From: Parcubacteria group bacterium
GTDB taxonomy: Bacteria > Patescibacteriota > Minisyncoccia > Phycocordibacterales > UBA2135
DNA: 64,000 bases
Assembly: GCA_016204045.1 (NCBI GenBank)
Contig: JACQLQ010000004.1
Span: 100,927 to 164,926 of the forward strand
Direction: 5' to 3'
Shown: positions 1-64,000 of the stretch, in pieces
Layout: the number at the start of each line of letters is the position of its first letter
How positions within the stretch are numbered: position 1 is the stretch's first letter
The notes under the pieces: generated by a model
What the model was told of the DNA's origin: nothing
Database searches by the model: none
The model's input: the letters and a program-made list of their open reading frames with translations, nothing else
Program-made: the position numbers and the translations under genes

Positions 1-1517
1 ACGAAAAGCTCGCTTTCCAGGCGGCAGACGACGAGCGTTTTGCCGCATACAAGAGTCTGATTCGCGAATCATTTGCAAAAAATCAATCTGTCTTCTTTTG
101 TCTCCCAACGATTGAAGACATAGAAGGAAGTCGCGCAACTCTAGAACGAGGAATAGAACAATACACGTTTGTACTTCATGGAGAATTGTCAAAGAAGGAA
201 ACAATCGCCCGCTGGCAGGCGACTCTTCGGGAAAAGCACCCGGTACTGATTATCGCCACCGGCCTTTTCCTCTCACTCCCCAGAGAAGACGTAAAAGTCA
301 TTGTGCTCGAAAAAGAGAGCTCATCAGCGTATAAGCTTTTGACACGACCATATGTCGATATTCGCACGGTCGCAGAGTTTTTGGCCGAAGCATCGGGAGC
401 AAAATTAATCCTGGGCGACATGCTCTTACAAACCGAGACTATTTACAAAAAAGAGGAGGGTGTGCTTGAAGCGTTTGCCCCGCTCAAATTCCGTTCCGTC
501 TCTCGGGCCGAGAATACATTAATTGACATGAACCGCTACCAAACCGAGGCGGGAGGAGAGAAATTCAGAATCTTAAGCGACGAAGTACTGCACCTTCTTG
601 GGCGACTACGAGAGAAGAACGAGCGACTACTCCTCTTTGTCTCTCGGCGCGGACTATATCCGATAACTACATGCTCCGACTGCAACACTGTTGTCGAGTG
701 CCAGCACTGCGAAGCCCCCCTCGTTCTGCACACACAGGGCAAGGGCGAGAAAGAGCGTTACCATGTATGCCACTCATGTGGGAAAAGTGTAAAGGCGCAA
801 GACCGTTGCCCTACCTGCGCAAGTTGGCGCTTGGTCCCTATTGGCATAGGCGCCGAGAATGTCTTCGAAGAGGCGAAGAAACACGCGGGAGATGCGTCGG
901 TTCTTCTCTTGAGCAAGGATTCGGCATCAACAAAGAAGAAGGCGCGAGAGATTATGAAGCAATTTTTTAGCGCTCCGAGTGCCGTACTTGTTGCGACACA
1001 GATGGTCATACCCTATCTTCGAGAAGAACTTAGTAATGTGGCAGTGGTATCTATTGATTCGTTGTTTACACTTCCTGACTTCAAGATAAACGAGCGCGTC
1101 TTCCGCATGCTCGCGGTGCTTAACGCGCGGACGAGTAGACGCTTCCTCATACAAACAAGACTCCCCGACACCCCCCTCTTCCGTCATGTGCTTCTGGGAA
1201 ACTTCCTCGAGTTCTACCGCGAGGAGCTTGCGGACCGAAAAGAGTTTAACCTCCCTCCATTTACGGTTCTCATCAAGGTCTCTTCTCTAGGCACAAAGGA
1301 TGCCATGGAGCGAAACGCGGAGAAGCTCAAGGAGTTGTTCTCACTGTATGAACCGACGATTTTCCCCGGATTTATTGCCAAAGTAAAAGGAAAGCATATT
1401 CTACATATGTTGATTCGCATGCCAAGAGAAAACTGGCCGGACCGGCATCTTGTCTCCATGCTCGGGGCGCTCCCGCCCGGATTTAAAATCCAAGTCAATC
1501 CAGAATCAATCCTTTAG
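1..1517 (+). CDS. priA: Primosomal protein N' (PriA), C-terminal part; 5'-partial at window edge
   Basis: Frame-3 ORF runs open from the window start into the listed 186..1517 ORF. Has a Cys4-Cys4 zinc-binding cluster (SDCNTVVECQHCEAPL...HVCHSCGK...DRCPTCAS) typical of the PriA Zn-finger region, followed by a C-terminal domain. Confidence 0.6.
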   Translation, partial: EKLAFQAADDERFAAYKSLIRESFAKNQSVFFCLPTIEDIEGSRATLERGIEQYTFVLHGELSKKETIARWQATLREKHPVLIIATGLFLSLPREDVKVIVLEKESSSAYKLLTRPYVDIRTVAEFLAEASGAKLILGDMLLQTETIYKKEEGVLEAFAPLKFRSVSRAENTLIDMNRYQTEAGGEKFRILSDEVLHLLGRLREKNERLLLFVSRRGLYPITTCSDCNTVVECQHCEAPLVLHTQGKGEKERYHVCHSCGKSVKAQDRCPTCASWRLVPIGIGAENVFEEAKKHAGDASVLLLSKDSASTKKKAREIMKQFFSAPSAVLVATQMVIPYLREELSNVAVVSIDSLFTLPDFKINERVFRMLAVLNARTSRRFLIQTRLPDTPLFRHVLLGNFLEFYREELADRKEFNLPPFTVLIKVSSLGTKDAMERNAEKLKELFSLYEPTIFPGFIAKVKGKHILHMLIRMPRENWPDRHLVSMLGALPPGFKIQVNPESIL

Positions 1518-1547
1518 ATTTTTTATATTCAGTGGTAGGTTAATGTT

Positions 1548-2072
1548 ATGGCTAAGATTCTACAAAAGGAACATCCTATACTACGCGGGACCGCCGAAAA
1601 CGTGCCCCTTGCCGACATTGGTAGCAAGAAAATGATGGGGGTGATTTCCGACATGCAAGACGCCATGCATAAGGAAGAAGACGCAATCGCGATTGCGGCG
1701 CCACAGATTGGTGTTCCGCTTCGACTCTTTGTCGTCTCGGGCAAGATGTTCACAGAGGTTGAAGAACGAGAGGATGGGGCACTCGTCCGCCAGTACGACA
1801 AAGTCTTCGTGAACCCCAAGGTCAAGAAGCGCTCGCGCAAACAGCAAGAGCTCGAAGAAGGCTGTCTTTCGGTCCGATGGAAGTACGGTTTCGTGAAGCG
1901 AGCGGACAAGATTACTGTCGAAGCCTACGATGAAAAGGGTGAGAAATTCACCCGGGGCGCATCAGGCTTGCTTGCGCAAATCTTTCAACACGAAATAGAC
2001 CACTTGGACGGCATTCTCTTTATCGACAAGGCACATAGTGTGCGTGACCTCCCGCCAACAGAAGAGAAGTAG
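1548..2072 (+). CDS. def: Peptide deformylase
   Basis: Carries the three PDF motifs: GIAIAAPQIG, EGCLS and QHEIDHLDG. Sits immediately upstream of fmt, the classic def-fmt arrangement. Confidence 0.9.
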   Translation: MAKILQKEHPILRGTAENVPLADIGSKKMMGVISDMQDAMHKEEDAIAIAAPQIGVPLRLFVVSGKMFTEVEEREDGALVRQYDKVFVNPKVKKRSRKQQELEEGCLSVRWKYGFVKRADKITVEAYDEKGEKFTRGASGLLAQIFQHEIDHLDGILFIDKAHSVRDLPPTEEK

Positions 2073-2112
2073 CCCATAACAAAAAGACTCCGGTGTACGG
2101 AGTCGTTTTTTG

Positions 2113-2511
2113 TTATGGAAGAAGCGAAAATGACCAAGGTGCCGGAACCGAGAGGAGCATCAAGATTGCACCGAGAAGAGCCACGTTCTTCAGGAATTGT
2201 ATGCGCGAAATGCGCCGTTCGTTCGGATCGGTAACCTTCCAAAATGGGTGCATATACAACGTCACTGGAATCATGAAGACAGCGAGCGCAAGGAGCGACC
2301 ACTCCGGGTACACCCCGAGGAGAACTCCCGCTCCGCCCACCACAATAAGGAATGATGCGAGAGGAACAGATACTGGTGCGATCGGAACACTTTTAGATGC
2401 GGCATACCCAATCATCTGCTTAATCTGCACAAAGTGCATGACTCCGTTGAAAAGAAAGTACCCGCCGAGAAAAAGGCGGCCGAGGAGAAAAGCGAGTGTG
2501 AAGAAGTCCAT
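2113..2511 (-). CDS. DoxX-family integral membrane protein
   Basis: 132 aa with about 4 TM helices. Hydrophobic profile and the FLLGRLFLGGYFLFNG motif are typical of DoxX. Confidence 0.65.
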   Translation of the reverse strand: MDFFTLAFLLGRLFLGGYFLFNGVMHFVQIKQMIGYAASKSVPIAPVSVPLASFLIVVGGAGVLLGVYPEWSLLALAVFMIPVTLYMHPFWKVTDPNERRISRIQFLKNVALLGAILMLLSVPAPWSFSLLP

Positions 2512-2557
2512 GTTGATTGCGAAAAAGCGCGTTGTCTACTAATGTAGAGAGTATACT

Positions 2558-3412
2558 ATGGATACGGAACGCGACACAAACATTCCTTTTGCCTTCTTTG
2601 GTACCGACAATTTTTCGGTCATTATTTTAGACAAGCTTACGAAGGCCGGTTTCGTGCCCTCACTTATCGTCACGGCCCCCGATCGAAGAGCTGGCCGCGG
2701 CATGAAGCTTACTCCCCCACCCGCTAAAGTGTGGGCCGAGAAAAACAAGATTCCTCTCCTCCAACCAGAAACATTCGATACATCGGTGCTTCAAAAACTT
2801 AAGGATGGGGGTTGCGAGCTTTTTGTTATCGCTTTCTATGGAAAGATTCTTCCTCAAGAAGCTTTAGACATTCCGAAACGCGGAACCTTGAACGTGCACC
2901 CCTCACTTTTGCCGGCATATCGTGGGCCATCCCCTGAACAGTCACAAATATTGGACGGAGTCACAAAGACGGGCGTGACGATTATTCTCGCCGATAACAA
3001 AATGGACCATGGGCCAATCGTTGGGAAAAAAGAATACACCTTGGAAACGCCCTACATACAATACAAAGACTTGCGAAGGGAGCTCTCGGCACTCGCTGGC
3101 ACATTGCTTACCGAAGTACTTCCCGAATGGACGCTTGGAAACATAGAACCACGAGAACAAGACCACACAAACGCGACGTATACGAAACTGCTTACAAAGG
3201 AAGACGGCCTTATACGTCTTACTGATGATTCAGAAACAAACTACAGAAAATTTCTTGCGTACAATCCCTGGCCAGGAACATATTTTTTCTCTGGAGACAC
3301 TCGAGTCAAAATCACCGACGCGGTGCTCGAAGATGGAGTGTTCGTCGTAAGGCACGTTACTCCTGAAGGAAAACGGGAAATGTCCTATGACGATTTCCTC
3401 CGTACTTCATAA
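2558..3412 (+). CDS. fmt: Methionyl-tRNA formyltransferase
   Basis: N-terminal formyltransferase fold (FFGTDNFS...), the HPSLLPAYRGPSP motif, and a C-terminal domain. Follows def. Confidence 0.9.
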   Translation: MDTERDTNIPFAFFGTDNFSVIILDKLTKAGFVPSLIVTAPDRRAGRGMKLTPPPAKVWAEKNKIPLLQPETFDTSVLQKLKDGGCELFVIAFYGKILPQEALDIPKRGTLNVHPSLLPAYRGPSPEQSQILDGVTKTGVTIILADNKMDHGPIVGKKEYTLETPYIQYKDLRRELSALAGTLLTEVLPEWTLGNIEPREQDHTNATYTKLLTKEDGLIRLTDDSETNYRKFLAYNPWPGTYFFSGDTRVKITDAVLEDGVFVVRHVTPEGKREMSYDDFLRTS

Positions 3413-3420
3413 TATAGTCC

Positions 3421-3517
3421 CCCGCAGCTTGCCGCAGAGGACTATATTTCGTCTTCCCCCGAAGAAAATGAAAATTGAAACATTTTCATTTTGCCCACTC
3501 GCTCGACGAAATAAAAA
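3421..3517. repeat. Copy 1 of a ~100-nt structured intergenic repeat (three hairpins plus a conserved tail)
   Basis: Near-identical to 36279..36380. Shared core is ctatatttcgtcttc...gaaaatgaaaattgaaacattttcattttgcccactcgctcgacgaaataaaaa. The 11-bp arms AAAATGAAAAT/ATTTTCATTTT are perfectly palindromic. Confidence 0.7.
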
Positions 3518-3540
3518 AGCCAGAGCTAGCGAGCTCTGGC
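3518..3540. terminator. GC-rich hairpin between convergent fmt (+) and the NUDIX gene (-)
   Basis: gccagagct-agcg-agctctggc is a perfect 9-bp stem lying directly between the two convergent stop codons. Confidence 0.5.
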
Positions 3541-4083
3541 CATATGCGCTTCGGCTTTCTCTGAATTAACCCTCAACTCCTCATCGCAGGCGCTCATCGC
3601 CCTTCTCACATGATCGGCAACATCTCCGATGAAGGCGTACTTGCCCAAATCTTTCTCCTTGAGCCATGCATAGTCGGTCATCTCTCTCCCCAACTGAACG
3701 GTTGATTCTGCGGCGAGAAGCGTCCAATACGTCAGGACGAGGGTAGGTGTACCGCTCTTGCGGATGAAGATAACATCGCCATCTTCAAGCAAACGAAGGG
3801 TATCGGGTGGAACATCAAATCCGCCCTCTTCTTTGATTTCTCGAGCCGCCGCACGACGGAGGCCACCTTCCCAAATCGGATGACTTTTGGTCTTCCTCTG
3901 ACGACCCCAGTCTTTTCTGGACATTTTGCCGCCGGCAATTGTCCACAAACCTGGGCCTTCGGCATCCTCATCCCTTCGCCTAAACACCAACGACTCCAAA
4001 ACGCCATCGGAGTCTCTACGAAGCACTACGGTAGTGGTAACCACAACGTATTCAGGAACAGATTCTGCAGATTCCCTAGTCAT
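3526..4083 (-). CDS. NUDIX hydrolase
   Basis: Nudix box GGLRRAAAREIKEEGG fits GX5EX7REUXEEXGU. ATG start at 4083. Confidence 0.8.
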   Translation of the reverse strand: MTRESAESVPEYVVVTTTVVLRRDSDGVLESLVFRRRDEDAEGPGLWTIAGGKMSRKDWGRQRKTKSHPIWEGGLRRAAAREIKEEGGFDVPPDTLRLLEDGDVIFIRKSGTPTLVLTYWTLLAAESTVQLGREMTDYAWLKEKDLGKYAFIGDVADHVRRAMSACDEELRVNSEKAEAHMARAR

Positions 4084-4188
4084 TGAGCACCCTCACAGAC
4101 TCATCTGTCCGCAGTGTACCATGCACGTTTCTCGCGCTCCCATTGCCCCAATAAAAAAGCCGTGGTATATCACGGCGTTTACAAAAAC

Positions 4189-4770
4189 TTACTCAGCAAC
4201 TATGCGCCCACCCTTGGCCATTTCCTCGGGAGTGAACCAAACGGCCATTTCACGTTCTGCCTCTTTCGGGGAATCCGACGCGTGGATGAGATTTCTCGCC
4301 GCAAGGTGATCTCGTGGGCCTGGGGGCGCGGCAAAATAACCGCGAATCGTCTCCTTTGCCGCTTGAGACGGTAGTGGACTGCCGAGCATCTTCCGTACGA
4401 GCGCGATAGCATTTTCACCCTCCAGCACAACGGCCTCAAGCGGCCCTTCTTGATAATAGAGGCGGCACTCCGCCGCGATCATTTTCCCAATCTCGAGCGG
4501 ATCGTCTGCTCCATAAATCTTTTTGGGATCTTCACCCTGCGCTCGCCAGCGCCCTACCGCTCGCTCTCCCATATTCATCATCCATTCTTCCGTGTTTGGG
4601 AAATGACGATCAAGATGGTCCTCCTTTGCCATAAGTCTCTTTGAGACGACAACCGCGAGACCTTTGCGCGCAAATCGCTTCAAGATTTCATATTCGAGTT
4701 TCCGTTGCACTGCATCAGGCTTCAAGATAACCAGTGTGCGCTCGGTCACAGCAATACCTTCCGTTCTCAA
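4189..4770 (-). CDS. ndk: Nucleoside diphosphate kinase (extended form; non-ATG start likely)
   Basis: N-terminal ERTLVILKPDAVQR and the NLIHASDS motif are NDK hallmarks. The first codon at 4770 is TTG. Confidence 0.8.
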   Translation of the reverse strand: MRTEGIAVTERTLVILKPDAVQRKLEYEILKRFARKGLAVVVSKRLMAKEDHLDRHFPNTEEWMMNMGERAVGRWRAQGEDPKKIYGADDPLEIGKMIAAECRLYYQEGPLEAVVLEGENAIALVRKMLGSPLPSQAAKETIRGYFAAPPGPRDHLAARNLIHASDSPKEAEREMAVWFTPEEMAKGGRIVAE

Positions 4771-4845
4771 TTCTGCAGGGACTGTAGCATGCGAATTGCC
4801 TTACGTCAACATGATCACGTCGACATACTCTAAAGAAAAAGCCGC

Positions 4846-5586
4846 TTATGTGTGAGCGGCCATGAAATTACTAAACCCTGTGTAAAGAGCATCTTTATCC
4901 TCGGGGGTAACTAACACCCCAAGATCTTCGAGCAACCTTACGAACAACATCTTGGGTCCGTCTTCTTGTGGACGCCAAAGATGATTTCTTTCTCCACCCA
5001 AATCCTCACCAAAATCGATCGCGACTACGTCGGCACCGCGGGAACGCAGATCGTGGACAGATATTGGTTTAAAGCCAAGCACTACGAGCCCAGCAGCATA
5101 TGCCCCATATCTCTCCATGAGCGTGGGGCGCAATTCTTCATTCTGAAGCGCCTCAGTGAAAGTGAGTGGAATATACTCCTCAAGAAGAACGGCTGGCCCG
5201 CTCCCGTATAGCTTGGGCGTTGAAACGCCTGCGCGAGAGAGAATCTCTCGGCGCCGAAGCCACTCGACGAAAATTTCCGAGATGGGACGCATGGCAAAAG
5301 GTGCGCACGCCTTGAAAAGGAGCCCGCGTGGCGGTTGATCGCCAATGCAAAGGGAGAAATAGAGAACGTATGTTTCAGCTCCGCCACGTGCCCACTCGGA
5401 TACAGAATCAAAATGGTAAGGTGTCTCAGTAGATGGTAGCAACCCAAGTGTAACGAGGGCTCCAGGCACACTCTTGGCATCTGTCAGCGCCAAGAGTTCT
5501 CTTTCGAGATGCTCATTGGGAGCTGACATTAGGGGCACCGACAACAAATCTGTACAGAGAATAACAGTACTCACTCCTCGAATCAA
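4846..5586 (-). CDS. Hypothetical protein, possible protein-kinase-like fold
   Basis: VHDLRSRGADVVAIDFGEDLG resembles a catalytic-loop HxDL plus DFG arrangement. Start is uncertain: TTG at 5586 or ATG at 5529. Confidence 0.3.
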   Translation of the reverse strand: MIRGVSTVILCTDLLSVPLMSAPNEHLERELLALTDAKSVPGALVTLGLLPSTETPYHFDSVSEWARGGAETYVLYFSLCIGDQPPRGLLFKACAPFAMRPISEIFVEWLRRREILSRAGVSTPKLYGSGPAVLLEEYIPLTFTEALQNEELRPTLMERYGAYAAGLVVLGFKPISVHDLRSRGADVVAIDFGEDLGGERNHLWRPQEDGPKMLFVRLLEDLGVLVTPEDKDALYTGFSNFMAAHT

Positions 5587-5661
5587 TCCAGTAGGAACCT
5601 TGACGCACCTCTTATTGTGTGTACTCTTGAGTAAGGCCGCTGTCGACAGAGGTTCCGAACA

Positions 5662-6441
5662 ATGAGACTCGCTCCGGGCGACGGGGCTCTTCTTACACTC
5701 GGGGGTATTGGCACTGAAGTTGCCCTGCTTGATATTGAGGGATGCCTCACGGTCAAGAAAGGGGTGCCCATCCCTCTTGACTGGCTTTGGTACCTCATCG
5801 ATTCAATTCCGTTTGTTCCGCTCGCACTTTGCACAGGAAGATCACAACCTTATGCCGAATGCATGATTCAGCTTCTCGGCGATAAAGCATTCCACGTGCC
5901 TTCGATTGTTGAAAATGGTTGCTTTCTCTACGACCCGAAGACTGACCGCCTCATCCCCCACCCAAAGATAGACGCTGGGGTTCGACGCACATTCAGAGGC
6001 ATAAGGGAATTCCTCGAGGAACACTTCCCTGAAGCACGGATTGAGCCGGGCAAGGAACTTTGCCTATCGCTTGGTCCTCCAAATGGAGTTTCTGTAGAGA
6101 GTCTGTTCGAACGAGTTTGGACCAAAATGGGAGATTTTGAGAATGACATTTTTATCGCCCACAGCAACTCGGCGGTGGACATTACACCGAAGGGCATCGA
6201 CAAGGGTGCGGGTGTTCTTTTCCTTTGCGAGCACCTGGGTATTTCTCCAAAGAGTATCGTCGCAATCGGCGACTCGGGTGGCGACTTGCCGGCGCTTCGC
6301 GTTGCTGGACGTATCGGATGCCCAGCCAACGCTACTCCCGCAGTCAAGCAATTGGTCACGGAGAAATTCGGGCTTATTAGCAAGCATGAGCATGCCAAGG
6401 GCACTACTGATGTCCTAAAAGGCTTCGGTATCATTCTCTAA
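5662..6441 (+). CDS. HAD-superfamily hydrolase, subfamily IIB (Cof/sucrose-phosphatase-like)
   Basis: HAD motif IV GDSGGD and an ISPKSIVAIGDSGGDLPAL C-terminal signature. N-terminal LLDIEGCLT is a motif-I-like sequence. Confidence 0.65.
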   Translation: MRLAPGDGALLTLGGIGTEVALLDIEGCLTVKKGVPIPLDWLWYLIDSIPFVPLALCTGRSQPYAECMIQLLGDKAFHVPSIVENGCFLYDPKTDRLIPHPKIDAGVRRTFRGIREFLEEHFPEARIEPGKELCLSLGPPNGVSVESLFERVWTKMGDFENDIFIAHSNSAVDITPKGIDKGAGVLFLCEHLGISPKSIVAIGDSGGDLPALRVAGRIGCPANATPAVKQLVTEKFGLISKHEHAKGTTDVLKGFGIIL

Positions 6442-6477
6442 TATATAGATACGACGAACCACCCATACCGGGTGGTT

Positions 6478-6855
6478 TTAATTTCGCAGATTATCTTTGA
6501 GCTTGCGCGCACCGCGGCGGGCAGTATCAATACTTTTTGTTTTTGTCTTTCGTAGTTCGTGGTCCATTTCATCCTTCGCTTCGTCAATGGCGGGAAACAA
6601 AGCGTCTTGCACAGACTCGGACCGTAAGTGCACTGATCCAGCAGTAAAATTAATTTCAGCACGATAGACCATTCCCTTCCGGTGATGATCGGTGGTCTTC
6701 CCCACCTCGACGTCAAAAAGCATTTCTTTTGTCTCCCCCGCATAATGCGTCAAGTATTTCTCGAGCATTGCTATTTTCGTATCAACATAAGCGCGAAGTG
6801 CTGGGGTATCATCAATGCCGGTAACAAGATAGTTGATTTTGTATGTCGAAGACAT
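6478..6855 (-). CDS. hpf: Ribosome hibernation promoting factor / ribosome-associated inhibitor A (S30AE family)
   Basis: 125 aa. MSSTYKINYLVTGIDDTPALRAYVDTKIAMLEKYL... matches the YfiA/HPF sigma-54 modulation protein fold. Confidence 0.75.
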   Translation of the reverse strand: MSSTYKINYLVTGIDDTPALRAYVDTKIAMLEKYLTHYAGETKEMLFDVEVGKTTDHHRKGMVYRAEINFTAGSVHLRSESVQDALFPAIDEAKDEMDHELRKTKTKSIDTARRGARKLKDNLRN

Positions 6856-6864
6856 GGGTACGTG

Positions 6865-7092
6865 TTAATTGCTATTGATAATACTTAGTACTTTTTTAGA
6901 ACGGTGGTGACCATTTACGATTCTGATTTTCGCGCGTGGCACTCCCAGATGCGCGGCAACGAGTTCACGGACGCGTATATTTGCCTGGTTCTCTTCTGCT
7001 GGCTCCTTGACCTTAACAGTAAAATGAAGCTTCTTTACTTCTTTGATTTCCTCTCTTCTTGCATTTGACGTAACCGTCACGTGTATATACAT
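6865..7092 (-). CDS. DUF167 / YggU-family small protein
   Basis: C-terminal 75 aa (MYIHVTVT...KLHFTVKVKEPAEENQANIRVRELVAAHLGVPRAKIRIVNGHHRSKK) match the UPF0235/YggU pattern. The listed 219-aa ORF upstream of this segment is judged spurious. Confidence 0.55.
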   Translation of the reverse strand: MYIHVTVTSNARREEIKEVKKLHFTVKVKEPAEENQANIRVRELVAAHLGVPRAKIRIVNGHHRSKKVLSIINSN

Positions 7093-7215
7093 AACCAGAT
7101 GGTGCCAGTATAACACAAAAACTTTCTCGGCTCGCTGTCCACTCCAAAAGTACGCGCTAGAAGCGTATACTTTTAAATAGAAAAGACCGCGTTCTTCCTC
7201 ATAAGGAGGGTCGGC

Positions 7216-8250
7216 ATGCTTGCGCGTCTCAAAGAACCATTTGAGGCACTTCGTGGTGAGAACGGCGCGTTCATTGCCGCGCTGCACAAGGATTACCACA
7301 CATGCTATCTTCGAGACCATCTGTACGCTACCTTTGCATACTTCTTCCTTGAGGAGCATGACAAGTTTAGGCAAGGCATGTGGCTCACCTTTGACATCTT
7401 TCATAAACACCGCCAAAGGATTAAGCGGATTATAGAACACCCTCCCAAAAATGGACATGAATTCCTCCATGCGAAATATGATCCAGAAACACTTGGGGAG
7501 ATTGAGCCGTTTTTTGGACATCACCAGTTAGATGCGTTAGGGCTTTTTCTCTTTATTGTTGGTTTCGCGGAGCAAAATGGTCTTCCTCTCGTCAGGAAAA
7601 ATGCGGACAAGGCAATGCTTAATCTCCTGGTGCTCTATGTCCGCGCAGTAGAGTATTGCAAACGTGGAGATAACGGTATGTGGCAGGGGGAGATGGCGCT
7701 CCATTCGTCTTCTGTCGGGGCCGTTCTCTCTGGCCTTGTGGAGTTGAAGGCAGCAAAACTTGTAAAAGTTCGGAATCCGCTTATTGCAAATGGGATAACC
7801 GCGCTTGACGCTCTTGTTTTGGAAGAGCCTCCCGGACTAGCACAACTTTCGCTTATTTGGCCGTATGATATCGTCACCCCTGCTGTCCGTAATGAAATTC
7901 TCTCCAAAGTGTCGAAAAAATTGGTAGAGAAACATGGTCTAAATCGTTACTTCGGAGACGAATACTATCGCTCTAGAGCAACCGGCATCTCTGCCCAATG
8001 GCCACTCGGCTTCTTCTGGCTTTCCATAATCAAAAGTGAACTCGGCGACACGAAGGACGCGCGTCTATGGTTTGAGCGCGGCGCGGCGCAAATAACGCCC
8101 GCGGGTATTCCCAAGCTGTACACGGACGATACCCCAAACGACCATGTGCCCCTTGCGTGGGCACATGCGCTTGCAATTATTGCGTATACAAAACTTCAGA
8201 ACAAAGCTGCTCCCAAGGATAACAATCACAGTGAGGACGCAACATCATAA
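7216..8250 (+). CDS. Glycoside hydrolase family 15 (glucoamylase/trehalase-like) (alpha/alpha)6-barrel protein, short form
   Basis: GMWQGEMALHSSSVGAVLSGL and the surrounding helical repeats resemble the GH15 catalytic domain. Strong SD AAGGAGGG ends 5 nt before the ATG at 7216. Confidence 0.55.
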   Translation: MLARLKEPFEALRGENGAFIAALHKDYHTCYLRDHLYATFAYFFLEEHDKFRQGMWLTFDIFHKHRQRIKRIIEHPPKNGHEFLHAKYDPETLGEIEPFFGHHQLDALGLFLFIVGFAEQNGLPLVRKNADKAMLNLLVLYVRAVEYCKRGDNGMWQGEMALHSSSVGAVLSGLVELKAAKLVKVRNPLIANGITALDALVLEEPPGLAQLSLIWPYDIVTPAVRNEILSKVSKKLVEKHGLNRYFGDEYYRSRATGISAQWPLGFFWLSIIKSELGDTKDARLWFERGAAQITPAGIPKLYTDDTPNDHVPLAWAHALAIIAYTKLQNKAAPKDNNHSEDATS

Positions 8251-8276
8251 CTGCTCCGAAATTGGAGCAGTTTTTT
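8251..8276 (+). terminator. Rho-independent terminator of the GH15-like gene
   Basis: ctgctccgaaattggagcag hairpin followed by TTTTTT. Confidence 0.6.
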
Positions 8277-8280
8277 AATT

Positions 8281-8306
8281 AAAAAGCCGCAGGAGGAACC
8301 TGCGGC
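8281..8306 (-). terminator. Rho-independent terminator of the HD-domain gene (minus strand)
   Basis: The reverse complement gccgcaggttcctcctgcggc is followed by TTTTT. Confidence 0.55.
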
Positions 8307-8315
8307 GCACTATAG

Positions 8316-8777
8316 CTAAGCTGGCAATGAATCCTTGAGGATCCGCCGCGCGCGATGGTACTTGAGACGGCGCGTAATATCTTCTTCAGTCGGATTGGTG
8401 AACCTCGAAAGATCTGAATTGTCTTCCAAGTCCGCAATCTTGACCTTCCGGGCAAGGATCGGACCTTTCCGAATTCTTTCAATGAAGGCGAAATACCCCT
8501 CGTCGCTGCCCTTTTCTTCAGGGCGCTTCGTTAGGTACTCAAGCGCTTCTATCACGTCTTCGTCATAGCCCAGACCACGCATCAACTCCGCAGTGAGACC
8601 ACAATCTTCCCACGTGTCGTGAAGCGCCGCGGTCATGCGTTCCTTCTTTGTCTTTAAGAGAGGATTCAACATCACTCGTAGGGGGTGCAAATAATAAATG
8701 TCCCCCGCTTTGTCTTTCTGATTACCGTGAAGTCGTACACAAAGCGCAATTGCGTCGGCTAATGTCCGCTTTCGCAT
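8316..8777 (-). CDS. HD-domain phosphohydrolase (small alarmone-hydrolase / SpoT-hydrolase-like)
   Basis: ALCVRLHGNQKDKAGDIYYLHPLRV ... AALLHDTWED are the HD-domain His and Asp signatures of (p)ppGpp hydrolase domains. Confidence 0.6.
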   Translation of the reverse strand: MRKRTLADAIALCVRLHGNQKDKAGDIYYLHPLRVMLNPLLKTKKERMTAALHDTWEDCGLTAELMRGLGYDEDVIEALEYLTKRPEEKGSDEGYFAFIERIRKGPILARKVKIADLEDNSDLSRFTNPTEEDITRRLKYHRARRILKDSLPA

Positions 8778-8803
8778 AGTTCAGCTTCTCCTGGTCTGGG
8801 TCT

Positions 8804-9082
8804 TCATCCTAGGCGCGCCTTCGCTGCGGCAGAGTCTTGGGCATTTCCTCTTGCTTGAACAAGCGTTGCCCATTCCCCTTCGGACAGCTCACGAGCTGGT
8901 CCGTTGACCTCGATAAAGTAGTGCTCGTCTACGGTCGGCCAAAGGAAGTCGGCTGGAGTAAGAACACGAAGCGTGCCTCCATCGCGACCATTTGGACGAT
9001 CAGCCTCTATGACACGAGGCTTAGAATTGGTATACCCACGATTACCGTGTTGGTCTCTTGGACGTTCAATGAAGAACGGCAT
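8804..9082 (-). CDS. Hypothetical protein (92 aa)
   Basis: ATG at 9082 is preceded by GAGAAAGAGGGG, which is SD-like. No family recognised. Confidence 0.4.
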   Translation of the reverse strand: MPFFIERPRDQHGNRGYTNSKPRVIEADRPNGRDGGTLRVLTPADFLWPTVDEHYFIEVNGPARELSEGEWATLVQARGNAQDSAAAKARLG

Positions 9083-9210
9083 GGCCTGTTCCCCTCTTTC
9101 TCAGAGTTCGTTCCAAAAACATTGTACATTTTATATAAGAAAAGTCAATTTCCGGTTCTGCAAACAAAAAACCCGTTGATGTCATCGCTGGGTCGCTTCA
9201 CATTGTTTGA

Positions 9211-9957
9211 TTAACCGCCACAACCTCCACCGCAACCGCCGCCGCAGCTGCTGCCGCCTCCACCACCTCCGCCACCGCTGTCATGACCTCCGCCGCCTCC
9301 ACCCGAGCCGACATCAGTATCTCCACCAATCGCATCTGCCACTTTTCCTGCAACATCGGTCACGGCTTCATCAACGTCCTCCGGACGCGTCTTGCGACCA
9401 ACATTGCCTTTACTTGTGCTTATACGCACACCTTCGGCGGGGTCTGCACCAGCCGCTCTACCCTCCGCCGCTGCCACAGCTCCAATCGATTCCTGGAACT
9501 CCGGATCACGTTCCCGATAAGCCTGAAGGCGCTCCGCAGTCGAGTCACCGATGAGGCTCATACCGAGATACACGACGAGGAATCCATCCATGCCATCATT
9601 GCGGTGCACCTGCTTCGTGTGCTCCATAGCACGCATGAATGCCGGGGAACCCTTCGTGAGTCCGGGGAAATGATCAATATACTCACCGACAAGGTTCATG
9701 CAGAACGTGCGATACTTGGAGCTGTCGAGGATATGCTCGTGCCAAATCGCATCGGCACGTTCCGTGGGTACAACAAACTCCTTATTGCCTGCAGTCTTGT
9801 TGATCCACACGAGCAGCAGAAATTGGCGATACTCATCGATGGCCGGACCGACATCGACTTCGACCAACGTGCCATGGCGTTTTGCTTTAGCAATATAGGA
9901 GCTTAGATCAAGCGCCGTGATGACTATCCGTGCGTCGGCCTTCGTCTTTGCTTTCAT
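9211..9957 (-). CDS. Hypothetical protein with DUF1399/GRDP-like N-domain and a poly-Gly/Cys C-terminal tail
   Basis: The WHEHILDSSKY motif and length are reminiscent of glycine-rich-domain proteins. The tail is GSGGGGGGHDSGGGGGGGGSSCGGGCGGGCGG. Preferred start is the ATG at 9957 with SD TAGGAGG; an upstream ATG at 9990 is also possible. Confidence 0.45.
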   Translation of the reverse strand: MKAKTKADARIVITALDLSSYIAKAKRHGTLVEVDVGPAIDEYRQFLLLVWINKTAGNKEFVVPTERADAIWHEHILDSSKYRTFCMNLVGEYIDHFPGLTKGSPAFMRAMEHTKQVHRNDGMDGFLVVYLGMSLIGDSTAERLQAYRERDPEFQESIGAVAAAEGRAAGADPAEGVRISTSKGNVGRKTRPEDVDEAVTDVAGKVADAIGGDTDVGSGGGGGGHDSGGGGGGGGSSCGGGCGGGCGG

Positions 9958-10090
9958 TGAGCTTTGGCCTCCTACCCTATGATCTGCCATTCTTGTAGCA
10001 CTTTGCGATAACCGGTGTCAACCCCAATTATCGCAACAAAAAACCACCGGATAATCCGGTGGGGCCTAAAAAGAGCGCTGCGTATATCAC

Positions 10091-11134
10091 CTACATACCG
10101 ATAGTTCGTAGTGCGCGAGCGGAAGTGCGCTCCGCATTTCGATCGGCATCGGGGAGCGGAATCAGGCCACGGTCGGCCAAGTAACCGTCGGGCCCCCATG
10201 TACGCTCCTCGGTCCATTCACGGACGAACACTTCGATACCCGGAACGATTCCGTTCGCGTGCTGCTTCTTCACGTAGAAGTAGAGCGGCCGCGAGACAGG
10301 ATACGCCCCCGTAGCGATGGACGCAAACGTCGGGGCGACTCCTCCGACGATACTCCCCTGCACCTGATCGAGGTTCTGCGCCAAGAAGCTGTACCCGAAG
10401 ACACCGAAGGCGTCTCGGTTCGCCTGGAGTCGACGGACGATCAAGATATCGTTCTCGCCCGCGTCAATCCATGCGCCGTCTTCGCGAAGGGTTGCGCATG
10501 CGGCCATGTAGCGCGCCGCATTAGCTTGCTGGACGACCCGCATTGCTGGATTCGCAGCACAGCCGGGTGTCATCACGAGCTCCACGAACGCATCACGAGT
10601 GCCCGATGTCGGCGGCGGACCCATAACTTCGATACGCTTGTTCGGCAACGAGCGGTCGATGTCGGACCACATACGGTGCGGATTGGGTACCAGTTGTCCA
10701 GCCGCATTGGGAACTTCGCGCGCGAGCGCAAGCCACAATTGCGGAATACTCACGGCCATCATGGGTGCTTGGCGAGAGTTTGCAAGGACGATACCGTCGA
10801 ACCCAATCTTGACCTCAACCACGTCGGTGACTCCATTGTTCTTGCAGGACGTTTTCTCGGAAGCGGTGATGGCTCGGGAGGCGCCCGTGACATCGGGGTG
10901 CGCCTCGCCAACGCCGGCACAGAAGAGGCGGAAACCTCCGCCCGTTCCAGTGCTTTCGACGACGGGTGTTTTTGCCCCCGCTACGCGCCCAAATGACTCA
11001 GCGACGGCGGTCATAAACGGAAATACCGTCGAAGACCCGACGACACGGATCTGGTCACGCGCCTCTGCGGGCAGAGCAACACCACCCAAGGCAACCGCTA
11101 CTGCAATAGCAAAAAGAGCCCTTCTCTTTACCAT
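10091..11134 (-). CDS. pstS: Phosphate-binding protein PstS-family periplasmic substrate-binding protein
   Basis: Has a signal peptide, then VVGSSTVFPF...TGTGGGF, the PstS/PBP-like signature. SD AGGAG precedes the ATG at 11134. Locally GC-rich. Confidence 0.7.
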   Translation of the reverse strand: MVKRRALFAIAVAVALGGVALPAEARDQIRVVGSSTVFPFMTAVAESFGRVAGAKTPVVESTGTGGGFRLFCAGVGEAHPDVTGASRAITASEKTSCKNNGVTDVVEVKIGFDGIVLANSRQAPMMAVSIPQLWLALAREVPNAAGQLVPNPHRMWSDIDRSLPNKRIEVMGPPPTSGTRDAFVELVMTPGCAANPAMRVVQQANAARYMAACATLREDGAWIDAGENDILIVRRLQANRDAFGVFGYSFLAQNLDQVQGSIVGGVAPTFASIATGAYPVSRPLYFYVKKQHANGIVPGIEVFVREWTEERTWGPDGYLADRGLIPLPDADRNAERTSARALRTIGM

Positions 11135-11238
11135 GGCGTATGTGTCTCCTCTTTCGTGTGAAGGGACGAGATATCGGCCTGACGGTTTTTGTCAGCCGAT
11201 AATACCCACAAAGATACTATATTTGAAATGAATTGGAG

Positions 11239-12030
11239 TCAACTTCTTTGTTTCGACAAATATTCCGGCAAGTTTGTGAAAATACCTTTTTTAAACAAGG
11301 GTGCACGGGCGAGCGTGAGTAGCGGATTCGCAAGGTTAAGCCACCCGCTCGTGTATACAAATGAGAGGTGGTACCTCGTGGCATTAAAAGGCGGCGCGGT
11401 AATATCGAGCTGGCGAAAATCGCCCGTTCTAATATCTCTATTTCGAGTACCCCCACTTCGGATATCGTTCTGGATAATCGCATATTTGTATTTCCCGAGC
11501 TTCGACAAGACGCGTGCTACTTCCTTGTTCGAGAGATGCTGAAGCACATCACGCACGATGACAAGGTCTCCTTGGGGAAGCTCGTCCGTTACCGCATCGA
11601 GATGTATGAAGCGTCGCCTGGGAGAAGCAAACTTCTGCTTAGTTTTTTCGAGAATAAACCGAGAGATATCACACCCCACATAGTCCTTATTCCCCAACTC
11701 AAGATTTTGCCCAATCTGCCAGTCGCCACAGCCGATATCGACAACTGTGTGTATGTCCGAATGCTTCTCTAAGACGGAGTTAACAAATCTGATATAGGGT
11801 CTATTGAGTACAGCGACCGACCCCGAACCGGAACCAAAGAGCCACTTATGTTTTTTGTAAATCTCATCAAAAAGGTGCGCCCTTGATTGACTGGCAACAG
11901 CGTCAGGAGCGTCTTGGGGCACTCGTGCATTAATGATCTTGGACCATACAAAGTCGACTGTTTTCATATGTTGAGTTGTAGAGTGTTTGTGTGCTTCGTG
12001 ATTGTTTCCCTCAAGCTTACCATAGAACAC
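11239..12030 (-). CDS. Class I SAM-dependent methyltransferase
   Basis: Motif I VVDIGCGDWQ and an acidic motif II (VGCDIS). Start is uncertain: GTG at 12030 or ATG at 11967. Confidence 0.65.
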   Translation of the reverse strand: MFYGKLEGNNHEAHKHSTTQHMKTVDFVWSKIINARVPQDAPDAVASQSRAHLFDEIYKKHKWLFGSGSGSVAVLNRPYIRFVNSVLEKHSDIHTVVDIGCGDWQIGQNLELGNKDYVGCDISRFILEKTKQKFASPRRRFIHLDAVTDELPQGDLVIVRDVLQHLSNKEVARVLSKLGKYKYAIIQNDIRSGGTRNRDIRTGDFRQLDITAPPFNATRYHLSFVYTSGWLNLANPLLTLARAPLFKKGIFTNLPEYLSKQRS

Positions 12031-12114
12031 CGCGTAATAAAGTACTCAAGGCCCATGCTCATAATAAAGAAAAACCGCAGGGCGAACCGTGCGGTCAAAA
12101 ACCAATCATTCTAT

Positions 12115-12606
12115 TTAGGAGCAAATACAAACTCTCGTATGTCTCGAAAGCGCTACCCCCTTTTTGTCGGCCCAATCCCCCAGCGTCTCGGGGCCAGTGT
12201 ACTCGGCGGCGAATCCGAAACTCGGCATGTCTCTCACCGTATGCGGATTACTCTTGGCTCCGCGAAGGAAATCTACACCGCCCTGTTCCGAATATGCGCG
12301 CACTACCCGATGCCACTTTGACGCCGAATCGACGATGCCAAAGGCCTGATTTCCCTCGAACCAAAACGTAGTCCATGGTTTGAGGTACACATTAGGATCA
12401 TCGAGTGGGGCACCTGTATCATCCTGGAACTGTCGCCCCGCTTCGAAAGCAAGTGCGAAGATCGAGTTCACAGCTTTATTCCCGAGCATCCCCGAGATTT
12501 GTGCTGAAAGACCTGGGAGCTTTTCCTCCACCCACGACTGAATGGCTACATCTCTCGCATTCATCCCCGTACCTCGCCCTCGGTTCCGAAATGACAATAC
12601 TATCAA
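12115..12606 (-). CDS. Hypothetical protein
   Basis: ORF coherent with the strand of its neighbours. No family recognised. Start is uncertain; an internal ATG lies at 12564. Confidence 0.3.
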   Translation of the reverse strand: MIVLSFRNRGRGTGMNARDVAIQSWVEEKLPGLSAQISGMLGNKAVNSIFALAFEAGRQFQDDTGAPLDDPNVYLKPWTTFWFEGNQAFGIVDSASKWHRVVRAYSEQGGVDFLRGAKSNPHTVRDMPSFGFAAEYTGPETLGDWADKKGVALSRHTRVCICS

Positions 12607-12650
12607 CCAATATTTTTGTCAAAAACTCTAATGTCCAAATAGTAAACAAA

Positions 12651-12688
12651 AAGCCGGGCACCCTGTGGGGGCGCCCGGCACTAAACAT
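12651..12688 (-). terminator. Terminator of the SPFH gene (minus strand)
   Basis: gccgggcaccctgtgggggcgcccggc hairpin with a T-run on the minus strand. Confidence 0.5.
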
Positions 12689-12714
12689 CACTTGAGAACA
12701 GGCAGAGTTGCCAG

Positions 12715-13542
12715 TTACCGGCCGACGTTGACGACCGGCGTGGCGGCGCCCTGGGTGACGACGGTGCACTTCCCGCCCTCACAAACACCGCGGAACGCCT
12801 TCAGCCACTCAAGCATCACGAACTGCTCAGTCGTGAGACCCATCTCCTTCTGGTAGGCCTTGTCGGCTTCTGCGCGGCTCTGTTCCGCCGCCTTGCGCTG
12901 ATCCTCGGCGAGCTTGCGCTGCTGCTGGGTCAGAATCGCCTGCTGCTGCGTCGCCGTCTCGATGCGCTGCGTCTTCACAGCGTCCGGCGGATTCGCCTTG
13001 CCGATGGTGACCTGGACCAAGCGAATCGGAATGCCCGCGTCCTTGATGTACGTCTCCATGGCGAGGCTGACTTCCGTATCGATTGCGTCGATGGCAGTCG
13101 TCTCGATCGCGACCTCGTTCATGCCGTGTTTGCGAACGGCCTGACGGATGCGATTGTTGAATTCGGCCGCGACGTTGTTCTTGTACCAGTCTGGGCCGAA
13201 CTTCTCGATGATGCGCACCGAGTCCAGGACCTGAAGCCGGATGACCGCGTCGAAGTCGAGCGGCACGCCGTCGTTCGACATGAAGTCGTCGAAGTGTGCG
13301 ACGAACTGCTGGGGTCGCATGTCGACGTTGACACGTTGCGTCGTCCATGCAAGGAGCTTGCGCCCCGCCTTGACCGGAACCGGATCGATCCCGCCATCGC
13401 CGAAGATGATCGGCTTCCGGATGAGGACGGTCTCCTCGCCGGCGGTCGGGTGCGCAGATGGCAAGATGCCAGTCAACCAAAGCGCCATACATAGGAGGAA
13501 GAGTGCGATGCCCGCCGCAACTGTAGCAATCACTGCTTTCAT
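12715..13542 (-). CDS. SPFH/band-7 (stomatin/prohibitin/HflC-like) membrane protein
   Basis: N-terminal TM anchor, an SPFH core, and a C-terminal coiled-coil rich in Q/A/E/K. SD AGAGGAGA precedes the ATG at 13542. GC-rich. Confidence 0.7.
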   Translation of the reverse strand: MKAVIATVAAGIALFLLCMALWLTGILPSAHPTAGEETVLIRKPIIFGDGGIDPVPVKAGRKLLAWTTQRVNVDMRPQQFVAHFDDFMSNDGVPLDFDAVIRLQVLDSVRIIEKFGPDWYKNNVAAEFNNRIRQAVRKHGMNEVAIETTAIDAIDTEVSLAMETYIKDAGIPIRLVQVTIGKANPPDAVKTQRIETATQQQAILTQQQRKLAEDQRKAAEQSRAEADKAYQKEMGLTTEQFVMLEWLKAFRGVCEGGKCTVVTQGAATPVVNVGR

Positions 13543-13687
13543 TTGTGCTGTCTCCTCTTTGCGGCTTGTTTCAAAATGGAGAAAGGCGCCGCAAAACCTC
13601 CTCCTAGCTCGTTTAATTATAGCATAAAATACTTATATCTGTCAATAACGTCTTTATATAAAAAGGACCTTATGATAGGCCCTTTAC

Positions 13688-13918
13688 TTAATGCACCACC
13701 TTCTTTATGAACAAGCTTGGGAGGTATGGGATCTCGAGAGGACCGTCACCCTCCACCTCTTCAATCTCAATTAGTTCACCATCCTCTGCGTGTAAATCAG
13801 GGACAATGCTCACAACGCGATAGTCTGTATTGTGCCTTAAGTTGCAACCCCCGAGTAAGATGCGCGGGAGTTCGGGATCACAAATGAGGATGTCCCCAAC
13901 CTTGAACTCCCCCTCCAT
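13688..13918 (-). CDS. Small hypothetical protein (~76 aa)
   Basis: Internal ATG (MEGEFKVGDIL...). The listed ORF extends to 14017 and would then overlap the divergent neighbour. Confidence 0.3.
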   Translation of the reverse strand: MEGEFKVGDILICDPELPRILLGGCNLRHNTDYRVVSIVPDLHAEDGELIEIEEVEGDGPLEIPYLPSLFIKKVVH

Positions 13919-14009
13919 GCCACCCCCCGTGCTCGAGCTCGTCTGATTGTATAGGGCATTCCAACACAATGTCCATAGCCGCATACACTTTGACTTCTTA
14001 CAACCGTGA

Positions 14010-14687
14010 GTGTACAACAGTGGGAGATCAACTCGCGGAATCCCAATGAAGCCAGAGACAATAGCGAGGGCGCAGGCTGTTGACGAAACCTACTTCGGCA
14101 ACCGACCCTTGGACCAGCTTGTCGCAGTACTCCTCTCCCAAGTCGAGTCACTCCGAAAAGAACCTACTCGTCTGAACATTCAAGCGCAGACGGGCGACAT
14201 TCAGTTCGTTCTCGTCTCCATAGCGCGAAACGAAGGTTGGGATCTTGACCAATTACTTGCAGACACGACGACCAAGGTCGAGAACCGCCGCCGTGGACGC
14301 CATTATTACGAAGCGCACATCACAATAAATCCCGTCTTCGGTAGGAAGCTCGAGCACTTCATCGAGGTGTGCAAGCCATATGAGTTTCGTGTGGCTACAC
14401 TGCTCATGCAAAAGCGCAAAAGGGATACGCCGAGACGCTCGAAAAATGACTCATTCTGTACCGGGCGAAGCATTTCATATTCTGACATTGAGACGAGAAT
14501 GCTAGCCCTTGTCGCCAAACTGAAGGCGGCGGGATTCCACGTACAGCGTTTTAAGATTGAAAGTACGCTTCTTGATTCCCGTTACGATGACTCCAAGTTC
14601 CCACTCGACCTCGCCAAATTGCCTGAGAAGGAAATAACTCCTCGCGCACCCGCATCTGGTGCCTTGTCGGGTCGCAAAGAGAAGTAA
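14010..14687 (+). CDS. Hypothetical protein
   Basis: 225-aa ORF with a GTG at 14010 or an ATG at 14046. Contains a single HxTx (HITI) motif. No confident family. Confidence 0.4.
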   Translation: MYNSGRSTRGIPMKPETIARAQAVDETYFGNRPLDQLVAVLLSQVESLRKEPTRLNIQAQTGDIQFVLVSIARNEGWDLDQLLADTTTKVENRRRGRHYYEAHITINPVFGRKLEHFIEVCKPYEFRVATLLMQKRKRDTPRRSKNDSFCTGRSISYSDIETRMLALVAKLKAAGFHVQRFKIESTLLDSRYDDSKFPLDLAKLPEKEITPRAPASGALSGRKEK

Positions 14688-14802
14688 GTAGTGTGCCGTC
14701 CCGCTTCATAGCTGGGCGGTTTTTTAATTACTATGTAGGACTAGACAAAATCAATATAATATGGTAGTGTAACTTCGGAACCAACCAGCGGAGCGCATAG
14801 AC

Positions 14803-15318
14803 ATGAACCTCTTCGGCGGATCGAAGAAGCCAAATAATGCCCCTGCTTTGGGAATTGATCTGGACCAATATCGTGGCCCTGCCCCCAAAAGAAATTTGGA
14901 GTCGAGACTAATCGGCCAACGCATACAAGCACACGCACGGAAGCATCGCCTTCCGATGTGGCAGGTCTTTCGCGACACAATCCTCACCGAGTTTCAGAAA
15001 GGGGTACTGACGCCGCATGAGCTCGTCGCTACCGCTGCGCAATGCGGTCCTGACTCGAGCCACAGCTGGACAGATGCTGTGGTCATCCTGTATTACGCAC
15101 TTGGATTGAACCCGGCGAATGCCCGCGAGAAACTTTTTGCGGTTTGGAAGCAAATACCCGGCATCGATGGGGTAGGTAAAACCACACTACCGACCCCCGA
15201 CGGCAAGGGATCCGACTTGGGAGAATCAATGACCGCGTCGGCTTTCTGGAACGCAGAAATCTATCTCGGTCTCCCGACGGGGACTCTCGGTTACGACCAA
15301 AAAACATTCTGGCCATAG
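14803..15318 (+). CDS. Hypothetical protein (171 aa)
   Basis: Clean ORF followed by a terminator. No recognised family. Confidence 0.45.
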   Translation: MNLFGGSKKPNNAPALGIDLDQYRGPAPKRNLESRLIGQRIQAHARKHRLPMWQVFRDTILTEFQKGVLTPHELVATAAQCGPDSSHSWTDAVVILYYALGLNPANAREKLFAVWKQIPGIDGVGKTTLPTPDGKGSDLGESMTASAFWNAEIYLGLPTGTLGYDQKTFWP

Positions 15319-15337
15319 CCAATGTTTCGATTAAAGA

Positions 15338-15367
15338 GGCTGCCACCCCCCAAGGGTGGCATTTTTG
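15338..15367 (+). terminator. Rho-independent terminator
   Basis: ggctgccaccccccaagggtggc followed by ATTTTT. Confidence 0.6.
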
Positions 15368-15547
15368 TTGGTGGAAAATAAAGGTTCCTCGGGGTAAGTC
15401 CTGAGGTATTGTCGGAACTCACTCGCCTGCCTGCGGCAGGCGGGACTCGTACCCCGCGTGCGGCAAGCCATGCGGTAGTAACCTTTGATACGACTTCGCT
15501 CGGACGCGATGAAAACGTGTTTTCATCGCGCTCCTCGCTCGTCGTAA
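15368..15547. ncRNA. Candidate small structured RNA in an unusually long convergent spacer
   Basis: About 180 nt bracketed by two terminators. It holds three strong hairpins: cctcgggg..cctgagg; cgcctgcc-tgc-ggcaggcg; and cgcgatgaaaac..gttttcatcgcg with a 12-bp stem. No protein-coding signal. Confidence 0.2.
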
Positions 15548-15579
15548 TAAAAAACCCGCGAGCCACGAATGGCTGCGGG
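15548..15579 (-). terminator. Rho-independent terminator of the antiporter gene (minus strand)
   Basis: Minus-strand cccgcagccattcgtggctcgcggg followed by TTTTTT. Confidence 0.6.
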
Positions 15580-15585
15580 AGATAA

Positions 15586-16821
15586 TCAAACCCTTAAGAA
15601 CTTGAGAAGCGTCCCCATGCTCAACCCCTGAACAATTGAGAAGATCACCACGACGTAGGTAATGATGATGAGGGCATCCCTCACCTCTCCGTGTGGGAGC
15701 GCCAAGGCAAGCGCAAATGAGACGCCGCCGCGCAGCCCTCCCCATGTGAGAATGAGCACTGCATGTTCGCTAAACTTCTTCACTACTCCTGTGAGCACAG
15801 AAGCGGCCCAGACAGAGAGGAATCGTGCCGAAAGCACGAGTGGTATCGCCGACAAACCGGCGAGGATATACCCGAGCTTAACGTTCAAGAGAAGCGCCTG
15901 GAGGCCGACGAGTACAAAGAGTGCGGCATTCAACATGTCATCGATCACCTCCCAAAAGAGGTCGAGATGTGCACGTGTCTCATCTGACATGCCGAAGTTG
16001 CGACCATGGTTGCCAATGAAAAGTCCGGCAGTCACAATCGCAAGCGGTCCAGACACATGAAGCAGATTCGCAAGTGCGTAGCCTCCCGCGACAAGTGCAA
16101 GCGACATCAAAATCTCAATGTGGTAATTGTCGACGCGCTTAATGAATTGGAAGGCAATCCAGCCGATGGCAAGACCGTAAATGATGCCGCCGAACGACTC
16201 GCGGAGTAGCGTCGTAAGCACATAATCAACCGAGAAAGTCGCAGTCCCCATGAAAACCCCGAAAAAGACCAAGAAGAGCACAATGCCGGCTCCGTCGTTC
16301 AAGAGCGACTCGCCGGCAATCTTCATCCGAATGCTATCATCGGGCATTTTCGAATGCTTGAGAAGCGCCAAGACTGCGATCGGATCAGTGGGCGAGATGA
16401 GCGCTCCAAAAAGGAAGCACGCCACGAACGGAATCTCGAATCCGAAAAGTGGGAAAAGAAAGTACGCCCCAACGCCGATGATCGCGGCTGAAATGCAGAC
16501 GCTCACGGTTGAGAGCACACCAATCGCCCAGCGCTGCTCAAAGAATGCGTTTAGGTTGATGTGCAATGCTCCGGCAAACAAGAGGAAACAAAGTACGATC
16601 TTTAAGATTGCTTCACTGAAATCGATAGCACCCACAGCATTCCTTGCCATCTCCGGAATGAACTCGAGCCCCAAGAGATCCAGCGCCGCCAATGACATTG
16701 AGAAGACGAGGGAGATCAACATGAGCCCCAGAGTCTTGGGGAGCTTTATGTACGCATAGTTCACATAGCTCAAGACGGCTGTGACGACAAGGAGTAGTGC
16801 TAGAACGTTAAAGAGTCCCAT
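15586..16821 (-). CDS. nhaP: Na+/H+ antiporter, CPA1 (NhaP-type)
   Basis: 10-12 TM helices with the ISPTDP and LLNDGAG motifs. ATG at 16821 with GAGGTGG upstream; the listed GTG at 16827 is an alternative. Confidence 0.8.
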   Translation of the reverse strand: MGLFNVLALLLVVTAVLSYVNYAYIKLPKTLGLMLISLVFSMSLAALDLLGLEFIPEMARNAVGAIDFSEAILKIVLCFLLFAGALHINLNAFFEQRWAIGVLSTVSVCISAAIIGVGAYFLFPLFGFEIPFVACFLFGALISPTDPIAVLALLKHSKMPDDSIRMKIAGESLLNDGAGIVLFLVFFGVFMGTATFSVDYVLTTLLRESFGGIIYGLAIGWIAFQFIKRVDNYHIEILMSLALVAGGYALANLLHVSGPLAIVTAGLFIGNHGRNFGMSDETRAHLDLFWEVIDDMLNAALFVLVGLQALLLNVKLGYILAGLSAIPLVLSARFLSVWAASVLTGVVKKFSEHAVLILTWGGLRGGVSFALALALPHGEVRDALIIITYVVVIFSIVQGLSMGTLLKFLRV

Positions 16822-16905
16822 TACCACCTCACTAGTTACGCGTTACGTCCTTTTGCTTTTTATAACATTTTTCACTCTGTGTCAATATTTTGATTTTATT
16901 GTAGC

Positions 16906-16928
16906 AAAAACCCACGCATAGCGTGGGT
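16906..16928 (-). terminator. Terminator of the small-protein operon (minus strand)
   Basis: cccacgc-tatg-gcgtggg hairpin followed by TTTTT on the minus strand. Confidence 0.5.
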
Positions 16929-16939
16929 GTGTACAAAAC

Positions 16940-17146
16940 TTATCTCGTTGTATTCTCCATCCCCGTCTTCATGCCGAGGAAATACCGCGGTGTGATGACA
17001 AACCAGAATCGGAAGAAACCAGGGCGTTCGATAAGCATATAGCCATCCTTACCAATCCAGATCCAATACCCCCAGATAGAGACCATACCAACGACGACTG
17101 CCATAGCCATGATGAGGGAGAATACCACTTGATCCCCTGGACTCAT
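16940..17146 (-). CDS. Small membrane protein (68 aa, 2 TM)
   Basis: Strong SD AAGGAGGTG. Its start overlaps the upstream stop (ATGA). Confidence 0.5.
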   Translation of the reverse strand: MSPGDQVVFSLIMAMAVVVGMVSIWGYWIWIGKDGYMLIERPGFFRFWFVITPRYFLGMKTGMENTTR

Positions 17147-17559
17147 GCTCCACCTCCTTGGACTGCAGCTTGCTCCTGCAATGCCTCCTTGAGAGATACG
17201 TCGTTGAAAGTCCGCTGAACGATATCGTAGATGCCACTTCTCATTACTGTGGCAGCCTCAGGTTCAACTGACTTTCTGGCATCAGTGAAACGTACCACGG
17301 TTGCATTATATGCCAACACGAGCCATGGAAACTTTCCCAAGCTCGGATGTGTACAAGCAAGCCGCACGAGCTCAATCGCTTTTTCGGAATTTGGATCGTG
17401 GATGAAAAGATCCGTAATCGCACCGGCGACAAGAAATGCCGCTTGTTTGGGATACTTAAGCAACTCCGCAATGAGTGCTTCCGGCTCGAGATCAAACAAC
17501 ATGTCTCCGTTCGTCTCGAGTCCGTAAAAGATCCCATCCCATCCTTGTGGAAGTCCCAT
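17143..17559 (-). CDS. Hypothetical cytoplasmic protein (138 aa)
   Basis: SD GAGGAG. Translationally coupled to the downstream gene. Confidence 0.5.
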   Translation of the reverse strand: MGLPQGWDGIFYGLETNGDMLFDLEPEALIAELLKYPKQAAFLVAGAITDLFIHDPNSEKAIELVRLACTHPSLGKFPWLVLAYNATVVRFTDARKSVEPEAATVMRSGIYDIVQRTFNDVSLKEALQEQAAVQGGGA

Positions 17560-17582
17560 GGCTTAGCTCCTCACCTTAGGCA

Positions 17583-17777
17583 TTAGTCGCCACTGCATCC
17601 GCCGCCACCATCGGTGGTGCAACTTGAGCTGTCGCCAACTGCGCTCGTGTAAATGAATCCATCCGATGAGCCCGATCGACCTCGACCAGGATGCTTGATG
17701 GAGAGCCACAAGGCCCACAAAATAAGTGCGACTGCAGCCACGCCGATCATCGTGATAATGACGCCCAAAGGTGTCAT
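17583..17777 (-). CDS. Small membrane protein (64 aa) with Gly/Cys/Ser/Asp-rich C-terminal tail
   Basis: SD AGGAGGA precedes the ATG at 17777. One TM helix followed by ...SSSCTTDGGGGCSGD. Confidence 0.5.
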   Translation of the reverse strand: MTPLGVIITMIGVAAVALILWALWLSIKHPGRGRSGSSDGFIYTSAVGDSSSCTTDGGGGCSGD

Positions 17778-17971
17778 GGTTCCTCCTGTTTTTGATTGCG
17801 GAGTCCATTCCGCAACTCTTCTAAAATTGTAACCTATTAAAACTGATTTGTCAAAGATTTATTGTGGTTTTGGGTGCTCCTAAAGGGGGTTTACAAAGCA
17901 ACTAAAGTATTATTTAATGTGTTAGACGTCAGTCCTATAAAAACACCAAGCCTTAACAAATGAGGTTCCCA

Positions 17972-19804
17972 ATGGCAGAGCCCTCCCCCAAGACCGTCCT
18001 GATCGGGCCAGCCGTGGAAACGCTCTTCGCAAGGAGCGTGGAATCCCCCTGGCCCCAAGACATACTGAACGATCCCGATTTGGTCCTGCACTCTGAACTT
18101 CGACAGAAGCTATGTACGGCACTCGACACGCTGTACAAACAGCTACCCGATTCACGTATGGATATTGCCGCGGCTATTGAAATGAGAATCGTCGGGGCAG
18201 ACGCGGTAGCAGAGCTCTATCGGCTTCTCACGGAGTTCCTAGACATTGATCCGAATCATCGTCGGCTCGTGTTGTATCTCCCGTTTGAGCTCCTCCCCCA
18301 CGCAGGTTGGAACCCAGCTTCCAATCTACTCCGCACATCTGCGAAATTGTTTGTAGATTCCTACATGCGCTCTTGGCGAGAGTTACTTGAGGAGACACAC
18401 GTACGAGCCAACTTTGATGACGGCAACATCCTCGAGCCAGCACTCGCCCCGAACGGACAACCCAGAGTCTCGAAGGCGGCACACCTCATCCCGCAACTCA
18501 TGCGCAAGGGACTTATCTCCCCCGATGAAGTGACGGCACTTAAGGACAGTACTTCAAGCGACATCCTGAAAGAGAGTATTGTGGAGGCGCTTTCCGCATT
18601 GGAACCCGTGCTTAAGGCTACGGCCAAGAAAGAACCAGACCATCTTACTTCCTTAAAGGGCTTACCCGACGCAATTGCCTTCGATCTGAAGAAACTCGAC
18701 ATGCGCGAAGCGCTCGACCGTTCGCGAGGCATGCCTGGGGCACGAGTCACATGGGAACGATCTGACCGAGAGGATGCACTTATCTCGAACTACGCTACAC
18801 GCATTGCGGAGGCGTTCTCGAGAAACAGCATCGTATGGGAGGATCTGGCAAAACTTTTGTCCCACACCAACAAAGTGATATGTCTCACCGCAATGCGCGG
18901 AGTACGCCTGGCAGTAGAAGCGCTGGCGGACACCGAGAGAGAGCGGGCGCTAGGCCTTTGTGTAAAATTCGGTGCGCATATCAGGGTAGACATGCCGAAC
19001 GTCTCGGATTTCTCTGATGAACTAGAGAGTCTACTCGCACATTGGGCACACCTTGGATTCGTCACCGAAGGAGACCTGCAGAAGTTCGGGTTCGCCTTGC
19101 CGAGATTGGACGCTCCATTCTCGGGGGCGGGTGCTCTTGCCTCTGACCTTAGAACATTCGACAATGTCACTTCACGGATCGCATCTGACCCAGAGCTCTC
19201 GCGGCTTTTCTATCCAGTGGCAATCTTCTTTGGTTCGCGCCTCAAAGGCTACGCCAAGAAGAATGCTGATCTCGATGCCGCAGTCTTCGTGCGACCCGGC
19301 GTCTTGGAGAGCGAGCTCGGAAAAGTGCGACGTGTGCTTGGGGAACTCTTTACCGGGCGAAACATAGACGGTAAGGTCGTCCAATTCTGGCTTGAGGCTC
19401 GAAAAGGAAGTCTTCACATACGTGACTTACCGGACCCCGATGTCCTTCTTGGTGACAGTACTTGGGTACACCTGCTTTTGGGGAGCGTGTGGCTCGGAGA
19501 AGAATCGGCAGTCCGAGAACTCTATACCAGACTGCTTCCTGGGTTCCTGCGCTCCATAGACAAGATGTCTGATGGACGTAGTATTCGAACATTCTGGCTC
19601 GATGAAATGGAGCGAGAAGTCCTGCAATACCGCTTGCTCCACAAAGGATATGGGCGGTTCTTCCCGCGGAGACTTGGGAAGGTGAACCAGGGTAGTATCG
19701 GACCCAACCCGGAAAGCACGTTTTGGGATTCGGGATACAGACGACTTGCAACAAAGCTCTTTATCTCCCGGGTATTTCTACCCCAATTGAAAACAGTTAT
19801 ATAG
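17972..19804 (+). CDS. Large hypothetical protein with embedded Pol-beta-superfamily nucleotidyltransferase motif
   Basis: FFGSRLKGYAKKNADLDAAVFV fits G[GS]-x9-13-DhD. An ATG at 17972 is preferred over the ATG at 17960, because GAGG lies 8 nt upstream of 17972. Followed by a bidirectional terminator. Confidence 0.55.
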   Translation: MAEPSPKTVLIGPAVETLFARSVESPWPQDILNDPDLVLHSELRQKLCTALDTLYKQLPDSRMDIAAAIEMRIVGADAVAELYRLLTEFLDIDPNHRRLVLYLPFELLPHAGWNPASNLLRTSAKLFVDSYMRSWRELLEETHVRANFDDGNILEPALAPNGQPRVSKAAHLIPQLMRKGLISPDEVTALKDSTSSDILKESIVEALSALEPVLKATAKKEPDHLTSLKGLPDAIAFDLKKLDMREALDRSRGMPGARVTWERSDREDALISNYATRIAEAFSRNSIVWEDLAKLLSHTNKVICLTAMRGVRLAVEALADTERERALGLCVKFGAHIRVDMPNVSDFSDELESLLAHWAHLGFVTEGDLQKFGFALPRLDAPFSGAGALASDLRTFDNVTSRIASDPELSRLFYPVAIFFGSRLKGYAKKNADLDAAVFVRPGVLESELGKVRRVLGELFTGRNIDGKVVQFWLEARKGSLHIRDLPDPDVLLGDSTWVHLLLGSVWLGEESAVRELYTRLLPGFLRSIDKMSDGRSIRTFWLDEMEREVLQYRLLHKGYGRFFPRRLGKVNQGSIGPNPESTFWDSGYRRLATKLFISRVFLPQLKTVI

Positions 19805-19814
19805 TAAATAAATA

Positions 19815-19842
19815 AGGGCAGTGAGTATCTCACTGCCCTTTT
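19815..19842. terminator. Bidirectional terminator between convergent genes
   Basis: agggcagtgag-tatc-tcactgccct followed by TTTT. Confidence 0.55.
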
Positions 19843-21257
19843 GTAATATCTATTTTATCTTGTTCCGTCGGACCGATAGACACGGCAGCGACGGGAACAC
19901 CAAGATTTTTTTGTATTGTAGAAACGCAAAGATCAATGAACGACTCCTTCGCATTCCCAGAGGGAATGACATGCGTCGTAAGTTTCGGTCTGCACTTGAG
20001 AAGTGCCTGGCCAAGCTTTTCTTGGCGCTGAAGGTGCTCTGCCCCTTCAGCGTCTTTCCGAGCCTTAATCCCCGTGACGATTCCTCGATCGATCTTCAGA
20101 AGATGCTCTGCATCTGGCACGTTGTCGACAATATCATACGCGTCGCACACCTGCCATGATCCCCTGCTCCATATCCGATCGAGACATGTAATGACGAGGT
20201 CATCGATTGCTCCGGGACCGCATGCTTCCAACGCGTAGCGGGCGGCCAACATGTCGAAATGTCCGACACGGAAGTTGCCCTGCCATGGGTGTTCTTTGTT
20301 GACGGCATCTGGCAACTCTAATGCAAGCTCGGACGCTTCAGTGACAAATGGACCTCCGCCGTGCCGCGTGTGATAGGCGCGGAGAATGCCCAAACTTTGC
20401 ACAGCTCCATCATAGTCGCATTCGCGCAAGATGCTCTGCGCCATTTGGGGAATCGTGCGCACTTTCGTCGTATGCGGATGAAAGCCCTGATACCGATCGA
20501 GGAGTACTCCTTGAGAACCCTCAAAGACTACTGTCCCCTCTCTACCAAGTATCTTTTCTGCCACGTATGTATCGTCGACAATGCGCACCTGCCCCACAAG
20601 GTCACCGAAGCGTTCGACTGCCCACTCGACGGTATCGGAATCTTCCATGTCTGCAAGTTCGGCAAGGACACGATGGCGCACATCGGGTGGAACAGTGCTT
20701 GCGCGATCCGCAAATTCCTCGAACTCCGTCCATTTGCAGCGCTGAATGGCTTCCAATTTCTCTCGTAGCAGATCAGTGTTATGCAAATCCTTGATCCTAA
20801 TAGCTCCATCGTTCAAGACTTCGGAGTCAAGCACCGTCTCGCCGACACCAATACCGACAGAGCCGCGTCGCCCCTGGCCACGCATGAGTTCGCGGACACG
20901 GCCGGCAATGGCTTGAAATGGAGTGATGACAAGAGCGTCTTCGTGAATGGTCATGATGTCCAATGCACCGCGAACACCACTCTTCTCTCGCAACCATTCT
21001 TCTTCTTTAAGTATCGCAGCCGGATCGACGAGCATATGCTTCGAGAGATGCGTACCTGCACCCTCAAATGTGCCGGAGCCAAACTGCGAGAAGACGTGCT
21101 CTCTGCCATCTCTACACACCACGTGATGCAGGGCTTGCGGCCCGCCTGTGCGAATCACTGTGTGCGCTTTGTGCTTGCGCGACAACCAGTGCGTCGTAGT
21201 ACCCTTGCCTTCATCTCCATACCCGAGTCCTGTCACTATAAACGCTTTTCTCGTCAT
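19830..21257 (-). CDS. purA: Adenylosuccinate synthetase
   Basis: N-terminal P-loop GLGYGDEGKGTTTHWL matches the GDEGKGK family signature. Length is 475 aa. SD AAGGAGGA precedes the start. Confidence 0.85.
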   Translation of the reverse strand: MTRKAFIVTGLGYGDEGKGTTTHWLSRKHKAHTVIRTGGPQALHHVVCRDGREHVFSQFGSGTFEGAGTHLSKHMLVDPAAILKEEEWLREKSGVRGALDIMTIHEDALVITPFQAIAGRVRELMRGQGRRGSVGIGVGETVLDSEVLNDGAIRIKDLHNTDLLREKLEAIQRCKWTEFEEFADRASTVPPDVRHRVLAELADMEDSDTVEWAVERFGDLVGQVRIVDDTYVAEKILGREGTVVFEGSQGVLLDRYQGFHPHTTKVRTIPQMAQSILRECDYDGAVQSLGILRAYHTRHGGGPFVTEASELALELPDAVNKEHPWQGNFRVGHFDMLAARYALEACGPGAIDDLVITCLDRIWSRGSWQVCDAYDIVDNVPDAEHLLKIDRGIVTGIKARKDAEGAEHLQRQEKLGQALLKCRPKLTTHVIPSGNAKESFIDLCVSTIQKNLGVPVAAVSIGPTEQDKIDITKGQ

Positions 21258-21326
21258 CGCGGCTCCTCCTTTCGTTTCGTGTTTAGAAAACAGGGCGGTC
21301 CTGTGGGCCGCCCTGGCTTGGAGACA

Positions 21327-22439
21327 TTATAGTTTCCAATCCGGCTTCTCTTTACCTTTGGGGGCCGGCTTCTTGTCCTTTGACTTTGAACGCGGAGGAG
21401 AACCCTTTGTCCCGATCGGCCAGATGTCCTCGCGGCTCGCAAACGTGGCACCCGCCATAGGAATCTTGTCGAAATTCGGAAGCGTAGTCTGAAGACCAAT
21501 GGGAATTCCAGAACATGCCTCGACGATACGCTTCGCTTCGGAAGCTGTGACTTTAGCTTCCTTGAGGAAGTCGACTGCGCTCTGAAGATCGAGTACACCT
21601 TCGGTGAGTCCGATGATGACGGCCTGTACTTCGGCAAGGTCTTCTGTCTTTGGCAACCGAATAACACGTTCCTCGCCGAGGACCTTCGACCACCACTCTG
21701 CGGTGTAGCGATTGTTTCCAACCTGCAGGAAAAAGCCATGCCAGTTTCGGAGCAACTTCTTCGCGACTTCAACCGTCGAAGGCAATGACTGGGGTGAACC
21801 CTTACCAAATGCCTTTTCGAGGACTGATGGTCCGAAGACCTGCTCAAGCACTCGCCCATCGAATGAATCGCGCCCAATCTCATCGCCTACCGAGAAGTAG
21901 TAGCCACGAAGCCCGTACTCGGTAATTGCTGCCCTGGTGAGATGTGCTGCTGCAAAAAGTCCGAGCTGATAATCTTCGGTGGAATCCCCACCACTTCTCT
22001 CGGGAACCAAGAGCCCCATCTGCCGTTCGACTTCATTGTCTGGCTCGAACATGGAACGCTGGTAGGGAAATTGATCAACACGGTCCTGCACGACGCCGGT
22101 GCACAACTGTGCGTGATAACGGCGCAATACTGCATTCCCACCCTGTATGAGCAGATTCTGCACCTTGGGCTGCACCTTGAAAGCAATCTCCACGTTGCCA
22201 CCCATTGAGCCAGTCGTATCGACATCCGTCTCGACGGGTATCGCGACACCGAACTTGAGCTCAAATTCATCGCTCCCGGGTACGGGCACGAGAAGGTTGT
22301 TCGCTTCGCGGATGACACCCCGCTCTTTGGGGTCCACAAGAGAATCGAGGCCTTTGCCTTGTTTGGCGCGCTGTTCGCCCTCAAATGTTACCGAGCCAAG
22401 CTTTTTCGCCACAGCGGCTCTCGAAGTATAGTCGGCCAT
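21327..22439 (-). CDS. von Willebrand factor A (vWA) domain protein, paralog 1, with Lys-rich ...WKL C-terminus
   Basis: MIDAS-like DVDTTGSMGG. Shares several blocks with the ORF at 23808..24854 (GGxxxxY, GDEIG/GDEG, RVIRLPK/RVILLPK, KGKExxxWKL). Start at the ATG at 22439 is a best guess; the listed ORF runs to 22538. Confidence 0.55.
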   Translation of the reverse strand: MADYTSRAAVAKKLGSVTFEGEQRAKQGKGLDSLVDPKERGVIREANNLLVPVPGSDEFELKFGVAIPVETDVDTTGSMGGNVEIAFKVQPKVQNLLIQGGNAVLRRYHAQLCTGVVQDRVDQFPYQRSMFEPDNEVERQMGLLVPERSGGDSTEDYQLGLFAAAHLTRAAITEYGLRGYYFSVGDEIGRDSFDGRVLEQVFGPSVLEKAFGKGSPQSLPSTVEVAKKLLRNWHGFFLQVGNNRYTAEWWSKVLGEERVIRLPKTEDLAEVQAVIIGLTEGVLDLQSAVDFLKEAKVTASEAKRIVEACSGIPIGLQTTLPNFDKIPMAGATFASREDIWPIGTKGSPPRSKSKDKKPAPKGKEKPDWKL

Positions 22440-22717
22440 AGAGAATGTGCCTTTAGTTCTCACGGGCGGTCTCCTTGTGAAAGAGCTTTTTCGCCGGAAA
22501 TCACTGTCTTGTGTTTCGGCGCCACCAGCAGTGTACATCGCTTGTCGACCCGTGTCAAAACTGGTCTCTAGGGGTCGCTCGCTCTCTACACGTGGTGTCT
22601 ACTTGGTATCGTATCAGGAAGAGAGTAAGTGTCAAGTATACACTATGTTACAACCCAAAGGCTGGTGTGAGTCAACAAAAAACCTGGGGGGTCGTCCCAG
22701 GTTGTTACTTCTATGTA

Positions 22718-23656
22718 TCAGATCGGATTGGCGGTCGTATATTCCTGCCAAAAGGCAAGCGCTTCTTTTGAATGCTCGCGAGAAATCTCATCGCACAGCA
22801 TGAAGTGCTTGAAGCCCAGTATACGCATCAACTCAATGTCGGAAATATCCGCCATAGAGACTCCTCCCCCATCAAGTCCCAGGAGAAGGCGTGAGGCACA
22901 GATCGCGCGCGGATCTTTCTCTGCAATCTCGCGGAGTGCACCGACCATTTTCCCCACACCAATCTGAATCATCAAATCATCGCGCGCAGCCATCAGTCGA
23001 TACGGACTGCCGTTTGAGAAATGCTTTTGCTCAAGCCCGCGCACGAACTCAACTCCCGCTTGTGATTCGATCTTCAATACAATTTCGCATTCTTCAAGAG
23101 ACACCGCTCCTCGAGAATGCCGCTCGATGGCTTCTTCGAGTTCACGAACATCATCCCTGCTTTCGATAAAAGAAAGCATGAACCGCCTAATCCCCTGTTC
23201 CAGTGCCGCTTTGATATATTCGTGGTCGAGAGGAAGAAGACCGCCCTCAATCGTAAGTCTCTTGGCGAGTATGTTCACTGACTGCCCCTTGCCGACGAAT
23301 TTCGGTTTGGAGTCTACAAAGAGCTCATTACCACGCCGCACCTCACGGAGTTCACACGGCTGATCGCCACGCAAATATACTGTTGCTGGCAATTCTACCG
23401 AAATACCGTGGTTGAGGATAATCGGGCTATCGGGCACCACAGCCCATTCGATAATGCGGAGTTGTCTACCCTTCAAATCAACATAGAAAGGCTTATTGAG
23501 CGGCTTTGCAAGCGCTTGAATGCGCTCCAGTGCCCCATATGGGCCGCATACAGACTCTACTCCTGTGTTGTATCGAACTGCTTCAACAATCGGATTCGCA
23601 ACAATCGATCGCAAAAGTTCACTCTGGTGTACGGGCGGTAAGCTAGAGATGAGCAT
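22718..23656 (-). CDS. Standalone PK/HpcH/CitE-superfamily (beta/alpha)8-barrel protein (pyruvate-kinase-barrel-like)
   Basis: IVLKIESQAGVEF and LMAARDDLMIQIG match the pyruvate kinase active-site signature (KIEN...MVARGDLG), which is also seen in HpcH and CitE. At 313-319 aa it is too short for a full PK. Confidence 0.5.
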   Translation of the reverse strand: MLISSLPPVHQSELLRSIVANPIVEAVRYNTGVESVCGPYGALERIQALAKPLNKPFYVDLKGRQLRIIEWAVVPDSPIILNHGISVELPATVYLRGDQPCELREVRRGNELFVDSKPKFVGKGQSVNILAKRLTIEGGLLPLDHEYIKAALEQGIRRFMLSFIESRDDVRELEEAIERHSRGAVSLEECEIVLKIESQAGVEFVRGLEQKHFSNGSPYRLMAARDDLMIQIGVGKMVGALREIAEKDPRAICASRLLLGLDGGGVSMADISDIELMRILGFKHFMLCDEISREHSKEALAFWQEYTTANPI

Positions 23657-23807
23657 GGGCAATGTCTCCCCTACCACGGACTATCTGCACAAGGAATACC
23701 ACATATATTGCACTCATGTCAATGTCTATGTGTTTAAGTATTGCAATAAAAAACCGCAAGCGATGCGTCGCCTGCAGTGTGCTATCTCTCTAGCTTCTAT
23801 GTGTGTG

Positions 23808-24854
23808 TTAGAGCTTCCAGCTCTGGTCTTTGTTACCCTCATCCTTGCCCTTAGCGCCTGGCTTTTTCTTTTTCTTCGTCCCGGTATCTTTGGGCGGGTC
23901 TTCATCTGAGGTCGAACGCGCAGCCTTGATTGGCTTGAAGTTCTTTAGCGGCTCAAGTGCTGCCGCGACCTGGCGAATGCGTTCAGGCGACTGTGGTTCG
24001 TAGACAACATCTTGTCCCAAGTTGAGTGGCCGTGTCCGCATATCTTCCAGGTACTCGGCAAGAGTTCGCGCGCCCGAGACGATAGCGTAGACCCCGAGCG
24101 TGACGTCGCCAATGGCAAGGTCGCCATCGTCGCCCTTCGGGAGTAGGATCACCCTATCCCTACCAAGAGCTTCGCGCCATTCGCTCACAATGCGAGCATC
24201 CAATTCGTTTGGATAATGCCGATGAATGAGCAACGCATTACCCTTAAATTTCTTCACAAGATCAGCAAACACCTTGTTCGCGGTCGTATCCTGGTGCTCT
24301 CCACCAAAATGTTCGCTAAGATCCGCACCATAAAGTTGCGGATAGAATCCCTCATCTCCCGTGAAGAGGAAAATGGGCACTTCGGCGTTCGGCATGTCAA
24401 AGAGGTATGCATAGTAATACGCGACCACTTCATACGACTCCCTGTGTTGACCGCCACCACCGCCCTCAAAGTAAATTTTCTTGAAGTACTTATCGAGGTT
24501 CCGTAAGGCGGAAAAGTCTGCCATTTGGAGCGGGGCATTATCCCAGGTGATGTCACCAACCGCGGACAGACTCATCTCGGGTTCCCGAAGATAGTCACGC
24601 GCTACAATCTGACCAACAATGCCTGGCCACTTGTCGTAGATGATCTTGGGCAGTCTACCCATGGACCCAGTCACATCAAAGGCATAGACCAGAGGGCTTC
24701 GCGCACTGCACACGAGTCTGCGATTTTTTGGCAAGAACGATGGGTCAACTCTCGCCTGGGAAAGGTCTCTCTCTGCAACGCTCGTAAATCCACTTGCTGT
24801 ACGAAGCGCTTTGCTAGTTACGTCACGACCATAGAAGTCGCCGCTACCACCCAT
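23808..24854 (-). CDS. von Willebrand factor A (vWA) domain protein, paralog 2, with Lys-rich ...WKL C-terminus
   Basis: MIDAS-like FDVTGSMGR. SD GGAGGA precedes the ATG at 24854. C-terminal KKKKKPGAKGKDEGNKDQSWKL. Confidence 0.6.
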   Translation of the reverse strand: MGGSGDFYGRDVTSKALRTASGFTSVAERDLSQARVDPSFLPKNRRLVCSARSPLVYAFDVTGSMGRLPKIIYDKWPGIVGQIVARDYLREPEMSLSAVGDITWDNAPLQMADFSALRNLDKYFKKIYFEGGGGGQHRESYEVVAYYYAYLFDMPNAEVPIFLFTGDEGFYPQLYGADLSEHFGGEHQDTTANKVFADLVKKFKGNALLIHRHYPNELDARIVSEWREALGRDRVILLPKGDDGDLAIGDVTLGVYAIVSGARTLAEYLEDMRTRPLNLGQDVVYEPQSPERIRQVAAALEPLKNFKPIKAARSTSDEDPPKDTGTKKKKKPGAKGKDEGNKDQSWKL

Positions 24855-24984
24855 GGGAGATCCTCCTTTCAAGGATCTTGTGTAGAAACTGCCCTCACCA
24901 TAACGGAAGGATGCTCCATTGTCAATAATGCCAAAAGAAAAAGCCTCGGCATGAATATGCCGAGGCGTATGACGATAAAGAACG

Positions 24985-26955
24985 TTAGGCGACAGCAACG
25001 GCTTCGCCACCGTTGACGATATTCCGCGCCTCGATTTGCGCAATGATCTCGGCTCCACCCGGAACCAAGTCGCGCTCCTTAATATCCTCGATAATCTCTC
25101 TCGCATTTTCGGGCAAGAGTCTGCGAGAAGAAGACTCTGAAATCGCAAGAAGTGTCATGAGGTCAATCTCTGTTTGACTCGCCGAAGGAATGAAGTCCTC
25201 GATCGATGCCCGAAGTGCCTCATCATCAACCTTGTCCTTGCGCATCTCACCCGCAAACTTGAATGCCTTGAGCGTAATCGCTTCAACATCAGCTCCGGAG
25301 CGCCCCTTGACCATTGCGGCGAAGGGGGCAAAATTGGTTACCGAATTCGGAATATCGTATCGGCGAAACATGACCGTAAAGATCGAGGCGATCTCCACCT
25401 CTGTTGGCATCAAAAGCGCAATACGATCATCGCTCCGACCGCTCCGCTTCAGCGCGGCATCCATGCGATCGGGCCTGTTGGTACAGTTGATCATGAGGAT
25501 ACGCCCGCGAATCTTCGGATCAGAAAGGAACTCCATCCACGCGCGCATAATGCGTTCCGAGACACCGGAGTCGCCCTTTGGCGAATCGCGGTTTGCCTCT
25601 CCCAAGTCTACCTCATCGTTCATGACGATGACTGGCGCAAGCGCCCACAGCCCTTGGATCTGAAGCTCGGTCCGTTCTTCGGACTGCCCCACCCACATTG
25701 ACCGCGCGTTTTTCATTCTAACGAAGTTGAAACGAGCGCCCTTGGCGAGAGCCTGACCCAAAGCAGTCTTGCCCGTGCCTGGGGGACCCATAAGGGTAAC
25801 GCCCTGTGGAATGAGACGTATCTCGTTCCTGGTGATAGCATCGATCACGTTCGCAAAGTATCTCTTTACTTTCTCCAAGCCGCCGATCTCATTGAGGCTC
25901 CACTGCGGTTCGACGATTTCCATCACTGACCCATATTCGGCATTCAAGATTTCGTTCTTCCTCGCCTTTACGAAAGAAAGGTCAATTGGACGTTTCGCCT
26001 GCGCGGCAGTACGGAAGACCTCGAGGATCTGCCGCAAGCTCAGGCCTTGTGTCGCGTTAACGAATGCGTTGAGATCAAAATCTTCGGGGACTTCAAAGTG
26101 CGGAGGAAACTCTTGCAGGCGTTCCTCTAGCCCTTCAATCTCCTCTGTTGTCTCACTCTTCGCGCTACCCTTGGCACGCGGAAGCTTCTTCTTCAACGCG
26201 CTCAACTGGGCTTCAATCTCCTGCTCTTCTGGCAGACCATACGCCTGGCGTTCGATATAGCATCTGCGCTCCTCGGCCGTCGGCTTCGGAATAAAGACGC
26301 TACTAATTCTGGCTGATGACTGACGCAACTCACCGGAGACCTTGGTCGCGAGATCAGTAAGAAGCAATACGATATTGCTCCGCTTCTTTACGCGAGAATC
26401 CTGCGCCCACGCACGAAGTCGTGCAATATGCGTCCGCTCCGCAGCGAGAAGCGCTCCACCTGTCGACTCGGGCACAATAAGATGTGCTGATTCGATAACC
26501 ACGGCAACGCGCTCCATATCTTTGAGCACTTTCTCAATGAGGGGCAAGCACAGCTCCGGTTCGCGAGGGAGTTGCCGCTTTGCGGCAAGCCCAGCCTTCG
26601 CGGCGGCAACGGCGTCTTTCGCGGCTTTTGCCGCGTCTTCCTCACTTTGGAGCCCCGCGACCTTGCGAAACTCCCTTTCCATGTCAGGGGTGAGAAAACG
26701 AAGACCTGTCGCGATGTCGTAGAAAATCACCATCTCTTGCGCGCTCAACAAGCGCTTGAAGAACTCGTGAAGTGGAATATACGGATACCGCGGCTCATCT
26801 TCTACTTCTGGGTTTGGCACGAGGCAATTGATGTCACCGTGCAACAAGAAGACCGAGGAGATAGACGATACACCACGATTGAACTTGTCGAGCACTCCCG
26901 CCGTAAACCACGGGGGCACCTTGGGAAGCACTGGGGCGGCGGTCTTGTCTTTCAT
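24985..26955 (-). CDS. Classic-clade AAA+ ATPase with long N-terminal region (possibly a degenerate D1 domain)
   Basis: Walker A GPPGTGKT, Walker B VIVMNDEVD, and second region of homology NRPDRMDAALKRSGRSDDRI. SD AAGGAGA lies 7 nt before the ATG at 26955, 11 nt after the upstream stop. Confidence 0.8.
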   Translation of the reverse strand: MKDKTAAPVLPKVPPWFTAGVLDKFNRGVSSISSVFLLHGDINCLVPNPEVEDEPRYPYIPLHEFFKRLLSAQEMVIFYDIATGLRFLTPDMEREFRKVAGLQSEEDAAKAAKDAVAAAKAGLAAKRQLPREPELCLPLIEKVLKDMERVAVVIESAHLIVPESTGGALLAAERTHIARLRAWAQDSRVKKRSNIVLLLTDLATKVSGELRQSSARISSVFIPKPTAEERRCYIERQAYGLPEEQEIEAQLSALKKKLPRAKGSAKSETTEEIEGLEERLQEFPPHFEVPEDFDLNAFVNATQGLSLRQILEVFRTAAQAKRPIDLSFVKARKNEILNAEYGSVMEIVEPQWSLNEIGGLEKVKRYFANVIDAITRNEIRLIPQGVTLMGPPGTGKTALGQALAKGARFNFVRMKNARSMWVGQSEERTELQIQGLWALAPVIVMNDEVDLGEANRDSPKGDSGVSERIMRAWMEFLSDPKIRGRILMINCTNRPDRMDAALKRSGRSDDRIALLMPTEVEIASIFTVMFRRYDIPNSVTNFAPFAAMVKGRSGADVEAITLKAFKFAGEMRKDKVDDEALRASIEDFIPSASQTEIDLMTLLAISESSSRRLLPENAREIIEDIKERDLVPGGAEIIAQIEARNIVNGGEAVAVA

Positions 26956-26965
26956 CGGCTTCTCC

Positions 26966-27664
26966 TTAGTGGTCATGACGATGGCCATGGCCGTGTTGGT
27001 GGCTCTCCGTGTGGCCGTGCTTGTCACGAGTTTCGCCCGGGAAGGGATCGCCCTGCTTGATTGCGCGCTTCCCAAGGACAAGCTTCACTCCGAGCCGAGC
27101 CGCAAGCGCCAGAAACTTTGCTGTTGCGAGATCGAGCGCCTTGCGTGACTTGAAGTGTTCGAAGACAATCTCGGAGACATCGCCCCGTCGCGTGATCTTG
27201 ATGTAGTCAGAGGGGTGTGATTTCCCTGCCTCTTCGGCTTCGAGCACAAGCTCTTCGCCTTTTTGCGTAATCGTCACCGTGTAATCGAGAAGTTCTGCCA
27301 CAATGCCGAGAATCTCGAATTGCCAACGATTGGAAACAGCCGAGCTTCGTTCACTCAGCCGCGCTTTTTCGCGAGCAGAGGTAAAGCTCCCCTTCGCCTC
27401 AAGCATCCCTTGCGCATTTACGGTGAAATCGAGACCTCCACCGTCCACTTTCGCAAGGGCGCGCTTAAGCGCCTCAGTGAGAAGCGACTCGACGTCTATC
27501 TCATTACCAGTAATCCATTCCAAGAATGTCGAATCTTCTATACCGAGCTTTTCCAAGAGGTCTGCATCGATATCAAGGGCCTTTGCCTTTTCAGTAAATA
27601 CTTGCGGCTGCGGCGCTGGAATTGTGACCTTAGTAACACTTCTATATCCGATATCGCACGGCAT
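26966..27664 (-). CDS. Hypothetical protein with His-rich C-terminal tail
   Basis: 232 aa ending ...DKHGHTESHQHGHGHRHDH. It is the first gene of the AAA/vWA cluster. Confidence 0.5.
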   Translation of the reverse strand: MPCDIGYRSVTKVTIPAPQPQVFTEKAKALDIDADLLEKLGIEDSTFLEWITGNEIDVESLLTEALKRALAKVDGGGLDFTVNAQGMLEAKGSFTSAREKARLSERSSAVSNRWQFEILGIVAELLDYTVTITQKGEELVLEAEEAGKSHPSDYIKITRRGDVSEIVFEHFKSRKALDLATAKFLALAARLGVKLVLGKRAIKQGDPFPGETRDKHGHTESHQHGHGHRHDH

Positions 27665-27782
27665 GCGGTACCACCTTTCCTTTGCGATCGTTCGTATGTC
27701 AACGACGCTTCTGTCCTCGTACTACCACGAAAAAACGCCGATGGCAAGTCGGCGTAGTGGTGTTGTTTCGCTCATCACTATC

Positions 27783-28007
27783 TTAAAGCTTTTCTATTTC
27801 CTTCAAGTCCTTGTCGGGTATGTAGAGGAGGGCGAGACCAAGTGCAATGCCACCTATGACGGTATAGATATGCACACCATCAAAAAGGGCACCGTCTAGC
27901 CAATCGAGACCATACCAAATGCCCCGCCAGATTAAAACGAGCGCGACGACGACAATGAGGTTCTTCGTAAAATACTGAATGAGATTTCGTTTGGGTATAG
28001 TAGGCAT
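27783..28007 (-). CDS. Small membrane protein (74 aa)
   Basis: Two predicted TM helices. ATG at 28007. Confidence 0.4.
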   Translation of the reverse strand: MPTIPKRNLIQYFTKNLIVVVALVLIWRGIWYGLDWLDGALFDGVHIYTVIGGIALGLALLYIPDKDLKEIEKL

Positions 28008-28013
28008 GTTGTA

Positions 28014-28628
28014 TTATTTTAAACCAGTGTGAATATTTTCTGTAGGCCACTCGATGAGCTCGAGTGTAATGGTGCCGTTGTTAACGTTGAATTTTATGAA
28101 GCCGCTATCAAGCACTTTGAGCGCGTCTTCACGCCCTTCGACGTATCGTCGTTCAAGAGCAATCTCCCACGGACGCTCATCTCTCCCCCGAGATAAGTCT
28201 ACATTGTATGCAATCCCCCGAGTGTTGTGACGCGCATATATCTCGTCTTTAAACGCTTCGAGGTTATTCCCTTCGAAAACCCGAGCGACCTCTGGCGGCA
28301 AGGGCGCAACGTCCCCTGCTGCTCTTCCTTTGAGATAGTCGCGGAGTGTTCGTATGACCTCCCTTGAGTCGGGGCGCATTGATTTTGTCTCACCCAAAGG
28401 TTCATCGAAACGTCTATCGATTGCATCGAACTCTTGCGCGAGGAAATCGAGAAAGGCCGCATATGCCGGAGAGTCGGGCTTGAGACGATACGAGCCTTCG
28501 CTTCCACCTCGGCCGGATTCATCTTCTATGCCATAGCTCGCCAATGCCACTTTCGCCCTTTCAATAAATGTGCGGTCGTGGGGAAGAGGGAGACCCTCCA
28601 TTGTTTCAGAACGAAATTGTTCAAGCAT
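28014..28628 (-). CDS. Hypothetical protein (204 aa)
   Basis: Clean ORF. No family recognised. Confidence 0.45.
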   Translation of the reverse strand: MLEQFRSETMEGLPLPHDRTFIERAKVALASYGIEDESGRGGSEGSYRLKPDSPAYAAFLDFLAQEFDAIDRRFDEPLGETKSMRPDSREVIRTLRDYLKGRAAGDVAPLPPEVARVFEGNNLEAFKDEIYARHNTRGIAYNVDLSRGRDERPWEIALERRYVEGREDALKVLDSGFIKFNVNNGTITLELIEWPTENIHTGLK

Positions 28629-28688
28629 ACATCTACAATATCATAACGACGCAGTCACTGACGAGATGCTCTCTGCGTAAAAAACTGA

Positions 28689-29255
28689 CTAAAAAATAAT
28701 GAAGCTGGCGACGAGGAAGTAAACGAGAAGACTAATGAGATCTTGGATGATGGTGGCAGTGGGCCCGGACCCCAATGCTGGGTCGATGTGCCGCCTATAG
28801 AGTATGTTCGGAATAAAGAGTGCGAGAAGCGGGGCGATAGAAAGGTTGATAAGCATGGTGAGCCCCACCGTTAAGCCAATGGCGTACGATTCGAGCCAAA
28901 CAACAGAGAAGACTCCGAGTGAAACGGCGGAAATAATGCCGAGCCCGAACCCGACGGCGCACTCTTTGAGCACGTATTTCGTGAGACTAAACTTCTTTTT
29001 TTCGGCGAGTGCACGCACATAGATGGTCTCGGTCTGCGTTCCTAGCGCATCACTCAAATACACAATGATGGGGATGAAAAATGCGAGTCGCACGTCTGCA
29101 GAAAGGATCGCTTCGTACTTCGCAACGATCAGGGTAGCGAGAACGCCTCCAAGGAGTCCGAAGATGAGCCATGGTGTACGGTGTTCGATAAGGTGGTCTA
29201 TCGACTCTTTGTTCACATCTTCTTCCGGATACCGATCTCTAGAATTCATTTCCAT
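28689..29255 (-). CDS. MgtE-like integral membrane domain protein (Mg2+ transporter TM module only)
   Basis: Five TM helices with MgtE-type motifs (GLLGG..., DALGTQTET..., ATIIQDLISLLVYF). Lacks the N-terminal CBS domains. Confidence 0.6.
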   Translation of the reverse strand: MEMNSRDRYPEEDVNKESIDHLIEHRTPWLIFGLLGGVLATLIVAKYEAILSADVRLAFFIPIIVYLSDALGTQTETIYVRALAEKKKFSLTKYVLKECAVGFGLGIISAVSLGVFSVVWLESYAIGLTVGLTMLINLSIAPLLALFIPNILYRRHIDPALGSGPTATIIQDLISLLVYFLVASFIIF

Positions 29256-29369
29256 ATATTCATTATACTATTTTTCGTATCGCTCCTCTACCCGCGCTTC
29301 TTGTTAACAAAAAAACCGCTGGGCAAAACCATGCGGCACGGACTCGATTATCTCTATCAATTTCGCATA

Positions 29370-30071
29370 TCAGCTCTTAGGCGGAATCTCCTCCACCTCA
29401 TCAGCATACACGAACCCCATCTCCTGGACGCCAAGTGGGGAGAGATCGACATCATATCCACCCTCGCGCTTGTGGATCACTCTAAAGGAGTGTCCCTTAA
29501 CGCGCTCAAAGAACCCGGGGACTTTTAGTCTGTGTTGCCTGACCACCCGAACCCTGATTACAGGAACACTCTTCACGAGAACGCGCCCCCAGCCATCTGT
29601 CGTCCACACCTCTGATGTCGTCTCCTTGGGAGACGTGTTGAGACGCGACTCGAGCACAATGGCCGCCTTTCTGACTTCAGACGTGAGGTCATAGGTAAGC
29701 ATCTCAGCGTACGTAACCCATGCGTGGTCGGTGTGCTCTTCGCTCAAGGCGAGGGTGCCACCGACAAGCCGAGTGATACTGAATATGACGACGTAGGGCA
29801 AACCCTTGTACTGCCCCGCACCAATCACGAAGCTGTCTACGAACACCTGTCGCTCTGTCGGTTCGACGAGGTACCCGGTTTCTTCCATCACTTCGCGTTC
29901 TTGCGCGTGGGAAAGATCTTGCCCTACATCCACCTTGCCACCGGCAACTTCCCATTTCCCAGGATTATTCTTATCTTTTAGCGACCGCTTGATAATGAGC
30001 CACGTGCCGTCATCGCGTCCCAAGAAGCATCGATTGACGAGAACAACACGAGGTCTGGTGTTCGCTGACAT
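29370..30071 (-). CDS. NUDIX hydrolase with C-terminal extension
   Basis: Nudix box GGKVDVGQDLSHAQEREVMEETG. ATG at 30071 with AAAGGGG upstream. Confidence 0.75.
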   Translation of the reverse strand: MSANTRPRVVLVNRCFLGRDDGTWLIIKRSLKDKNNPGKWEVAGGKVDVGQDLSHAQEREVMEETGYLVEPTERQVFVDSFVIGAGQYKGLPYVVIFSITRLVGGTLALSEEHTDHAWVTYAEMLTYDLTSEVRKAAIVLESRLNTSPKETTSEVWTTDGWGRVLVKSVPVIRVRVVRQHRLKVPGFFERVKGHSFRVIHKREGGYDVDLSPLGVQEMGFVYADEVEEIPPKS

Positions 30072-30140
30072 GGCGCCCCTTTCGCAAGGCAGAACCTTTG
30101 AGAGTAAATCACAAAAATGTAGTTTTGTCAATCAATGACT

Positions 30141-30530
30141 TCACGCGAACGCAGTGACTATGTAGTGCCCAAAAACCAAAACCCCAATGACGACGGCCAC
30201 GAGAGCAGAGACGAGTACGGCGCCTGCGGCAACATCTTTCGTGTCCCTTGCGTATGGGTGGAATTCCGGAGAGGTCAGGTCCATATCTATTTCGATTGCC
30301 GTGTTAAACGCCTCGGCGACAAAGACCAGCCCGCACGCAAGAACCAGGAGCGCCCACTCTGTGGTTGTGATGTGAAAATAAAATCCCAGGGAAACCACAA
30401 AGAGAGAGACAAACGCATGAACCCATGCATTGTGCGTGGTTTTCAAAAACAACCACAATCCCCTCCCCGCGTGAGTGAAGCTCTTCGCGCGCTTCACCAA
30501 AGAGAACCTCTTTTCATTCATTTGTTCCAT
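30141..30530 (-). CDS. dgkA: Diacylglycerol/undecaprenol kinase (DgkA family)
   Basis: EAFNTAIEIDMD and the KDVAAGAVL motifs with three TM helices. Start is at 30530 or 30521. Confidence 0.7.
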   Translation of the reverse strand: MEQMNEKRFSLVKRAKSFTHAGRGLWLFLKTTHNAWVHAFVSLFVVSLGFYFHITTTEWALLVLACGLVFVAEAFNTAIEIDMDLTSPEFHPYARDTKDVAAGAVLVSALVAVVIGVLVFGHYIVTAFA

Positions 30531-30580
30531 ATATATGGAGGGGCAAAACAATTATCTATGTGGATCAAAAATCAACTCTT

Positions 30581-31411
30581 CTAATCTGCTTTAAGAAAAA
30601 TATACTCCGTAGCGCCTGATGACGACGGGAAGTAGATTGTGTCGGGGTCTTGACCCGGACCATTTTGCTCTTTAGGCAAGACCGGGCAGTCATGCCTATC
30701 GCGATAGTCCTCGGCAATAGCCAATGTTGCGGGGGTAATGCCATAGCGCGCATACTCCGCAAGAATGTGTGGCGTCATGTGGGTAAACACCTCGTCTACC
30801 ATTGGTTGGTGCAGTGGCCGGGTGAACTTCATGCCGATGTCGAAGTTGTCGGTTGCACGTTCGGGGCCACGAGCCAAATTAGCCGTGCCGATTTTTTGTC
30901 CGGCAGTTACGCGCGATCCCCGATGCAACGAGGGGTCGAGATTGATATGAAAGAATACGAACTGCCACCGCCGCGGACTCACGGGGCTATGCGTATCGGG
31001 AGCCAGCCAAATCTGCTGGTCCCCGGGACCACCCAAGTCATTATCGACAAGAGAAATCTCACCATCAAACGGCGCAAATACGGAAACCTTCTCCAGTGTG
31101 CCGCGATACTCTGGCCTTGCCTTCACATAATGCTTCATGGAGCGCGGCGTTTTTTCACGCTCGCCGGTTCCAACAGTTGGGTGTCGGAAATCGTGGCCAG
31201 CACAACTGCGATATTGCGAAAAGGCGGCAATTTGGGAAAGGTCTACAGGATTAGCAGTAATAAACTTCTGGGCAATTTCGGTGGATGTTGGCAAATATGA
31301 AAACCCAAGTGCCATTGCCGTGAGCCCAGTGGCACCAACCACTACTATAATGAACACTGCCTTAATCCAGGGACGCATGATGTTTATCATATCATGATTA
31401 CCGCGCGCCAT
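30581..31411 (-). CDS. Membrane-anchored exported hypothetical protein (possible peptidase-like)
   Basis: N-terminal TM/signal anchor. Weak His-containing motifs (SCAGHDFRH, FFHINLDPSLHRGS). Family unresolved. Confidence 0.35.
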   Translation of the reverse strand: MARGNHDMINIMRPWIKAVFIIVVVGATGLTAMALGFSYLPTSTEIAQKFITANPVDLSQIAAFSQYRSCAGHDFRHPTVGTGEREKTPRSMKHYVKARPEYRGTLEKVSVFAPFDGEISLVDNDLGGPGDQQIWLAPDTHSPVSPRRWQFVFFHINLDPSLHRGSRVTAGQKIGTANLARGPERATDNFDIGMKFTRPLHQPMVDEVFTHMTPHILAEYARYGITPATLAIAEDYRDRHDCPVLPKEQNGPGQDPDTIYFPSSSGATEYIFLKAD

Positions 31412-31471
31412 GTTTGTTGCTAGTGAGACAGACGTGGCAGAGACAATGCGGTTGAGCCATACTCGGCAGAA

Positions 31472-31729
31472 CTAACCGTGTATGCGGTTCCACACCAAAG
31501 CTCCTATATAGCCGATGACATAGCCCATGATTGAGGTCGCCACCACCAACGTCACCGCTGCTGTCGCATCAAACGGACCAACTATAATCTCCATGTGAAT
31601 CATGTGCGCCCAAAGGATAAAATCCCAAATCACCTGCGCAAATCCCGATAAAACCAAAAGCGACCACATGAGGTGCCAACCACCAAGCAGAGCACCAAAC
31701 ACAATTCCTACTTTGTTTGTATTTGTCAT
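31472..31729 (-). CDS. Small membrane protein (85 aa)
   Basis: Three hydrophobic segments. Clean ORF. Confidence 0.4.
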   Translation of the reverse strand: MTNTNKVGIVFGALLGGWHLMWSLLVLSGFAQVIWDFILWAHMIHMEIIVGPFDATAAVTLVVATSIMGYVIGYIGALVWNRIHG

Positions 31730-31875
31730 AAAGATAGTAAGGCTGTTAATAATCCCATTATACGCTCTTCTTTATTAAGCACACTGTATGCTGTGAATAA
31801 CATTTAAAAATAGCGTAAGTGCCTCTAACAAAAAAGCCGCTGGGTAAACCATGCGGCAAAGACATCACAATTATT

Positions 31876-32850
31876 TTACGATTCCTTAGGGGCCTTGCCT
31901 GCGTTGCTAAGGCGCGGCAGTGCACCAATCATTCCGGCAGCTTTTTCCATCTCCGCAAACGCCTTTTCATGGAGCCCAGCTGCGACATGACTTGGAGCAA
32001 AAAGCACAGTCGGTCCAAGTAAGTCTGCCAAACCACCCCGAACAATGAGCCCGAATTCCCCCTCTGCTGGATCAAGAGTGAAGAAAAACCCTACACCGTT
32101 TACCCCACCTTTAGGCTTGAAACCAACTGTCCTAGCCACGTGATTCTCTGGAGCCCCATCCTCGTATAAAGAGATCGCTTCTTCATGAGTCATCGCTTCA
32201 AGTTGGTCAGCGGCGACCTCTTCCTCTTGAACAGTCAGACCAGTTGCCATCCTTATCTTGACCGTCTTCTCGTCTATCGTAATCTCTATTTCTCCCAACA
32301 CGAGAGCTGATTCGTCCGTAGGGGCCAACCCGATATACGTTCCCATCAAATCCTTCAGACTTGGTGTGATCTTGTATTCGTCGTAGACGTAGTTCCCCCC
32401 ATAGACTGTAGCCCGCCCCGCGGTTTGGTAAATCTTCTTTTGTTCGCGGAGGGCGAGGAATGTATGAATCGAGCAACGAGTCGTCTTTGACGGTGAACCG
32501 TCCTTCTCATAGACCGCCACCAGGCCGTCGAGGAAAACATAGCGGATAGAGCACCCCTTCTTCAGGGCGCTCAAGACCACTTCTTCTTCGCTCAAGACTT
32601 CGAGCTCGAACGCTGCTACTGAAATCACAACTCCGTCATCGAACTGGACAACATGTGATGCCACAACACCCGATTCCTCGTAGGGGTTAATGTAGAATCC
32701 TTCCTTCCCGATGTATTGGGCGGAAGTGGGAAATACGTCGGTGTGTGGGGCCGCCTTTACGCGCACCCGCGACCTGTTCGATGGAGCCTTCGACAGTTGC
32801 GTCACTTTGGTCCGTCCTCTTGCATGCGGCAACTCAATGCAAACTAACAT
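31876..32850 (-). CDS. Hypothetical protein (324 aa)
   Basis: No recognised family. First of a string of minus-strand hypotheticals. Confidence 0.4.
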   Translation of the reverse strand: MLVCIELPHARGRTKVTQLSKAPSNRSRVRVKAAPHTDVFPTSAQYIGKEGFYINPYEESGVVASHVVQFDDGVVISVAAFELEVLSEEEVVLSALKKGCSIRYVFLDGLVAVYEKDGSPSKTTRCSIHTFLALREQKKIYQTAGRATVYGGNYVYDEYKITPSLKDLMGTYIGLAPTDESALVLGEIEITIDEKTVKIRMATGLTVQEEEVAADQLEAMTHEEAISLYEDGAPENHVARTVGFKPKGGVNGVGFFFTLDPAEGEFGLIVRGGLADLLGPTVLFAPSHVAAGLHEKAFAEMEKAAGMIGALPRLSNAGKAPKES

Positions 32851-32943
32851 ACAAATGGTATTATGTCAAACACTACTTCAATCGTACGTATCCTCATCTT
32901 AAAAAATAAAAAAGCCGCCGGTCTTGCGAAGGGCGGCGGCGGT

Positions 32944-33921
32944 CTATACTGCACATTGCACAGATGAACCAGAACGGATCTTTCGATGCATGATCCCATT
33001 TATTTTCCTCGACGCGCCGAAGGCGAAGGCGTAGCCTCCAACATTGCGGTAGAAAGACGCGAGGCGCCGCTTGTCTCCTTCGAGGTGCGCAATCTTCTCC
33101 TTGATACCGCGGCACTCCTCCGGCTCTCGCACACGTTCAGCGCTCCGCAGTCCGCGACGATAATCCGCCAGAGTCTTCTTGACCAGCGACTTGCCGTCGA
33201 TGACCCAGAGACCAAATCCAGAAAAATACTTTTTGAAGAGCCCAATGACAAACTCTAGCCGATTTCGAGGAAACCGATAGAGCCAACGGTTGCCCGTGCG
33301 GTTGATCAACTGCACTTGCTGAATCAGCAGTTGCCGCTTCTCCATAATCGAGAAGCTGATCGTCATCACGTGCCTACGCTTGTAGTAGACGAGAAAGGCA
33401 AAGACTCCATCGAGGTAGACGCGACTGTACTTGCCCCGACCAAACTCGTTAAAGTACGTCGTGTAGTCGAGTCTAATCTCGAAATCGGGGAGGCCGAGCG
33501 AGAATGCGCGGATGCCATTATATACATCCACAACACCGTTCCATGTGCCAGTGCCACAACCCCATCGCCACATTGAGCTTTTAATCTTGCGCACGACTTC
33601 GTGTTGGGCACTCGTTTCGAAAAACTTATCGACCGAGGTGTCCATCATGAAGATGCTCGAGTAATAGATCTTGCAGAGCTCATCAAAGGACAGTCCAGCA
33701 AAAGCCTCGAGCGGCAACCTGGAGCAATCATCGGGGAATGCAAATGCTCTCTCGAAATCCCTCTCCAGAGACTGGGCCCATGAGCCCAACTTCTCCTTCG
33801 CACCAGTAATCGCATGAGCCGGCTTACTCGCGTACGCAGGCTCGACTTTGTGTAGCTCCCCCGAAAGAGAGCGCAGCTGAAGTCCCTTCATGCTCCCTCT
33901 CCGGCAAGTGTCAGCGAACAA
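32944..33921 (-). CDS. Hypothetical protein (325 aa)
   Basis: No confident family. Aromatic-rich core (WRWGCGTGTWNG...YLDGVFAFLVYYKRRH). Confidence 0.4.
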   Translation of the reverse strand: MFADTCRRGSMKGLQLRSLSGELHKVEPAYASKPAHAITGAKEKLGSWAQSLERDFERAFAFPDDCSRLPLEAFAGLSFDELCKIYYSSIFMMDTSVDKFFETSAQHEVVRKIKSSMWRWGCGTGTWNGVVDVYNGIRAFSLGLPDFEIRLDYTTYFNEFGRGKYSRVYLDGVFAFLVYYKRRHVMTISFSIMEKRQLLIQQVQLINRTGNRWLYRFPRNRLEFVIGLFKKYFSGFGLWVIDGKSLVKKTLADYRRGLRSAERVREPEECRGIKEKIAHLEGDKRRLASFYRNVGGYAFAFGASRKINGIMHRKIRSGSSVQCAV

Positions 33922-34029
33922 CTGGAGAATATGTTAGCAATGAAAATAGAGAAATGTCAAGTTCTCCTTTTCTCAAAACAAAAAAGCCGTCGATGTAGAA
34001 TCGACGGGCTCGCTTAACTACGAAAACTC

Positions 34030-34359
34030 TTAGGCGACACTCTCTCCCGAGTGTGTCCGACGCAATACCCAACTTCCGTTGCACAGAAAATCAACCACGA
34101 GAACGAACTTGCCCTCTCTGTCGGGGGTCACTCGACATTCGAGAGAAGCTACCTTTTCGCCAACCTTCATCTCTTGGTAGTGAGGCTCAATAGTTACGCC
34201 AGACCCGTGCACAACGACTGCCCCATCAAATGTTTCAGACGTTACTCTGTCAGGTGCTGGCGTAACGGTAATTGCCAACACATACGTTGTGCCAACCTTG
34301 CATGGGTGGTCAGTATCAGCTCCCCTGAGCTCTGAAGCGACGATGTGGGTTACGCTCAC
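34030..34359 (-). CDS. Hypothetical protein (109 aa)
   Basis: Clean ORF. Beta-rich composition. Confidence 0.35.
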   Translation of the reverse strand: MSVTHIVASELRGADTDHPCKVGTTYVLAITVTPAPDRVTSETFDGAVVVHGSGVTIEPHYQEMKVGEKVASLECRVTPDREGKFVLVVDFLCNGSWVLRRTHSGESVA

Positions 34360-34491
34360 GGTGTCAACTCCCCTTTTCTTCTTTCATAAAACTATCTGTA
34401 AATATTGCGGGTGTCAATTTGGCTGCCGCTCCTCCTTTGTATAAAAAAGACCCTCGCCTCCGCCAACCGGCAGACGCGAGGGCCCCTAGTC

Positions 34492-34845
34492 TTAGTCGCC
34501 GCCACCAAGGCGTCGGATGATCTTCACGACCTGGGTATCGCTCCCAAGTGTGTACTGCCCCGTTAGGAAGAGACAGCGCAACCACGCGTGGCTGCCGAGC
34601 ACCGGACTGTACTTGTCGCGGGCGACCTTCTCCAGTTCAGCCGGAGTCATTTCCCGAAGCTGGGTTGGGTCGATGAGATACGTATCCCATCCGCCCGCCC
34701 ACAACACCGTGACCTCGCGGCCTGATTCTTTGGTCATGTGACACCTCCTGCTTTGCGAGCAGAAGATGGTCAAGACCAATTCTTGATTATCTATCTGCTC
34801 AATAGTTAACAAAGTAAGCTTAGCATAAAAATAGAGCCACGTCAA
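34492..34845 (-). CDS. Hypothetical protein
   Basis: ORF with a probable internal start (MTKESGREV...). Confidence 0.3.
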   Translation of the reverse strand: MTWLYFYAKLTLLTIEQIDNQELVLTIFCSQSRRCHMTKESGREVTVLWAGGWDTYLIDPTQLREMTPAELEKVARDKYSPVLGSHAWLRCLFLTGQYTLGSDTQVVKIIRRLGGGD

Positions 34846-34916
34846 GCTCCACGAGTAAGATTTTTTAAAAAGAAGAACCCCGCGCTCCGAAGAGACGCGG
34901 GGGTGTGGGGAGGGAC

Positions 34917-35366
34917 TTACCTCCCCACCTCGGACAGCGAGACACTTTCGCCGTAGTAGCCGTTCGACGATCCATACCAGCGAATCGTCACTGATCCTTT
35001 CTGAGTCGCGAACTCATAGAACGTCCAAGTCCCACTTTCGTCGGCATTGGGGTCATCCTGCGTCCGCTCTTCCGCGCGAATGATGGGTGCATGGACAAGG
35101 TCGTCCAAGTCCCCAGCAATGTCCTCGATCGAGACCGCCTCGCAGCAGTCCTGCTCGTGGTACATGAGGAACTTTCGCCCCCCTTTAGCATGGAAGATAA
35201 TCTCGTCCTTCGACCCTGGTATTTCGACTTTCTCGAAGGTGAGGCCGAGCAACTCAGTCAGCGTGGTGTATGCGTACATGGAGAGTCCTCCTAGGGGTGA
35301 GACATCAGGCTCTTCCCAAGAGGTATCTCCAATTAAAATACTATCATAAAATATAGTTTTTGTCAA
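34917..35366 (-). CDS. Hypothetical protein (149 aa)
   Basis: Clean ORF. Acidic protein. Confidence 0.4.
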   Translation of the reverse strand: MTKTIFYDSILIGDTSWEEPDVSPLGGLSMYAYTTLTELLGLTFEKVEIPGSKDEIIFHAKGGRKFLMYHEQDCCEAVSIEDIAGDLDDLVHAPIIRAEERTQDDPNADESGTWTFYEFATQKGSVTIRWYGSSNGYYGESVSLSEVGR

Positions 35367-35431
35367 TATCCCTTTGGCGGGGTTTGAATATAAAAAAACC
35401 GCCGATGTAGCATCGGCGGGCGTTTAAAAAA

Positions 35432-36193
35432 CTATTCAACATAGACGCGGGTCTCATCTCCACCACTCAAGGCAAAGTCGAAATACGTCATCGAGACACC
35501 ACCCACCTCTTCGGCGCCAGTCCCGACCAGTGTAACGTCACCCACATCAAGCGTTGTGCCTGCTAACGCCTTCAATGCTGACGCCTTCAATGCAAAGAGG
35601 GCGCTTTCATGGGGAAGAGAAATTGCCGAACGGAGCTGGTCGGGTCTGATGTCGACGTCCCATACACTGCGCTCCACCTCGACGAGTTCATCGTCCTTAA
35701 TCGCGAGAATGAGACCCGCATCGGGAGCAAGCCCTCCAGAGTGATCAGTCAAAAGAACAGCATTGCCAATAACGTGCATCGGCACTTCCCCTGCCTGCGT
35801 GCCCCCAGACCATGTTTCAGTTGGGGCGACTTTTACTGCGCCAAAATAGCGCTTGGTTCTGCGGGAAATAAATTTTTCCCCAAGGCGTACTTCTCGGAAA
35901 GATAGTTCCCTAGAGTTCGACTGCGCCAACCAACCTAGATCTTTCAGGATCTGACACTCGCTGCAGAGGTTCGACTTGCTGACATAACCCTCGGAAACGA
36001 CGATGTCGCCACCGCAAGCGACGCAATCAAAGTGCATTGGTGAACCTGCGCGGAGAGCGGAGTTGTCAATCCGCTTCCTCGTCTTGTTTTCTGCGCGCCT
36101 GCTCTGCCAAGCCGCAAGAGCCGCCGCCTTTCCTTGTGTGGTCGCCAAAGACATCCGTGTCTCCTTCCGTGTCTTGTTTTCTGAAGAGGTCAT
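35432..36193 (-). CDS. Hypothetical protein with CxxC...CxxC zinc ribbon
   Basis: FDCVACGG...CSECQ zinc-ribbon in the N-terminal third. Confidence 0.4.
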   Translation of the reverse strand: MTSSENKTRKETRMSLATTQGKAAALAAWQSRRAENKTRKRIDNSALRAGSPMHFDCVACGGDIVVSEGYVSKSNLCSECQILKDLGWLAQSNSRELSFREVRLGEKFISRRTKRYFGAVKVAPTETWSGGTQAGEVPMHVIGNAVLLTDHSGGLAPDAGLILAIKDDELVEVERSVWDVDIRPDQLRSAISLPHESALFALKASALKALAGTTLDVGDVTLVGTGAEEVGGVSMTYFDFALSGGDETRVYVE

Positions 36194-36278
36194 CTCTCCA
36201 GATTGCTATCGGCAAATGTAATAGGAAAAGTTCACTCTGTCAAGATGTCGGCCGCGCGGAGGACGTAAATATAGCCCC

Positions 36279-36380
36279 CTGCGGCTTGCCGCAGGGTATT
36301 CAACCTATATTTCGTCTTCGCTCGGAGAAAATGAAAATTGAAACATTTTCATTTTGCCCACTCGCTCGACGAAATAAAAA
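36279..36380. repeat. Copy 2 of the ~100-nt structured intergenic repeat
   Basis: Core is about 95% identical to 3421..3517. Differences fall in hairpin 2 and preserve pairing (tcttc/gaaga versus tcttcg/cggaga, with a T.G wobble). Followed by the GC hairpin gccgccttgtggaagggcggc. Confidence 0.7.
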
Positions 36381-36413
36381 GCCGCCTTGTGGAAGGGCGG
36401 CTTCCGAAGGCGG

Positions 36414-36782
36414 TTAATGCGAATTCAGATAAATGTTCAGACACCCGTCGGAATTAATTTCCCTTATGTAGATTACCCGCATCTCGGAACCCCACGGCAC
36501 TCTAAGATTCAGGCGATCAACCTTGTGCGCCGCCATTGCCTCGCGAATAGCCTTGAGCAGTGCCTTCTGGAGGGGATGCGTCATAGACGTCCAACGAGCA
36601 AGCAGTTCACGCTCCCGAAAGAAGAGTTCCTTGCCGGTGTCTGCCGCGGGAACGCGGAATTCTGTATCTCTCGTGCCGCGGAAAGCTCTGCACACAGACT
36701 CCATGTTCCACAACTCATCTTTTGCATAAGGGACGAGGTCGTTGAGTCCACCCTCAAGAGCGGGTTCCGATTTGTTCAGCAT
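36414..36782 (-). CDS. Hypothetical protein (122 aa)
   Basis: Clean ORF. No family recognised. Confidence 0.4.
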   Translation of the reverse strand: MLNKSEPALEGGLNDLVPYAKDELWNMESVCRAFRGTRDTEFRVPAADTGKELFFRERELLARWTSMTHPLQKALLKAIREAMAAHKVDRLNLRVPWGSEMRVIYIREINSDGCLNIYLNSH

Positions 36783-36891
36783 TGTGACTCCTGTCGCTCA
36801 AGTTGCCGCCCTGGACGCCCGGTTGGGCACGCTTGAGGGAAAGAGGCGTCCGGATTTTTTATATCATAAAATACGAAAATTGTCTGCCTTC

Positions 36892-37155
36892 TTATTTGGA
36901 GCGATGCGGACATCCAGCCCAACAACAGGGCCGACGCATCCCGCCTCTAAGCTTCGAGAGCGCCTTCGCAATACGGATACTCCTCGTCTCCGCTTTTTTG
37001 CCAGAGGTAACCCAGCAGATCCACTCATTGCGTGCGAGTGGTGTAATGTCCTCCCATACTGCTCGTGCCGCCTTGTCAGAAGCAATAGCCTTCCGTAAAT
37101 CCGTTGGCACTGTATGCAAAACTTCTTTTTGAGTCATAGATTCATTTTGCATCAA
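36892..37155 (-). CDS. YdeI/OmpD-associated (bacteriocin-protection) family small protein
   Basis: WEDITPLARNEWICWVTSGKKAETRSIRIAKAL...RRPCCWAGCPHR resembles the conserved YdeI-family C-terminus. Confidence 0.45.
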   Translation of the reverse strand: MMQNESMTQKEVLHTVPTDLRKAIASDKAARAVWEDITPLARNEWICWVTSGKKAETRSIRIAKALSKLRGGMRRPCCWAGCPHRSK

Positions 37156-37222
37156 TTGCGCTGTTAGATAAAGTTAACTTTCTAAAAAGAAAAACCGTCC
37201 AGCGGAAGCCGGGCGGTAGTGA

Positions 37223-37438
37223 TTAACGTGCAATTTGGATGAGCCAACCCAATTGGTAGAGCGTGGCGAAGCCGTCCATGCCAGCAAGAGCGAACAAGGC
37301 AATCTTTATGAAGACATTCACCCAACCGTATTTTGACCAGATAACACCAAGGATGAAAAAAGCGATAGCGCTTATCAAAAGCAGCAGGTCGGAATTGGCG
37401 AAGAAGTCCATTGCAGCGCCTTTCCTTTGTCGGTGCAA
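37223..37438 (-). CDS. Small membrane protein (71 aa)
   Basis: Two TM helices. Confidence 0.35.
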   Translation of the reverse strand: MHRQRKGAAMDFFANSDLLLLISAIAFFILGVIWSKYGWVNVFIKIALFALAGMDGFATLYQLGWLIQIAR

Positions 37439-37523
37439 ACACCAAAAACTAAGTTGTTTATATTCTATTCTCTATAGTGTGTCAAACCTTGCTCGAGAAA
37501 TTAAAAAGGGTGAGCACCTATCG

Positions 37524-37982
37524 CTAGGTGCCCCCCTGAAGTCGTGACCGGATCCGCGTGAGCCGCTCGCAGAACTCGCGTTCGGTAAGGACCGTGTCGC
37601 TCGGATTTTGAGTCCCGATTGAGTGGGTCAGTACCGCATCGCCTGTCGCGAGCAGCGCCTCACGGAAAGATTGATTCTCGGCGAGAGCGTCAAACGCCCT
37701 GTCGAGTAGCTCCTGGTATTGCTTGCCGTGACGGTCGTACGCCACGCCATTCCACCAGAGCTTTTGAACTCGCTTCCACGCTCCGCTCTGTTCCTGGCCG
37801 CGGCGCTTGGCGCTGAAGCCAATGAGCTTGCACACTTCGACTTGGATGCGGGGGTCGTCGTACTTGAACGCCTGCAACAACCCCTCCATCGAAGAACACT
37901 TCACCCCGTCAAACACAAACGAACGAGGTGCGAAGTTGGTCACTTCCGAAGCGGGGTATGCCGACCTCGAACCGATGTCCAC
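37524..37982 (-). CDS. Possible NADAR (YbiA/DUF1768)-like protein
   Basis: Weak resemblance (FAPRSFVFDGVKCSSMEGLLQAFKY...WWNGVAY...ALLATGDAVLTHS) to the NADAR N-glycosidase/ADP-ribose-processing fold. Low confidence. Confidence 0.3.
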   Translation of the reverse strand: MDIGSRSAYPASEVTNFAPRSFVFDGVKCSSMEGLLQAFKYDDPRIQVEVCKLIGFSAKRRGQEQSGAWKRVQKLWWNGVAYDRHGKQYQELLDRAFDALAENQSFREALLATGDAVLTHSIGTQNPSDTVLTEREFCERLTRIRSRLQGGT

Positions 37983-39000
37983 GATGCACCTCCTGTGTCA
38001 GGTGGAAAGTAAATAGTATCATATAAAACAGCTTCTGTCAAACCAACAAATTCTTGCGAAACGTTTTGTTTGGTAAAGAACGGTGCCTGTCCCCGTTTCC
38101 GTTTTGAATTGACTTATTGTCCCCAGGTTTGCTAGGATATCGGTTCTATACGTTTTACAATATAAGGAAAGCAAAACACCCCTTTCGGGATGTTTGCTCG
38201 TAAGATTTCCTTACGTTTACGGAAAACCGTTCTTGCTTTGCAGGGGCGGTTTTCGTTTTCCCTGCGACAAGATTACTTGTCCCTTTTTGCATCGCCGTAC
38301 CCGGGAAGAGGCAAGTGTTCAACAGTTGAGGATTTCTTTTCTCGAGCTTTCTCGAGTTCCTCAAACTGACCTTCCTTGTTCCGTCCGGCGAGCCTTGATT
38401 GTCTTTCAGACATCTTGGCATGGTTTTGTCAGTCCATAAACTGCCAGCTCTACAGGGGTCTAAGCTGGTTATGTGCTAAGCGTCCCCTGTCGAGGGAACG
38501 ACCATTTCTCAGAGGAGAAACTTGGCAAACAAAAAGCTCTATTGGCCGAGGTTTGTGGGTTACATCAGTTCCCCGATGTTCCCCTGCGTTAGCAGGGTTT
38601 TCACCCCGCAAACACCCGCCACTAGAGCTTTTGACTTTTGTTCGAGTATTTGTTTTGCTAAACCATCGGCCGCCTTTCTTTTAAACCCCATAACCTCGAA
38701 AGACAGAAGGTTACCTCCTAAGTATACGCCTACTGGATAAAGTCAACAAATCCAATTCTGTGGATAACCAGAATAATGATGGAGACGGGGGTGTAAAAAT
38801 GGAAAATGGCCAAGGACCGTGGTACCAGCACTTAGATACCGTACAGGTGTGCCTTTGTGACTGTTGAGGGACTGACCGAAGAAGGGACGTGTTTTGTTCG
38901 GGAAACCTCCTTCACGAAAGAGCGCGTCTCACTGATTGCCTCACGTATAAAACCCGAGGTCGCAGAGTTCTGAGCCATCTCATCAAAGTCCTGAAAGGGC
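37983..39000. other. ~1-kb interval without credible coding potential; candidate large structured ncRNA or decayed gene
   Basis: Only short conflicting ORFs on both strands. Multiple stable hairpins, e.g. caggggtctaagc...gcgtcccctg and cccctgc-gtta-gcaggg. No tmRNA or 5S signature was recognised. Confidence 0.3.
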
Positions 39001-39966
39001 TTATTTTTTTGTTTTTTTGGCTTGATTTTCATTGTTTTTCTTTGCTTTTACTTTACCTTGAGCTGACGGGGTTGGCGTGAACTCAAGGAGCTTTATTTCT
39101 TGTTCGTCTGTATGGTTTCGTATTTGGAGCGAAAGACCGAGTGCTTCCATGATAACTTCGAGATCACCTTTCGCGTTTTCCACAGCAAACCCAAGTTCCG
39201 CAAGCTCTTCCGTATCTATTATGAACTCGTGGGACGGGTAATCATACACCATACGGTGTATAACTGGCTTTGCCTTTTCTGCACTCCAACCCATATAGCG
39301 TAGCAAAATGCGAACGCCGTATTGTTCACCAATATCAAGGGCGCGGGCATATTCCGTGATGCTCTTTGGATGTATTTGATTGTAAAGACAACCGCTCGTG
39401 TTTCCAGAAAACTCAATGGCAAGTTTTATGACATCTTGCAGTCGCATCCTGTTTCTTGTGCGATGAAGGATGAGTTTGGTTGCTATGTCCAAATTTTCTA
39501 CCGCGTGATTCTGTATTTGCTCGAGGGATTTATAACCATTCAACGCCGATTTGAATGTGTCCACATCTCCTTCCTGTTGCTCTGGTATCTGTACGTCAAG
39601 GGGCCCGAGTTCTGAAGTCGTCGCCATAACGAGCGTCTCCCCCGCAAGAGAGATGAGGGTGCCCGCACTCTTTGCATAGGTAGGAACCACAATGTTTACG
39701 CGCTTAGTGTGTTTCCGCAGCAACTTCACTATCTTATAGGCGGACTCAATATGGCCGCCCGGAGTTTCCAAAATAACATCGAGCTCATCAAAATTTTTGC
39801 CGCGCAGCTTGTTTTGGGTCAATATGACCGACGCTGGTGTGACCGTGCCCATACGCAAGAGAAGAGCTGGCTTTTTTCGCTCAGCCACAAATGCTTTCAA
39901 CTGCTTTGCGAACTTATCTTCCTTCGGCGCTGAAGCGGCTACTTCGTTCATATCGTTGCTGATCAT
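39001..39966 (-). CDS. ClpP-fold serine peptidase (SDH/S49-like) with Lys-rich C-terminal tail
   Basis: LETPGGHIESAYKIVKLL and VPTYAKSAGTLISLAGE are the ClpP/SppA-class Ser nucleophile-region motifs. ATG at 39966. Tail KVKAKKNNENQAKKTKK. Confidence 0.55.
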   Translation of the reverse strand: MISNDMNEVAASAPKEDKFAKQLKAFVAERKKPALLLRMGTVTPASVILTQNKLRGKNFDELDVILETPGGHIESAYKIVKLLRKHTKRVNIVVPTYAKSAGTLISLAGETLVMATTSELGPLDVQIPEQQEGDVDTFKSALNGYKSLEQIQNHAVENLDIATKLILHRTRNRMRLQDVIKLAIEFSGNTSGCLYNQIHPKSITEYARALDIGEQYGVRILLRYMGWSAEKAKPVIHRMVYDYPSHEFIIDTEELAELGFAVENAKGDLEVIMEALGLSLQIRNHTDEQEIKLLEFTPTPSAQGKVKAKKNNENQAKKTKK

Positions 39967-40123
39967 GATAACAGAATGTAACCTATAGTAAAGAATGGAA
40001 ATGGTGGAAATGGGGACCTTGTGGGAATGGAGGGAATAGGGACAGTCACAATTGTTTTTTTTGGAAACTCCCCAGAGTAAAGCGCGTCGTCCAACAACTG
40101 ATTGAAATGGTTTTAGAAGGAGG

Positions 40124-40399
40124 CTATTTAGCGGGTTGGTTGGTCTTCGCTTTTCCGGCCATGCGTTCGTGCTCTGCGGTAATGAGCTTTCTTGATTCGT
40201 CGCCGTCGCCATGGACACGGCGAGTCTGCGCCTTGAAGGTGCGCATGTGTCTCCGGGTGGAGTTCGAGAGCCGCTTTGGCATCCCGTTAGAAACAGTGGC
40301 TACCGCCTGCTTGCCCGCCGTAGCTTTAGCGGAGGCGGGTGATGACGTTTCTTTAGTCTTTTTAGTTTTAGTTGATACTTTGGGCATAAGTAGCTCCAT
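40124..40399 (-). CDS. Small basic protein; C-terminal 52 aa resemble ribosomal protein bL32
   Basis: MPKRLSNSTRRHMRT... compares with bL32 AVPKRKTSKSRRDMRRSH. AGGGGAA precedes the ATG at 40399. The N-terminal 39 aa are Lys/Thr/Ala-rich. Confidence 0.3.
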   Translation of the reverse strand: MELLMPKVSTKTKKTKETSSPASAKATAGKQAVATVSNGMPKRLSNSTRRHMRTFKAQTRRVHGDGDESRKLITAEHERMAGKAKTNQPAK

Positions 40400-40518
40400 T
40401 TCCCCTGTTCAGACTCAACGCAATGCTCGAGTCTCTAAGGGGATAAGTGATTGCCCAGTCTAGCACATGAGGGAATAAACACAAAACACCCGCCGTGAGG
40501 CGGGTGTTTTGTTTCAGG

Positions 40519-40719
40519 TTAGACGCGCTTTACGTTCACCGCGTTTGGACCCTTAGGTCCTGTGGTGATCTCGAAAGTGACTTTGTCACCTTCGTTGAGC
40601 TCGTCAAATGTGGTGCCCTGAAGTTCATTAGCGTGGAAAAAGAGTTCCTTTTCCTGGCCTGGGACGGAGATAAATCCGTAACCGCGGTCCATTTTTTTCG
40701 CGACTGTTCCTTCTTGCAT
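40519..40719 (-). CDS. cspA: Cold-shock protein (CspA family)
   Basis: 66 aa. GTVAKKMDRGYGFISV (RNP1-like) and LFFHANEL (RNP2-like). Confidence 0.85.
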   Translation of the reverse strand: MQEGTVAKKMDRGYGFISVPGQEKELFFHANELQGTTFDELNEGDKVTFEITTGPKGPNAVNVKRV

Positions 40720-41037
40720 ATCGTTGATTTATTTGAGTTCTCTGTAAGAGAAACTTTTCTACTAATTCAAACCGCTCTGTAACGACAAAACCCGACCTTC
40801 GTTTCTCTTACAGACACGATTTGATCCTCCTACCCTAGCATACTTCCGCAAACTTTGCAAGCCCCCACACCTTTCCTCGCAATATTGTCCCCGACAACGC
40901 GCTTTGCGCCTTGCGGGGAAAGGTGTGGGGGCAAGCCCTCTTTTTCGTTGCTTTTGTGCCTTTTTCTGGTATTCTCTAGATACATTCCCCGGTACCTGTC
41001 CGCAGGCAGAGCGCAGTGTACAATGGTGTATGTTTAT

Positions 41038-41109
41038 TCCCCGGTAGCGCAGCGGTAGCGCAGCGCGCTGTTAACGCGTTGGTCGTAGGTTCGAATCCTA
41101 CCCGGGGAG
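41038..41109 (+). tRNA. tRNA-Asn (anticodon GTT)
   Basis: Cloverleaf with acceptor tccccgg/ccgggga, D-arm gcgc-agcggta-gcgc, anticodon arm gcgcg-ctGTTaa-cgcgt, and T-arm gtagg-ttcgaat-cctac. Discriminator G. No encoded CCA. Confidence 0.85.
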
Positions 41110-41286
41110 TTTGAGTGAAACGAAGAACGACCCGGGTAGGATTGGGAGAGGGTCGGAGAACGGGAGTTCTCCGTGGAGGAACGCAGCTCCTCTGCTGGGC
41201 AGAGGAGCGTTGAGAACCGTGGGTTCTCAAGGAGGAGTCCGCCAATCGGCGGACGACGACGTCTTACTCCGTGGAGCTTAGTTAAT
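41110..41286 (+). other. Array of four consecutive stem-loops immediately 3' of tRNA-Asn
   Basis: cggagaac-ggga-gttctccg; gctcctctgc-tggg-cagaggagc; gagaacc-gtg-ggttctc; gtccgcc-aat-cggcggac. Confidence 0.3.
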
Positions 41287-41448
41287 ATGAACAAGATCAT
41301 CAAGGTAACTTCTTTCTTTCTGGCAATATTGTTCGGAGCATTTATGGTTGTATACGGCGGAATTGACGACAGCCCCGGCGGGCAGGTTCTCGGACTCCTA
41401 GTAGCTATCGTTGGCGTTGTGGGCGTGCTGAGGACCAAACTGACCTAA
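41287..41448 (+). CDS. Small membrane protein (53 aa)
   Basis: MNKIIKVTSFFLAILFGAF... GGAG lies about 11 nt upstream of the ATG. Two TM segments. Confidence 0.3.
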   Translation: MNKIIKVTSFFLAILFGAFMVVYGGIDDSPGGQVLGLLVAIVGVVGVLRTKLT

Positions 41449-41573
41449 ACAAAGTGTCCACAAAAAACACTCCGACAATCTTGAGATTGTTGGAGTGTTT
41501 TTTGTTGGGGTCGGGATTGACCTCGACGGGGCCATCTGTTTAAATGGCGGGAGATAGGTAGGGCTAGAAGTAG

Positions 41574-42083
41574 ATGATCCTCCAGTGTGGTTTCGCCGCC
41601 CAGTTCTATGTCGCTCCCGAAGCGGGTGCTCCGATGGAACGTCGACCGTCGATACGGGTTATGAAAGGCAGAGGCATCGTCGATGACCGGTATAGTAGTG
41701 GTGCGGGATTCTTTACCGACGCGAAACGCACGGTAATCAAACACGTGACCTTTATCGAGATGGAGGCAATCGAGGGTGCCCGGACTGACCGCAAGCGCCC
41801 ACTCCCCAACCTCCTCCCCGAATACACGCGCCGAAACATCGTGACCTGCGGCGTCGCCCTGAACCACATGATCGATAGGGAATTCATGACTTCGCGAGGA
41901 GTTTTCTTCAGGGGGATCGAACTTGCCGAACCGTGCGAACGCCCGGCAAAGCTCGCCCACGAACAGTACGGCCGTGACATTATCGGCTTCAAAGAGACCA
42001 TGCGCCATCGCGGCGGGATCCGCGCCGAAGTGTTGACCGATGGCATCATCGAAGAAGGAGACACGATCATCTTCATGGCATAA
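41574..42083 (+). CDS. MOSC-domain protein (YiiM-like)
   Basis: RGIVDDRY, GVALNHM, AEPCERPAKL (conserved Cys), and GGIRAEVLTDGIIEEGDTI match the MOCO-sulfurase C-terminal beta-barrel domain. Confidence 0.6.
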   Translation: MILQCGFAAQFYVAPEAGAPMERRPSIRVMKGRGIVDDRYSSGAGFFTDAKRTVIKHVTFIEMEAIEGARTDRKRPLPNLLPEYTRRNIVTCGVALNHMIDREFMTSRGVFFRGIELAEPCERPAKLAHEQYGRDIIGFKETMRHRGGIRAEVLTDGIIEEGDTIIFMA

Positions 42084-42104
42084 AGCCGACACACCCCGCC
42101 AACT

Positions 42105-42137
42105 CGCGGGTTTTTTAATGCAATTAAAAAACCCGCG
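42105..42137. terminator. Bidirectional terminator
   Basis: cgcggg-ttttttaatgcaattaaaaaa-cccgcg. Confidence 0.55.
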
Positions 42138-42188
42138 TCTGCAGTCCACCGAATGGTGAACACTGACGCGGGACTTTAGAAAAATGAG

Positions 42189-42488
42189 CTAAGCTGCGAC
42201 ACCCTGTGCTTGCGAACGTGCAGCACTCGGGAAAAGCGGACAATGGTTGCAATGAAGATGGCCTTCGTACCCGTTGGGGTAATTGATGCTCGGCTTCTTG
42301 CACGTCGGACACTTGAAGAAATAGAACGGGAGAAACCCAGTCCAACCCTCGTACTTGCGCTCGCCCACGGAGATGCAGCGACCCAAGTGGTACCACACCT
42401 TCTTCCACCACGGAAGCGTGCGGAGCATGATCTTTGCTTCGCGCGCAAGCTCGTGCCGATCCAACGGGAACTCGCAGGTCACTCGCAT
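42189..42488 (-). CDS. Hypothetical zinc-ribbon protein (99 aa)
   Basis: CPTC...CNHC pair. Confidence 0.35.
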   Translation of the reverse strand: MRVTCEFPLDRHELAREAKIMLRTLPWWKKVWYHLGRCISVGERKYEGWTGFLPFYFFKCPTCKKPSINYPNGYEGHLHCNHCPLFPSAARSQAQGVAA

Positions 42489-42580
42489 TTACGAACCATC
42501 CTATGCTGTCGTTTCTAAAAAAGACCATACCACATCCATAGACAGAGCGCAAGAGAGACACTGACCACTAAGAGCCCCTG

Positions 42581-42623
42581 TGGACAAATAAGGAAAAGGT
42601 TCAACCTTTTCCTTATTTGTCCA
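42581..42623. repeat. Perfect 19-bp inverted repeat with 5-nt loop
   Basis: tggacaaataaggaaaagg-ttcaa-ccttttccttatttgtcca, just downstream of ung. The flanking U-tract is on the wrong side for a canonical terminator. Confidence 0.5.
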
Positions 42624-42662
42624 CAAAAGCAAAAAACAAAAAAACAAAGGAGTCGGGGGCGC

Positions 42663-43373
42663 TTACCACTCTATCGGTGCTTGTCCCTGCTTCTCTAAAT
42701 ACTCATTTGCCTGACTAAAGTGTTTTGATCCGAAAAAGCCGTTAGATGCGGAGTAGGGTGAAGGATGCGCCGCAACTAAGACAAGATGTTTTTCAAAATC
42801 GATGATGCTCCCCTTTTCCTCTGCATACCGCCCCCAAAGCATGAAGACCAAGTGTTCGCGCTTTTCTGAAAGTGCTTTGATGACCGCATCGGTGAATTGC
42901 TCCCACCCCTTACGCTGGTGCGACCCCGGCGAAGAGGCGCGCACGGTGAGCGTTGCGTTTAAGAGGAGCACGCCCTGCTCGGCCCAATAGGTTAAGTCCC
43001 CGCTTTGGTCTTTCGCTGGTCTCCCCAAGTCGCTTTCAATCTCTTTAAAAATGTTTTTGAGCGAAGGCGGAGGAGTGACACCCTTACCCACAGCAAAACA
43101 CAATCCATTCGCCTGCCCCTTACCATGGTAAGGATCCTGCCCCAAGATGACCACCTTCACCTTGTCGAAAGGTGTCAAATCAAGCGCACGAAAAATATGC
43201 TTCGCCGGTGGATAGATGGTCGCCTCCTGGTACTCGCCACGCACAAACTCTGTGAGCTCCTTAAAATATGGTTTCTCAAATTCATCTTTCAAAACACGCT
43301 TCCACGATGCCTCTATGCGGACATTGGAATCCCCTGGCTTATTCTCGTTAGAAAATGACGACTCCATAGACAT
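42663..43373 (-). CDS. ung: Uracil-DNA glycosylase (family 1)
   Basis: GQDPYH, GVLLLNATLTV and HPSPYS motifs. ATG at 43373 overlaps the upstream stop (TAATG). Confidence 0.85.
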   Translation of the reverse strand: MSMESSFSNENKPGDSNVRIEASWKRVLKDEFEKPYFKELTEFVRGEYQEATIYPPAKHIFRALDLTPFDKVKVVILGQDPYHGKGQANGLCFAVGKGVTPPPSLKNIFKEIESDLGRPAKDQSGDLTYWAEQGVLLLNATLTVRASSPGSHQRKGWEQFTDAVIKALSEKREHLVFMLWGRYAEEKGSIIDFEKHLVLVAAHPSPYSASNGFFGSKHFSQANEYLEKQGQAPIEW

Positions 43374-44518
43374 TATGCCGCCTTCCGCAGTTCGGGTACG
43401 ACTTTGTTGAGAACACCGAGAACATAGTCGACCTCTTCCAGAGTATTGTATTTGGAAAAGCCGAAACGCATTGAGGAGCGCTTGATCTCCTCGGAAACGG
43501 GAAGTGCCTCGAGCACGTGGCTCTGAATTACCTTTCCCGCAGCGCATGCGGGACCAATCGAAGCATATATCACCTCTTTCTCGAGTGCTTCCAAAAGCGT
43601 CTTTGCTGGGATCCCGAGAAATGCGGCGTTCAGGGTAGTATAGAGCGCATCTTCGGGAGAGTTGATGCGGACGTTATTCATCGCGCGAAGCCCTGCTAGA
43701 AATTGTTCGCGGAGCGGACGCACATGCCGAACCGTCTCTTCGTGGGTTGCGTAGGCAAGCTCCACCGCCTTGCCCAAGCCAACGATACCGGGCACATTTT
43801 CCGTCCCCGAGCGTAGACTGAACTCCTGCCCGCCACCATTAATGAGCGTTTGCAATTTGATACCCTTGCGAATGAACAGAGCACCCACACCTTTCGGTCC
43901 GTGGAGCTTGTGCGCAGAGAACGCGTAGAGGTCAATGCCGGTCAAATCGACAGGCAGTTTCCCAAACGCTTGGACGCCATCGCAAAACATCACGATTTCC
44001 GGATCGCGCTTTTTCACTTCGGATGCAATCTCATTAACCGGGTAAATCGTACCCAGTTCATTATTAACATGCATGATGGCGACGAGCGCAGTGTTGTCTC
44101 GGAGCGCGTCACGGACAGCCGCAGGAGTAATGCGCCCGTACTCGTCTGGAGTGAGATATGTGGTTTCAAATCCTTCATCACCCAGAGCGCTTAGTGTCTC
44201 GAGTACTGCATCGTGTTCAACAAGACTCGTAACCACGTGGGTACGCCCGACTGCCTTCGCCCTACGCAAAGCGCCCTTAAGCGCGAAGTTAACGCTCTCG
44301 GTAGCACCCGACGTGAAGATGATGCCCCCTTCGTTGCCCAAATACCGCGCGAGAATATCGCGACTTTTCTCCACGGCTTCGCGTGCTTCTCGGCCCTTCA
44401 TGTGCATGCTTCCAGGGTTGCCAAATTTCTCGGACCAATACGGCTCCATTGCGACAAGCACCTCCGGAGCAAGCGGGGTCGTGGCATTATTGTCTAAATA
44501 TACTTCTTCTCTCTTCAT
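43373..44518 (-). CDS. iscS: Cysteine desulfurase (class V aminotransferase, IscS/NifS-like)
   Basis: PLP-Lys region SAHKLHGPKGVGALFIR. 381 aa. Confidence 0.85.
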   Translation of the reverse strand: MKREEVYLDNNATTPLAPEVLVAMEPYWSEKFGNPGSMHMKGREAREAVEKSRDILARYLGNEGGIIFTSGATESVNFALKGALRRAKAVGRTHVVTSLVEHDAVLETLSALGDEGFETTYLTPDEYGRITPAAVRDALRDNTALVAIMHVNNELGTIYPVNEIASEVKKRDPEIVMFCDGVQAFGKLPVDLTGIDLYAFSAHKLHGPKGVGALFIRKGIKLQTLINGGGQEFSLRSGTENVPGIVGLGKAVELAYATHEETVRHVRPLREQFLAGLRAMNNVRINSPEDALYTTLNAAFLGIPAKTLLEALEKEVIYASIGPACAAGKVIQSHVLEALPVSEEIKRSSMRFGFSKYNTLEEVDYVLGVLNKVVPELRKAA

Positions 44519-44526
44519 GATTATAT

Positions 44527-44553
44527 GTTACACTCCCCTCCAATCTGGTACAA
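44527..44553 (+). promoter_or_regulatory. Putative sigma-70-type promoter in divergent intergenic region
   Basis: TTACAC, 15 nt spacer, TACAAT. The -10 hexamer ends 21 nt upstream of the exonuclease ATG. Confidence 0.3.
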
Positions 44554-44573
44554 TAGAACCTACTTTTATTGAT

Positions 44574-45152
44574 ATGAGAAAGATTGTCCTCGATGTCGAA
44601 ACAAAAAATATGTTCTCGGATGTCGGCGGGAACGACCCGACCCTTTTGGATATGTCGCTCGTCTGCATCTACGACTCCCTCACCGATTCGTACTCCTCGT
44701 ATCTCGAGGCGGAGTTGCCAAATCTGTGGCCAATTCTCGAGCAGTCGGATGTTTTGATCGGTTTTAACTCCGACCATTTCGACATACCGCTCTTAAACAA
44801 GTACTACCTGGGCGACCTGACACAAAAGAAAAGTCTCGATCTCCTTGCAGAGGTCAAGAACGTACTTGGTCGCAGGATTAAGCTCGACACCATCGCAGAG
44901 GCGACACTCGGCGTTAAGAAGTCTGGCAATGGCCTTCAAGCCATCGCATGGTGGAGGAATGGTGAAATCGATAAAGTGCGACAATACTGCATCGACGACG
45001 TGCGCATCACCAAAGAAATCTACGAGTACGCGCTCGCAAACGGCCATCTCAAATACAAAGACTGGGACGGTGGGGTACTGCAAATACGACTCAACACCTC
45101 AAAATGGGAGGAGAAGAAAGCGGGAGCCGTGACACAATCACTCCCATTCTAA
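44574..45152 (+). CDS. DEDDy-type 3'-5' exonuclease (DnaQ/RNase D-like)
   Basis: Exo I VLDVETKN, Exo II GFNSDHFDIPLL, Exo III YCIDDVRITKEIYEY. The longer listed ORF starting at 44073 is antisense to iscS and is rejected. Confidence 0.7.
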   Translation: MRKIVLDVETKNMFSDVGGNDPTLLDMSLVCIYDSLTDSYSSYLEAELPNLWPILEQSDVLIGFNSDHFDIPLLNKYYLGDLTQKKSLDLLAEVKNVLGRRIKLDTIAEATLGVKKSGNGLQAIAWWRNGEIDKVRQYCIDDVRITKEIYEYALANGHLKYKDWDGGVLQIRLNTSKWEEKKAGAVTQSLPF

Positions 45153-45991
45153 CCCTGGTGAGCAGTAGCCAACAACGCCTGTGCCTCTTTGTTGATCTTT
45201 GAGGCAACGGCTTTTTTGATACCGAACTTGGTCTCTAGGTCTTCCGCGGTGTAGGGAATGAGGTCTTGCGCAAGCATCATGCCGTGCTTTGCAAATATTT
45301 CAAGGGTGTGGCTATTAACCGATGGGAGGACTGTTACCGGATAGAGCGCGTGTTTGGCGATTAGGTTTTCGAGCGCTTCTCCGTTCGGATGGCTCCAACT
45401 TGTTGTCTTAATGTTTTTGCAGTTTGCGTATTGGATCGCGCTCAAGGTCAGCTTCGTGTTGGTGATGACCCATGCATAGTGCTTTGCTTTGCCACCCTCC
45501 TTCTTCTCCTCCACGCGCCTAATGTCGTCCAATCGCGCCCACGCATAGGCAACCACATCGACGTGCGTTTTCAAATGTGGTTTGTTTTTGTATTTTGCCT
45601 CGATGAAATAGTGCTCGTCTCCTTTGTAAGCAACAATGTCGACTTCGTGTGTGACACACTCGCCTCGTAGAAACTGGTTCCGTGCCGTCGTGTACCCCTC
45701 TGCACGTAGGATTGCCTCGACGAATTGCTCAAAGTAGAAACCCGCTGGGCCAAGCTCCGCCATACCACGTTTCAGGCTGTAGCGGGCGGCGAGACCAATG
45801 TTTTCCTTGACCAAGTGCCGGAGTGCCTCCCGAAAGATCTCTGTTGTTGTTGCCCCTGGAGAAAGGTCTTTTGCGACTGCGTTGCAAATCTTGTCTGCCA
45901 CCTCACTCGGGGCGCCCGAGGCGCGCAAAGAACCGCAAAGCTTCTCGTGCTCGAAGAGTTCTTTCTCGCCTGTTGCCTTAATAATTTCCAT
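45149..45991 (-). CDS. ATP-cone domain fused to Mrr-type restriction-endonuclease-like (PD-(D/E)xK) domain
   Basis: N-terminal MEIIKATGEKELFEHEKLCGSLRASGA is ATP-cone-like. FEQFVEAILRAEGY...EVDIVAYKGDEHYFIEAKYK matches the Mrr_cat core D...ExK. Confidence 0.5.
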   Translation of the reverse strand: MEIIKATGEKELFEHEKLCGSLRASGAPSEVADKICNAVAKDLSPGATTTEIFREALRHLVKENIGLAARYSLKRGMAELGPAGFYFEQFVEAILRAEGYTTARNQFLRGECVTHEVDIVAYKGDEHYFIEAKYKNKPHLKTHVDVVAYAWARLDDIRRVEEKKEGGKAKHYAWVITNTKLTLSAIQYANCKNIKTTSWSHPNGEALENLIAKHALYPVTVLPSVNSHTLEIFAKHGMMLAQDLIPYTAEDLETKFGIKKAVASKINKEAQALLATAHQG

Positions 45992-46085
45992 CCCGAAATT
46001 GTACCATGCCTGGGTGTCTTGAAGAAAGTTTTGCTACGGCGTATAGTGGCCTAAGACGAATGCAGTATGGTGAGGAGGGCTTCCT

Positions 46086-47510
46086 ATGTGCGGCATTATC
46101 GGAGTGGCGAACGAGAAAGAGACTGCTGCACCCGACATTTATACGGGTCTTCTTGAAATGCAACCGCGCGGCAAGGGCGGAGCTGGTATGGTAACCGCCC
46201 TTCGCGGTGACCACTACGACCTGCGCGACATGGGAGAGGTGAAAGAGGCGCTCGGCAAAGAGGCGCTCAAGCACATGCCGGGAAAAATTGGAGTGGGACA
46301 CACCCGCTACCCAAATGCCGGTACTAATTCGCCATGGAATCTGCAACCTGTGCGCGATTCCTTCCGTGGGCAGGAGTTCGACGCGAGCCACAACGGCAAC
46401 AGTGTAAATATGGGTTCGCTCCGCAGAAAGTATGGCATCCTTCATGACGAAAACGCTTCTGACACGCGCACTATTGCGGCAATCATCGCACAGTCAAAGC
46501 GAACTGATTTTGTTTCTGCACTTGTAGACACCGTTCGCGAGCTTCAGGGTTCGTTCAGCCTCATTGTCCTTTTTAATAACACACTCTACGCGCTTCGTGA
46601 TCGATTCGGCTTTCACCCGCTCCAGATCGGCATGCGTGGTAACGACATATTCATCGCTTCCGAGAGTTGCGCGTTCACGCAACCGCAGATCGGTGCTACA
46701 TTACTGCGCGACATTGGCCCTGGGGAATTGGTCACCGTCAAAGACGGACGCATTACGAGTGAGTCGTGGCTCCCCTCGGGGGTCGCAGCGACCCTCCGTT
46801 TCGATATCTTCGAGTTTATCTATTTCATGTCTCCGCACAGTGTCGTCGAGGGTGTGGAGGTAGGTAGTGCACGCGAAGAAATGGGAAAACGTCTCGCACG
46901 GCTCCACCCAGTCCCAACCGACATCGTCGTCCCCGTGCCTGATTCTGGAAACCAGGCGGCACAAGGGTACTACGAGGAACTCAAACTGACGCAAGCGCAG
47001 GTGCGCTTCACTCCGTGGGCATTCTTCCGCCCGCACACTGTCGGGCGCACATTCATCGATCCCATAGCCGAGCTCCGCGCAGAACTCGTAAAGTCGAAGC
47101 TACGACCCAGGCCTGCTGTGCTTAGCAGGAAAAATGCAACAGTTCTGGACGATTCGGAAGTCCGCGGCAATACCATGAAAAGAGCGGTGATCATGGCACG
47201 AGAGTCGGGCGCAAAAAGGGTGGACGGACGCATCGCTTCTGACCTCTACCGTTTCCCCGACTACTATGGCATGGACACGTACCGCTACGGAGAAGAGCTC
47301 ATTGCGAGAAAACACGACGGGGATGTCGAAGCGATCGCTCGTGAATGTGGGCTCGACACTTTGGGTTATCTCCCGAATGATCTTGTTATCGAGGCGATCC
47401 TCGCTGTGCGTGGACCGAACTCCCCCCTCACGAAAGATTCTTTCTATGACGGTCCCTTTACTGGCAACTACCCTGACGGTATTGGCGACTTCGCTCACAG
47501 CAATACATAA
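46086..47510 (+). CDS. purF: Amidophosphoribosyltransferase
   Basis: N-terminal MCGIIG (Ntn Cys1) and a PRTase domain with VLDDSEVRGNT. Confidence 0.9.
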   Translation: MCGIIGVANEKETAAPDIYTGLLEMQPRGKGGAGMVTALRGDHYDLRDMGEVKEALGKEALKHMPGKIGVGHTRYPNAGTNSPWNLQPVRDSFRGQEFDASHNGNSVNMGSLRRKYGILHDENASDTRTIAAIIAQSKRTDFVSALVDTVRELQGSFSLIVLFNNTLYALRDRFGFHPLQIGMRGNDIFIASESCAFTQPQIGATLLRDIGPGELVTVKDGRITSESWLPSGVAATLRFDIFEFIYFMSPHSVVEGVEVGSAREEMGKRLARLHPVPTDIVVPVPDSGNQAAQGYYEELKLTQAQVRFTPWAFFRPHTVGRTFIDPIAELRAELVKSKLRPRPAVLSRKNATVLDDSEVRGNTMKRAVIMARESGAKRVDGRIASDLYRFPDYYGMDTYRYGEELIARKHDGDVEAIARECGLDTLGYLPNDLVIEAILAVRGPNSPLTKDSFYDGPFTGNYPDGIGDFAHSNT

Positions 47511-47516
47511 AAAAGC

Positions 47517-47541
47517 AAACCACCTTTCCGGGTGGTTTTTT
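47517..47541 (+). terminator. Rho-independent terminator of purF
   Basis: aaaccacc-tttccg-ggtggttt followed by TTTT. Confidence 0.6.
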
Positions 47542-47617
47542 AACAAGAAAAAAGGCCTTCCGTGCCTGCGCTTTCGCGTGGGCAGTAGAAGACCTGTGTC
47601 AGCGCCGAGGCTGACCG

Positions 47618-48133
47618 TTAATTTTTTGCGAGCGCCCGTACGCGGGCCATCGCTGGATCGTCGGGGAACATGTCCGCAACACACTCCGCCGACAGTGACG
47701 GGAGGTCGCGGATATCCGGAAGCCATGTCACGTAGAGGTAGTCACGACTTTCCTGGAACCACCCGAGCATGTTACCGGTCTTCTTCGAAGGATCGACGAC
47801 CGTTTGATGCGACATGTCGAAGACTGCTCCGAGGGCTCGGCTTCCACGACGGAAGTTCATAGAATCCTCCACGACCTCCACGACGACTTCGGGACCAGCC
47901 GGGAAGAAAGCGCCCGCCGTCTTCCCGCGCCAATGCCATTCGACGAACCGGAGATCCATTCCCAGACTCTTGTTTGCGGCGTCAGTGCACCATACGCCAC
48001 CATCATCTTCTGGGAGAGCAGCGACCGGGCTGGTGCTTGCCGGAGGAAAAATAAAACTCATGAGGGCGAAAAAGCCAACGACTAGAACGAAAACAGCAAC
48101 CGTTGCTACGGTCGACTGTCGTACTCGTACCAT
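47618..48133 (-). CDS. Membrane-anchored hypothetical protein (171 aa)
   Basis: N-terminal TM helix then a soluble domain. No family. Confidence 0.4.
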   Translation of the reverse strand: MVRVRQSTVATVAVFVLVVGFFALMSFIFPPASTSPVAALPEDDGGVWCTDAANKSLGMDLRFVEWHWRGKTAGAFFPAGPEVVVEVVEDSMNFRRGSRALGAVFDMSHQTVVDPSKKTGNMLGWFQESRDYLYVTWLPDIRDLPSLSAECVADMFPDDPAMARVRALAKN

Positions 48134-48239
48134 GCGCGTGACCTCCTTGTTGTTGCCTCGTTTGCAACTATAGCATGTGTATATAAAAAGTCAATCCCCA
48201 CCTGGTTTGGGGGTGGGGATTACTCTTTACGTGGCATCG

Positions 48240-48752
48240 TTATTGGTTGGCCGTGTCTTGGCTACGTGCCCATTCAGCTCTCTTGCGATTTGCCCTCTGG
48301 TTTTCTGCCAGGACAAGCTCATCATAAATACCGTCAATAAGATTGTGCCCCTTTGCGTCATTAAGCGTGACCCATGCATAGGAGTCTGCCTCCCCTTCCT
48401 GAAGCGTGATCTCACCACCGGCGTATTCGGCGATACAAGAAATGACGAGTGAGGGACTCCCGTCTTCATGCACCGTCGCCAAACTTGTGAGGTATTCAAT
48501 ATTCTCTATGTCGAGGCCCACTTCTTCCTTAACCTCACGTCGAAGTGTCCGTTCGAGCACGTTGTACCAGTAGAACTTCGTATCCTTCTTGAGTTTGAGA
48601 TAGTCGTCCGTTTCGAGCTTGCCTCCCGGTACGGTCCACATGCTCGGGAACCGCTTCTTGTTTGATGAACGGCGGATTATAAGAAACTTGCCGTCCTTGT
48701 CAGCGATGATTGCGGTAATCGCAACTTCGTGGAGATGTTTGTTTTCTGTCAT
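48240..48752 (-). CDS. NUDIX hydrolase (variant Nudix box)
   Basis: GGKLETDDYLKLKKDTKFYWYNVLERTLRREVKEEVG is a Nudix box with an insertion. ATG at 48752; the listed ORF begins with TTG at 48830. Confidence 0.65.
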   Translation of the reverse strand: MTENKHLHEVAITAIIADKDGKFLIIRRSSNKKRFPSMWTVPGGKLETDDYLKLKKDTKFYWYNVLERTLRREVKEEVGLDIENIEYLTSLATVHEDGSPSLVISCIAEYAGGEITLQEGEADSYAWVTLNDAKGHNLIDGIYDELVLAENQRANRKRAEWARSQDTANQ

Positions 48753-48870
48753 TCTGATAAGTGTATACGAAATAAGTACGCTCGACAAACGTATCATTGA
48801 CGACTCTTTTGCCTCGTGCTGAAGATGCAAATATCACAACTTTTCTCATGTACACTATAGTTTTAATAGT

Positions 48871-49842
48871 ATGCGTGATGCGATACAAAACTTCGCACAA
48901 CAATTCTCCTTTGAGCCAGAAATCAGAAACGGAGGAAACTTTACACCCCGTCCCAAACTCCTGATTGCCGGAATGGGCGGTTCGCACCTTGCCGCGGGAC
49001 TCTTGAAGACGATGCTCCCGGAACGCGACATTGTGATTCACCGCAGTTATGGCCTCCCTCGCCACATGAGCGACCTCGGAGAGCGGCTTTTTGTCGCAAG
49101 TTCATACTCGGGCAATACCGAGGAAACCGTCTCCGCCCTTGAAGAAGCATTGGAGCGACGCCTCCCTTCTGTCGTCATCTCTACGGGGGGGATACTTGGC
49201 GGCATGGCGGAAGAGCACTCACTCCCCTACATCCAGCTCCCCAAAACGGGCATCCAGCCGCGCGCCGCGATCGGCTTCGCCTTCCGGGCACTGCTTGCCG
49301 TATTGAGCGAGAAAGACATGCTCGACCTAAGCGCGAAGTTCGCAAACACATTCAATGCAGGTTCGTATGAGGATGCCGGCCGAGCACTCGCACAAATGCT
49401 TCGCGACTCTATTCCCGTCATCTACTCCTCCGAAAAAAACGAAGCACTCGCGTATCACTGGAAGATTACTTTTAACGAAACAGGCAAAATCCCCGCCCTC
49501 TACAATCTCCTCCCCGAACTCAACCACAACGAGATGTCGGGTTTTGACGTAAGGGACGCGACTCGACACCTTTCGGAAAAATTCTATTTTATCTTTCTTC
49601 GTGACGGGGATGACCATCCCCGCGTACTGAAGCGAATGGATATTCTCACAGAAGAATACAGGAACCGTGGACTTCGTGTCTTGGTGGTACACCTCAACAC
49701 AGAAGGCGACAAATACACAAAGATATTCTCCCTTGTCGTCCTCGCAAGCTGGGCCGCGTACCACACGGCAGTTGGGTATACGCTCGACCCCGAGGAAGAC
49801 CTTCCTTTCGTTGCAGATTTCAAAAAGAGAATGGCGGACTAG
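48871..49842 (+). CDS. pgi: Bifunctional phosphoglucose/phosphomannose isomerase (SIS-domain, archaeal-type PGI/PMI)
   Basis: SSYSGNTEET SIS motif. 323 aa. Confidence 0.75.
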   Translation: MRDAIQNFAQQFSFEPEIRNGGNFTPRPKLLIAGMGGSHLAAGLLKTMLPERDIVIHRSYGLPRHMSDLGERLFVASSYSGNTEETVSALEEALERRLPSVVISTGGILGGMAEEHSLPYIQLPKTGIQPRAAIGFAFRALLAVLSEKDMLDLSAKFANTFNAGSYEDAGRALAQMLRDSIPVIYSSEKNEALAYHWKITFNETGKIPALYNLLPELNHNEMSGFDVRDATRHLSEKFYFIFLRDGDDHPRVLKRMDILTEEYRNRGLRVLVVHLNTEGDKYTKIFSLVVLASWAAYHTAVGYTLDPEEDLPFVADFKKRMAD

Positions 49843-49903
49843 CTCTAGACATGGAGAAGTGCCGTATGGTACGATGAGCGCAACTAAAAACTAATTAAAT
49901 ACA

Positions 49904-50641
49904 ATGGATACCAACAACAACGTCCAACTCCAGAATCTTTATGTCCCGGGCGCGATCGTTCTCGCCGGAGTTATTATCGCCGGAGCAGTCTTCCTCTCCT
50001 CTTCAAAGGAAGGCACTACCGCGGCAGTAAGTGAAACGGTCGTCGACGCAACGGAGGTCATGGAGCCGATCTCTCCTGTCGACCACATCTTGGGAGCACC
50101 CAACGCTCCAGTCGTCATTGTTGAGTATTCTGACCTTGAGTGTCCGTTCTGCAAAGATTTCCATGAGACAATGAAGATGGTAATGAAGGAATACGGTGAG
50201 CAGAGACAAGTTGCATGGATTTTCCGCCACGCGCCACTCACCCAACTCCACTCTAAGGCGGTCACAGAAGCAGAGGCTGCGGAATGTGCGGCAGAGCTTG
50301 GTGGGACGGTGAAGTTCTGGGAATACATAGACCGAGTCTTTACGCTGACACCGTCGAACGACGGACTCGACCTCGCATTACTTCCTGATATTGCAGAAGA
50401 TGTGGGCCTTTCGCGCAAAAACTTTGAAGCATGTCTCAAGAACAACACATTCGAAGAAAAGATTCTTGGCCAGCTGAACGATGGAGTAAACACAGCGCAA
50501 GCTCTCGGTCTTAACTTCGGAACTCCTTTTAGCATCTTTATAGAGAGAGACGGCAGGGCACAGCCGATCTCTGGCGCGCAATCATACGAATCATTGAAGT
50601 TCATGATCGACGAAGCGCTTGCCAAGACCGCTCAAGAATAG
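49904..50641 (+). CDS. DsbA-family thiol:disulfide oxidoreductase (membrane-anchored)
   Basis: N-terminal TM helix and a thioredoxin fold with CPFC active site. Confidence 0.75.
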   Translation: MDTNNNVQLQNLYVPGAIVLAGVIIAGAVFLSSSKEGTTAAVSETVVDATEVMEPISPVDHILGAPNAPVVIVEYSDLECPFCKDFHETMKMVMKEYGEQRQVAWIFRHAPLTQLHSKAVTEAEAAECAAELGGTVKFWEYIDRVFTLTPSNDGLDLALLPDIAEDVGLSRKNFEACLKNNTFEEKILGQLNDGVNTAQALGLNFGTPFSIFIERDGRAQPISGAQSYESLKFMIDEALAKTAQE

Positions 50642-50645
50642 GCAC

Positions 50646-50675
50646 AAAAAAACCCGCGAAATAGCGGGTTTTTTG
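50646..50675 (+). terminator. Rho-independent terminator
   Basis: aaaaaaacccgcgaaatagcgggttttttg. Confidence 0.6.
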
Positions 50676-50742
50676 TTTCCCTTAGGGGTATTGCTTTTTT
50701 GTGATAAGTGTGATATAATTAAAGTTGGATTGGAGGTGTGGA

Positions 50743-50964
50743 ATGAACAAATATTTCGCAGACCTGTGGCGTTCGCGCCACAAGTACTTCGCCGATCTGG
50801 CACGCGTATGGCGGCCCTCGGGCAAAGCGTCTGTGGCTGCCCTCGCCAACCTGTTTGACCCATGGAGGCTCGCAAAGAGCGTCTTCTGGCTCATCGGCGC
50901 GCTTGCCACATCGATCGTGAAGACGATCTTCTTCTCGGCGAAGCTCGCGCTTCGCATGTACTAG
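50743..50964 (+). CDS. Small hypothetical protein (73 aa)
   Basis: GGAGGTG SD then ATG. Internal repeat KYFADLWRSRHKYFADLARVWR. Confidence 0.35.
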   Translation: MNKYFADLWRSRHKYFADLARVWRPSGKASVAALANLFDPWRLAKSVFWLIGALATSIVKTIFFSAKLALRMY

Positions 50965-50974
50965 GGAGGACACG

Positions 50975-51226
50975 ATGCAACGCTGGTTCCGGTTCTTTTT
51001 TGGTTCACGTGTTCGGGCAGGCACTACAACGCTTGCCCTCATCGTCCTCGGGGCAATCCACTACTTCGCCCCGGGGACACTGACGCAGATCGCGGTCGGA
51101 ACAGTAGACGAGTTGGGCCCACTTTTGAATATGGTGCTCGTCTACGGCATCGCCTTCGCCCTTCTCATCTGGGCGTTCCGTCTGCTCCTTCGCCCTTTCA
51201 CGGGCAAACGCGGCAAGTCATCCTGA
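50975..51226 (+). CDS. Small membrane protein (83 aa)
   Basis: AGGGAGGA SD. Two TM helices. Confidence 0.4.
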   Translation: MQRWFRFFFGSRVRAGTTTLALIVLGAIHYFAPGTLTQIAVGTVDELGPLLNMVLVYGIAFALLIWAFRLLLRPFTGKRGKSS

Positions 51227-51241
51227 CTGCCGCGTTTTTTG

Positions 51242-52057
51242 TTATAAACCCAAGCGATAGATATCAAACGAGTTTTCTCCCTCAAACATATCCGAGGGGT
51301 TGGGCAGAAAGACCTTCGTCCGCATAAGTTCTGCTGTCGCGTCGTTTACCAGGCGGTGAAAGATTGCGAACTCTTCATCGCATTTGTCGAAATCAATAGT
51401 ATAGCGCCGCATCTGCGATGACCCGTCCGCATTCTTAGTCTTCTTGCACTCTTGCAAGATGAAGCGCCGGACCGGCCGCTTAAATTCACTTTGCACTGTG
51501 TAGTAGTTGAAGATCGCCTGGATGACGAAGAGTGTCTTTTGCGAGCCCCCGGCACTCCACGAATCGACAAACTTGTGGTCAATAATGTCGAGCGCCTTCG
51601 GGTCGACACGCGACTCGACGACCAAGTCAGAGACTGCCTTAATGGGGAGCGGCAGACCCTTCACATTAGCCATTCCCCTCACCTCGACGCCAAGCACTTT
51701 GTGCCGGGGTGGCCGAGCAAGATAAAAAGCGATGGCACGAAGATAGTCGCGCTCCATCTGGAGACGTTTTTTCTTTTTTGCAAGACGCGAGGTGGCTTTC
51801 CCAAAGTTAATTTCGAAATCAGGGACATTGCAGAGGTAATCGAGACCGAGCTGTATAGCCCCTTCTTTCTCTATACCACCATAGAAGTGTTGGAGCGCAA
51901 CATGCCCGGCGCGCCCGATAATTGAGGCCGGGGTTCCCGGTGTGTCATATACTTCTTCGACATAGCGCTTGTACCATGCCAAGGGATTCCGGAGAAAAGT
52001 TATGAGCGACGAGTAACTCCAGTGTGCAATGGGAAACTCCTTCCCAGAAGATTTCAT
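51242..52057 (-). CDS. Hypothetical protein (271 aa), possible nuclease-like fold
   Basis: No secure motifs. ALDIIDHKF could be part of a PD-(D/E)xK core. Confidence 0.3.
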   Translation of the reverse strand: MKSSGKEFPIAHWSYSSLITFLRNPLAWYKRYVEEVYDTPGTPASIIGRAGHVALQHFYGGIEKEGAIQLGLDYLCNVPDFEINFGKATSRLAKKKKRLQMERDYLRAIAFYLARPPRHKVLGVEVRGMANVKGLPLPIKAVSDLVVESRVDPKALDIIDHKFVDSWSAGGSQKTLFVIQAIFNYYTVQSEFKRPVRRFILQECKKTKNADGSSQMRRYTIDFDKCDEEFAIFHRLVNDATAELMRTKVFLPNPSDMFEGENSFDIYRLGL

Positions 52058-52149
52058 GTAGGCAGTATAACACGCTGGGGCTCCACGTTCAGAGTGGTTG
52101 ACAAAGATTCAATAACGGTATCTAGTGTACATAGACAGAGGAGGCCGGT

Positions 52150-53001
52150 GTGGTGACCCTCAACGTTTTACTGTTTTTGAGTGTCCTCGTCCTGCTCTAC
52201 ACAACGCTCTGTAAAGTCCTTTCTCATGGATTCCTGCGGATAGACAATAGTAAGTTCCGGAAGATAGACCCTGAACCATTGGGCAATGCTGCTACTGGAG
52301 ATGCTCAATCATTGGCCATCCAAAACATTAACATTGAGATGTTGGCACAAAAATACACAAGGCTTGCCCAACTCCCCACGGCAGTAATCCTGAGAGTGAC
52401 AACGGGAATTCCAATCGCCGCTCTGATCAACATGACACAGATGACTTTCGGGAATGCCCGCACATCTCCCGTCTTGGCCCTTTCGGAGGACGCCATTGAA
52501 AGTCTTGGTGGTGACGAAGTTGTCGAGGCTATACTTGCCCACGAAATCGCGCATGGTTACAAGCCAAAGAGACTGAGTATATTTGTGCGGCTTGGCTTAC
52601 TTGTTGCGGAGCTTTCCCTGCAACGTCTCTGGCTCTTCTTAACACTTGTGGGTGCCCTCTTTTTTGCCATAATGGCATTCGAGGGCACACAGACCTCTGC
52701 GAATATTGCGCTGTTGGGGGCGCTTCTCCCATTGACTCTTCTTTCTCTCTTTGAGATGGCTGGTAACGTACTAGACCGCCGCGAAGAGTACCGCGCAGAC
52801 GCCTACGCCGCATTGTGGAATAAGAGAAATGCAGAGAGGCTCATTGGGTTTTTCAAACGTGATTTAGCACATCTCGAGGGAAGGATGAAAACTATTGTTT
52901 TTTATTTCGCACTCCCGTTTATGACACACCCACACCCCTCTCAGCGCACCAAACGTCTGAAGCGGTTTCTAGAGCGAGAAGGGAACGTAGCCCCGGCATG
53001 A
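52150..53001 (+). CDS. M48-family zinc metallopeptidase (HtpX-like)
   Basis: HEIAH zinc motif flanked by TM helices, and a C-terminal HPHPSQRTKRL. Confidence 0.7.
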   Translation: MVTLNVLLFLSVLVLLYTTLCKVLSHGFLRIDNSKFRKIDPEPLGNAATGDAQSLAIQNINIEMLAQKYTRLAQLPTAVILRVTTGIPIAALINMTQMTFGNARTSPVLALSEDAIESLGGDEVVEAILAHEIAHGYKPKRLSIFVRLGLLVAELSLQRLWLFLTLVGALFFAIMAFEGTQTSANIALLGALLPLTLLSLFEMAGNVLDRREEYRADAYAALWNKRNAERLIGFFKRDLAHLEGRMKTIVFYFALPFMTHPHPSQRTKRLKRFLEREGNVAPA

Positions 53002-53013
53002 ACCGGGGTTTTT
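52985..53013 (+). terminator. Terminator overlapping the M48 stop codon
   Basis: ccccgg-catgaa-ccgggg followed by TTTTT. A second hairpin lies at 53041..53070. Confidence 0.5.
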
Positions 53014-53202
53014 AATTGAGATGCTCTCCATAATACGAAACCAGCCCCGACGGTCGGGGCTGGTTTCTTACTTATAAATAGGTGGCCGGAGGTGCCAGAC
53101 TAATGAATTATAGTGCTGGCGAAGATACCGGCAAGAGTTATAATAATTGCTTTTTCCATACCCCAATTATAGCATAGTGGGGTATTGTTGTCAAGTGCTT
53201 GA

Positions 53203-53967
53203 TTAGGTGAGCTGATACTTCGCTTCAATAGCCTTAAAAAACCGCTCCGCAACCTCATCGCGTGCTTTCCAAACCGAAAGTGATTCAGGGTTTCCCTCGT
53301 CATCAAGGAAAAGGGTGGCGCTGCTACTCTCCTTAAGGTTAGGCATCGAGAGTTCGCGAGCGAGAGCGTGTACCCGCGCCTGCTGGTTTTTGTACTTCTT
53401 GTGAAGCACCGTTATCAATATCTCCGCTTCATCCGCCTTTCTCTCATGCCACACTACATCGAGAAGGTCACAACTTGGATGCTCTGCGTCTTTAACCGCA
53501 GCGAAGCCACGTAGCTTAACGCGTTGTTCCCCAGTCTCTGTTGAGAGACGCATACTCCTTTTTTGACCCATAGGATGCGAAGAAAGAAGCCGGTAGGCAC
53601 TCTCCACTAAATCTCCTTCGCTTTCTACTCGATCTGGATCATATGCAGACTCGGCACCAGCTTTCGCTCTGTCACGAAACAGTTGCAAACGCCAGGAATC
53701 GAGTGACCACTGCTGTCGCCATACCTCTTCAACATCATCAACCAAAATATGCCTTCTTGTAGAAAGCATCAATTCATGTGCAATGGCCTCGATCTTCTCC
53801 CCCACTTCTTTGCATTTTGTTTCAAATGCTGTAAGTTCGCGTGCGAGTTCTAATTTCTCGCCAGGACGCATTGGGGTATCCCCTCTCATTTTCACAACTG
53901 GTCCATCTGCTAAATATGGATGCGCTGGTTCTACTGAAACAATTTTCTGTTTTGGGGCCTCACTCAT
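53203..53967 (-). CDS. Hypothetical protein (254 aa)
   Basis: Clean ORF upstream of rpoD. No family. Confidence 0.4.
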   Translation of the reverse strand: MSEAPKQKIVSVEPAHPYLADGPVVKMRGDTPMRPGEKLELARELTAFETKCKEVGEKIEAIAHELMLSTRRHILVDDVEEVWRQQWSLDSWRLQLFRDRAKAGAESAYDPDRVESEGDLVESAYRLLSSHPMGQKRSMRLSTETGEQRVKLRGFAAVKDAEHPSCDLLDVVWHERKADEAEILITVLHKKYKNQQARVHALARELSMPNLKESSSATLFLDDEGNPESLSVWKARDEVAERFFKAIEAKYQLT

Positions 53968-53975
53968 GCAAACAC

Positions 53976-55247
53976 TTAATAACTCTCGAGTCTTCGTGCG
54001 CGGTCGTGGTGACGAATCTTCTCGTGTGCCTTGGCTTCGATTTGGCGAATACGTTCACGGGTCACACCAAACTCACGCCCCACCTCTTCCAAGGTGTGGA
54101 CAGTGCCGTCAATAAGGCCGTGACGCATTTCGAGAATCTTGCGCTCCTTGGGAGAAAGATCATCCAATATCTCTTTGATTTGATCTCGAAGAATACGTAG
54201 TGATGCCTCTTGCGATGGAGAATCTATCTTTTCGTCTTCGATAAAGTCGCCGAAGGTTGATTTCTCATCATCCTCGCCCACCGGACTCTCGAGCGAAATG
54301 GTGTCTTGGTCAATGTTTTGAATTATGTAAATCTTTTTCACGTCGAGCCCCATCTCTGCGGCAATCTCTTCTGCCAAGGGGTCGCGACCCAAGTCTTGGG
54401 CAAGCCGACGCACCACCTGCTTGTACTTCGCGATGGTCTCCACCATGTGGACAGGAATACGAATGGTTCGCGACTGGTCAGCGAGCGCGCGCGTAATTGC
54501 CTGCCGAATCCACCATGTAGCATATGTTGAAAACTTGAAGCCTTTGGTTGGTTCGAATTTCTCAATCGCTTTGTATAGCCCAATGTTCCCCTCTTGGATG
54601 AGGTCGAGGAGGGTCAGATCGCGGCTTCGGCCGACGTAGCGCTTCGCAATAGAAACAACGAGACGGAGGTTCGCCTTGGCGAGGAGGTGACGCGCGTCTT
54701 CGTCCCCTTCTTTAATGCGCCGCGCGAGCGACTTTTCTTCGGCGGCAGAAATGAGCGAGTAGCGGCCGATCTCTTTAAGATACATCTGCACAGAGTCGAT
54801 AGAGGTCTCTTCATGAGCAGTAATCTTGCCGTCAAACATAGGCGTCTCATCTGCAGCAAGGAGCGACCCCGCTTCCACAAGCTCGACTCCTTCGGCGCTC
54901 AAACGTTCGTAGACGCGCTCCAGAAACACAATATCATCTTCAATGGTAGGAAATTCCTTGAGGAGTTCGTCGTGGGTCACAAAACGACGCTCACGTCCTC
55001 GGATAATGAGCTTTTCGAGCTTTGCGTCACGCGCCTCCTTCTCTTTCTTGCTGACAGGAGCTTTGGAGACGGCCTTGCCCTTACCACGCGCCACACGAGT
55101 CTTGGGGGCCTTTTTCTTGCCTTTCTTGGCTACAGGAGCCTTCTTTGCCTTAGAAGCACGCTTGCCCTTCATCCGCAAACGGGATGATTTGGAAGCCTTT
55201 TTACCCGTTTTGCGGGCACGACGGATACGCTTTAGGAGCTTTGCCAT
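53976..55247 (-). CDS. rpoD: RNA polymerase primary sigma factor with Lys/Ala-rich N-terminal extension
   Basis: Region 2 [15 protein letters not shown], and region 4 [23 protein letters not shown]. Located downstream of dnaG. Confidence 0.9.
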
Positions 55248-55280
55248 ATATTAGAGAATGATAAAGGATTACCTCGCTAG

Positions 55281-57026
55281 TTACAACTCTTTAGCTCTTG
55301 CCTTTTTCACTTCCGCGATTTCATTATATTCGCGCGTGAGCGAGGCATACGCACGTAGCGCCTCATTGATTTCACCTATTTCTCCTTTAAGTTCGGCCCG
55401 ATGGAGCTTCAGGTGGGCACTTTCGAGATGCTTTTTGAGTTCCGCTTCACGGAGCGACAAGAGTAGCTCGTCGACTTCGCGCAGAAGCCCCTCCGAATCT
55501 TTGTAGTACATCTCGGCCTCGAAAATCATTCTCTCACGCCCCTTCTCATCAATGGCCTCTAGTATCCCGGAGATAGAAATATCACAAAGATTTTTTACTT
55601 TATCTCCCACTTCAGTAATAGTGACCACTGGCTTTTCACATGACTTTTGCCACAGGACAATGCCGAGTAGTCTCCGCAGTGCGGGATGCAGCGCCTTTTC
55701 ATGAACGACATTAGAAACAACGCTCGGTGTCGAGGCGCTTGTCCTCACCTTTTCTGTTGAGGCCTTCGAGGCTTCCTTCACCGCTCGCCAGACCGGCTCC
55801 GCATCAAGCTTGAGTGCCTCTGCTACTCGGACCACAAAGTGCGCTTGTTCTATTGGGCGGCCGATCTTGGCTATATAGGGCACTACCACCTCTTCGACCT
55901 TGCGGCGAAAGATGTGCTCGTTTGGTGTGTGCTCTTTCAAAACATTAATATAAAACTCTATCGCGTGTTCGCGGGCCTTCAAGATCTCGTGCCATTTGTC
56001 TTTGTCTTCAAGCACCACATCTGCCGGGTCTTTACCTTTGGGGAGACGCGCGACAGAGACTGTGAAGCCGTGTTCAAGCGCAAGGTCGATACCTCGGCGA
56101 GAAGCATTCAGCCCGGCGACATCGGCATCGTATGCGAAGACGACAGTGTCTGTCAGCCTCTTCAAGAAGGTAAGTTGGTCAGTAGTAAGCGCTGTTCCCG
56201 AAGTCGCAATCGTGTTGGTGGCGCCCGCTTGGTGGGAGAGCAATAGATCCATCTGCCCCTCGACCAAGACACAACTCTTCATCTGTCGGATCGCAAGTTT
56301 CGCCTTGTCATAGCCGTAGAGTACTCGTGATTTATGAAAAAGCGGCGTCTCGGGGCTGTTCACATACTTTGCCGCCTTCGGGTCGGCAGCGCTAAAGATT
56401 CTTCCGGAGAAACCAATAACCCGTCCCGAAGCATCGGCGATGGGGAACATAATCCGTCCTCGAAAACGATCGTAGATCTTGCCGCTGGTTGCGCGGATGG
56501 CAATCCCTCCGGTAAAGAGCTCCTCGTCCTTCCACCCCCTACTCTTTAGAAAGGCAGCGGCGTCACTCCAACCATCCGGAGCATACCCCAGACGAAATGA
56601 ACGTATTGTTTCTTCAGTAAGACCACGCTTGGTGAGGTATTCGAGAACATCCTTTGCTTCCAGGAGCTTCTCCGTCCAATGCAAGGTAATGTCTTCGAGA
56701 AGCTCGAAAAGACGCTTGCGCTCATCACTTTCTTCTTTGCTGTGTGCAGTAAGGATTACTCCCGCCCGGTCAGCAAGAATCTTTAAGGCGCCAGAGAAGT
56801 CCACGCCCTCTATCTCCTCCACAAATGTGAAAATATCTCCCCCTTTGTCACACCCAAAACAATGGAACGTTTCCCGTTCTGGAGAGACGAAAAAAGAAGG
56901 AGACTTTTCTGTATGGAAGGGGCAACGCGCCTTAAAATTCCTCCCAGCTTTCTCGAGCTTTAAATACGAAGAGACAATATCGACGATGGAGAGCCGTTCT
57001 TTGATTTGGTCTACAGGAGAAGACAT
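55281..57026 (-). CDS. dnaG: DNA primase
   Basis: Zn-ribbon CPFHTEKSPSF...HCFGCDKGGD, and TOPRIM LVEGQMDLL. Confidence 0.9.
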   Translation of the reverse strand: MSSPVDQIKERLSIVDIVSSYLKLEKAGRNFKARCPFHTEKSPSFFVSPERETFHCFGCDKGGDIFTFVEEIEGVDFSGALKILADRAGVILTAHSKEESDERKRLFELLEDITLHWTEKLLEAKDVLEYLTKRGLTEETIRSFRLGYAPDGWSDAAAFLKSRGWKDEELFTGGIAIRATSGKIYDRFRGRIMFPIADASGRVIGFSGRIFSAADPKAAKYVNSPETPLFHKSRVLYGYDKAKLAIRQMKSCVLVEGQMDLLLSHQAGATNTIATSGTALTTDQLTFLKRLTDTVVFAYDADVAGLNASRRGIDLALEHGFTVSVARLPKGKDPADVVLEDKDKWHEILKAREHAIEFYINVLKEHTPNEHIFRRKVEEVVVPYIAKIGRPIEQAHFVVRVAEALKLDAEPVWRAVKEASKASTEKVRTSASTPSVVSNVVHEKALHPALRRLLGIVLWQKSCEKPVVTITEVGDKVKNLCDISISGILEAIDEKGRERMIFEAEMYYKDSEGLLREVDELLLSLREAELKKHLESAHLKLHRAELKGEIGEINEALRAYASLTREYNEIAEVKKARAKEL

Positions 57027-57079
57027 GCCTCAAGTATAAGGTATCAGGCAGAAAGTATAAAGATGGCACGGCGGCCGTG

Positions 57080-60739
<3,660 letters not shown>

Positions 60740-60757
60740 GGATGTGTTGGGTGGCTG

Positions 60758-63700
60758 TTACTTGTCTCCCTCCTTCTTCTTATCTCCGAGCTCCACATTG
60801 AGCGCGAGAGCGCGAAGGTTGTTGAGTAAGACCTTAAACGACTCAGGAATATTCATCTGCCGCACGTCTTCTCCCTTAATGATTGCGTCAAATGCTTGTG
60901 CTCGACCAAAAATGTCATCGGATTTGATGGTGATGATTTCTCGCAGTGTGTGTGCGGCTCCGTAGCCTTCGAGTGCCCAGACTTCCATTTCTCCAAAACG
61001 CTGTCCACCACTCTGCGCCTTACCTCCAAGTGGCTGTTGGTGAATGAGTGAGTAGGGTCCAATGGAGCGCATGTGTATCTTGTCCTCAACCATGTGGTGC
61101 AGTTTCAAAATGTGCATGTATCCTACTGCAACGTCCTGGGCAAACTTGTCCCCTGTTCGGCCATCATAGAGCTTGACCTTCCCCGTTTCGGGGAATCCTG
61201 CCTTTACGATTTCGCCTTTGATCTCTTCTTCGGTCGGTCCTAAGAAAGGCGGAGTAATCGCCTGATAGCCAAGCGTGTTTGCGGCAAGTCCCAAGTGGAG
61301 TTCCAAAATCTGTCCCAAGTTCATACGAGAAGGGACACCAAGCGGGGTCAAAATGATATCGACGGGAGTACCATTTTCGAGAAACGGCATTTCTTCGATT
61401 GGCAGAACTTTCGAGATGACACCCTTGTTTCCATGGCGACCGGCAAGCTTGTCACCCACAGAGATGTTGCGGAGTTGTGCGACATCGACGTGAATACGCT
61501 TGATGATGCCCGGCTCCAGGTTGTCGCCACGTTCACGTGAGAAGACACGCACGCCGATAATGCGTCCGCGCTTGCCGTGTTCCATTCTCTTTGAGGTATC
61601 TTTCACATCCCGCGCTTTCTCGCCAAAGATCGAGCGGAGGAGTCGCTCTTCTGGGGTCAGTTCCGCCTCACCCTTCGGCGTAATCTTGCCGACGAGAATG
61701 TCGTTTGGTCCCACCTCGGAACCAACCATGATGATGCCGTCTTCGTCCAAGTTCTTGAGCTTCACTTCTCCGACGTTTGGAATGTCGGGAGTCGTCACCT
61801 CGGGTCCAAGTTTTGTGTCGCGAACATCAACGATAAACTCCTCAATGTGAATTGAGGTGAATACGGCATTGCGCACCAAGCGCTCCGAGATAATGATGGC
61901 GTCTTCATAGTTTGAGCCTCCCCACGAGACGAAGGCCGCGAGAATGTTTTGTCCCAACGCAAGCTCACCACCCACGGTAGAGGCAGCGTCAGCAAGGACA
62001 TCACCCTTCTTGACCTTGTCTCCAATAGCCACGATAGGGCGCTGGTGGAAGACGGTAAAGTCATTGGTACGTGAAAAGTTTACGAGACGGTAGTCACGGT
62101 TTTTGCCGTTCTTGTCTTCTATAGAAATCTTCTCTGCATCGGCATAGGTGATAGTGCCGCTTTCGCGAGCAATCACGAGACGTCCAGAGTCAATCGCCGC
62201 TCTTCGCTCCATGCCTGTTGCCACGAGTGGCGCGTGCGGAACAATACATGGAACAGCTTGTTTCTGCATGTTCGAACCCATGAGTGCGCGGTTTGCGTCG
62301 TCTCGCTCGAGAAATGGGATGAGCGATGTCGCGACCGAGAACGGCTGTGCCGCGGCGACGTCAATATAGTGCACATCGGAAGGTGTTACGAAACGCACCT
62401 CGCCTTCGCTTCCCTTGGCGCGCACCTCGACAAGATCAGTCGTTATCGTGCCCGCGTCGTTGTAGCGAGTCGCGGCGTGTGCGATGTTGTAACGCTCTTC
62501 TTCGAGCGCGTTCAAGTACTCTATTTTTTCGGTCACCTTACCGTTCTCTACCTTCGCATAGGGTGTTTCGATGATGCCAAACTCGTTCAGGCGGGCATAC
62601 AAAGAAAGGCGGAGAATGAGACCGATGTTCTGACCTTCTGGCGTCTGAATGGGGCACACTCTGCCATAGTGCGACGGATGTACGTCACGCACCTCGAAGC
62701 CCGCGCGTTCACGCGTTAAGCCACCCGGTCCAAGCGCCGAGAGCGTGCGGAGTTGCTCGAGCTCGTCCAGAAGGTTCTTCTGGTTCATGTGCTGGGAGAG
62801 AGAGTTCGTATTGAAAAATTCTTTGATTGATGCCTGGAGCGGGCGCGGGTTCAAGAGCTGAACCGGTAGCGTTGTGTCCGGGTCAATCGTCGACATGCGG
62901 TCTTGGATGTTGCGCTTGATCCTCGTCATACCAACGCGAAGCCGCTGTTGAAGCGTCTCGCCTACGAGACGAACTCTTCGGACTCCGAGGTGGTCGATGT
63001 CATCTTCCGAGGCGCCTGGTGTATTTTGAAGCGTCAAAACATGCGAGACAATCGTCGCAACGTCATCGAGTGAAAGTGTCTTTTGCTGTTTGCCGCGTTC
63101 TACATCATTCTTATCAAACTGCTTGTTGAAGCGGTAACGACCAACGAGCGAGAGGTCGTACTTTTCGTCACCAAAGATGGAGGCAATAAAGTCTCGAGCG
63201 TGTTCCGGAGTCGCGAGTGTGCCGTCGCGAAGGCGCCTGTATACCTCGACAAAGGAGTCATCTGCACTCTTTGCTGTGTCTTTGGCAAATGACGCAACCA
63301 TATACGGGTGTGCGTACTTGTTGTCCTTGAAAAGTTCGATGAGATCTTTGTCAGTTTTGGCGTTTGCCTTCTTTGCTGTGAGGTCGGCAAAAATGCGGAG
63401 GAGCGATGAGAGCGGGAACTTGCGCTTCTTGTCGATGCGTACGTAGACCGCGCCATCTGGCTCGATCTCGAGCTCTATCCACGCGCCGCGAGCAGGGATA
63501 ATCTTCGCACCAAAGTATTTCTTCCCTTTGGCAAAGTCTGCCGTAAAGGTGACGCCGAACGAACGTGTGAGTTGGGAGACAATAACGCGTTCGTTGCCGT
63601 TCACGATGAAGGTGCCGTGGTCCGTCATCTGTGGCACATCTGCGAGAAAGATCTCCTGCTCCTTGTCGGTCTTCAACATCTTGTTCTTAAGACGCATCGT

Positions 63701-63961
63701 GGCGCGGAGCGGTACTTCAAGTGTGAGTTTGTGCTCCTTTGCGTAGAACTCGTCGCATTTTGGTTCGCCAAATTCAAACTTCAAAAACTCAATGTCGAAC
63801 TTTTTGCCCGAGTAGTCAGATATAGGAGAGAACTCTTTACGAAGTTCCTCCAGACCGTCAGAGAGAAGCCAATCATACGAAGCCCTCTGGCTTTCGACCA
63901 GGTTGGGCATATCGATCATCGGCTTCTTATAGCGAGAGAAGGTTTTCTTTGGCAGAAGCAT
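60758..63961 (-). CDS. rpoB: DNA-directed RNA polymerase subunit beta
   Basis: 1067 aa with conserved beta-subunit blocks. Immediately upstream of rpoC. Confidence 0.95.
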   Translation of the reverse strand: MLLPKKTFSRYKKPMIDMPNLVESQRASYDWLLSDGLEELRKEFSPISDYSGKKFDIEFLKFEFGEPKCDEFYAKEHKLTLEVPLRATMRLKNKMLKTDKEQEIFLADVPQMTDHGTFIVNGNERVIVSQLTRSFGVTFTADFAKGKKYFGAKIIPARGAWIELEIEPDGAVYVRIDKKRKFPLSSLLRIFADLTAKKANAKTDKDLIELFKDNKYAHPYMVASFAKDTAKSADDSFVEVYRRLRDGTLATPEHARDFIASIFGDEKYDLSLVGRYRFNKQFDKNDVERGKQQKTLSLDDVATIVSHVLTLQNTPGASEDDIDHLGVRRVRLVGETLQQRLRVGMTRIKRNIQDRMSTIDPDTTLPVQLLNPRPLQASIKEFFNTNSLSQHMNQKNLLDELEQLRTLSALGPGGLTRERAGFEVRDVHPSHYGRVCPIQTPEGQNIGLILRLSLYARLNEFGIIETPYAKVENGKVTEKIEYLNALEEERYNIAHAATRYNDAGTITTDLVEVRAKGSEGEVRFVTPSDVHYIDVAAAQPFSVATSLIPFLERDDANRALMGSNMQKQAVPCIVPHAPLVATGMERRAAIDSGRLVIARESGTITYADAEKISIEDKNGKNRDYRLVNFSRTNDFTVFHQRPIVAIGDKVKKGDVLADAASTVGGELALGQNILAAFVSWGGSNYEDAIIISERLVRNAVFTSIHIEEFIVDVRDTKLGPEVTTPDIPNVGEVKLKNLDEDGIIMVGSEVGPNDILVGKITPKGEAELTPEERLLRSIFGEKARDVKDTSKRMEHGKRGRIIGVRVFSRERGDNLEPGIIKRIHVDVAQLRNISVGDKLAGRHGNKGVISKVLPIEEMPFLENGTPVDIILTPLGVPSRMNLGQILELHLGLAANTLGYQAITPPFLGPTEEEIKGEIVKAGFPETGKVKLYDGRTGDKFAQDVAVGYMHILKLHHMVEDKIHMRSIGPYSLIHQQPLGGKAQSGGQRFGEMEVWALEGYGAAHTLREIITIKSDDIFGRAQAFDAIIKGEDVRQMNIPESFKVLLNNLRALALNVELGDKKKEGDK

Positions 63962-63965
63962 AAGT

Positions 63966-63995
63966 AAAAAGCCCGTTACTCAAAAACGGGGGCTG
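63966..63995 (-). terminator. Hairpin plus U-tract upstream of rpoB (terminator/attenuator of the preceding minus-strand gene)
   Basis: Minus-strand gcccccgtttttgagtaacgggc followed by TTTTT. This is the classic position of the rplL-rpoB attenuator. Confidence 0.4.
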
Positions 63996-64000
63996 ACGCC

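Follow-up and report, generated by a model that had tools for sequence, protein, structure and literature searches.

The tiny genomes of CPR/Patescibacteria are generally considered repeat-poor, and a multi-hairpin element that sits at more than one intergenic site of a Parcubacteria group genome raises the question of what it is and on which strand it works. An earlier reading made from the letters alone (the sequence-only reading) had reported two copies in the 64-kb stretch of DNA analysed here, which we call the window, and had offered three options for them: a small mobile element of the MITE or REP kind, a conserved sRNA or 3'-UTR module, or a protein-binding site. A repeat element turned out to fit best, although not as a simple REP.

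Three copies of a two-domain element in the window

Positions 3442-3517 and 36305-36380 share a 76-nt core of 96% identity, in which a stretch of 53 nt is identical and for which shuffled sequences are expected to give 0 matches, in agreement with the near-identity (about 95% over the core) and the approximate coordinates that had been proposed. The copy number of two was too low, however, since a covariance model of the family detected a third copy at 15378-15553 (-). All three copies lie on the minus strand, 12-21 kb apart amid housekeeping genes, and their density of about one copy per 20 kb is unusual for such genomes. A fourth match at 54226-54302 was rejected as a chance match, being weak in score and located inside the rpoD coding sequence.

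The element is about 105-200 nt long and consists of two domains. In the minus-strand sense, domain 1 is a rod-like hairpin that reads UAUUUCGUC - GAGCGA - GGAGCG...apical hairpin...CGUCC - GAGCGAA - GACGAAAUA, with extra hairpins inserted at its 3' loop in some copies. Domain 2 is either a hairpin or a four-way junction with three hairpins; its closing stem is AAAGGUU/AACCUUU, or AUAUAG/CUAUAU in the case of copies 1 and 2, and within it are a (C)AAUA(CC) bulge and hairpin loops that are mostly gCUUGc on the functional strand.

Copy 3 (15378..15553, -) has the full form and is the most complete, as judged from the covariance model (74.1 bits, E=6e-23), the fold and an alignment with loci L001, L003, L005 and L007 from other genomes. 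Its domain 1 (15484-15551) displays a covaried outer stem, UUACGAC/GUCGUA, and in its domain 2 (15378-15490) the AAAGGUU/AACCUUU stem surrounds three hairpins, two of which follow (A/C)UACC or AAUACC. Copy 2 (36267..36379, -; 70.3 bits, with RNA and DNA folds) has a short form: domain 1 (36306-36378) combines the UAUUUCGUC/GACGAAAUA outer stem, the GAGCGA loop opposite GAGCGAA and an AT-rich apical hairpin, and domain 2 (36267-36312) is made of an AUAUAG...CUAUAU stem, a UUGAAUA bulge and a hairpin, CCCUGCGG-CAAG-CCGCAGGG. Copy 1 (3412..3517, -; 62.7 bits and fold) also has a short form, and it is degenerating: the 3' loop of its domain 1 (3443-3515) is mutated to UUCGGGGGAA, and its domain 2 (3412-3447) has become a single continuous 17-bp hairpin with three G·U pairs, from which the bulge is gone. 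Since copy 1 departs from the conserved 3' loop and has lost the domain-2 bulge, it is a decaying copy rather than a case of compensatory evolution, and the earlier picture of a 95% core with intact hairpins does not hold for it. We infer that copies 1 and 2 are shortened derivatives, the first of which is already in decay. The domain-2 loop of these two copies (36277-36296 and 3426-3435) reads CAAG on the functional strand versus CUUG in nearly all relatives, and the apical part of the domain-2 hairpin seems to have been flipped in the short copies of the window.

The fold covaries around a near-invariant loop and is strand-specific

The long AT hairpin and the outer GC hairpin that had been noticed from the letters are real, with folding z-scores of -6 to -7 for copies 1 and 2, and DNA energy parameters predict the same fold as RNA parameters. 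The outer stem, the inner stem and the apical hairpin of domain 1 all covary: 86% of the cells are paired, compared to 31-48% in slid controls, 17 of the 25 pairs show double changes and none of 500 shuffles reached the observed values, in an alignment that had been fitted to the model. The outer stem, for example, is UUACGAC/GUCGUA in copy 3, UUUCAAC/GUUGAA in L101 and UUACGUC/GACGUAA in L028. The family is thus not a set of many degenerate copies lacking structural covariation, the outcome that would have reduced it to a simple REP.

The purine loops GAGCGA and GAGCGAA are near-invariant, in genomes of 33-50% GC, and their central C-G is replaced by U-A in two independent variants, one with GAGUGA and GAACGA and the other with CAGUGA and GAACGAA. 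From the aligned sequences, our preferred reading of the loop is that two tandem sheared G·A pairs flank a 2-bp Watson-Crick mini-helix, with one extra A; the order of pairs would be G·A/A·G, G-C/C-G, G·A/A·G and then the single A. Inspection of the alignment argues against a kink-turn, as the GA steps are symmetric about the 2-bp helix, with one extra A and no 3-nt bulge. Such an invariant loop implies a specific protein partner.

Concerning the strand, the copies reach 62-74 bits under the family model when read on the minus strand, compared to 15-16 bits for the plus strand, the minus-strand sense gives 37 G·U pairs versus 15 A·C pairs, and the conserved loops are purine-rich in that sense. 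These three observations point to a strand-specific fold whose functional sense is the minus strand in the window, and not the plus-strand RNA sense that had been claimed. The two substitutions that separate copies 1 and 2 in the outer GC hairpin (hairpin 1 of the sequence-only reading) break pairing on the plus strand and yield G·U pairs and a 17-bp helix on the minus strand only. The hairpin 2 of that reading (tcttc-N-gaaga) is not a conserved helix: it is the complement of the near-invariant loop, CCGAGCGAAGA, and is conserved in no relative. Copy 2 has the consensus sequence there and the three departures (TTCGGGGGAAGA) all belong to copy 1, so that they are not compensatory.

The window copies start in the T-tracts of intrinsic terminators

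In the minus-strand sense, the three copies of the window (3/3) start inside the T-tract of the intrinsic terminator of the co-oriented upstream gene. The terminator hairpin at the end of the Nudix gene (3526-4083, -; Pfam NUDIX), found at 3518..3541 (-) by a terminator scan, leads into TTTTTATTT, with which copy 1 begins. The terminator scan also gave the hairpin at 15554..15579 (-) behind the Na+/H+ exchanger gene (15586-16827, -; Pfam Na_H_Exchanger), whose TTTTTT tract runs straight into copy 3. At copy 2, the hairpin at 36380..36402 (-) belongs to an upstream gene encoding a 122-aa ORF (36414-36782, -), and its T-tract (36379-36372, TTTTATTT) continues into domain 1; this terminator was missed by the scanning tool because its loop exceeds 8 nt, and it was identified by sequence reading and folding. 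The GC hairpins that adjoin the copies therefore show the GC-rich stem-loop, the T-tract and the location 3' of a co-oriented gene that define a terminator, confirming the intergenic position beside a GC-rich terminator hairpin that had been described for copies 1 and 2. Across 22 copies of the family, about 10 come immediately after a terminator T-tract and all have a T-rich 5' flank. The orientation is the same as that of the upstream gene in about 13 and opposite in 9. Element orientation does not track local GC skew (11 positive and 13 negative).

We found no sigma-70-like promoter upstream of the three window copies, and a promoter-like site for the downstream gene is located past copy 2. 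The flanking genes are unrelated housekeeping or hypothetical genes, with no consistent neighbour and no conserved context. Transposases, integrases and reverse transcriptases were found neither among the approximately 50 proteins of the window, using Pfam, nor in the relatives' loci inspected by ORF listing; a RAYT (Y1 transposase) or Y1 HUH TnpA gene was likewise not found within the 64-kb window, and no integrase or relaxase was seen near the copies.

Several features of the surrounding genes deserve mention. The final base of copy 1 also serves as the third position of the fmt stop codon (window 3410-3412), and the Fmt C-terminus reads ...FLRTS in the window versus ...FLRQV in a syntenic relative, so that the insertion of copy 1 may have reshaped the last fmt codons. 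Around copy 2 (34492-38000), small minus-strand genes have no annotation or a phage-type one, including a DUF7448 protein, a T4 Gp30.3-like protein (PF08010), an OmdA-like protein and a 253-aa ORF with a zinc ribbon, and this gene cluster may be a small accessory island. An Mrr-like restriction endonuclease with an AF1548-like C-terminal domain and a PD-(D/E)XK nuclease are encoded at 45149-45991 and 51242-52057, among housekeeping genes. The sole Rfam match in the window at the gathering score is a tRNA-Asn at 41037-41110.

The family is spread over other Patescibacteria

The element is present in at least 15 other Patescibacteria contigs, in some of them as tandem 80-nt units. A first search pattern, built from the flanks of the central hairpin, gave 8 loci in four Patescibacteria MAGs. 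A looser pattern applied to metagenomes gave about 10 further distinct loci among many matches, most of which were chance matches in high-GC contigs and were filtered by GC content and hairpin energy. The covariance model then added copies that lie outside the search pattern, bringing the collection to about 26 distinct domain-1 sequences from 18 Patescibacteria loci, and one additional copy came from an unbiased sample of three related genomes. Two pattern scans of the IMG/VR viral contigs gave no true copies.

Tandem arrangements are best illustrated by L071 (contig Ga0082335_1000026, 510 kb), where an array at about 790-1172 (-) comprises four 80-nt domain-1 units directly behind a terminator; the units are linked by a conserved AAUUAUUGUACCCGGUUAUA, and the last one, which has a 42-nt hairpin inserted in the 3' loop, leads into a canonical domain 2. 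On the same contig, two adjacent domain-1 units lie at 8613-8870 (-), between fusA and tuf in the str operon region, and in the second of them an insertion of about 125 nt splits the conserved loop between CCGA and GCGAAG. In L101 (2104-3220), three domain-1 copies occur together with two divergent 82-nt tandem units on the opposite strand, which have CAGUGA/GAACGAA loops. The L101 copies flank a stretch with strings resembling P4 of RNase P RNA (GGAGGAAAGUCCGAACAC ... ACAGAAUUCGGCUUACAG), and this stretch has no Rfam match to RNase P at the gathering score.

Two other loci place the element next to tRNA genes. In L078, the 5' end of a tRNA gene shares 4 nt with a divergent domain-1 copy at 1699-1821 that is located on the other strand and has GAGUGA/GAACGA loops, and a full element lies about 100 nt away in the opposite orientation. 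In L006, a domain-1 copy at 1461-1690 is found between a tRNA gene and a stretch that resembles the 5' part of a tRNA (CCAACTGAGCTGAGCGCAC, complementary strand) and that may be a partial tRNA duplication.

Element positions are not conserved between relatives

Within one MAG, the copies L003 and L007 are about 97% identical over about 155 nt and have unrelated flanks, which points to recent copying, as does the 53-nt identity of copies 1 and 2. In addition, two independent assemblies of one population stop at window position 3492, inside the stretch that is shared by copies 1 and 2.

We then compared orthologous sites. In a syntenic relative (L161), whose Fmt is 58% identical, the terminators are intact and the element is absent at both the fmt|Nudix and the Na_H-exchanger sites. 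Conversely, a PF1765-like gene and hpf are separated by a copy in L162 and by a spacer of 23-24 nt in L160 and L161. These filled and empty sites in L161 and L162 show that element positions are not conserved; since the syntenic relative is only 58% identical in Fmt, loss cannot be distinguished from gain at its empty sites. Exact-protein look-ups for strains with empty sites returned identical contigs or none, the nearest Fmt relative being 64% identical. The L162 copy (12640-12820) is preceded by an extended -10-like TGCTATAAT and followed by the hpf (Ribosomal_S30AE) start codon, and would belong to a 5' leader there.

Comparing near-identical copies of one genome gave the boundaries TTAT...TTAT. 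In most copies both boundaries show TTAT or TAT, a candidate target-site duplication whose bases also belong to predicted stems; the two sides agree in L078 (TTAC) and differ in L002 (TTGT versus TATAT). Terminal inverted repeats were not found, as the reverse complement of the left end UUUCGUCGAGCG does not match the right end ...GGAACCUUUAU.

A proposed mobile repeat behind terminators, and its alternatives

Considering that the element occurs in many dispersed copies, that some of these decay, that orthologous sites are empty in relatives and that assemblies break inside it, we favour the hypothesis (with a probability of roughly 55%) that it is a small non-autonomous mobile repeat, active as a folded single strand and inserting into the T-rich DNA that follows terminators. 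In such a scenario, a protein encoded elsewhere would recognise the domain-1 loop on single-stranded nucleic acid, which may be single-stranded DNA (as for HUH/Y1 transposases acting on IS200/IS605 ends or on REPs) or an RNA intermediate, and would copy the element into TTAT-like sites. Insertions behind terminators would be harmless and could thus persist, and read-through transcripts whose 3' ends fall in the element may gain stability, an effect also proposed for REPs. Against this hypothesis count the absence of transposase, integrase and reverse transcriptase genes from the window and from the loci inspected, the lack of terminal inverted repeats, the differing flanks of L002, the fact that the empty sites come from a relative with only 58% Fmt identity, and the near-invariance of the loops across genomes, which, like the inserted hairpins and the gCUUGc tetraloops, would also suit an RNA under selection.

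The alternative that survives best, which we regard as possible but tentative, is that the element is a multicopy functional structured ncRNA, transcribed from the minus strand in the window, with a loop and a junction that bind a host protein or RNA and with copies that are gene duplicates; its place behind terminators would then reflect read-through transcription or a 3' module that protects transcripts. Strong covariation surrounding invariant non-Watson-Crick loops is what one would expect of such an RNA, and so is the maintenance of the loop sequences across distant Patescibacteria, including in copies outside the search pattern. The prevalence of gCUUGc tetraloops on the functional strand, the expansion hairpins inserted at loops, the similarity of the tandem units to multi-module RNAs and the L162 copy between its -10-like element and the hpf start codon also speak for it. 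However, the three window copies lack an upstream promoter and the element begins within a terminator T-tract, copies are found in mixed orientation to their neighbours in a gene context that is not conserved, orthologous sites are empty in relatives, some copies are degenerate and no Rfam family matches.

A bolder and unlikely proposal is that the element is either a nucleic-acid-guided mobile unit that chooses terminator tails by base pairing or a new class of protein-binding ncRNA of this radiation. The A-rich junction between domains 1 and 2 (AAAUAUA or AAUUAAA) is complementary to the 5' flank UUUAU, which is usually the terminator T-tract, and also to the element's own 3' end UUUAU, and the invariant double G·A loop could serve as a handle for an enzyme. 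If true, a guided unit would represent a new terminator-targeting mobility mechanism in reduced CPR genomes.

Less likely still is a single-stranded DNA site for recombination or nicking, similar to attC or oriT, that would be used by a site-specific recombinase or relaxase and would not transpose. Its appeal lies in the attC-like architecture (outer stem, unpaired central spacer, inner stem and variable terminal structure), in a fold that is equally good under DNA parameters and in the fact that the sole Rfam near-match, the lactis-plasmid RNA (27 bits), is probably an oriT. This near-match was nevertheless not repeated by copy 3 or by the other loci, the AAC/GTT triplets that define attC are missing in nearly all copies, the copies lie 12-21 kb apart among housekeeping genes rather than in cassette arrays, and no integrase or relaxase is nearby. 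Finally, a plus-strand RNA made of three hairpins and a tail, with a compensatory hairpin 2, is very improbable: although the Watson-Crick helices fold on that strand as well, with z-scores of -6 to -7, and the domain-2 loop of copies 1 and 2 is CUUG there, its model scores are far lower (15-16 against 62-74 bits), its conserved loops turn into pyrimidine stretches that cannot pair, the G·U pairs favour the minus strand and its hairpin 2 finds no counterpart in any relative.

Returning to the mobile repeat that we favour, a covarying fold around an invariant double G·A loop in distant lineages would make it either a new small mobile DNA or, if the RNA alternative proved right, a new RNA class, in both cases with a protein partner. 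In practical terms, the element breaks CPR assemblies and marks terminators, and the covariance model can be used to map its spread.

Comparison with known systems

As the sequence-only reading had suggested, the window and the other loci were searched with the Rfam 15 covariance models, at gathering and at E-value thresholds, and apart from one weak match of copy 2 no family was found over the copies. Literature searches on the motif sequence and on repeats of CPR genomes yielded no description of the element.

Several known systems were rejected as candidates. A classical DDE-derived MITE would have terminal inverted repeats, which are absent here; a group IIC intron is far larger than the element; and type III antitoxin repeats would be followed by a toxin gene, which is absent. 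The element is also not a TIGR-Tas stem-loop array, since its variable parts are paired and covarying, its loops are invariant rather than spacers and it has no Tas-like neighbour.

The Rfam family that comes closest is RF01742 (lactis-plasmid RNA), which matches copy 2 with 27 bits (E=0.024), below its gathering threshold of 70 bits, and does not match copy 1, copy 3 or L001-L008. Like the element, it has a long hairpin with a 2-bp helix between two GA/GA(A) loops, then a second GC hairpin, and the 3' strands are very similar (GAGUGAAAGACGAAUA against GAGCGAAGACGAAAUA). The lactis-plasmid motif lies directly upstream of mobC, slightly overlapping it, in 349 mobilizable plasmids (for example L159 2501-2604, from the Lactococcus plasmid NC_008504.1), and its second hairpin is followed by AAGTGCG, resembling MOBQ-type nic sites. 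The Rfam motif is thus probably a plasmid origin of transfer and not an RNA. Integron attC sites share with the element a structure that is conserved over sequence (an outer box, an unpaired spacer, an inner box and a variable terminal structure), a position 3' of genes and activity as a single strand. They differ from it in their AAC/GTT core, in place of which most copies have a CGUC/GACG outer stem, and in their cassette arrays and nearby IntI.

BOX elements of Streptococcus pneumoniae are built as boxA-boxB(n)-boxC, with variable tandem internal modules and a stable predicted fold, and they are intergenic and noncoding. Our element resembles them in its modularity, its variable tandem modules, its stable predicted fold, its intergenic location and its absence of coding capacity. 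The ends of BOX elements are partly complementary to each other, and we know of no conserved G·A loop in them; their sequence is unrelated and they belong to another phylum. Miniature elements derived from IS200/IS605 (PATEs) also lack terminal inverted repeats, have hairpins at both ends and are strand-specific, as is the case here. Insertion beside a short conserved oligonucleotide (TTAT-like) is plausible for our element, as for PATEs, and a segment next to a hairpin foot complements the flank; a TTAT-like 5' flank is common but overlaps the domain-1 stem. Unlike in PATEs, however, the end hairpins are dissimilar and reach the very ends instead of being subterminal, and the window contains no TnpA.

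REP/BIME and REPIN elements, which are tagged by GTAG or CGTC and mobilised by RAYT Y1 transposases, are the last system to be considered. REPs are imperfect palindromes of 20-40 bp with an unpaired terminal GTAG/CGTC tag, and the roles proposed for them are to be substrates in single-stranded form and to make the upstream mRNA more stable (PMC3733652). With its 105-200 nt and its CGUC that is paired with GACG in 26/26 copies, the element has the wrong size for a tagged REP and holds as a stem what should be an unpaired tag; it further differs in having a purine internal loop in direct orientation on both arms and a second domain with a junction. What it shares with REP, BIME and REPIN elements is that it is small, abundant, extragenic and hairpin-forming, mostly located downstream of genes or between convergent genes, and either single or clustered. 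Altogether, the copies constitute a real and apparently undescribed family of structured Parcubacteria repeats, which falls within the broad class of small interspersed structured repeats.

Follow-up and report, generated by a model that had tools for sequence, protein, structure and literature searches.

What does a protein of about 600 residues with a short nucleotidyltransferase (NTase) signature do in a Parcubacterium, on what does it act, and with which genes does it belong? The protein, here called NT600, is encoded in the 64,000-nucleotide stretch of Parcubacteria DNA analysed in this work (the window). The locus merits attention because the tiny genomes of CPR bacteria keep the cluster of five to seven genes to which NT600 belongs across many lineages, which makes an important role likely, and because most parts of that cluster have no functional annotation. 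NT600 is the clearest biochemical handle on it, having predicted catalytic residues, probable solubility and a confident AlphaFold model.

The gene and its family

NT600 is an uninterrupted ORF on the + strand at 17960..19804 (stop codon 19802-19804) encoding 614 residues. The initial annotation began the frame at 17972; this is the second Met of the ORF and gives a product of 610 residues, equal to the NCBI call HY455_03085 from a Parcubacteria MAG, which matched NT600 at 100%. The same annotation regarded the protein as an orphan, a description that has to be abandoned: we found 49 full-length homologues, relatives in no fewer than 135 species genomes, almost all from Patescibacteria (CPR), and a family of 571 representative clusters. 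These homologues are annotated at best as "nucleotidyltransferase domain-containing". The distribution of the family over the CPR lineages is patchy and its flanking genes vary. Searches of the PHROGs with NT600 gave no match, although neighboring genes did match there.

The AF2 model of NT600 was a confident single body (pLDDT 90.1, pTM 0.91), and the protein is probably soluble. Lengths within the family differ. A short variant of 400 aa keeps the N-terminal domain and is missing most of the middle domain, and the family profile aligned to relatives of 780-826 aa as two pieces set apart from each other, suggesting an additional segment between their N-terminal and middle domains.

A predicted nucleotidyltransferase core

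Foldseek, the family profile and the Pfam families Polbeta and NTP_transf_2 all placed a Pol-beta-fold NTase core at aa 417-530 (19208..19549, + strand). Within it lies the catalytic signature FFGSRLKGYAKKNADLDAAVFV (aa 423-444; 19226..19291, + strand), which includes FFGS…DLDAAV and the residues G425, S426, D437 and D439 and is situated, as had been reported, about two-thirds of the way into the protein. The NTase regular expression is by itself weak evidence: G[GS]x9-13DhD[DE] occurred twice among the six-frame ORFs of the window (40,274 aa in total). Conservation in relatives, Pfam matches and the predicted fold nevertheless indicated that the motif is real. Among 95 distinct sequences with 28-60% identity, the set used for all residue conservation given here, G425 and S426 were kept in 95/95 and D437 and D439 in 94/95. 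Pfam Polbeta matched 41 of 45 family members at E < 0.01 (best 3e-7), and the only Pfam families matched by these 45 were those of the NTase core, namely Polbeta, NTP_transf_2 and MTPAP-like. NT600 itself scored below the Pfam gathering thresholds of PF18765 (17.5 bits vs 26.9) and PF01909 (16.4 vs 21), and was also under the NCBIfam cut-offs.

Comparison with PDB sequences using the family profile found the MNT core alone (HI0073, E 2.9e-4). A Foldseek search of the PDB with the model of aa 388-614, the kind of check that the initial annotation had suggested, returned NTases at the top (MNT, AadA, 2rff, MntA, PAP and CD-NTases). The leading matches were the MNT 7ae9_G (probability 0.96), AadA 5lpa and the Sulfolobus NTase 2rff (probability 0.97, rmsd 3.5 Å over 93 columns). 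The E-values were all modest (7e-3 or weaker), though the NTase matches agreed with one another, and AadA-type small-molecule NTases matched the core about as well as the MNTs. In the AF2 model the strands and helices of the core follow the order expected for an alpha-beta-alpha-beta-alpha-beta fold. Together, these data support the assignment of this domain as a predicted Pol-beta-fold NTase.

A third acidic residue had been proposed as a feature to look for. Position 475, where the third carboxylate on beta3 is usually found, carries E or D in 85% of the 95 relatives and is Q475 in NT600; at D489, 74% of the 95 sequences have D or E. Neither position is invariant. The strictly invariant acids are instead E551 and D590, both in the C-terminal helices.

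Domains flanking the core

The approximately 415 residues ahead of the core are all-helical, and nothing known matched them. The N-terminal all-alpha domain (aa 1-215; 17960..18604, + strand) contains the motifs LYLPFE, VRANFxDG and KAAHLIP, and gave no match in Pfam, the PDB or BFVD. Its residues Y106, P108, W139, G155, K172, H175 and P178 were each conserved in at least 97% of the 95 sequences, and a polar cluster of K172, H175, R149, N151 and D154 was invariant. A variable, disordered linker (aa 216-234; AF2 pLDDT < 50 at aa 218-226) leads to the middle helical domain (aa 235-416; 18662..19207, + strand), which was delimited from AF2 secondary structure and has invariant R262 and W265. Beyond the core, a C-terminal helical cap (aa 531-614; 19550..19801, + strand) carries the invariant residues E551, R558, H561, D590 and R594. 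The Foldseek alignments to AadA/ANT(9)-type enzymes continue into these helices and, by analogy with the ANT enzymes, the cap is probably where triphosphate and acceptor are bound.

Several other identities for these regions were considered and set aside. An armadillo-repeat (ARM-like) identity of the helical domains was dropped, as whole-protein Foldseek against the PDB gave noise (TM <=0.14, rmsd ~20 Å); the same search against BFVD found no match. A Fic motif reading of NFxDGN was dropped given that the catalytic His is absent and no GR follows. Likewise, the C-terminus was not read as a HEPN motif (Rx4-6H), the spacing R558-x2-H561 being wrong.

A conserved convergent operon beside NT600

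The initial annotation drew attention to tiny genes divergent from NT600. These exist in the window as three small ORFs (64, 138 and 68 aa; 16940-17777, - strand) with a strong promoter-like site. None of them had a match in more than 1 of 86 loci, so the divergent arrangement is incidental, and we rejected these ORFs as partners of NT600 since they are not conserved beside its homologues. Overlooked at that stage was a conserved operon on the other side of the gene, convergent with it and spanning 19830-27664. Between the convergent stop codons is a hairpin (19814..19840, assigned to neither strand), its 12-bp stem flanked by a T-rich tail on each strand, which looks like a shared bidirectional terminator.

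The linkage to this operon was strong in both directions. A gene for a PurA-like (adenylosuccinate-synthetase-family) ligase was present beside relatives of NT600 at 77 of 86 loci, or 77 of the 78 informative ones; in seven of the other nine, the sequence ends within about 2.5 kb after the NT gene. The two genes were convergent in 71 of the 77 pairs. Starting in reverse from the vWA-like gene of the operon, the NT gene was found at 39/39 informative metagenome loci. The PurA-like ligase is thus the constant neighbor of NT600, and the convergent operon is its conserved partner.

The PurA-like ligase of the window (19830..21257, - strand) was identified by PF00709 (E 8e-49) and phrog_1211 (E 1e-63). 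It retains the P-loop and the equivalents of D13, H41 and D333, whereas its loops for IMP phosphate and aspartate are replaced, as are T129, R143, Q224 and the TTGRRR loop. Its score against the PurA equivalog was 135.6 bits, below the cut-off of 402. This pattern of retained catalytic machinery and a remodelled substrate pocket points to a new ligase chemistry.

Next in the operon is F2 (21327..22538, - strand), a protein with a DTTGSMG motif, a match to phrog_2971 and a flexible tail that closes with ...DWKL; NCBI places the start of F2 at Met34 (370 aa). A second paralogue, F2' (23808..25148, - strand; phrog_2971 E 1e-19), has a DVTGSMG motif and a tail that closes with ...SWKL, and it probably begins further downstream, near 24857. 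HMM searches from F2 and from F2' converged on one family, in which D107, T109 and S111 are invariant and which we call vWA-like from the DxTGSMG motif alone. The profile of this family found no match in the PDB, and every homologue whose name was looked up is annotated as hypothetical. A CPR-specific C-terminal extension of the vWA-like protein, ending in W-L, is present in 71 of 82, and the tail contains no invariant Tyr, Ser or Thr.

The remaining genes differ between two types of module, which were never mixed within NT sequence clusters. Type-A modules encode a pseudokinase-like protein, which has neither the VAIK Lys nor the HRD Asp, and an HhH protein, F4, with a Rad51-N / RNAP-alpha-CTD-like (HhH)2 domain. 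Type-B modules encode a mini pyruvate-kinase barrel and an AAA ATPase. The window carries a type-B module, without the HhH protein. Its pyruvate-kinase-like (PK-like) TIM barrel (22718..23677, - strand) gave weak PK and HpcH matches; the family profile matched pyruvate kinase at E 6e-15, and the KIE, ARDDL, RxN and DxKGxxxR active-site motifs are retained. The AAA ATPase (24985..27081, - strand) was assigned from PF00004, phrog_8638 (E 4e-33) and synteny, and nothing matched the roughly 400 aa at its N-terminus. The module begins with u232 (26966..27664, - strand), a gene with no recognisable domain. Three further families that clustered by synteny (F12, F13 and F18) were discarded as antisense ORF artefacts of real genes.

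In many relatives the cluster is flanked by NAD-salvage genes and NrtR: NrtR, PncA-like, PncB and NadE genes recur there, with NrtR at 16 of 86 loci. A Nudix protein of the window (29370-30131) was considered as an NrtR orthologue and rejected, as it is unrelated to NrtR; the NAD-salvage link of the relatives therefore does not reach the NT600 window. A literature search for the NT600/convergent-operon gene cluster found no functional study.

Counterparts of the operon in phages

A triad of kinase-like, vWA-like and PurA-like genes, in the same order as in the CPR, was found in Bxz1-type mycobacteriophages, Vibrio phages and large viral contigs; Vibrio phage phiKT1024 carries an equivalent. 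The C1 (Bxz1-type) mycobacteriophage set of kinase, gp258 and "PurA-like adenylosuccinate synthetase" is homologous to the CPR module. The Ser/Thr kinase and PurA-like synthetase have been listed among the conserved genes that every C1 phage has and that occur only in these phages (PMC9476963). Our search for reports on the function of the kinase, gp258 and PurA-like genes of C1 phages found none. As every C1 mycobacteriophage keeps the triad (PMC9476963) and very large phages have it too, one explanation could cover unknown genes in two much-studied groups. Genes for Pnk and TROVE lie close to the phage triads.

No homologue of NT600 was found in the phages that bear the triad, which indicates that NT600 is an add-on and not a core catalytic step. 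The phage vWA-like proteins also do not have the C-terminal extension ending in W-L that is seen in the CPR.

What NT600 may act upon

The fold, catalytic motif, family and linkage of NT600 described above were the observations from which we considered its role. In our best reading of the sequences and the model, NT600 would be an active AMP/NMP-transferase that was added in the CPR and acts on a protein or a product of the module. Tentatively, we favor an MNT/ANT-type enzyme that transfers NMP to a module protein and thereby regulates the module. NT600 does not stand alone: transcribed on its own, it is an obligate convergent partner of the triad-based operon found across the CPR. It would take an NTP, probably ATP, and move the NMP to a hydroxyl on a protein component. 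The transfer may regulate or restrain the module, comparable to MntA AMPylating its HEPN partner or GlnE adenylylating glutamine synthetase. The helical domains could serve in partner recognition, and the CPR-specific vWA-like extension ending in W-L is a possible docking place. We thus infer enzymatic activity, ATP as the donor, a protein acceptor and a regulatory role.

The nearest sequence and structure neighbors of NT600 support this proposal, as they are the protein-AMPylating MNT/MntA (type VII antitoxins; HI0073, SO_3166, PDB 7ae9 and 7bxo). These share the hGS…DxD signature with the core of NT600 and AMPylate a partner protein, as we favor for NT600. Also in its favor are the confident single-body model, the linkage in both directions, the separation of the two module types among NT sequence clusters, the absence of NT600 from the phage triads, the W-L extension, as the other CPR-specific feature found beside NT600, and the regulator-like, non-enzymatic parts of the module (vWA-like, pseudokinase-like and AAA ATPase). 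MNTs are about 100-140 aa in length, whereas NT600 has 614 aa with some 415 extra helical residues at its N-terminus and a helical cap, and its score against the MntA equivalog NF047752 was 20.2 bits, below the cut-off of 60. The partner of an MNT is an adjacent HEPN toxin; NT600 has the PurA-like ligase and the vWA-like protein as its conserved partners. No HEPN family was detected in NT600 or its neighbors, and no HEPN or effector partner of the kind that the initial annotation had suggested looking for is present.

GlnE is a large, mostly helical enzyme of the Pol-beta superfamily that regulates a ligase by adenylylation. Its domain order differs from that of NT600, which has a single NTase core, and no GlnE Pfam domains were matched in the 45 NT600 members. 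Counting against our proposal are the missing invariant Tyr, Ser or Thr that could be the acceptor in the vWA-like tail, the near-equal AadA-type match with modest Foldseek E-values, the Q475 at the classical third carboxylate with both 475 and 489 variable, the PurA-like and PK-like neighbors, which are small-molecule nucleotide enzymes, and the NAD-salvage genes and NrtR flanking many relatives, which fit a metabolic pathway.

Those last observations bear on a less probable explanation, in which NT600 would nucleotidylate (e.g., adenylylate) a hydroxyl or phosphate of a purine- or NAD-related metabolite of the PurA-like and kinase-like or PK-like enzymes, giving a modified nucleotide, signal or antimetabolite. 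In the ANT enzymes (AadA / ANT(3'')(9), AAD(9) and KNTase), as in NT600, the NTase core is followed by a helical domain, which in ANT enzymes helps to build the active site, and in NT600 the C-terminal helices similarly have invariant acidic and basic residues. AadA and ANT(9) were among the top Foldseek matches, with alignments of 158-276 columns at TM-scores of only ~0.3. The retained NTP-binding and catalytic residues of the PurA-like enzyme with its remodelled pocket, the pyruvate kinase catalytic residues of the barrel, the recurrence of NrtR, PncA-like, PncB and NadE, and a model compact enough for an enclosed small-substrate pocket would all be compatible with such a role. Yet the phage versions of the module do without NT600, and its gene is almost always a separate convergent transcription unit outside the operon. 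In addition, the ANT C-terminal families KNTase_C and DUF4111 were not among the Pfam matches of the 45 members, the ANT enzymes do not have the large N-terminal domains of NT600, its locus has no resistance-gene context, and the window has no NrtR-type regulator.

We consider it improbable that NT600 adds nucleotides to the 3' end of RNA or DNA (tRNA or Y-RNA-type repair, MenT-like), with the HhH and vWA-like proteins as a nucleic-acid platform. Poly(A) polymerases and GLD-2 were among the weak matches, and both the (HhH)2 domain of the type-A F4 and the Pnk and TROVE genes near phage triads would suit such a function, but the closest enzymes are MNT and ANT, not polymerases. Moreover, Pfam showed neither an RNA-binding nor a PAP-associated domain in 45 members, the third carboxylate typical of polymerases varies, and the type-B module has NT600 without an HhH protein.

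Equally doubtful is that NT600 makes a signal in anti-phage defence as a CD-NTase-like or Hailong-like enzyme, its neighbors being sensors and effectors. The patchy spread in the CPR with variable flanking genes, a module common to CPR and phages, the weak Foldseek matches to CdnE, CdnC and HalB and the weak match of the AAA ATPase to IetA models in PADLOC are consistent with this. CD-NTases share the superfamily fold (CdnE and CdnC at E ~0.08-0.09), but their TM-scores to the NT600 model were <=0.31, the cGAS-type architecture is absent and the accessory domains differ from those of the CBASS enzymes. PADLOC gave no match for NT600 or its constant partners, and there was neither an effector (nuclease, TIR, pore-former or similar) in the cluster by Pfam or PADLOC nor a Cap effector or HORMA/TRIP13-type partner at the locus, where the neighbors are nucleotide-chemistry enzymes. 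These results bear out the earlier view that the architecture resembles neither minimal NTases nor CBASS CD-NTases.

NT600 itself is of a known enzyme kind, and it is the gene cluster around it that is undescribed. We propose, with reservation, that the two form a nucleotide-centred CPR system in which NT600, as a cell-specific control enzyme, nucleotidylates a component. Its triad of a pseudokinase-like protein, a vWA-like protein and a PurA-like ligase with a putative new function is shared with jumbo and Bxz1-type phages. Such a system would produce a new compound derived from purines, or a new protein modification, that serves in conflict between host and parasite or between phage and host. 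A catalytically dead NT600, with the NTase fold as a structural or nucleotide-binding module in a larger helical adaptor, is very improbable: Q475 in place of the usual beta3 acid, the lack of the beta3-beta4 hairpin in the short 400-aa relative and the scores under the Pfam and NCBIfam cut-offs would agree with it, but GS, DxD, E551, R558, H561, D590 and R594 are essentially invariant in 95 sequences, which is the pattern of a selected active site.

Catalytic Motif and Fold of NT600

The window is a segment of a CPR (Parcubacteria-group) chromosome on which lie rpoB/rpoC and dnaG, together with a sigma-70 gene and a single tRNA. The NT600 ORF occupies 17960..19804 on the forward strand and encodes a nucleotidyltransferase (NTase) of 614 aa; NCBI has the identical protein as HY455_03085 in a Parcubacteria MAG. 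The initial annotation had proposed an ORF of 610 aa at 17972–19804; the ORF itself was upheld, and position 17972 proved to be its second Met. The NTase motif noted there, FFGSRLKGYAKKNADLDAAVFV, was located at aa 423–444 (nt 19226–19291). As the motif regex occurred twice in the 40,274 aa of six-frame ORFs from the window, the bare pattern was considered weak evidence and was therefore tested by other means.

An alignment of 95 distinct sequences showed that the GS pair of the core (G425, S426) was present in all 95 and the acidic pair (D437, D439) in 94. Conservation extended well outside the core, with E551, R558, H561, D590 and R594 in the C-terminal helices essentially invariant, Y106, P108, W139, G155, K172, H175, P178, R262 and W265 of the N-terminal and middle domains conserved in at least 97% of sequences, and R149, N151 and D154 of the N-terminal domain in about 90% or more. 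As for a third acidic residue, the usual beta3 position is E/D in 85% of the relatives but is Q475 in the window NT600. The position of D489 is D/E in 74% of relatives, and the invariant acids of the family are E551 and D590, both in the C-terminal helices. In ANT enzymes the helical domain contributes to catalysis, and the placement of the invariant acids of NT600 appears to resemble that arrangement.

AlphaFold2 modeling of NT600 with 45 homologues produced a confident single body (pLDDT 90.1, pTM 0.91). The model began with a domain that is all-alpha apart from one strand at the N-terminus (aa 1–215). A disordered, variable linker (aa 216–234) joins this to a second helical domain (aa 235–416) and then an alpha/beta core (aa 417–530), after which C-terminal helices continue as far as aa 604. 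Foldseek of the whole protein returned only helical-repeat noise, and aa 388–614 were therefore modeled alone (pLDDT 80). The leading PDB matches of this second model were Pol-beta-fold NTases, including the Sulfolobus NTase 2rff (probability 0.97, rmsd 3.5 Å over 93 columns), the MNT antitoxin 7ae9_G (probability 0.96), AadA and MntA. Lower in the list were poly(A) polymerases and CD-NTases, and its weak tail included a few chains from ribosomes and flagellar rings. The Foldseek E-values were modest (7e-3 or weaker), with NTase matches dominating and in agreement with the sequence evidence: Pfam Polbeta matched 41 of 45 family members, and the family profile matched the MNT protein HI0073 in the PDB (E 2.9e-4). 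Against the window NT600 itself, Polbeta, NTP_transf_2 and NCBIfam MntA gave matches below cut-offs only. Together, the model and the profile searches indicate that an NTase fold is present around the motif, as had been suggested from the sequence, and by its fold NT600 belongs to the Pol-beta NTase superfamily. For the N-terminal 415 residues, Pfam, BFVD and searches of the PDB by sequence and by fold all gave no match. Identities as an MNT antitoxin, a CD-NTase or GlnE were each considered and rejected because NT600 lacks defining features of each, consistent with the earlier observation that its architecture is unlike those of CBASS CD-NTases and minimal NTases. For membership of the ANT enzymes the observations point both ways: AadA/AAD(9) alignments run past the core into the helices behind it, and the 45 family members matched no Pfam family beyond the three of the NTase core.

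Distribution of the NT600 Family

The description of NT600 as an orphan did not survive database searching. A word-indexed search identified 49 full-length homologues of 433–657 aa, and when each species was represented by a single genome, 135 genomes contained a relative. Nearly all of these are labeled as Patescibacteria lineages (among others Parcubacteria/Paceibacteria, Kaiser-, Ryan-, Yanofsky-, Falkow-, Uhr-, Moran- and Daviesbacteria, Saccharimonadia and Peribacteria), and a few MAGs bear other submitter labels. Exhaustive HMMER analysis of 1.84 billion representative proteins produced 571 matches at E ≤ 1e-3, the best 150 of which were 475–826 aa in length. The family is sharply delimited, since 478 of the 571 matches reached E ≤ 1e-30.

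A Convergent Operon Is the Conserved Neighbor of NT600

The initial annotation had drawn attention to a divergent operon of three tiny proteins upstream. These ORFs are real (64, 138 and 68 aa; 16940–17777, reverse strand; the last two overlapping by 4 nt), and they are preceded by a strong, near-consensus sigma-70-like promoter site at 17854–17826 (11/12 matches). Two of the three look like membrane peptides. None, however, was conserved next to NT600 homologues in a synteny survey of 86 loci; the conserved neighbor proved instead to be the convergent operon downstream.

This operon had two layouts, each with NT600 convergent at its 3' end. The majority layout (type A) has the order F3, F2, PurA-like, F4, where F3 (~288 aa) has a protein-kinase fold (CK2, E 6.5e-11) without the VAIK Lys and the HRD Asp, F2 (~388 aa) has a DxTGSMG vWA-like motif, and F4 has an HhH/SAM-like N-terminus. 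The window has the type B layout, in which six genes (u232, AAA ATPase, F2', PK-like TIM barrel, F2, PurA-like) run from 27664 down to 19830 on the reverse strand. The two module types were never mixed within NT600 sequence clusters. A PurA-like gene was found at 77 of the 86 loci, convergent with NT600 in 71 of these 77 pairs at a median gap of 1.3 kb; of the nine other loci, seven have no more than ~2.5 kb of sequence after the NT gene, and only one clearly lacks the PurA-like gene. Starting independently from F2 in metagenome contigs, NT600 was present in all 39 informative loci. The linkage of NT600 to the module is thus strong in both directions.

Between the convergent stop codons of the window is a perfect 12-bp hairpin (AAGGGCAGTGAG/CTCACTGCCCTT; 19814–19840), which has T-rich tails on either strand. 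The hairpin overlaps the PurA-like stop codon, is common to both convergent genes and looks like a bidirectional terminator.

The PurA-like protein (19830–21257, reverse strand) has kept the P-loop and the equivalents of D13, H41 and D333, as has its family, in which SxGP is kept too. In the family, T129, R143 and Q224 are replaced by V, x and H, and the aspartate loop TTGRRR by (N)RWQGxVR; the window protein has replacements at the IMP-phosphate residues, at Q224 and in this loop (NRWQGxVR). As catalytic equivalents are kept and substrate residues are not, the protein probably acts as a ligase on another pair of substrates. It scored 216 bits against phrog_1211 versus 167 bits against Pfam PurA. 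The PK-like barrel (22718–23677, reverse strand; 319 aa) is an A-domain TIM barrel with no C-domain that has kept the catalytic residues and motifs of pyruvate kinase, and it could regenerate NTP for the PurA-like ligase. The vWA-like paralogues F2 (21327–22538) and F2' (23808–25148), both on the reverse strand, have lysine-rich flexible tails ending in DWKL and SWKL, respectively. The C-terminal extension of CPR F2 proteins (GDLF..K.DLWP, then a flexible linker) has W-L at its very end in 71 of 82 sequences, and phage homologues are without the extension and end in (R/E)L. The W-L tail may serve as a docking peptide.

NAD-salvage genes flank the cluster in relatives belonging to several CPR classes (L008, L012, L018, L029, L044, L057, L062, L066, L070, L076 and other loci). 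These encode an NrtR-type Nudix/wHTH regulator, a PncA-like isochorismatase, PncB, NadE and a fusion of NadD with NAD kinase, and the kinase-like gene is often immediately preceded, on its own strand, by the NrtR gene.

Phage Counterparts of the Module

The PurA-like protein was assigned to phrog_1211 (E 1e-63), F2 and F2' to phrog_2971, and the AAA ATPase to phrog_8638. The ordered triad (kinase-like, F2, PurA-like) was found in approximately 200 records of Bxz1-type (C1) mycobacteriophages (e.g., gp257, gp258 and gp260 of LinStu), in Vibrio phage phiKT1024 and in five IMG/VR contigs of 18–395 kb. In a 485-kb phage (LR745208), the PK-like barrel replaces the PurA-like gene and adjoins the kinase-like and vWA-like genes. 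According to a genome announcement (PMC9476963), the kinase and the PurA-like gene are among those that every C1 phage has conserved and that occur in no other phages. We found no functional study of the cluster or the phage genes in the literature, and no description of the gene cluster around NT600.

NT600 had no phage homologue except on a 30-kb IMG/VR contig classed as viral (UViG_3300028454_000294; L090, 3415–4614), which has a CPR-type layout. In this 400-aa short form the motifs of the N-domain, GS…DLD and the helices of the C-terminus are kept; the beta3-beta4 hairpin is missing, as is the middle helical domain.

Candidate Role of NT600

NT600 combines an NTase core of the MNT/ANT type, which is under strong purifying selection, with novel helical domains, and it is genetically locked to the module. 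Its enzyme class is ordinary; what was unexpected is that the cluster is so tightly conserved in CPR, that phages share it and that the PurA-like protein is remodeled. We tentatively propose that NT600 is an add-on regulatory enzyme that would nucleotidylate, probably AMPylate, a protein of the module, much as MntA does with HEPN and GlnE with glutamine synthetase. The add-on role is suggested by the phage triads doing without NT600 and by NT600 being in its own convergent transcription unit in CPR genomes. Partner recognition would fall to its helical domains, possibly by way of the F2 tail.

The main alternative, to which we give somewhat less weight, is that NT600 acts on a small molecule in a pathway related to nucleotides or NAD. 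This would fit the ANT-like layout of NT600, its enzymatic neighbors and the NrtR, PncA, PncB and NadE genes that recur next to the cluster in relatives. The NAD-related context is absent from the window, where the Nudix gene (29370–30131) is not an NrtR orthologue. Tailing of nucleic-acid 3' ends, defense signaling and a dead scaffold are still less likely roles for NT600.

Near the phage triads are a NADAR-family and a TROVE-domain gene in phiKT1024 and Pnk in LinStu, which may hint at a setting in ADP-ribose/NAD metabolism or RNA repair. In the window, a 225-aa ORF (14010–14687, forward strand) has a weak, sub-threshold likeness to the C-terminal part of a MazG-type NTP pyrophosphohydrolase (E 0.003).

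Follow-up and report, generated by a model that had tools for sequence, protein, structure and literature searches.

A gene module of an ultrasmall (CPR) bacterium, comprising an AAA ATPase, vWA proteins, a mini pyruvate kinase and a PurA-like ligase, is conserved and apparently undescribed; it lies in the window, the 64,000-nucleotide stretch of Parcubacteria DNA that was analysed. Tentatively, we favour reading it as a vWA-scaffolded two-enzyme core for nucleotide chemistry, which would be remodelled in cells by the ATPase and its partner g1 via the vWA tails. The initial annotation had not recognised the combination as a described system, and the analysis matched it to nothing in Pfam, NCBIfam or PADLOC, nor in the literature that could be searched. 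The genes for g1, the ATPase, a vWA protein and the PurA-like ligase were present in all 11 loci with a close orthologue of the ATPase (the window, L003, L005, L007, L008, L009, L010, L011, L012, L092 and L093), and the mini pyruvate kinase in 9 of them. None of the 75 loci with other AAA relatives carried any module partner. A lack of co-occurrence in related genomes had been named as an observation that would speak against a real cluster; co-occurrence was instead strong, and because the same genes are found together in 11 independent loci, the clustering goes far beyond chance.

All genes and sites described below are on the minus strand of the window. Five ORFs were found exactly where they had first been placed: g1 (26966..27664), encoding a 232-aa orphan protein; the AAA gene (24985..26955, ATG start), encoding a 656-aa tandem classic-clade ATPase; g3 (23808..24854), a 348-aa divergent vWA protein of the universal orthologue type; g4 (22718..23656), a 312-aa mini pyruvate-kinase-type barrel; and g5 (21327..22439), a 370-aa second vWA paralogue, which is an accessory and lineage-specific copy. 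The motifs quoted for them (GPPGTGKT, RSGRSDDRI, FDVTGSMGR and DVDTTGSMGG) are all in the translations. These five genes are real, but the cluster extends beyond 21327: g6 (19830..21257), which encodes a 475-aa PurA-fold GTP-dependent ligase and is co-directional with the other five, belongs to it too and had been missed. From g1 to g6 the intergenic spacers are 10, 130, 148, 281 and 69 nt, so that the short spacing described earlier holds only between g1 and AAA, the other gaps reaching up to 281 nt. Good Shine-Dalgarno sequences, also reported, precede 5 of the 6 genes of the extended cluster, that of g5 being weak. The g1 stop codon lies inside the Shine-Dalgarno sequence of the AAA gene in the window, and the g1 stop and AAA start overlap in L005, L011, L092 and L093; judged from the 10-nt spacer and these overlaps, the two genes are predicted to be translationally coupled. 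Terminator-like hairpins with T-runs were located directly 3' of the AAA stop codon (24943..24966), 3' of g3 (23753..23778) and 3' of g4 (22681..22703), and a terminator-like hairpin of 12 pairs (19814..19840) spans the g6 stop codon at the module end, in the 25-nt gap that separates g6 from a convergent gene. Promoter-like sites lie upstream of g3, past the AAA hairpin (24897-24925), and upstream of g5 (22608-22635 and 22530-22558). Both kinds of site come from a consensus scan only, with counts not above shuffled expectation, and their placement alone is suggestive. Considering the hairpins after AAA, g3, g4 and g6 and the promoter-like sites before g3 and g5, one transcript for the whole cluster is doubtful.

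The ATPase has the length of database protein P0001 (656 aa), with 100% identity over 98% of the query. Its assignment to the classic clade and not to MoxR was confirmed: Pfam gave PF00004 (1.3e-21), the best NCBIfam matches were CDC48, PAN and FtsH, all far under cut-off, and the top PDB matches of the C-terminal module were VAT and Cdc48/p97 D2 (1e-47 to 1e-45), with MWVGQSE aligned to the pore loop KWVGESE of VAT and Cdc48 D2. By its motifs the C-terminal half is an active module resembling Cdc48/VAT D2: it contains GPPGTGKT, a Walker B with DE, the arginine fingers of RSGRSD and a pore loop, M-W-V-G, that is invariant. The initial annotation had suggested that the N-terminal half could be a degenerate D1 ring. 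This is plausible, as the half (~350 aa) aligned with the protein's own AAA module by hhalign (E = 0.003, probability 10%) over 202 collinear columns, which include Walker B, sensor 1, the SRH and the start of the lid; it is weakly but plausibly a D1-like degenerate module without a P-loop. Cdc48/p97/VAT and the module ATPase share Walker A/B, arginine fingers, an aromatic pore loop (KWVG/MWVG) and two modules. They differ in that the latter scores 98.9 bits against the cut-off of 802.65 of the CDC48 family model, has no detected Cdc48-type N domain, and has a first module in which the P-loop is missing and which can hardly be recognised as AAA. The partner g1 is an alpha/beta sandwich with near-invariant M-P-C-[D/N]-I-G (N-terminal) and F-E-H-F motifs, in which Cys at position 3 and Glu-His are invariant. 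The His-rich tail noted for the first gene exists in the window but is lineage-specific, occurring in only 3 of 36 family representatives; the hallmark of g1 is the N-terminal Cys together with the Glu-His motif, not this tail.

Outside the CPR, the module was found in Planctomycetes (L005), Deltaproteobacteria (L011) and Myxococcales (L092). The PurA-like gene was linked to it in each of the 11 loci, as well as in three phage groups; no other partner of the vWA protein is as constant, phages included. The phage gene orders were kinase-vWA-88aa-PurA-like in Bxz1-type mycobacteriophages, vWA-PurA-like in Vibrio phage pv27, DnaJ-kinase-vWA-miniPK in the 485-kb phage LR745208 and vWA-miniPK-PurA-like in a 244-kb IMG/VR contig. 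In these four groups neither AAA nor g1 was found alongside the vWA-like gene. The mini pyruvate kinase was not near the ligase in 2 of the 11 loci and in two phage groups. NADAR, ADP-ribosylglycohydrolase and Thg1-like genes occur near the phage sub-modules. The module is surrounded by the core genes rpoB, rpoC, dnaG and rpoD in the window, and by dnaN, ftsH, ribosomal protein genes and murE in other CPR loci.

A conflict system, anti-phage or inter-microbial, would be an unlikely but serious reading of these data. The vWA protein would sense an invader protein, the ATPase would be the switch, and the PurA-like/mini-PK pair would make or destroy a nucleotide-derived signal or toxin, and phages would carry the enzymatic part to counter the system or to exclude superinfecting phages. 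The patchy spread outside the CPR, which suggests horizontal transfer, agrees with this, as do the genes near the phage sub-modules and the weak likeness of the ATPase to the defence ATPase IetA (PADLOC 1.2e-11; NCBIfam 9e-9, 34.9 bits against a cut-off of 510). Moreover, a Ser/Thr protein-kinase gene directly precedes the vWA-like gene in two phage lineages, which recalls the TerY-P triad of vWA protein TerY, Ser/Thr kinase and PP2C phosphatase; however, TerY was not matched in PADLOC or Pfam, the module lacks a phosphatase, and a kinase is missing from the window cluster. PADLOC returned no match for g1, the vWA proteins, the mini pyruvate kinase or the PurA-like ligase, an effector of the nuclease, protease, pore-forming or NADase kind is absent from the module, and in CPR genomes it sits among core genes. 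Its high conservation in Parcubacteria (48-76% identity for the ATPase) resembles vertical, housekeeping-type inheritance in tiny genomes. The defence role proposed earlier is thus left without support by the PADLOC result and the core-chromosome context, and so is a secretion role, since profile searches matched the module proteins to zero secretion-related families.

Of the "PK/HpcH-like" barrel first described for g4, the PK derivation stood and the HpcH type did not. Pfam matched PK at 5e-7 (29.5 bits, cut-off 30) and HpcH at 1e-5, PDB pyruvate kinases matched at 5e-5 with KIE and ARxDL aligned, and NCBIfam PK models gave 37-39 against cut-offs of 306-432. It was the family alignment with E. 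coli PykF that distinguished the two, R-x-N-T, D-L-K-G-R-Q-L-R, K-I-E-S, A-R-D-D-L and A-S-R being kept. Pyruvate kinase and g4 share the A-domain barrel with R-x-N-T, D-x-K-G-x-x-x-R and A-S/T-x, the catalytic Lys and Mg-binding Glu of K-I-E and the Mg-binding Asp of A-R-x-D-L. Pyruvate kinase has ~470 aa and a C (allosteric) domain, whereas g4 has 312 aa, a B (nucleotide-cap) domain about one third as large, and scores under the Pfam and NCBIfam cut-offs. By its sequence, g4 is an A domain with a much-reduced B domain and without the C domain, in which the PK catalytic motifs are kept.

The ligase g6 matched Pfam Adenylsucc_synt over its full length (8e-49) and aligned with solved PurA structures, but reached 135.6 bits against the cut-off of 402 of the NCBIfam PurA equivalog and 42.7 against 300 for PurZ; it is most closely related to phrog_1211 (1e-63), a phage family that is uncharacterised. 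Mapped in Salmonella PurA numbering, g6 keeps D13, K16, H41, Q224, T239, D333 and S414, and so has in common with PurA the full-length fold, the P-loop GDEGKG, the catalytic Asp13 and His41, Gln224 and the guanine-specificity residues Asp333 and Ser414. PurA binds aspartate by T300, T301, R303 and R305, and the IMP 5'-phosphate by N38, T129 and R143. All of these are replaced in g6 (T300 to W, T301 to Q, R303 deleted, R305 to F; N38 to Q, T129 to C/V, R143 not conserved), and the replacement residues are themselves conserved in the family (WQGxFR). The PurZ hallmark, Ser at position 13 (bioRxiv 10.1101/2025.10.22.683976), has no counterpart in g6, which keeps Asp. Because every aspartate contact is lost while catalytic and GTP residues are kept, g6 is neither PurA nor PurZ.

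It is improbable that g6 is the organism's real adenylosuccinate synthetase and g4 its pyruvate kinase, both of ordinary metabolism and beside an unrelated AAA/vWA pair. Divergent housekeeping enzymes are frequent in the reduced genomes of the CPR; the full-length Adenylsucc_synt match, the alignment with PurA structures and the PK catalytic residues of g4 also fit this explanation. However, it has to account for the seven lost contacts with their conserved replacements, for equivalog scores far under cut-off in both enzymes, for a mini pyruvate kinase that has no C domain and little of the B domain, and for a vWA linkage across phyla and four unrelated phage groups that chance adjacency would not predict.

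Two paralogous vWA proteins with MIDAS motifs had been proposed, and the fold match of the g3 model and the conserved residues bear this out. No Pfam model detects g3 or g5 as vWA, g3 having no Pfam match at all; phrog_2971 matched both (g3, 6e-20; g5, 4e-9). The AlphaFold (AF2) model of g3 (pLDDT 84) resembled the vWA domains of integrin beta-I, vWF-A1 and ITIH1 in a Foldseek search of the PDB (E ~1e-6). The g3 MIDAS is complete (D60, T62, S64, S140, D167) and invariant at all five positions, and that of g5, likewise intact, starts with the same D-x-T-x-S; the two proteins are 25% identical (BLASTP E = 3e-7, full length). The bracketing of the barrel by two vWA genes is real in the window but lineage-specific, as most loci have one; L009 also has a second paralogue, and the g5 type is the sole vWA gene in L008. 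Both proteins end on a Lys-rich C-terminal tail, g3 with S-W-K-L and g5 with D-W-K-L, and lysine makes up 21% of the last 35 residues of the vWA proteins versus 5.7% of the body. The g3 tail (313-348) is predicted to be disordered, its residues having a pLDDT below 50. The C-terminal end is W-x-hydrophobic or G-R-hydrophobic in 87 of 115 homologues (28 end otherwise), and is common to within-genome paralogues only 25% identical (window and L009). The end motif was absent from the four phage vWA homologues examined, none of which adjoins an AAA gene; the Lys-rich tail is missing in phage homologues, and the ligase is still next door.

The tails might suggest protein tagging or turnover like that of the Pup-proteasome, in which the ligase would modify lysines with a (nucleotide-derived) group, such as those of the vWA tails or of proteins held by the vWA MIDAS, the ATPase would unfold the marked proteins, and the N-terminal Cys of g1 would be a carrier or hydrolase. 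The lysine content, the loss of the free-aspartate pocket with amine-displacement chemistry kept, the unfoldase type of the ATPase with its threading pore loop and the invariant Cys and Glu-His of g1 are consistent with it, yet we give it little credence. The module has no protease, and no PurA-fold enzyme known to us acts on proteins. Since the phage vWA homologues lack the Lys-rich tail and still adjoin the ligase, the ligase does not depend on that tail as its substrate.

In layout, the module resembles the MoxR-vWA pairs (CbbQ/CbbO Rubisco activase, NorQ/NorD, RavA/ViaA, CoxD/CoxE and BchI/BchD), where an ATPase ring gene stands beside a MIDAS vWA adaptor and next to a presumed target enzyme. 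Those pairs use MoxR, whereas the module has a classic-clade, Cdc48/VAT D2-like ATPase in tandem with a dead D1, vWA proteins that Pfam vWA models do not detect and that bear a Lys-rich tail with a terminal motif, a PurA-fold ligase and mini pyruvate kinase as linked enzymes, and an extra orphan subunit, g1, apparently translationally coupled to the ATPase. The metal-insertion chaperone first suggested, taken as a machine that inserts metal or cofactor in the manner of the MoxR-vWA pairs, Mg-chelatase among them, with metal delivered by the His tail, is highly improbable: the shared layout, the tail of the window g1 and the possible metal binding by its invariant Cys, Glu and His favour it, but both its props fall with the non-MoxR ATPase and a tail in just 3 of 36 representatives, the enzymes found with it are of the Mg-nucleotide type and carry no inserted cofactor, the module is linked to no metallo-cofactor enzyme, and phages keep the vWA protein and enzymes without the ATPase.

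We return to the vWA-scaffolded core as the favoured model. It builds on gene content, conserved linkage, folds and residue patterns, from which we infer interactions, substrates and the direction of regulation. Its first layer would be enzymatic, composed of the MIDAS-bearing vWA protein, the truncated PK-type phosphotransferase and the GTP-dependent PurA-fold ligase, and would be able to travel alone in phages. In the ligase, GTP would phosphorylate a carbonyl oxygen of the acceptor, probably bound otherwise than IMP in PurA, and an amine other than L-aspartate would then displace the phosphate. The mini pyruvate kinase may use PEP to convert GDP to GTP, or for another phosphoryl transfer; this is a chemical guess, and the near loss of the nucleotide-capping B domain in g4 speaks against GTP regeneration, as do the 2 loci and two phage groups in which the mini pyruvate kinase is not near the ligase. 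The vWA protein would be a non-catalytic scaffold or regulatory subunit that uses its metal-ion-dependent adhesion site to grip one or both enzymes. Against the model as a whole, the terminator-like hairpins between genes speak against strict co-transcription, the D1 assignment is weak, and shared ancestry could account for the tail/AAA correlation, because the comparison is between one broad cellular clade and four lineages of phages; besides, 28 of the 115 homologues do not have the end motif. As a working analogy only, Vps4/ESCRT-III, with its recognition of MIM tails, and other classic AAA machines that thread tails likewise combine a classic-clade ATPase, whose pore loop is of the threading kind, and clients with a disordered tail and short conserved C-terminal motif; the module has no MIT domain or ESCRT-III homology, and its tail interaction is conjectural. 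The second layer, in cells only, would pair a tandem AAA unfoldase of the Cdc48/VAT type, its D1 dead and its D2 active, with the Cys/Glu-His protein g1. Together they may recognise the W-K-L or G-R-hydrophobic C-terminal motif on the disordered Lys-rich tail and thread that tail, whereby the vWA-enzyme complex would be disassembled, reset or turned over and the pathway switched.

All five open reading frames that the initial annotation had listed between 21327 and 27664 were recovered when the window was translated, and all lay on the minus strand: the orphan gene g1 (26966-27664), the AAA ATPase gene (24985-26955), the vWA-like gene g3 (23808-24854), the gene g4 for a pyruvate-kinase-type barrel, here called mini-PK (22718-23656), and a second vWA-like gene, g5 (21327-22439). 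Outside that annotation, we found a sixth co-directional gene, g6 (19830-21257), encoding a PurA-like ligase, so the module comprises six genes in roughly 8 kb. The spacers from g1 to g6 measured, in order, 10, 130, 148, 281, and 69 nt, the last separating g5 from g6. The description of the cluster as closely spaced thus held for g1 and the AAA gene, where the TAA stop of g1 falls within the AAGGAG Shine-Dalgarno of the next gene, but not for the other spacers (69-281 nt). A consensus scan placed hairpin-plus-T-run sites exactly 3' of the AAA gene, g3, g4, and g6, and TTGACA-type sites upstream of g3 and g5. Since such sites were no more numerous than the shuffled expectation, they give only a hint against assuming one transcript. 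The window also carries rpoB, rpoC, dnaG, and rpoD, and represents the core chromosome of a bacterium of the Parcubacteria group (CPR/Patescibacteria); the g1 product is identical to a protein listed at NCBI under "Parcubacteria group bacterium".

Three neighboring genes were recorded as well. A 614-aa ORF on the plus strand (17960-19804) converges on g6, with 25 nt between the stop codons; its only hits, to a Pol-beta-type nucleotidyltransferase and to an MntA-like antitoxin, were weak (E values 5e-3 and 4e-4). Directly upstream of the module, across a 349-nt gap with a terminator-like hairpin nearby (27735-27755), a 204-aa ORF (28014-28628, minus strand) had no match in four family libraries. 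In a 188-aa ORF (28689-29255, minus strand), the match to MgtE was confined to the C-terminal transmembrane domain (positions 274-447 of the 450 in the profile); such a protein would lack the cytosolic sensor part and be a Mg2+-channel domain standing alone.

Full-length orthologs of the AAA protein (44-76% identical) were common in Parcubacteria and were also present in a Planctomycete, a Deltaproteobacterium, and a Myxococcales genome. Co-occurrence in related genomes, on which the initial annotation had made its cluster depend, was found: g1, the AAA gene, a vWA-like gene, and a PurA-like gene were linked in 11 independent loci (the window and the comparison loci L003, L005, L007, L008, L009, L010, L011, L012, L092, and L093). 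The mini-PK gene was present in 9 of the 11, and the usual order was g1-AAA-vWA-miniPK-PurA-like. Two vWA genes around the barrel did not prove to be the general layout, as most loci had one gene of the g3 type and the second paralog occurred in the window and L009; at L008 the only vWA gene was of the g5 type, and no g3 remnant was found. The genes flanking the module were housekeeping genes and differed at each locus. None of the 75 loci with other AAA relatives carried module partners; two distant relatives inspected by hand, from Azambacteria (L013) and Gemmatimonadota (L014), had unrelated neighbors and were rejected as module loci.

Parts of the module were carried by four phage groups. 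About 200 Bxz1-type mycobacteriophages had the order Ser/Thr kinase-like, vWA-like, 88-aa ORF, and PurA-like, the last being 36% identical to g6 over its full length. Vibrio phage pv27 had vWA-like and PurA-like genes; a 485-kb uncultured phage had a DnaJ-kinase fusion, a vWA-like gene, and a mini-PK gene; and a 244-kb IMG/VR contig had a frameshifted vWA-like gene followed by mini-PK and PurA-like genes. In these four groups, neither an AAA gene nor g1 was found adjoining the vWA-like gene, which marks the vWA-like protein as the hub that moves with the two enzymes and the AAA-g1 pair as a cellular addition. In the 244-kb viral contig (33% GC; 6968-10039 of L097), a frame change at about 7444-7489 interrupts the vWA-like gene, and a stop codon at about 9472 lies in the frame of the PurA-like gene; possible explanations are misassembly, pseudogene formation, and stop-codon recoding. 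The sub-module of the 485-kb phage (L089, 13221-17116) lies near genes for a Thg1-like 3'-5' nucleotidyltransferase and an ADP-ribosylglycohydrolase, and that of the Vibrio phage (L088, 5212-5862) near a NADAR-domain protein gene; genes of these three types are frequently linked to counter-defense. Very large Ser/Thr protein-kinase genes also adjoin the cellular module in Planctomycetes (L005, 3312-7676) and at a non-CPR locus (L093, 9373-11319). They could echo the kinase-vWA adjacency of the phages or be a coincidence, because the lineages concerned encode many such kinases.

The AAA protein is, by sequence, a classic-clade AAA, as the initial annotation had held, rather than a MoxR-type ATPase. 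It scored 77.8 bits against Pfam PF00004 (cut-off 21.2), whereas the MoxR-type models AAA_3 and AAA_5 gave no match at E <= 0.01. Walker A (GPPGTGKT), Walker B (hhhhDE), and the second region of homology (SRH) with its arginine fingers were visible and invariant across 12 homologs. The best NCBIfam matches were CDC48, PAN, and FtsH, every score being far under its cut-off, and the closest solved structures to the active module were the D2 rings of VAT and Cdc48/p97 (1e-47 to 1e-45). Pore loop 1 (M432-W433-V434-G435) was invariant and aligned to KWVG of VAT D2, about 25 residues past the Walker A lysine, the position used as the criterion for an unfoldase. The protein may thus be likened to the Cdc48/VAT D2 ring in its working, by sequence, but it does not belong to the Cdc48/p97/VAT family by score (98.9 against TIGR01243, cut-off 802.65, D2 region only) or by architecture, which in that family is an N domain and two P-loop rings. 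A P-loop is missing from the N-terminal half, whose profile found no match in the PDB. Nevertheless, the earlier idea of a degenerate D1 ring is plausible, because this half aligns collinearly with the AAA module of the same protein over 202 columns spanning Walker B, sensor 1, SRH, and the lid start (hhalign E = 0.003, with a probability of only 10%).

Phage relatives of the AAA protein, in Rhizobium phage RHph_I4 and cluster O mycobacteriophages, stood alone, with no vWA, PK, or PurA genes nearby, and belonged to other phage groups than the Bxz1-type or Vibrio phages. In RHph_I4 (phrog_8638; L002, 6401-9723), the AAA gene is followed by a 212-aa unannotated ORF and by DUF1257 and DUF2997 genes, which is a different AAA-linked gene set, likewise uncharacterized.

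The vWA domains with MIDAS motifs assigned earlier to g3 and g5 were borne out by structure and conservation. Neither protein matched any family of Pfam or NCBIfam, vWA models included; their sole family match was phrog_2971, a phage family without functional annotation, and the g3 profile found nothing among PDB sequences. The AF2 model of g3 (pLDDT 84, pTM 0.82), however, matched integrin beta-I, vWF-A1, and ITIH1 with a Foldseek probability of 1.0 (E values 9e-7 to 4e-5), and by this model g3 is assigned a Rossmann-like vWA fold. The MIDAS residues D60, T62, S64, S140, and D167 were invariant in 32 g3 homologs and compatible with the predicted strands and helices, and D60, T62, S64, and D167 stayed invariant once phage homologs were added. 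The g5 protein is a full-length paralog of g3 (25% identical). All cellular vWA-like proteins end with a segment of about 35 residues, disordered in the AlphaFold model, in which lysine makes up 21% of residues versus 5.7% in the protein body. The extreme terminus was W-x-hydrophobic (typically [S/D]-W-K-L) or G-R-hydrophobic in 87 of 115 homologs, and the same ending occurred in the 25%-identical paralogs of one genome, both in the window and at L009. The four phage vWA-like homologs examined had neither the tail nor the end motif. Given the tail pattern and the unfoldase-type pore loop, we propose that the AAA protein may engage the vWA tail, the AAA-less sample being these four phage homologs, which are phylogenetically confounded.

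The g1 protein matched no family in Pfam, NCBIfam, PADLOC-DB 2.0, or PHROG, and when 1.84 billion cluster representatives were searched exhaustively by HMM, only 76 relatives and no fusions came up. Its near-invariant parts were Cys3 (M-[P/V]-C), Gly6, and F-E-H-F. Only 3 of 36 family representatives had the His-rich tail that the initial annotation described as metal-binding. The g1 profile retrieved nothing from PDB sequences, each alignment member searched against Pfam at E <= 5 gave just noise, and its fold had no match among viral structures (BFVD) at E <= 1e-3. A relationship to DUF1257, DUF2997, or the 212-aa ORF of the Rhizobium phage was rejected (hhalign probability < 1% each). In Azambacteria (L013, 8291-9624), a methionine-aminopeptidase-type (M24) gene lies directly upstream of a short g1-like gene and the AAA gene; this could bear on the invariant M-P-C N-terminus or could be chance.

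Of the two barrel types suggested for g4, pyruvate kinase was upheld and HpcH was not. When the cellular members were aligned with Escherichia coli PykF, the motifs R-x-N-T, D-L-K-G-R-Q-L-R, K-I-E-S, A-R-D-D-L, and A-S-R were conserved, and the jumbo-phage copy departed from them at single positions. The protein is derived from pyruvate kinase. In the A-domain barrel, it keeps the PEP/K+-site motifs along with the catalytic Lys and the Glu and Asp that bind Mg, but the full A+B+C architecture is not preserved: at 312 aa it has no C domain, and its B domain is about one-third of the usual size. Its scores were below the cut-offs (Pfam PK 29.5, cut-off 30; NCBIfam 37-39, cut-offs 306-432). The HpcH match covered only 61 residues (25.2 bits, cut-off 25), and an HpcH/HpaI aldolase was ruled out by the PK-specific N-terminal motifs and the B-domain remnant. 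The Bxz1 "kinase" gp257, considered as a mini-PK relative, has a Ser/Thr protein-kinase fold and was rejected.

The g6 protein matched Pfam adenylosuccinate synthetase over its full length (8e-49) and PurA in the PDB (1.7e-23). In PurA numbering, it shares with that enzyme the fold, the GTP P-loop, catalytic Asp13 and His41, K16, Gln224, and the guanine-specificity residues Asp333 and Ser414, but lacks its L-aspartate and IMP 5'-phosphate sites. All aspartate contacts were replaced (T300 by W, T301 by Q, R305 by F, with R303 deleted), and the phosphate ligands were changed (N38 to Q, T129 to C/V, R143 non-conserved). These replacements, themselves conserved, were found in the window, in all module-linked cellular members, and in Bxz1, and two other phage PurA-like proteins differed at single positions. 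Scores against the PurA equivalog model (135.6, cut-off 402) and the PurZ model NF038379 (42.7, cut-off 300) were both too low. PurZ of the 2-aminoadenine pathway is recognized by S14, Ser instead of Asp13 (bioRxiv 10.1101/2025.10.22.683976); g6 keeps the Asp, and was rejected as PurZ on this residue as well as on score. The most fitting description of g6 is a GTP-dependent PurA-fold ligase. The WQGxFR loop did not cleanly track a vWA neighbor, since a Rhizobium phage PurA-like protein, near which no vWA gene was detected, has HQG-SIR. The aspartate residues are missing from this protein too, so that the changed site is a mark of the phrog_1211-type clade as a whole. GenBank and PHROG name this clade "2-aminooxy adenylosuccinate synthetase" or "PurA-like adenylosuccinate synthetase" (window 19830-21257; comparison locus L001, 8058-9386; about 200 mycobacteriophage records). 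With the aspartate site lost and Asp13 kept, the residue pattern fits neither PurA nor PurZ. The names "adenylosuccinate synthetase" and "2-aminooxy adenylosuccinate synthetase" are therefore probably wrong, as judged from these residues, which affects about 200 sequenced mycobacteriophages, and "2-aminooxy" has the look of a PurZ annotation that was garbled and then propagated. An apparent PurA-like/Big_5 fusion in Myxococcales (L092, 14921-19282, called as 1453 aa) was rejected: its frame breaks ahead of the C-terminal S-x-GP motif, probably through a sequencing frameshift, and then continues into a lipoprotein gene downstream, whose product has Big_5 and beta-helix-like regions.

The combination of genes has no description in curated family models, the PADLOC defense catalog, or the searchable literature, in agreement with the initial annotation. 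Its layout resembles the MoxR-vWA enzyme-remodeling pairs (CbbQO, NorQD, RavA-ViaA, CoxDE, Mg-chelatase); a jumbo-phage review, too, describes pairs of the MoxR-vWA kind only. However, the defining feature of those pairs is a MoxR ATPase, and the module stands outside them because its ATPase is not of this type. We rate it as an ATPase and a vWA adaptor beside client enzymes, in which the ATPase comes from another AAA clade, the clients are new, and an orphan subunit is added. The gene composition of the module was demonstrated, as were its conserved linkage, folds, and residue patterns; its working can be proposed as follows. The PurA-fold ligase would activate a carbonyl with GTP for joining to a non-aspartate amine; the mini-PK would regenerate GTP from PEP or perform a second phosphoryl transfer; and the vWA protein would use its MIDAS to scaffold or regulate these enzymes. 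In cells, the Cdc48-like AAA protein, coupled to g1, would pull on the vWA tail, and the complex would be reset or dismantled, while in some phages a protein kinase may fill the regulatory position in place of AAA and g1. We infer these interactions, and give the architecture as a whole, a vWA-scaffolded two-enzyme core remodeled by AAA and g1, somewhat less than an even chance.

Our tentative reading of its purpose is a hitherto unrecognized, regulated machine for nucleotide chemistry or biosynthesis, composed of a repurposed PurA-fold enzyme, a PEP-driven mini-kinase, a vWA scaffold, and a Cdc48-like unfoldase gate with a new Cys-dependent cofactor protein; we give it a real chance, though one well below even. 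The amine would then possibly be ammonia, another amino acid, or a protein side chain, and the acceptor a purine-like or other lactam. A conflict system is unlikely: the patchy distribution beyond CPR and the carriage of parts by phages would suit it, but the genes lie in the core genome, vertical conservation is strong, no recognizable effector is present, and PADLOC-DB 2.0 returned no system match, only weak IetA or TRIP13 matches for the AAA protein and none for g1, g3, g4, g5, or g6. Plain housekeeping by PurA and PK has little to recommend it, as substrate residues are lost and the vWA linkage spans phyla, and we considered a protein-tagging or turnover pathway to be of equally small probability. 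The metal-insertion chaperone of the initial annotation, whose observation was confirmed and extended to g6 and whose interpretation stood for the classic AAA and the vWA/MIDAS but not for the His tail or HpcH, is least credible, given a non-MoxR ATPase and a His tail that is not conserved.

Two of the module families, g1 and the Pfam-invisible vWA family, have no functional annotation, and a third, the PurA-like ligase, probably bears wrong database names. CPR/Patescibacteria genomes are tiny, and the module is kept across many CPR lineages, so it likely does something important. The enzymatic half is present in culturable Bxz1-type mycobacteriophages and Vibrio phages, and the full module in Myxococcales and Planctomycetes; therefore, its biology is open to experiment, unlike the CPR host. 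Should the AAA-vWA logic hold, the design of an ATPase, a vWA adaptor, and a client enzyme would have evolved twice, the second time from another AAA clade. If the biosynthetic machine is real, its product would be a nucleotide-derived metabolite or modification worth keeping in many minimal CPR genomes and borrowed by large phages.
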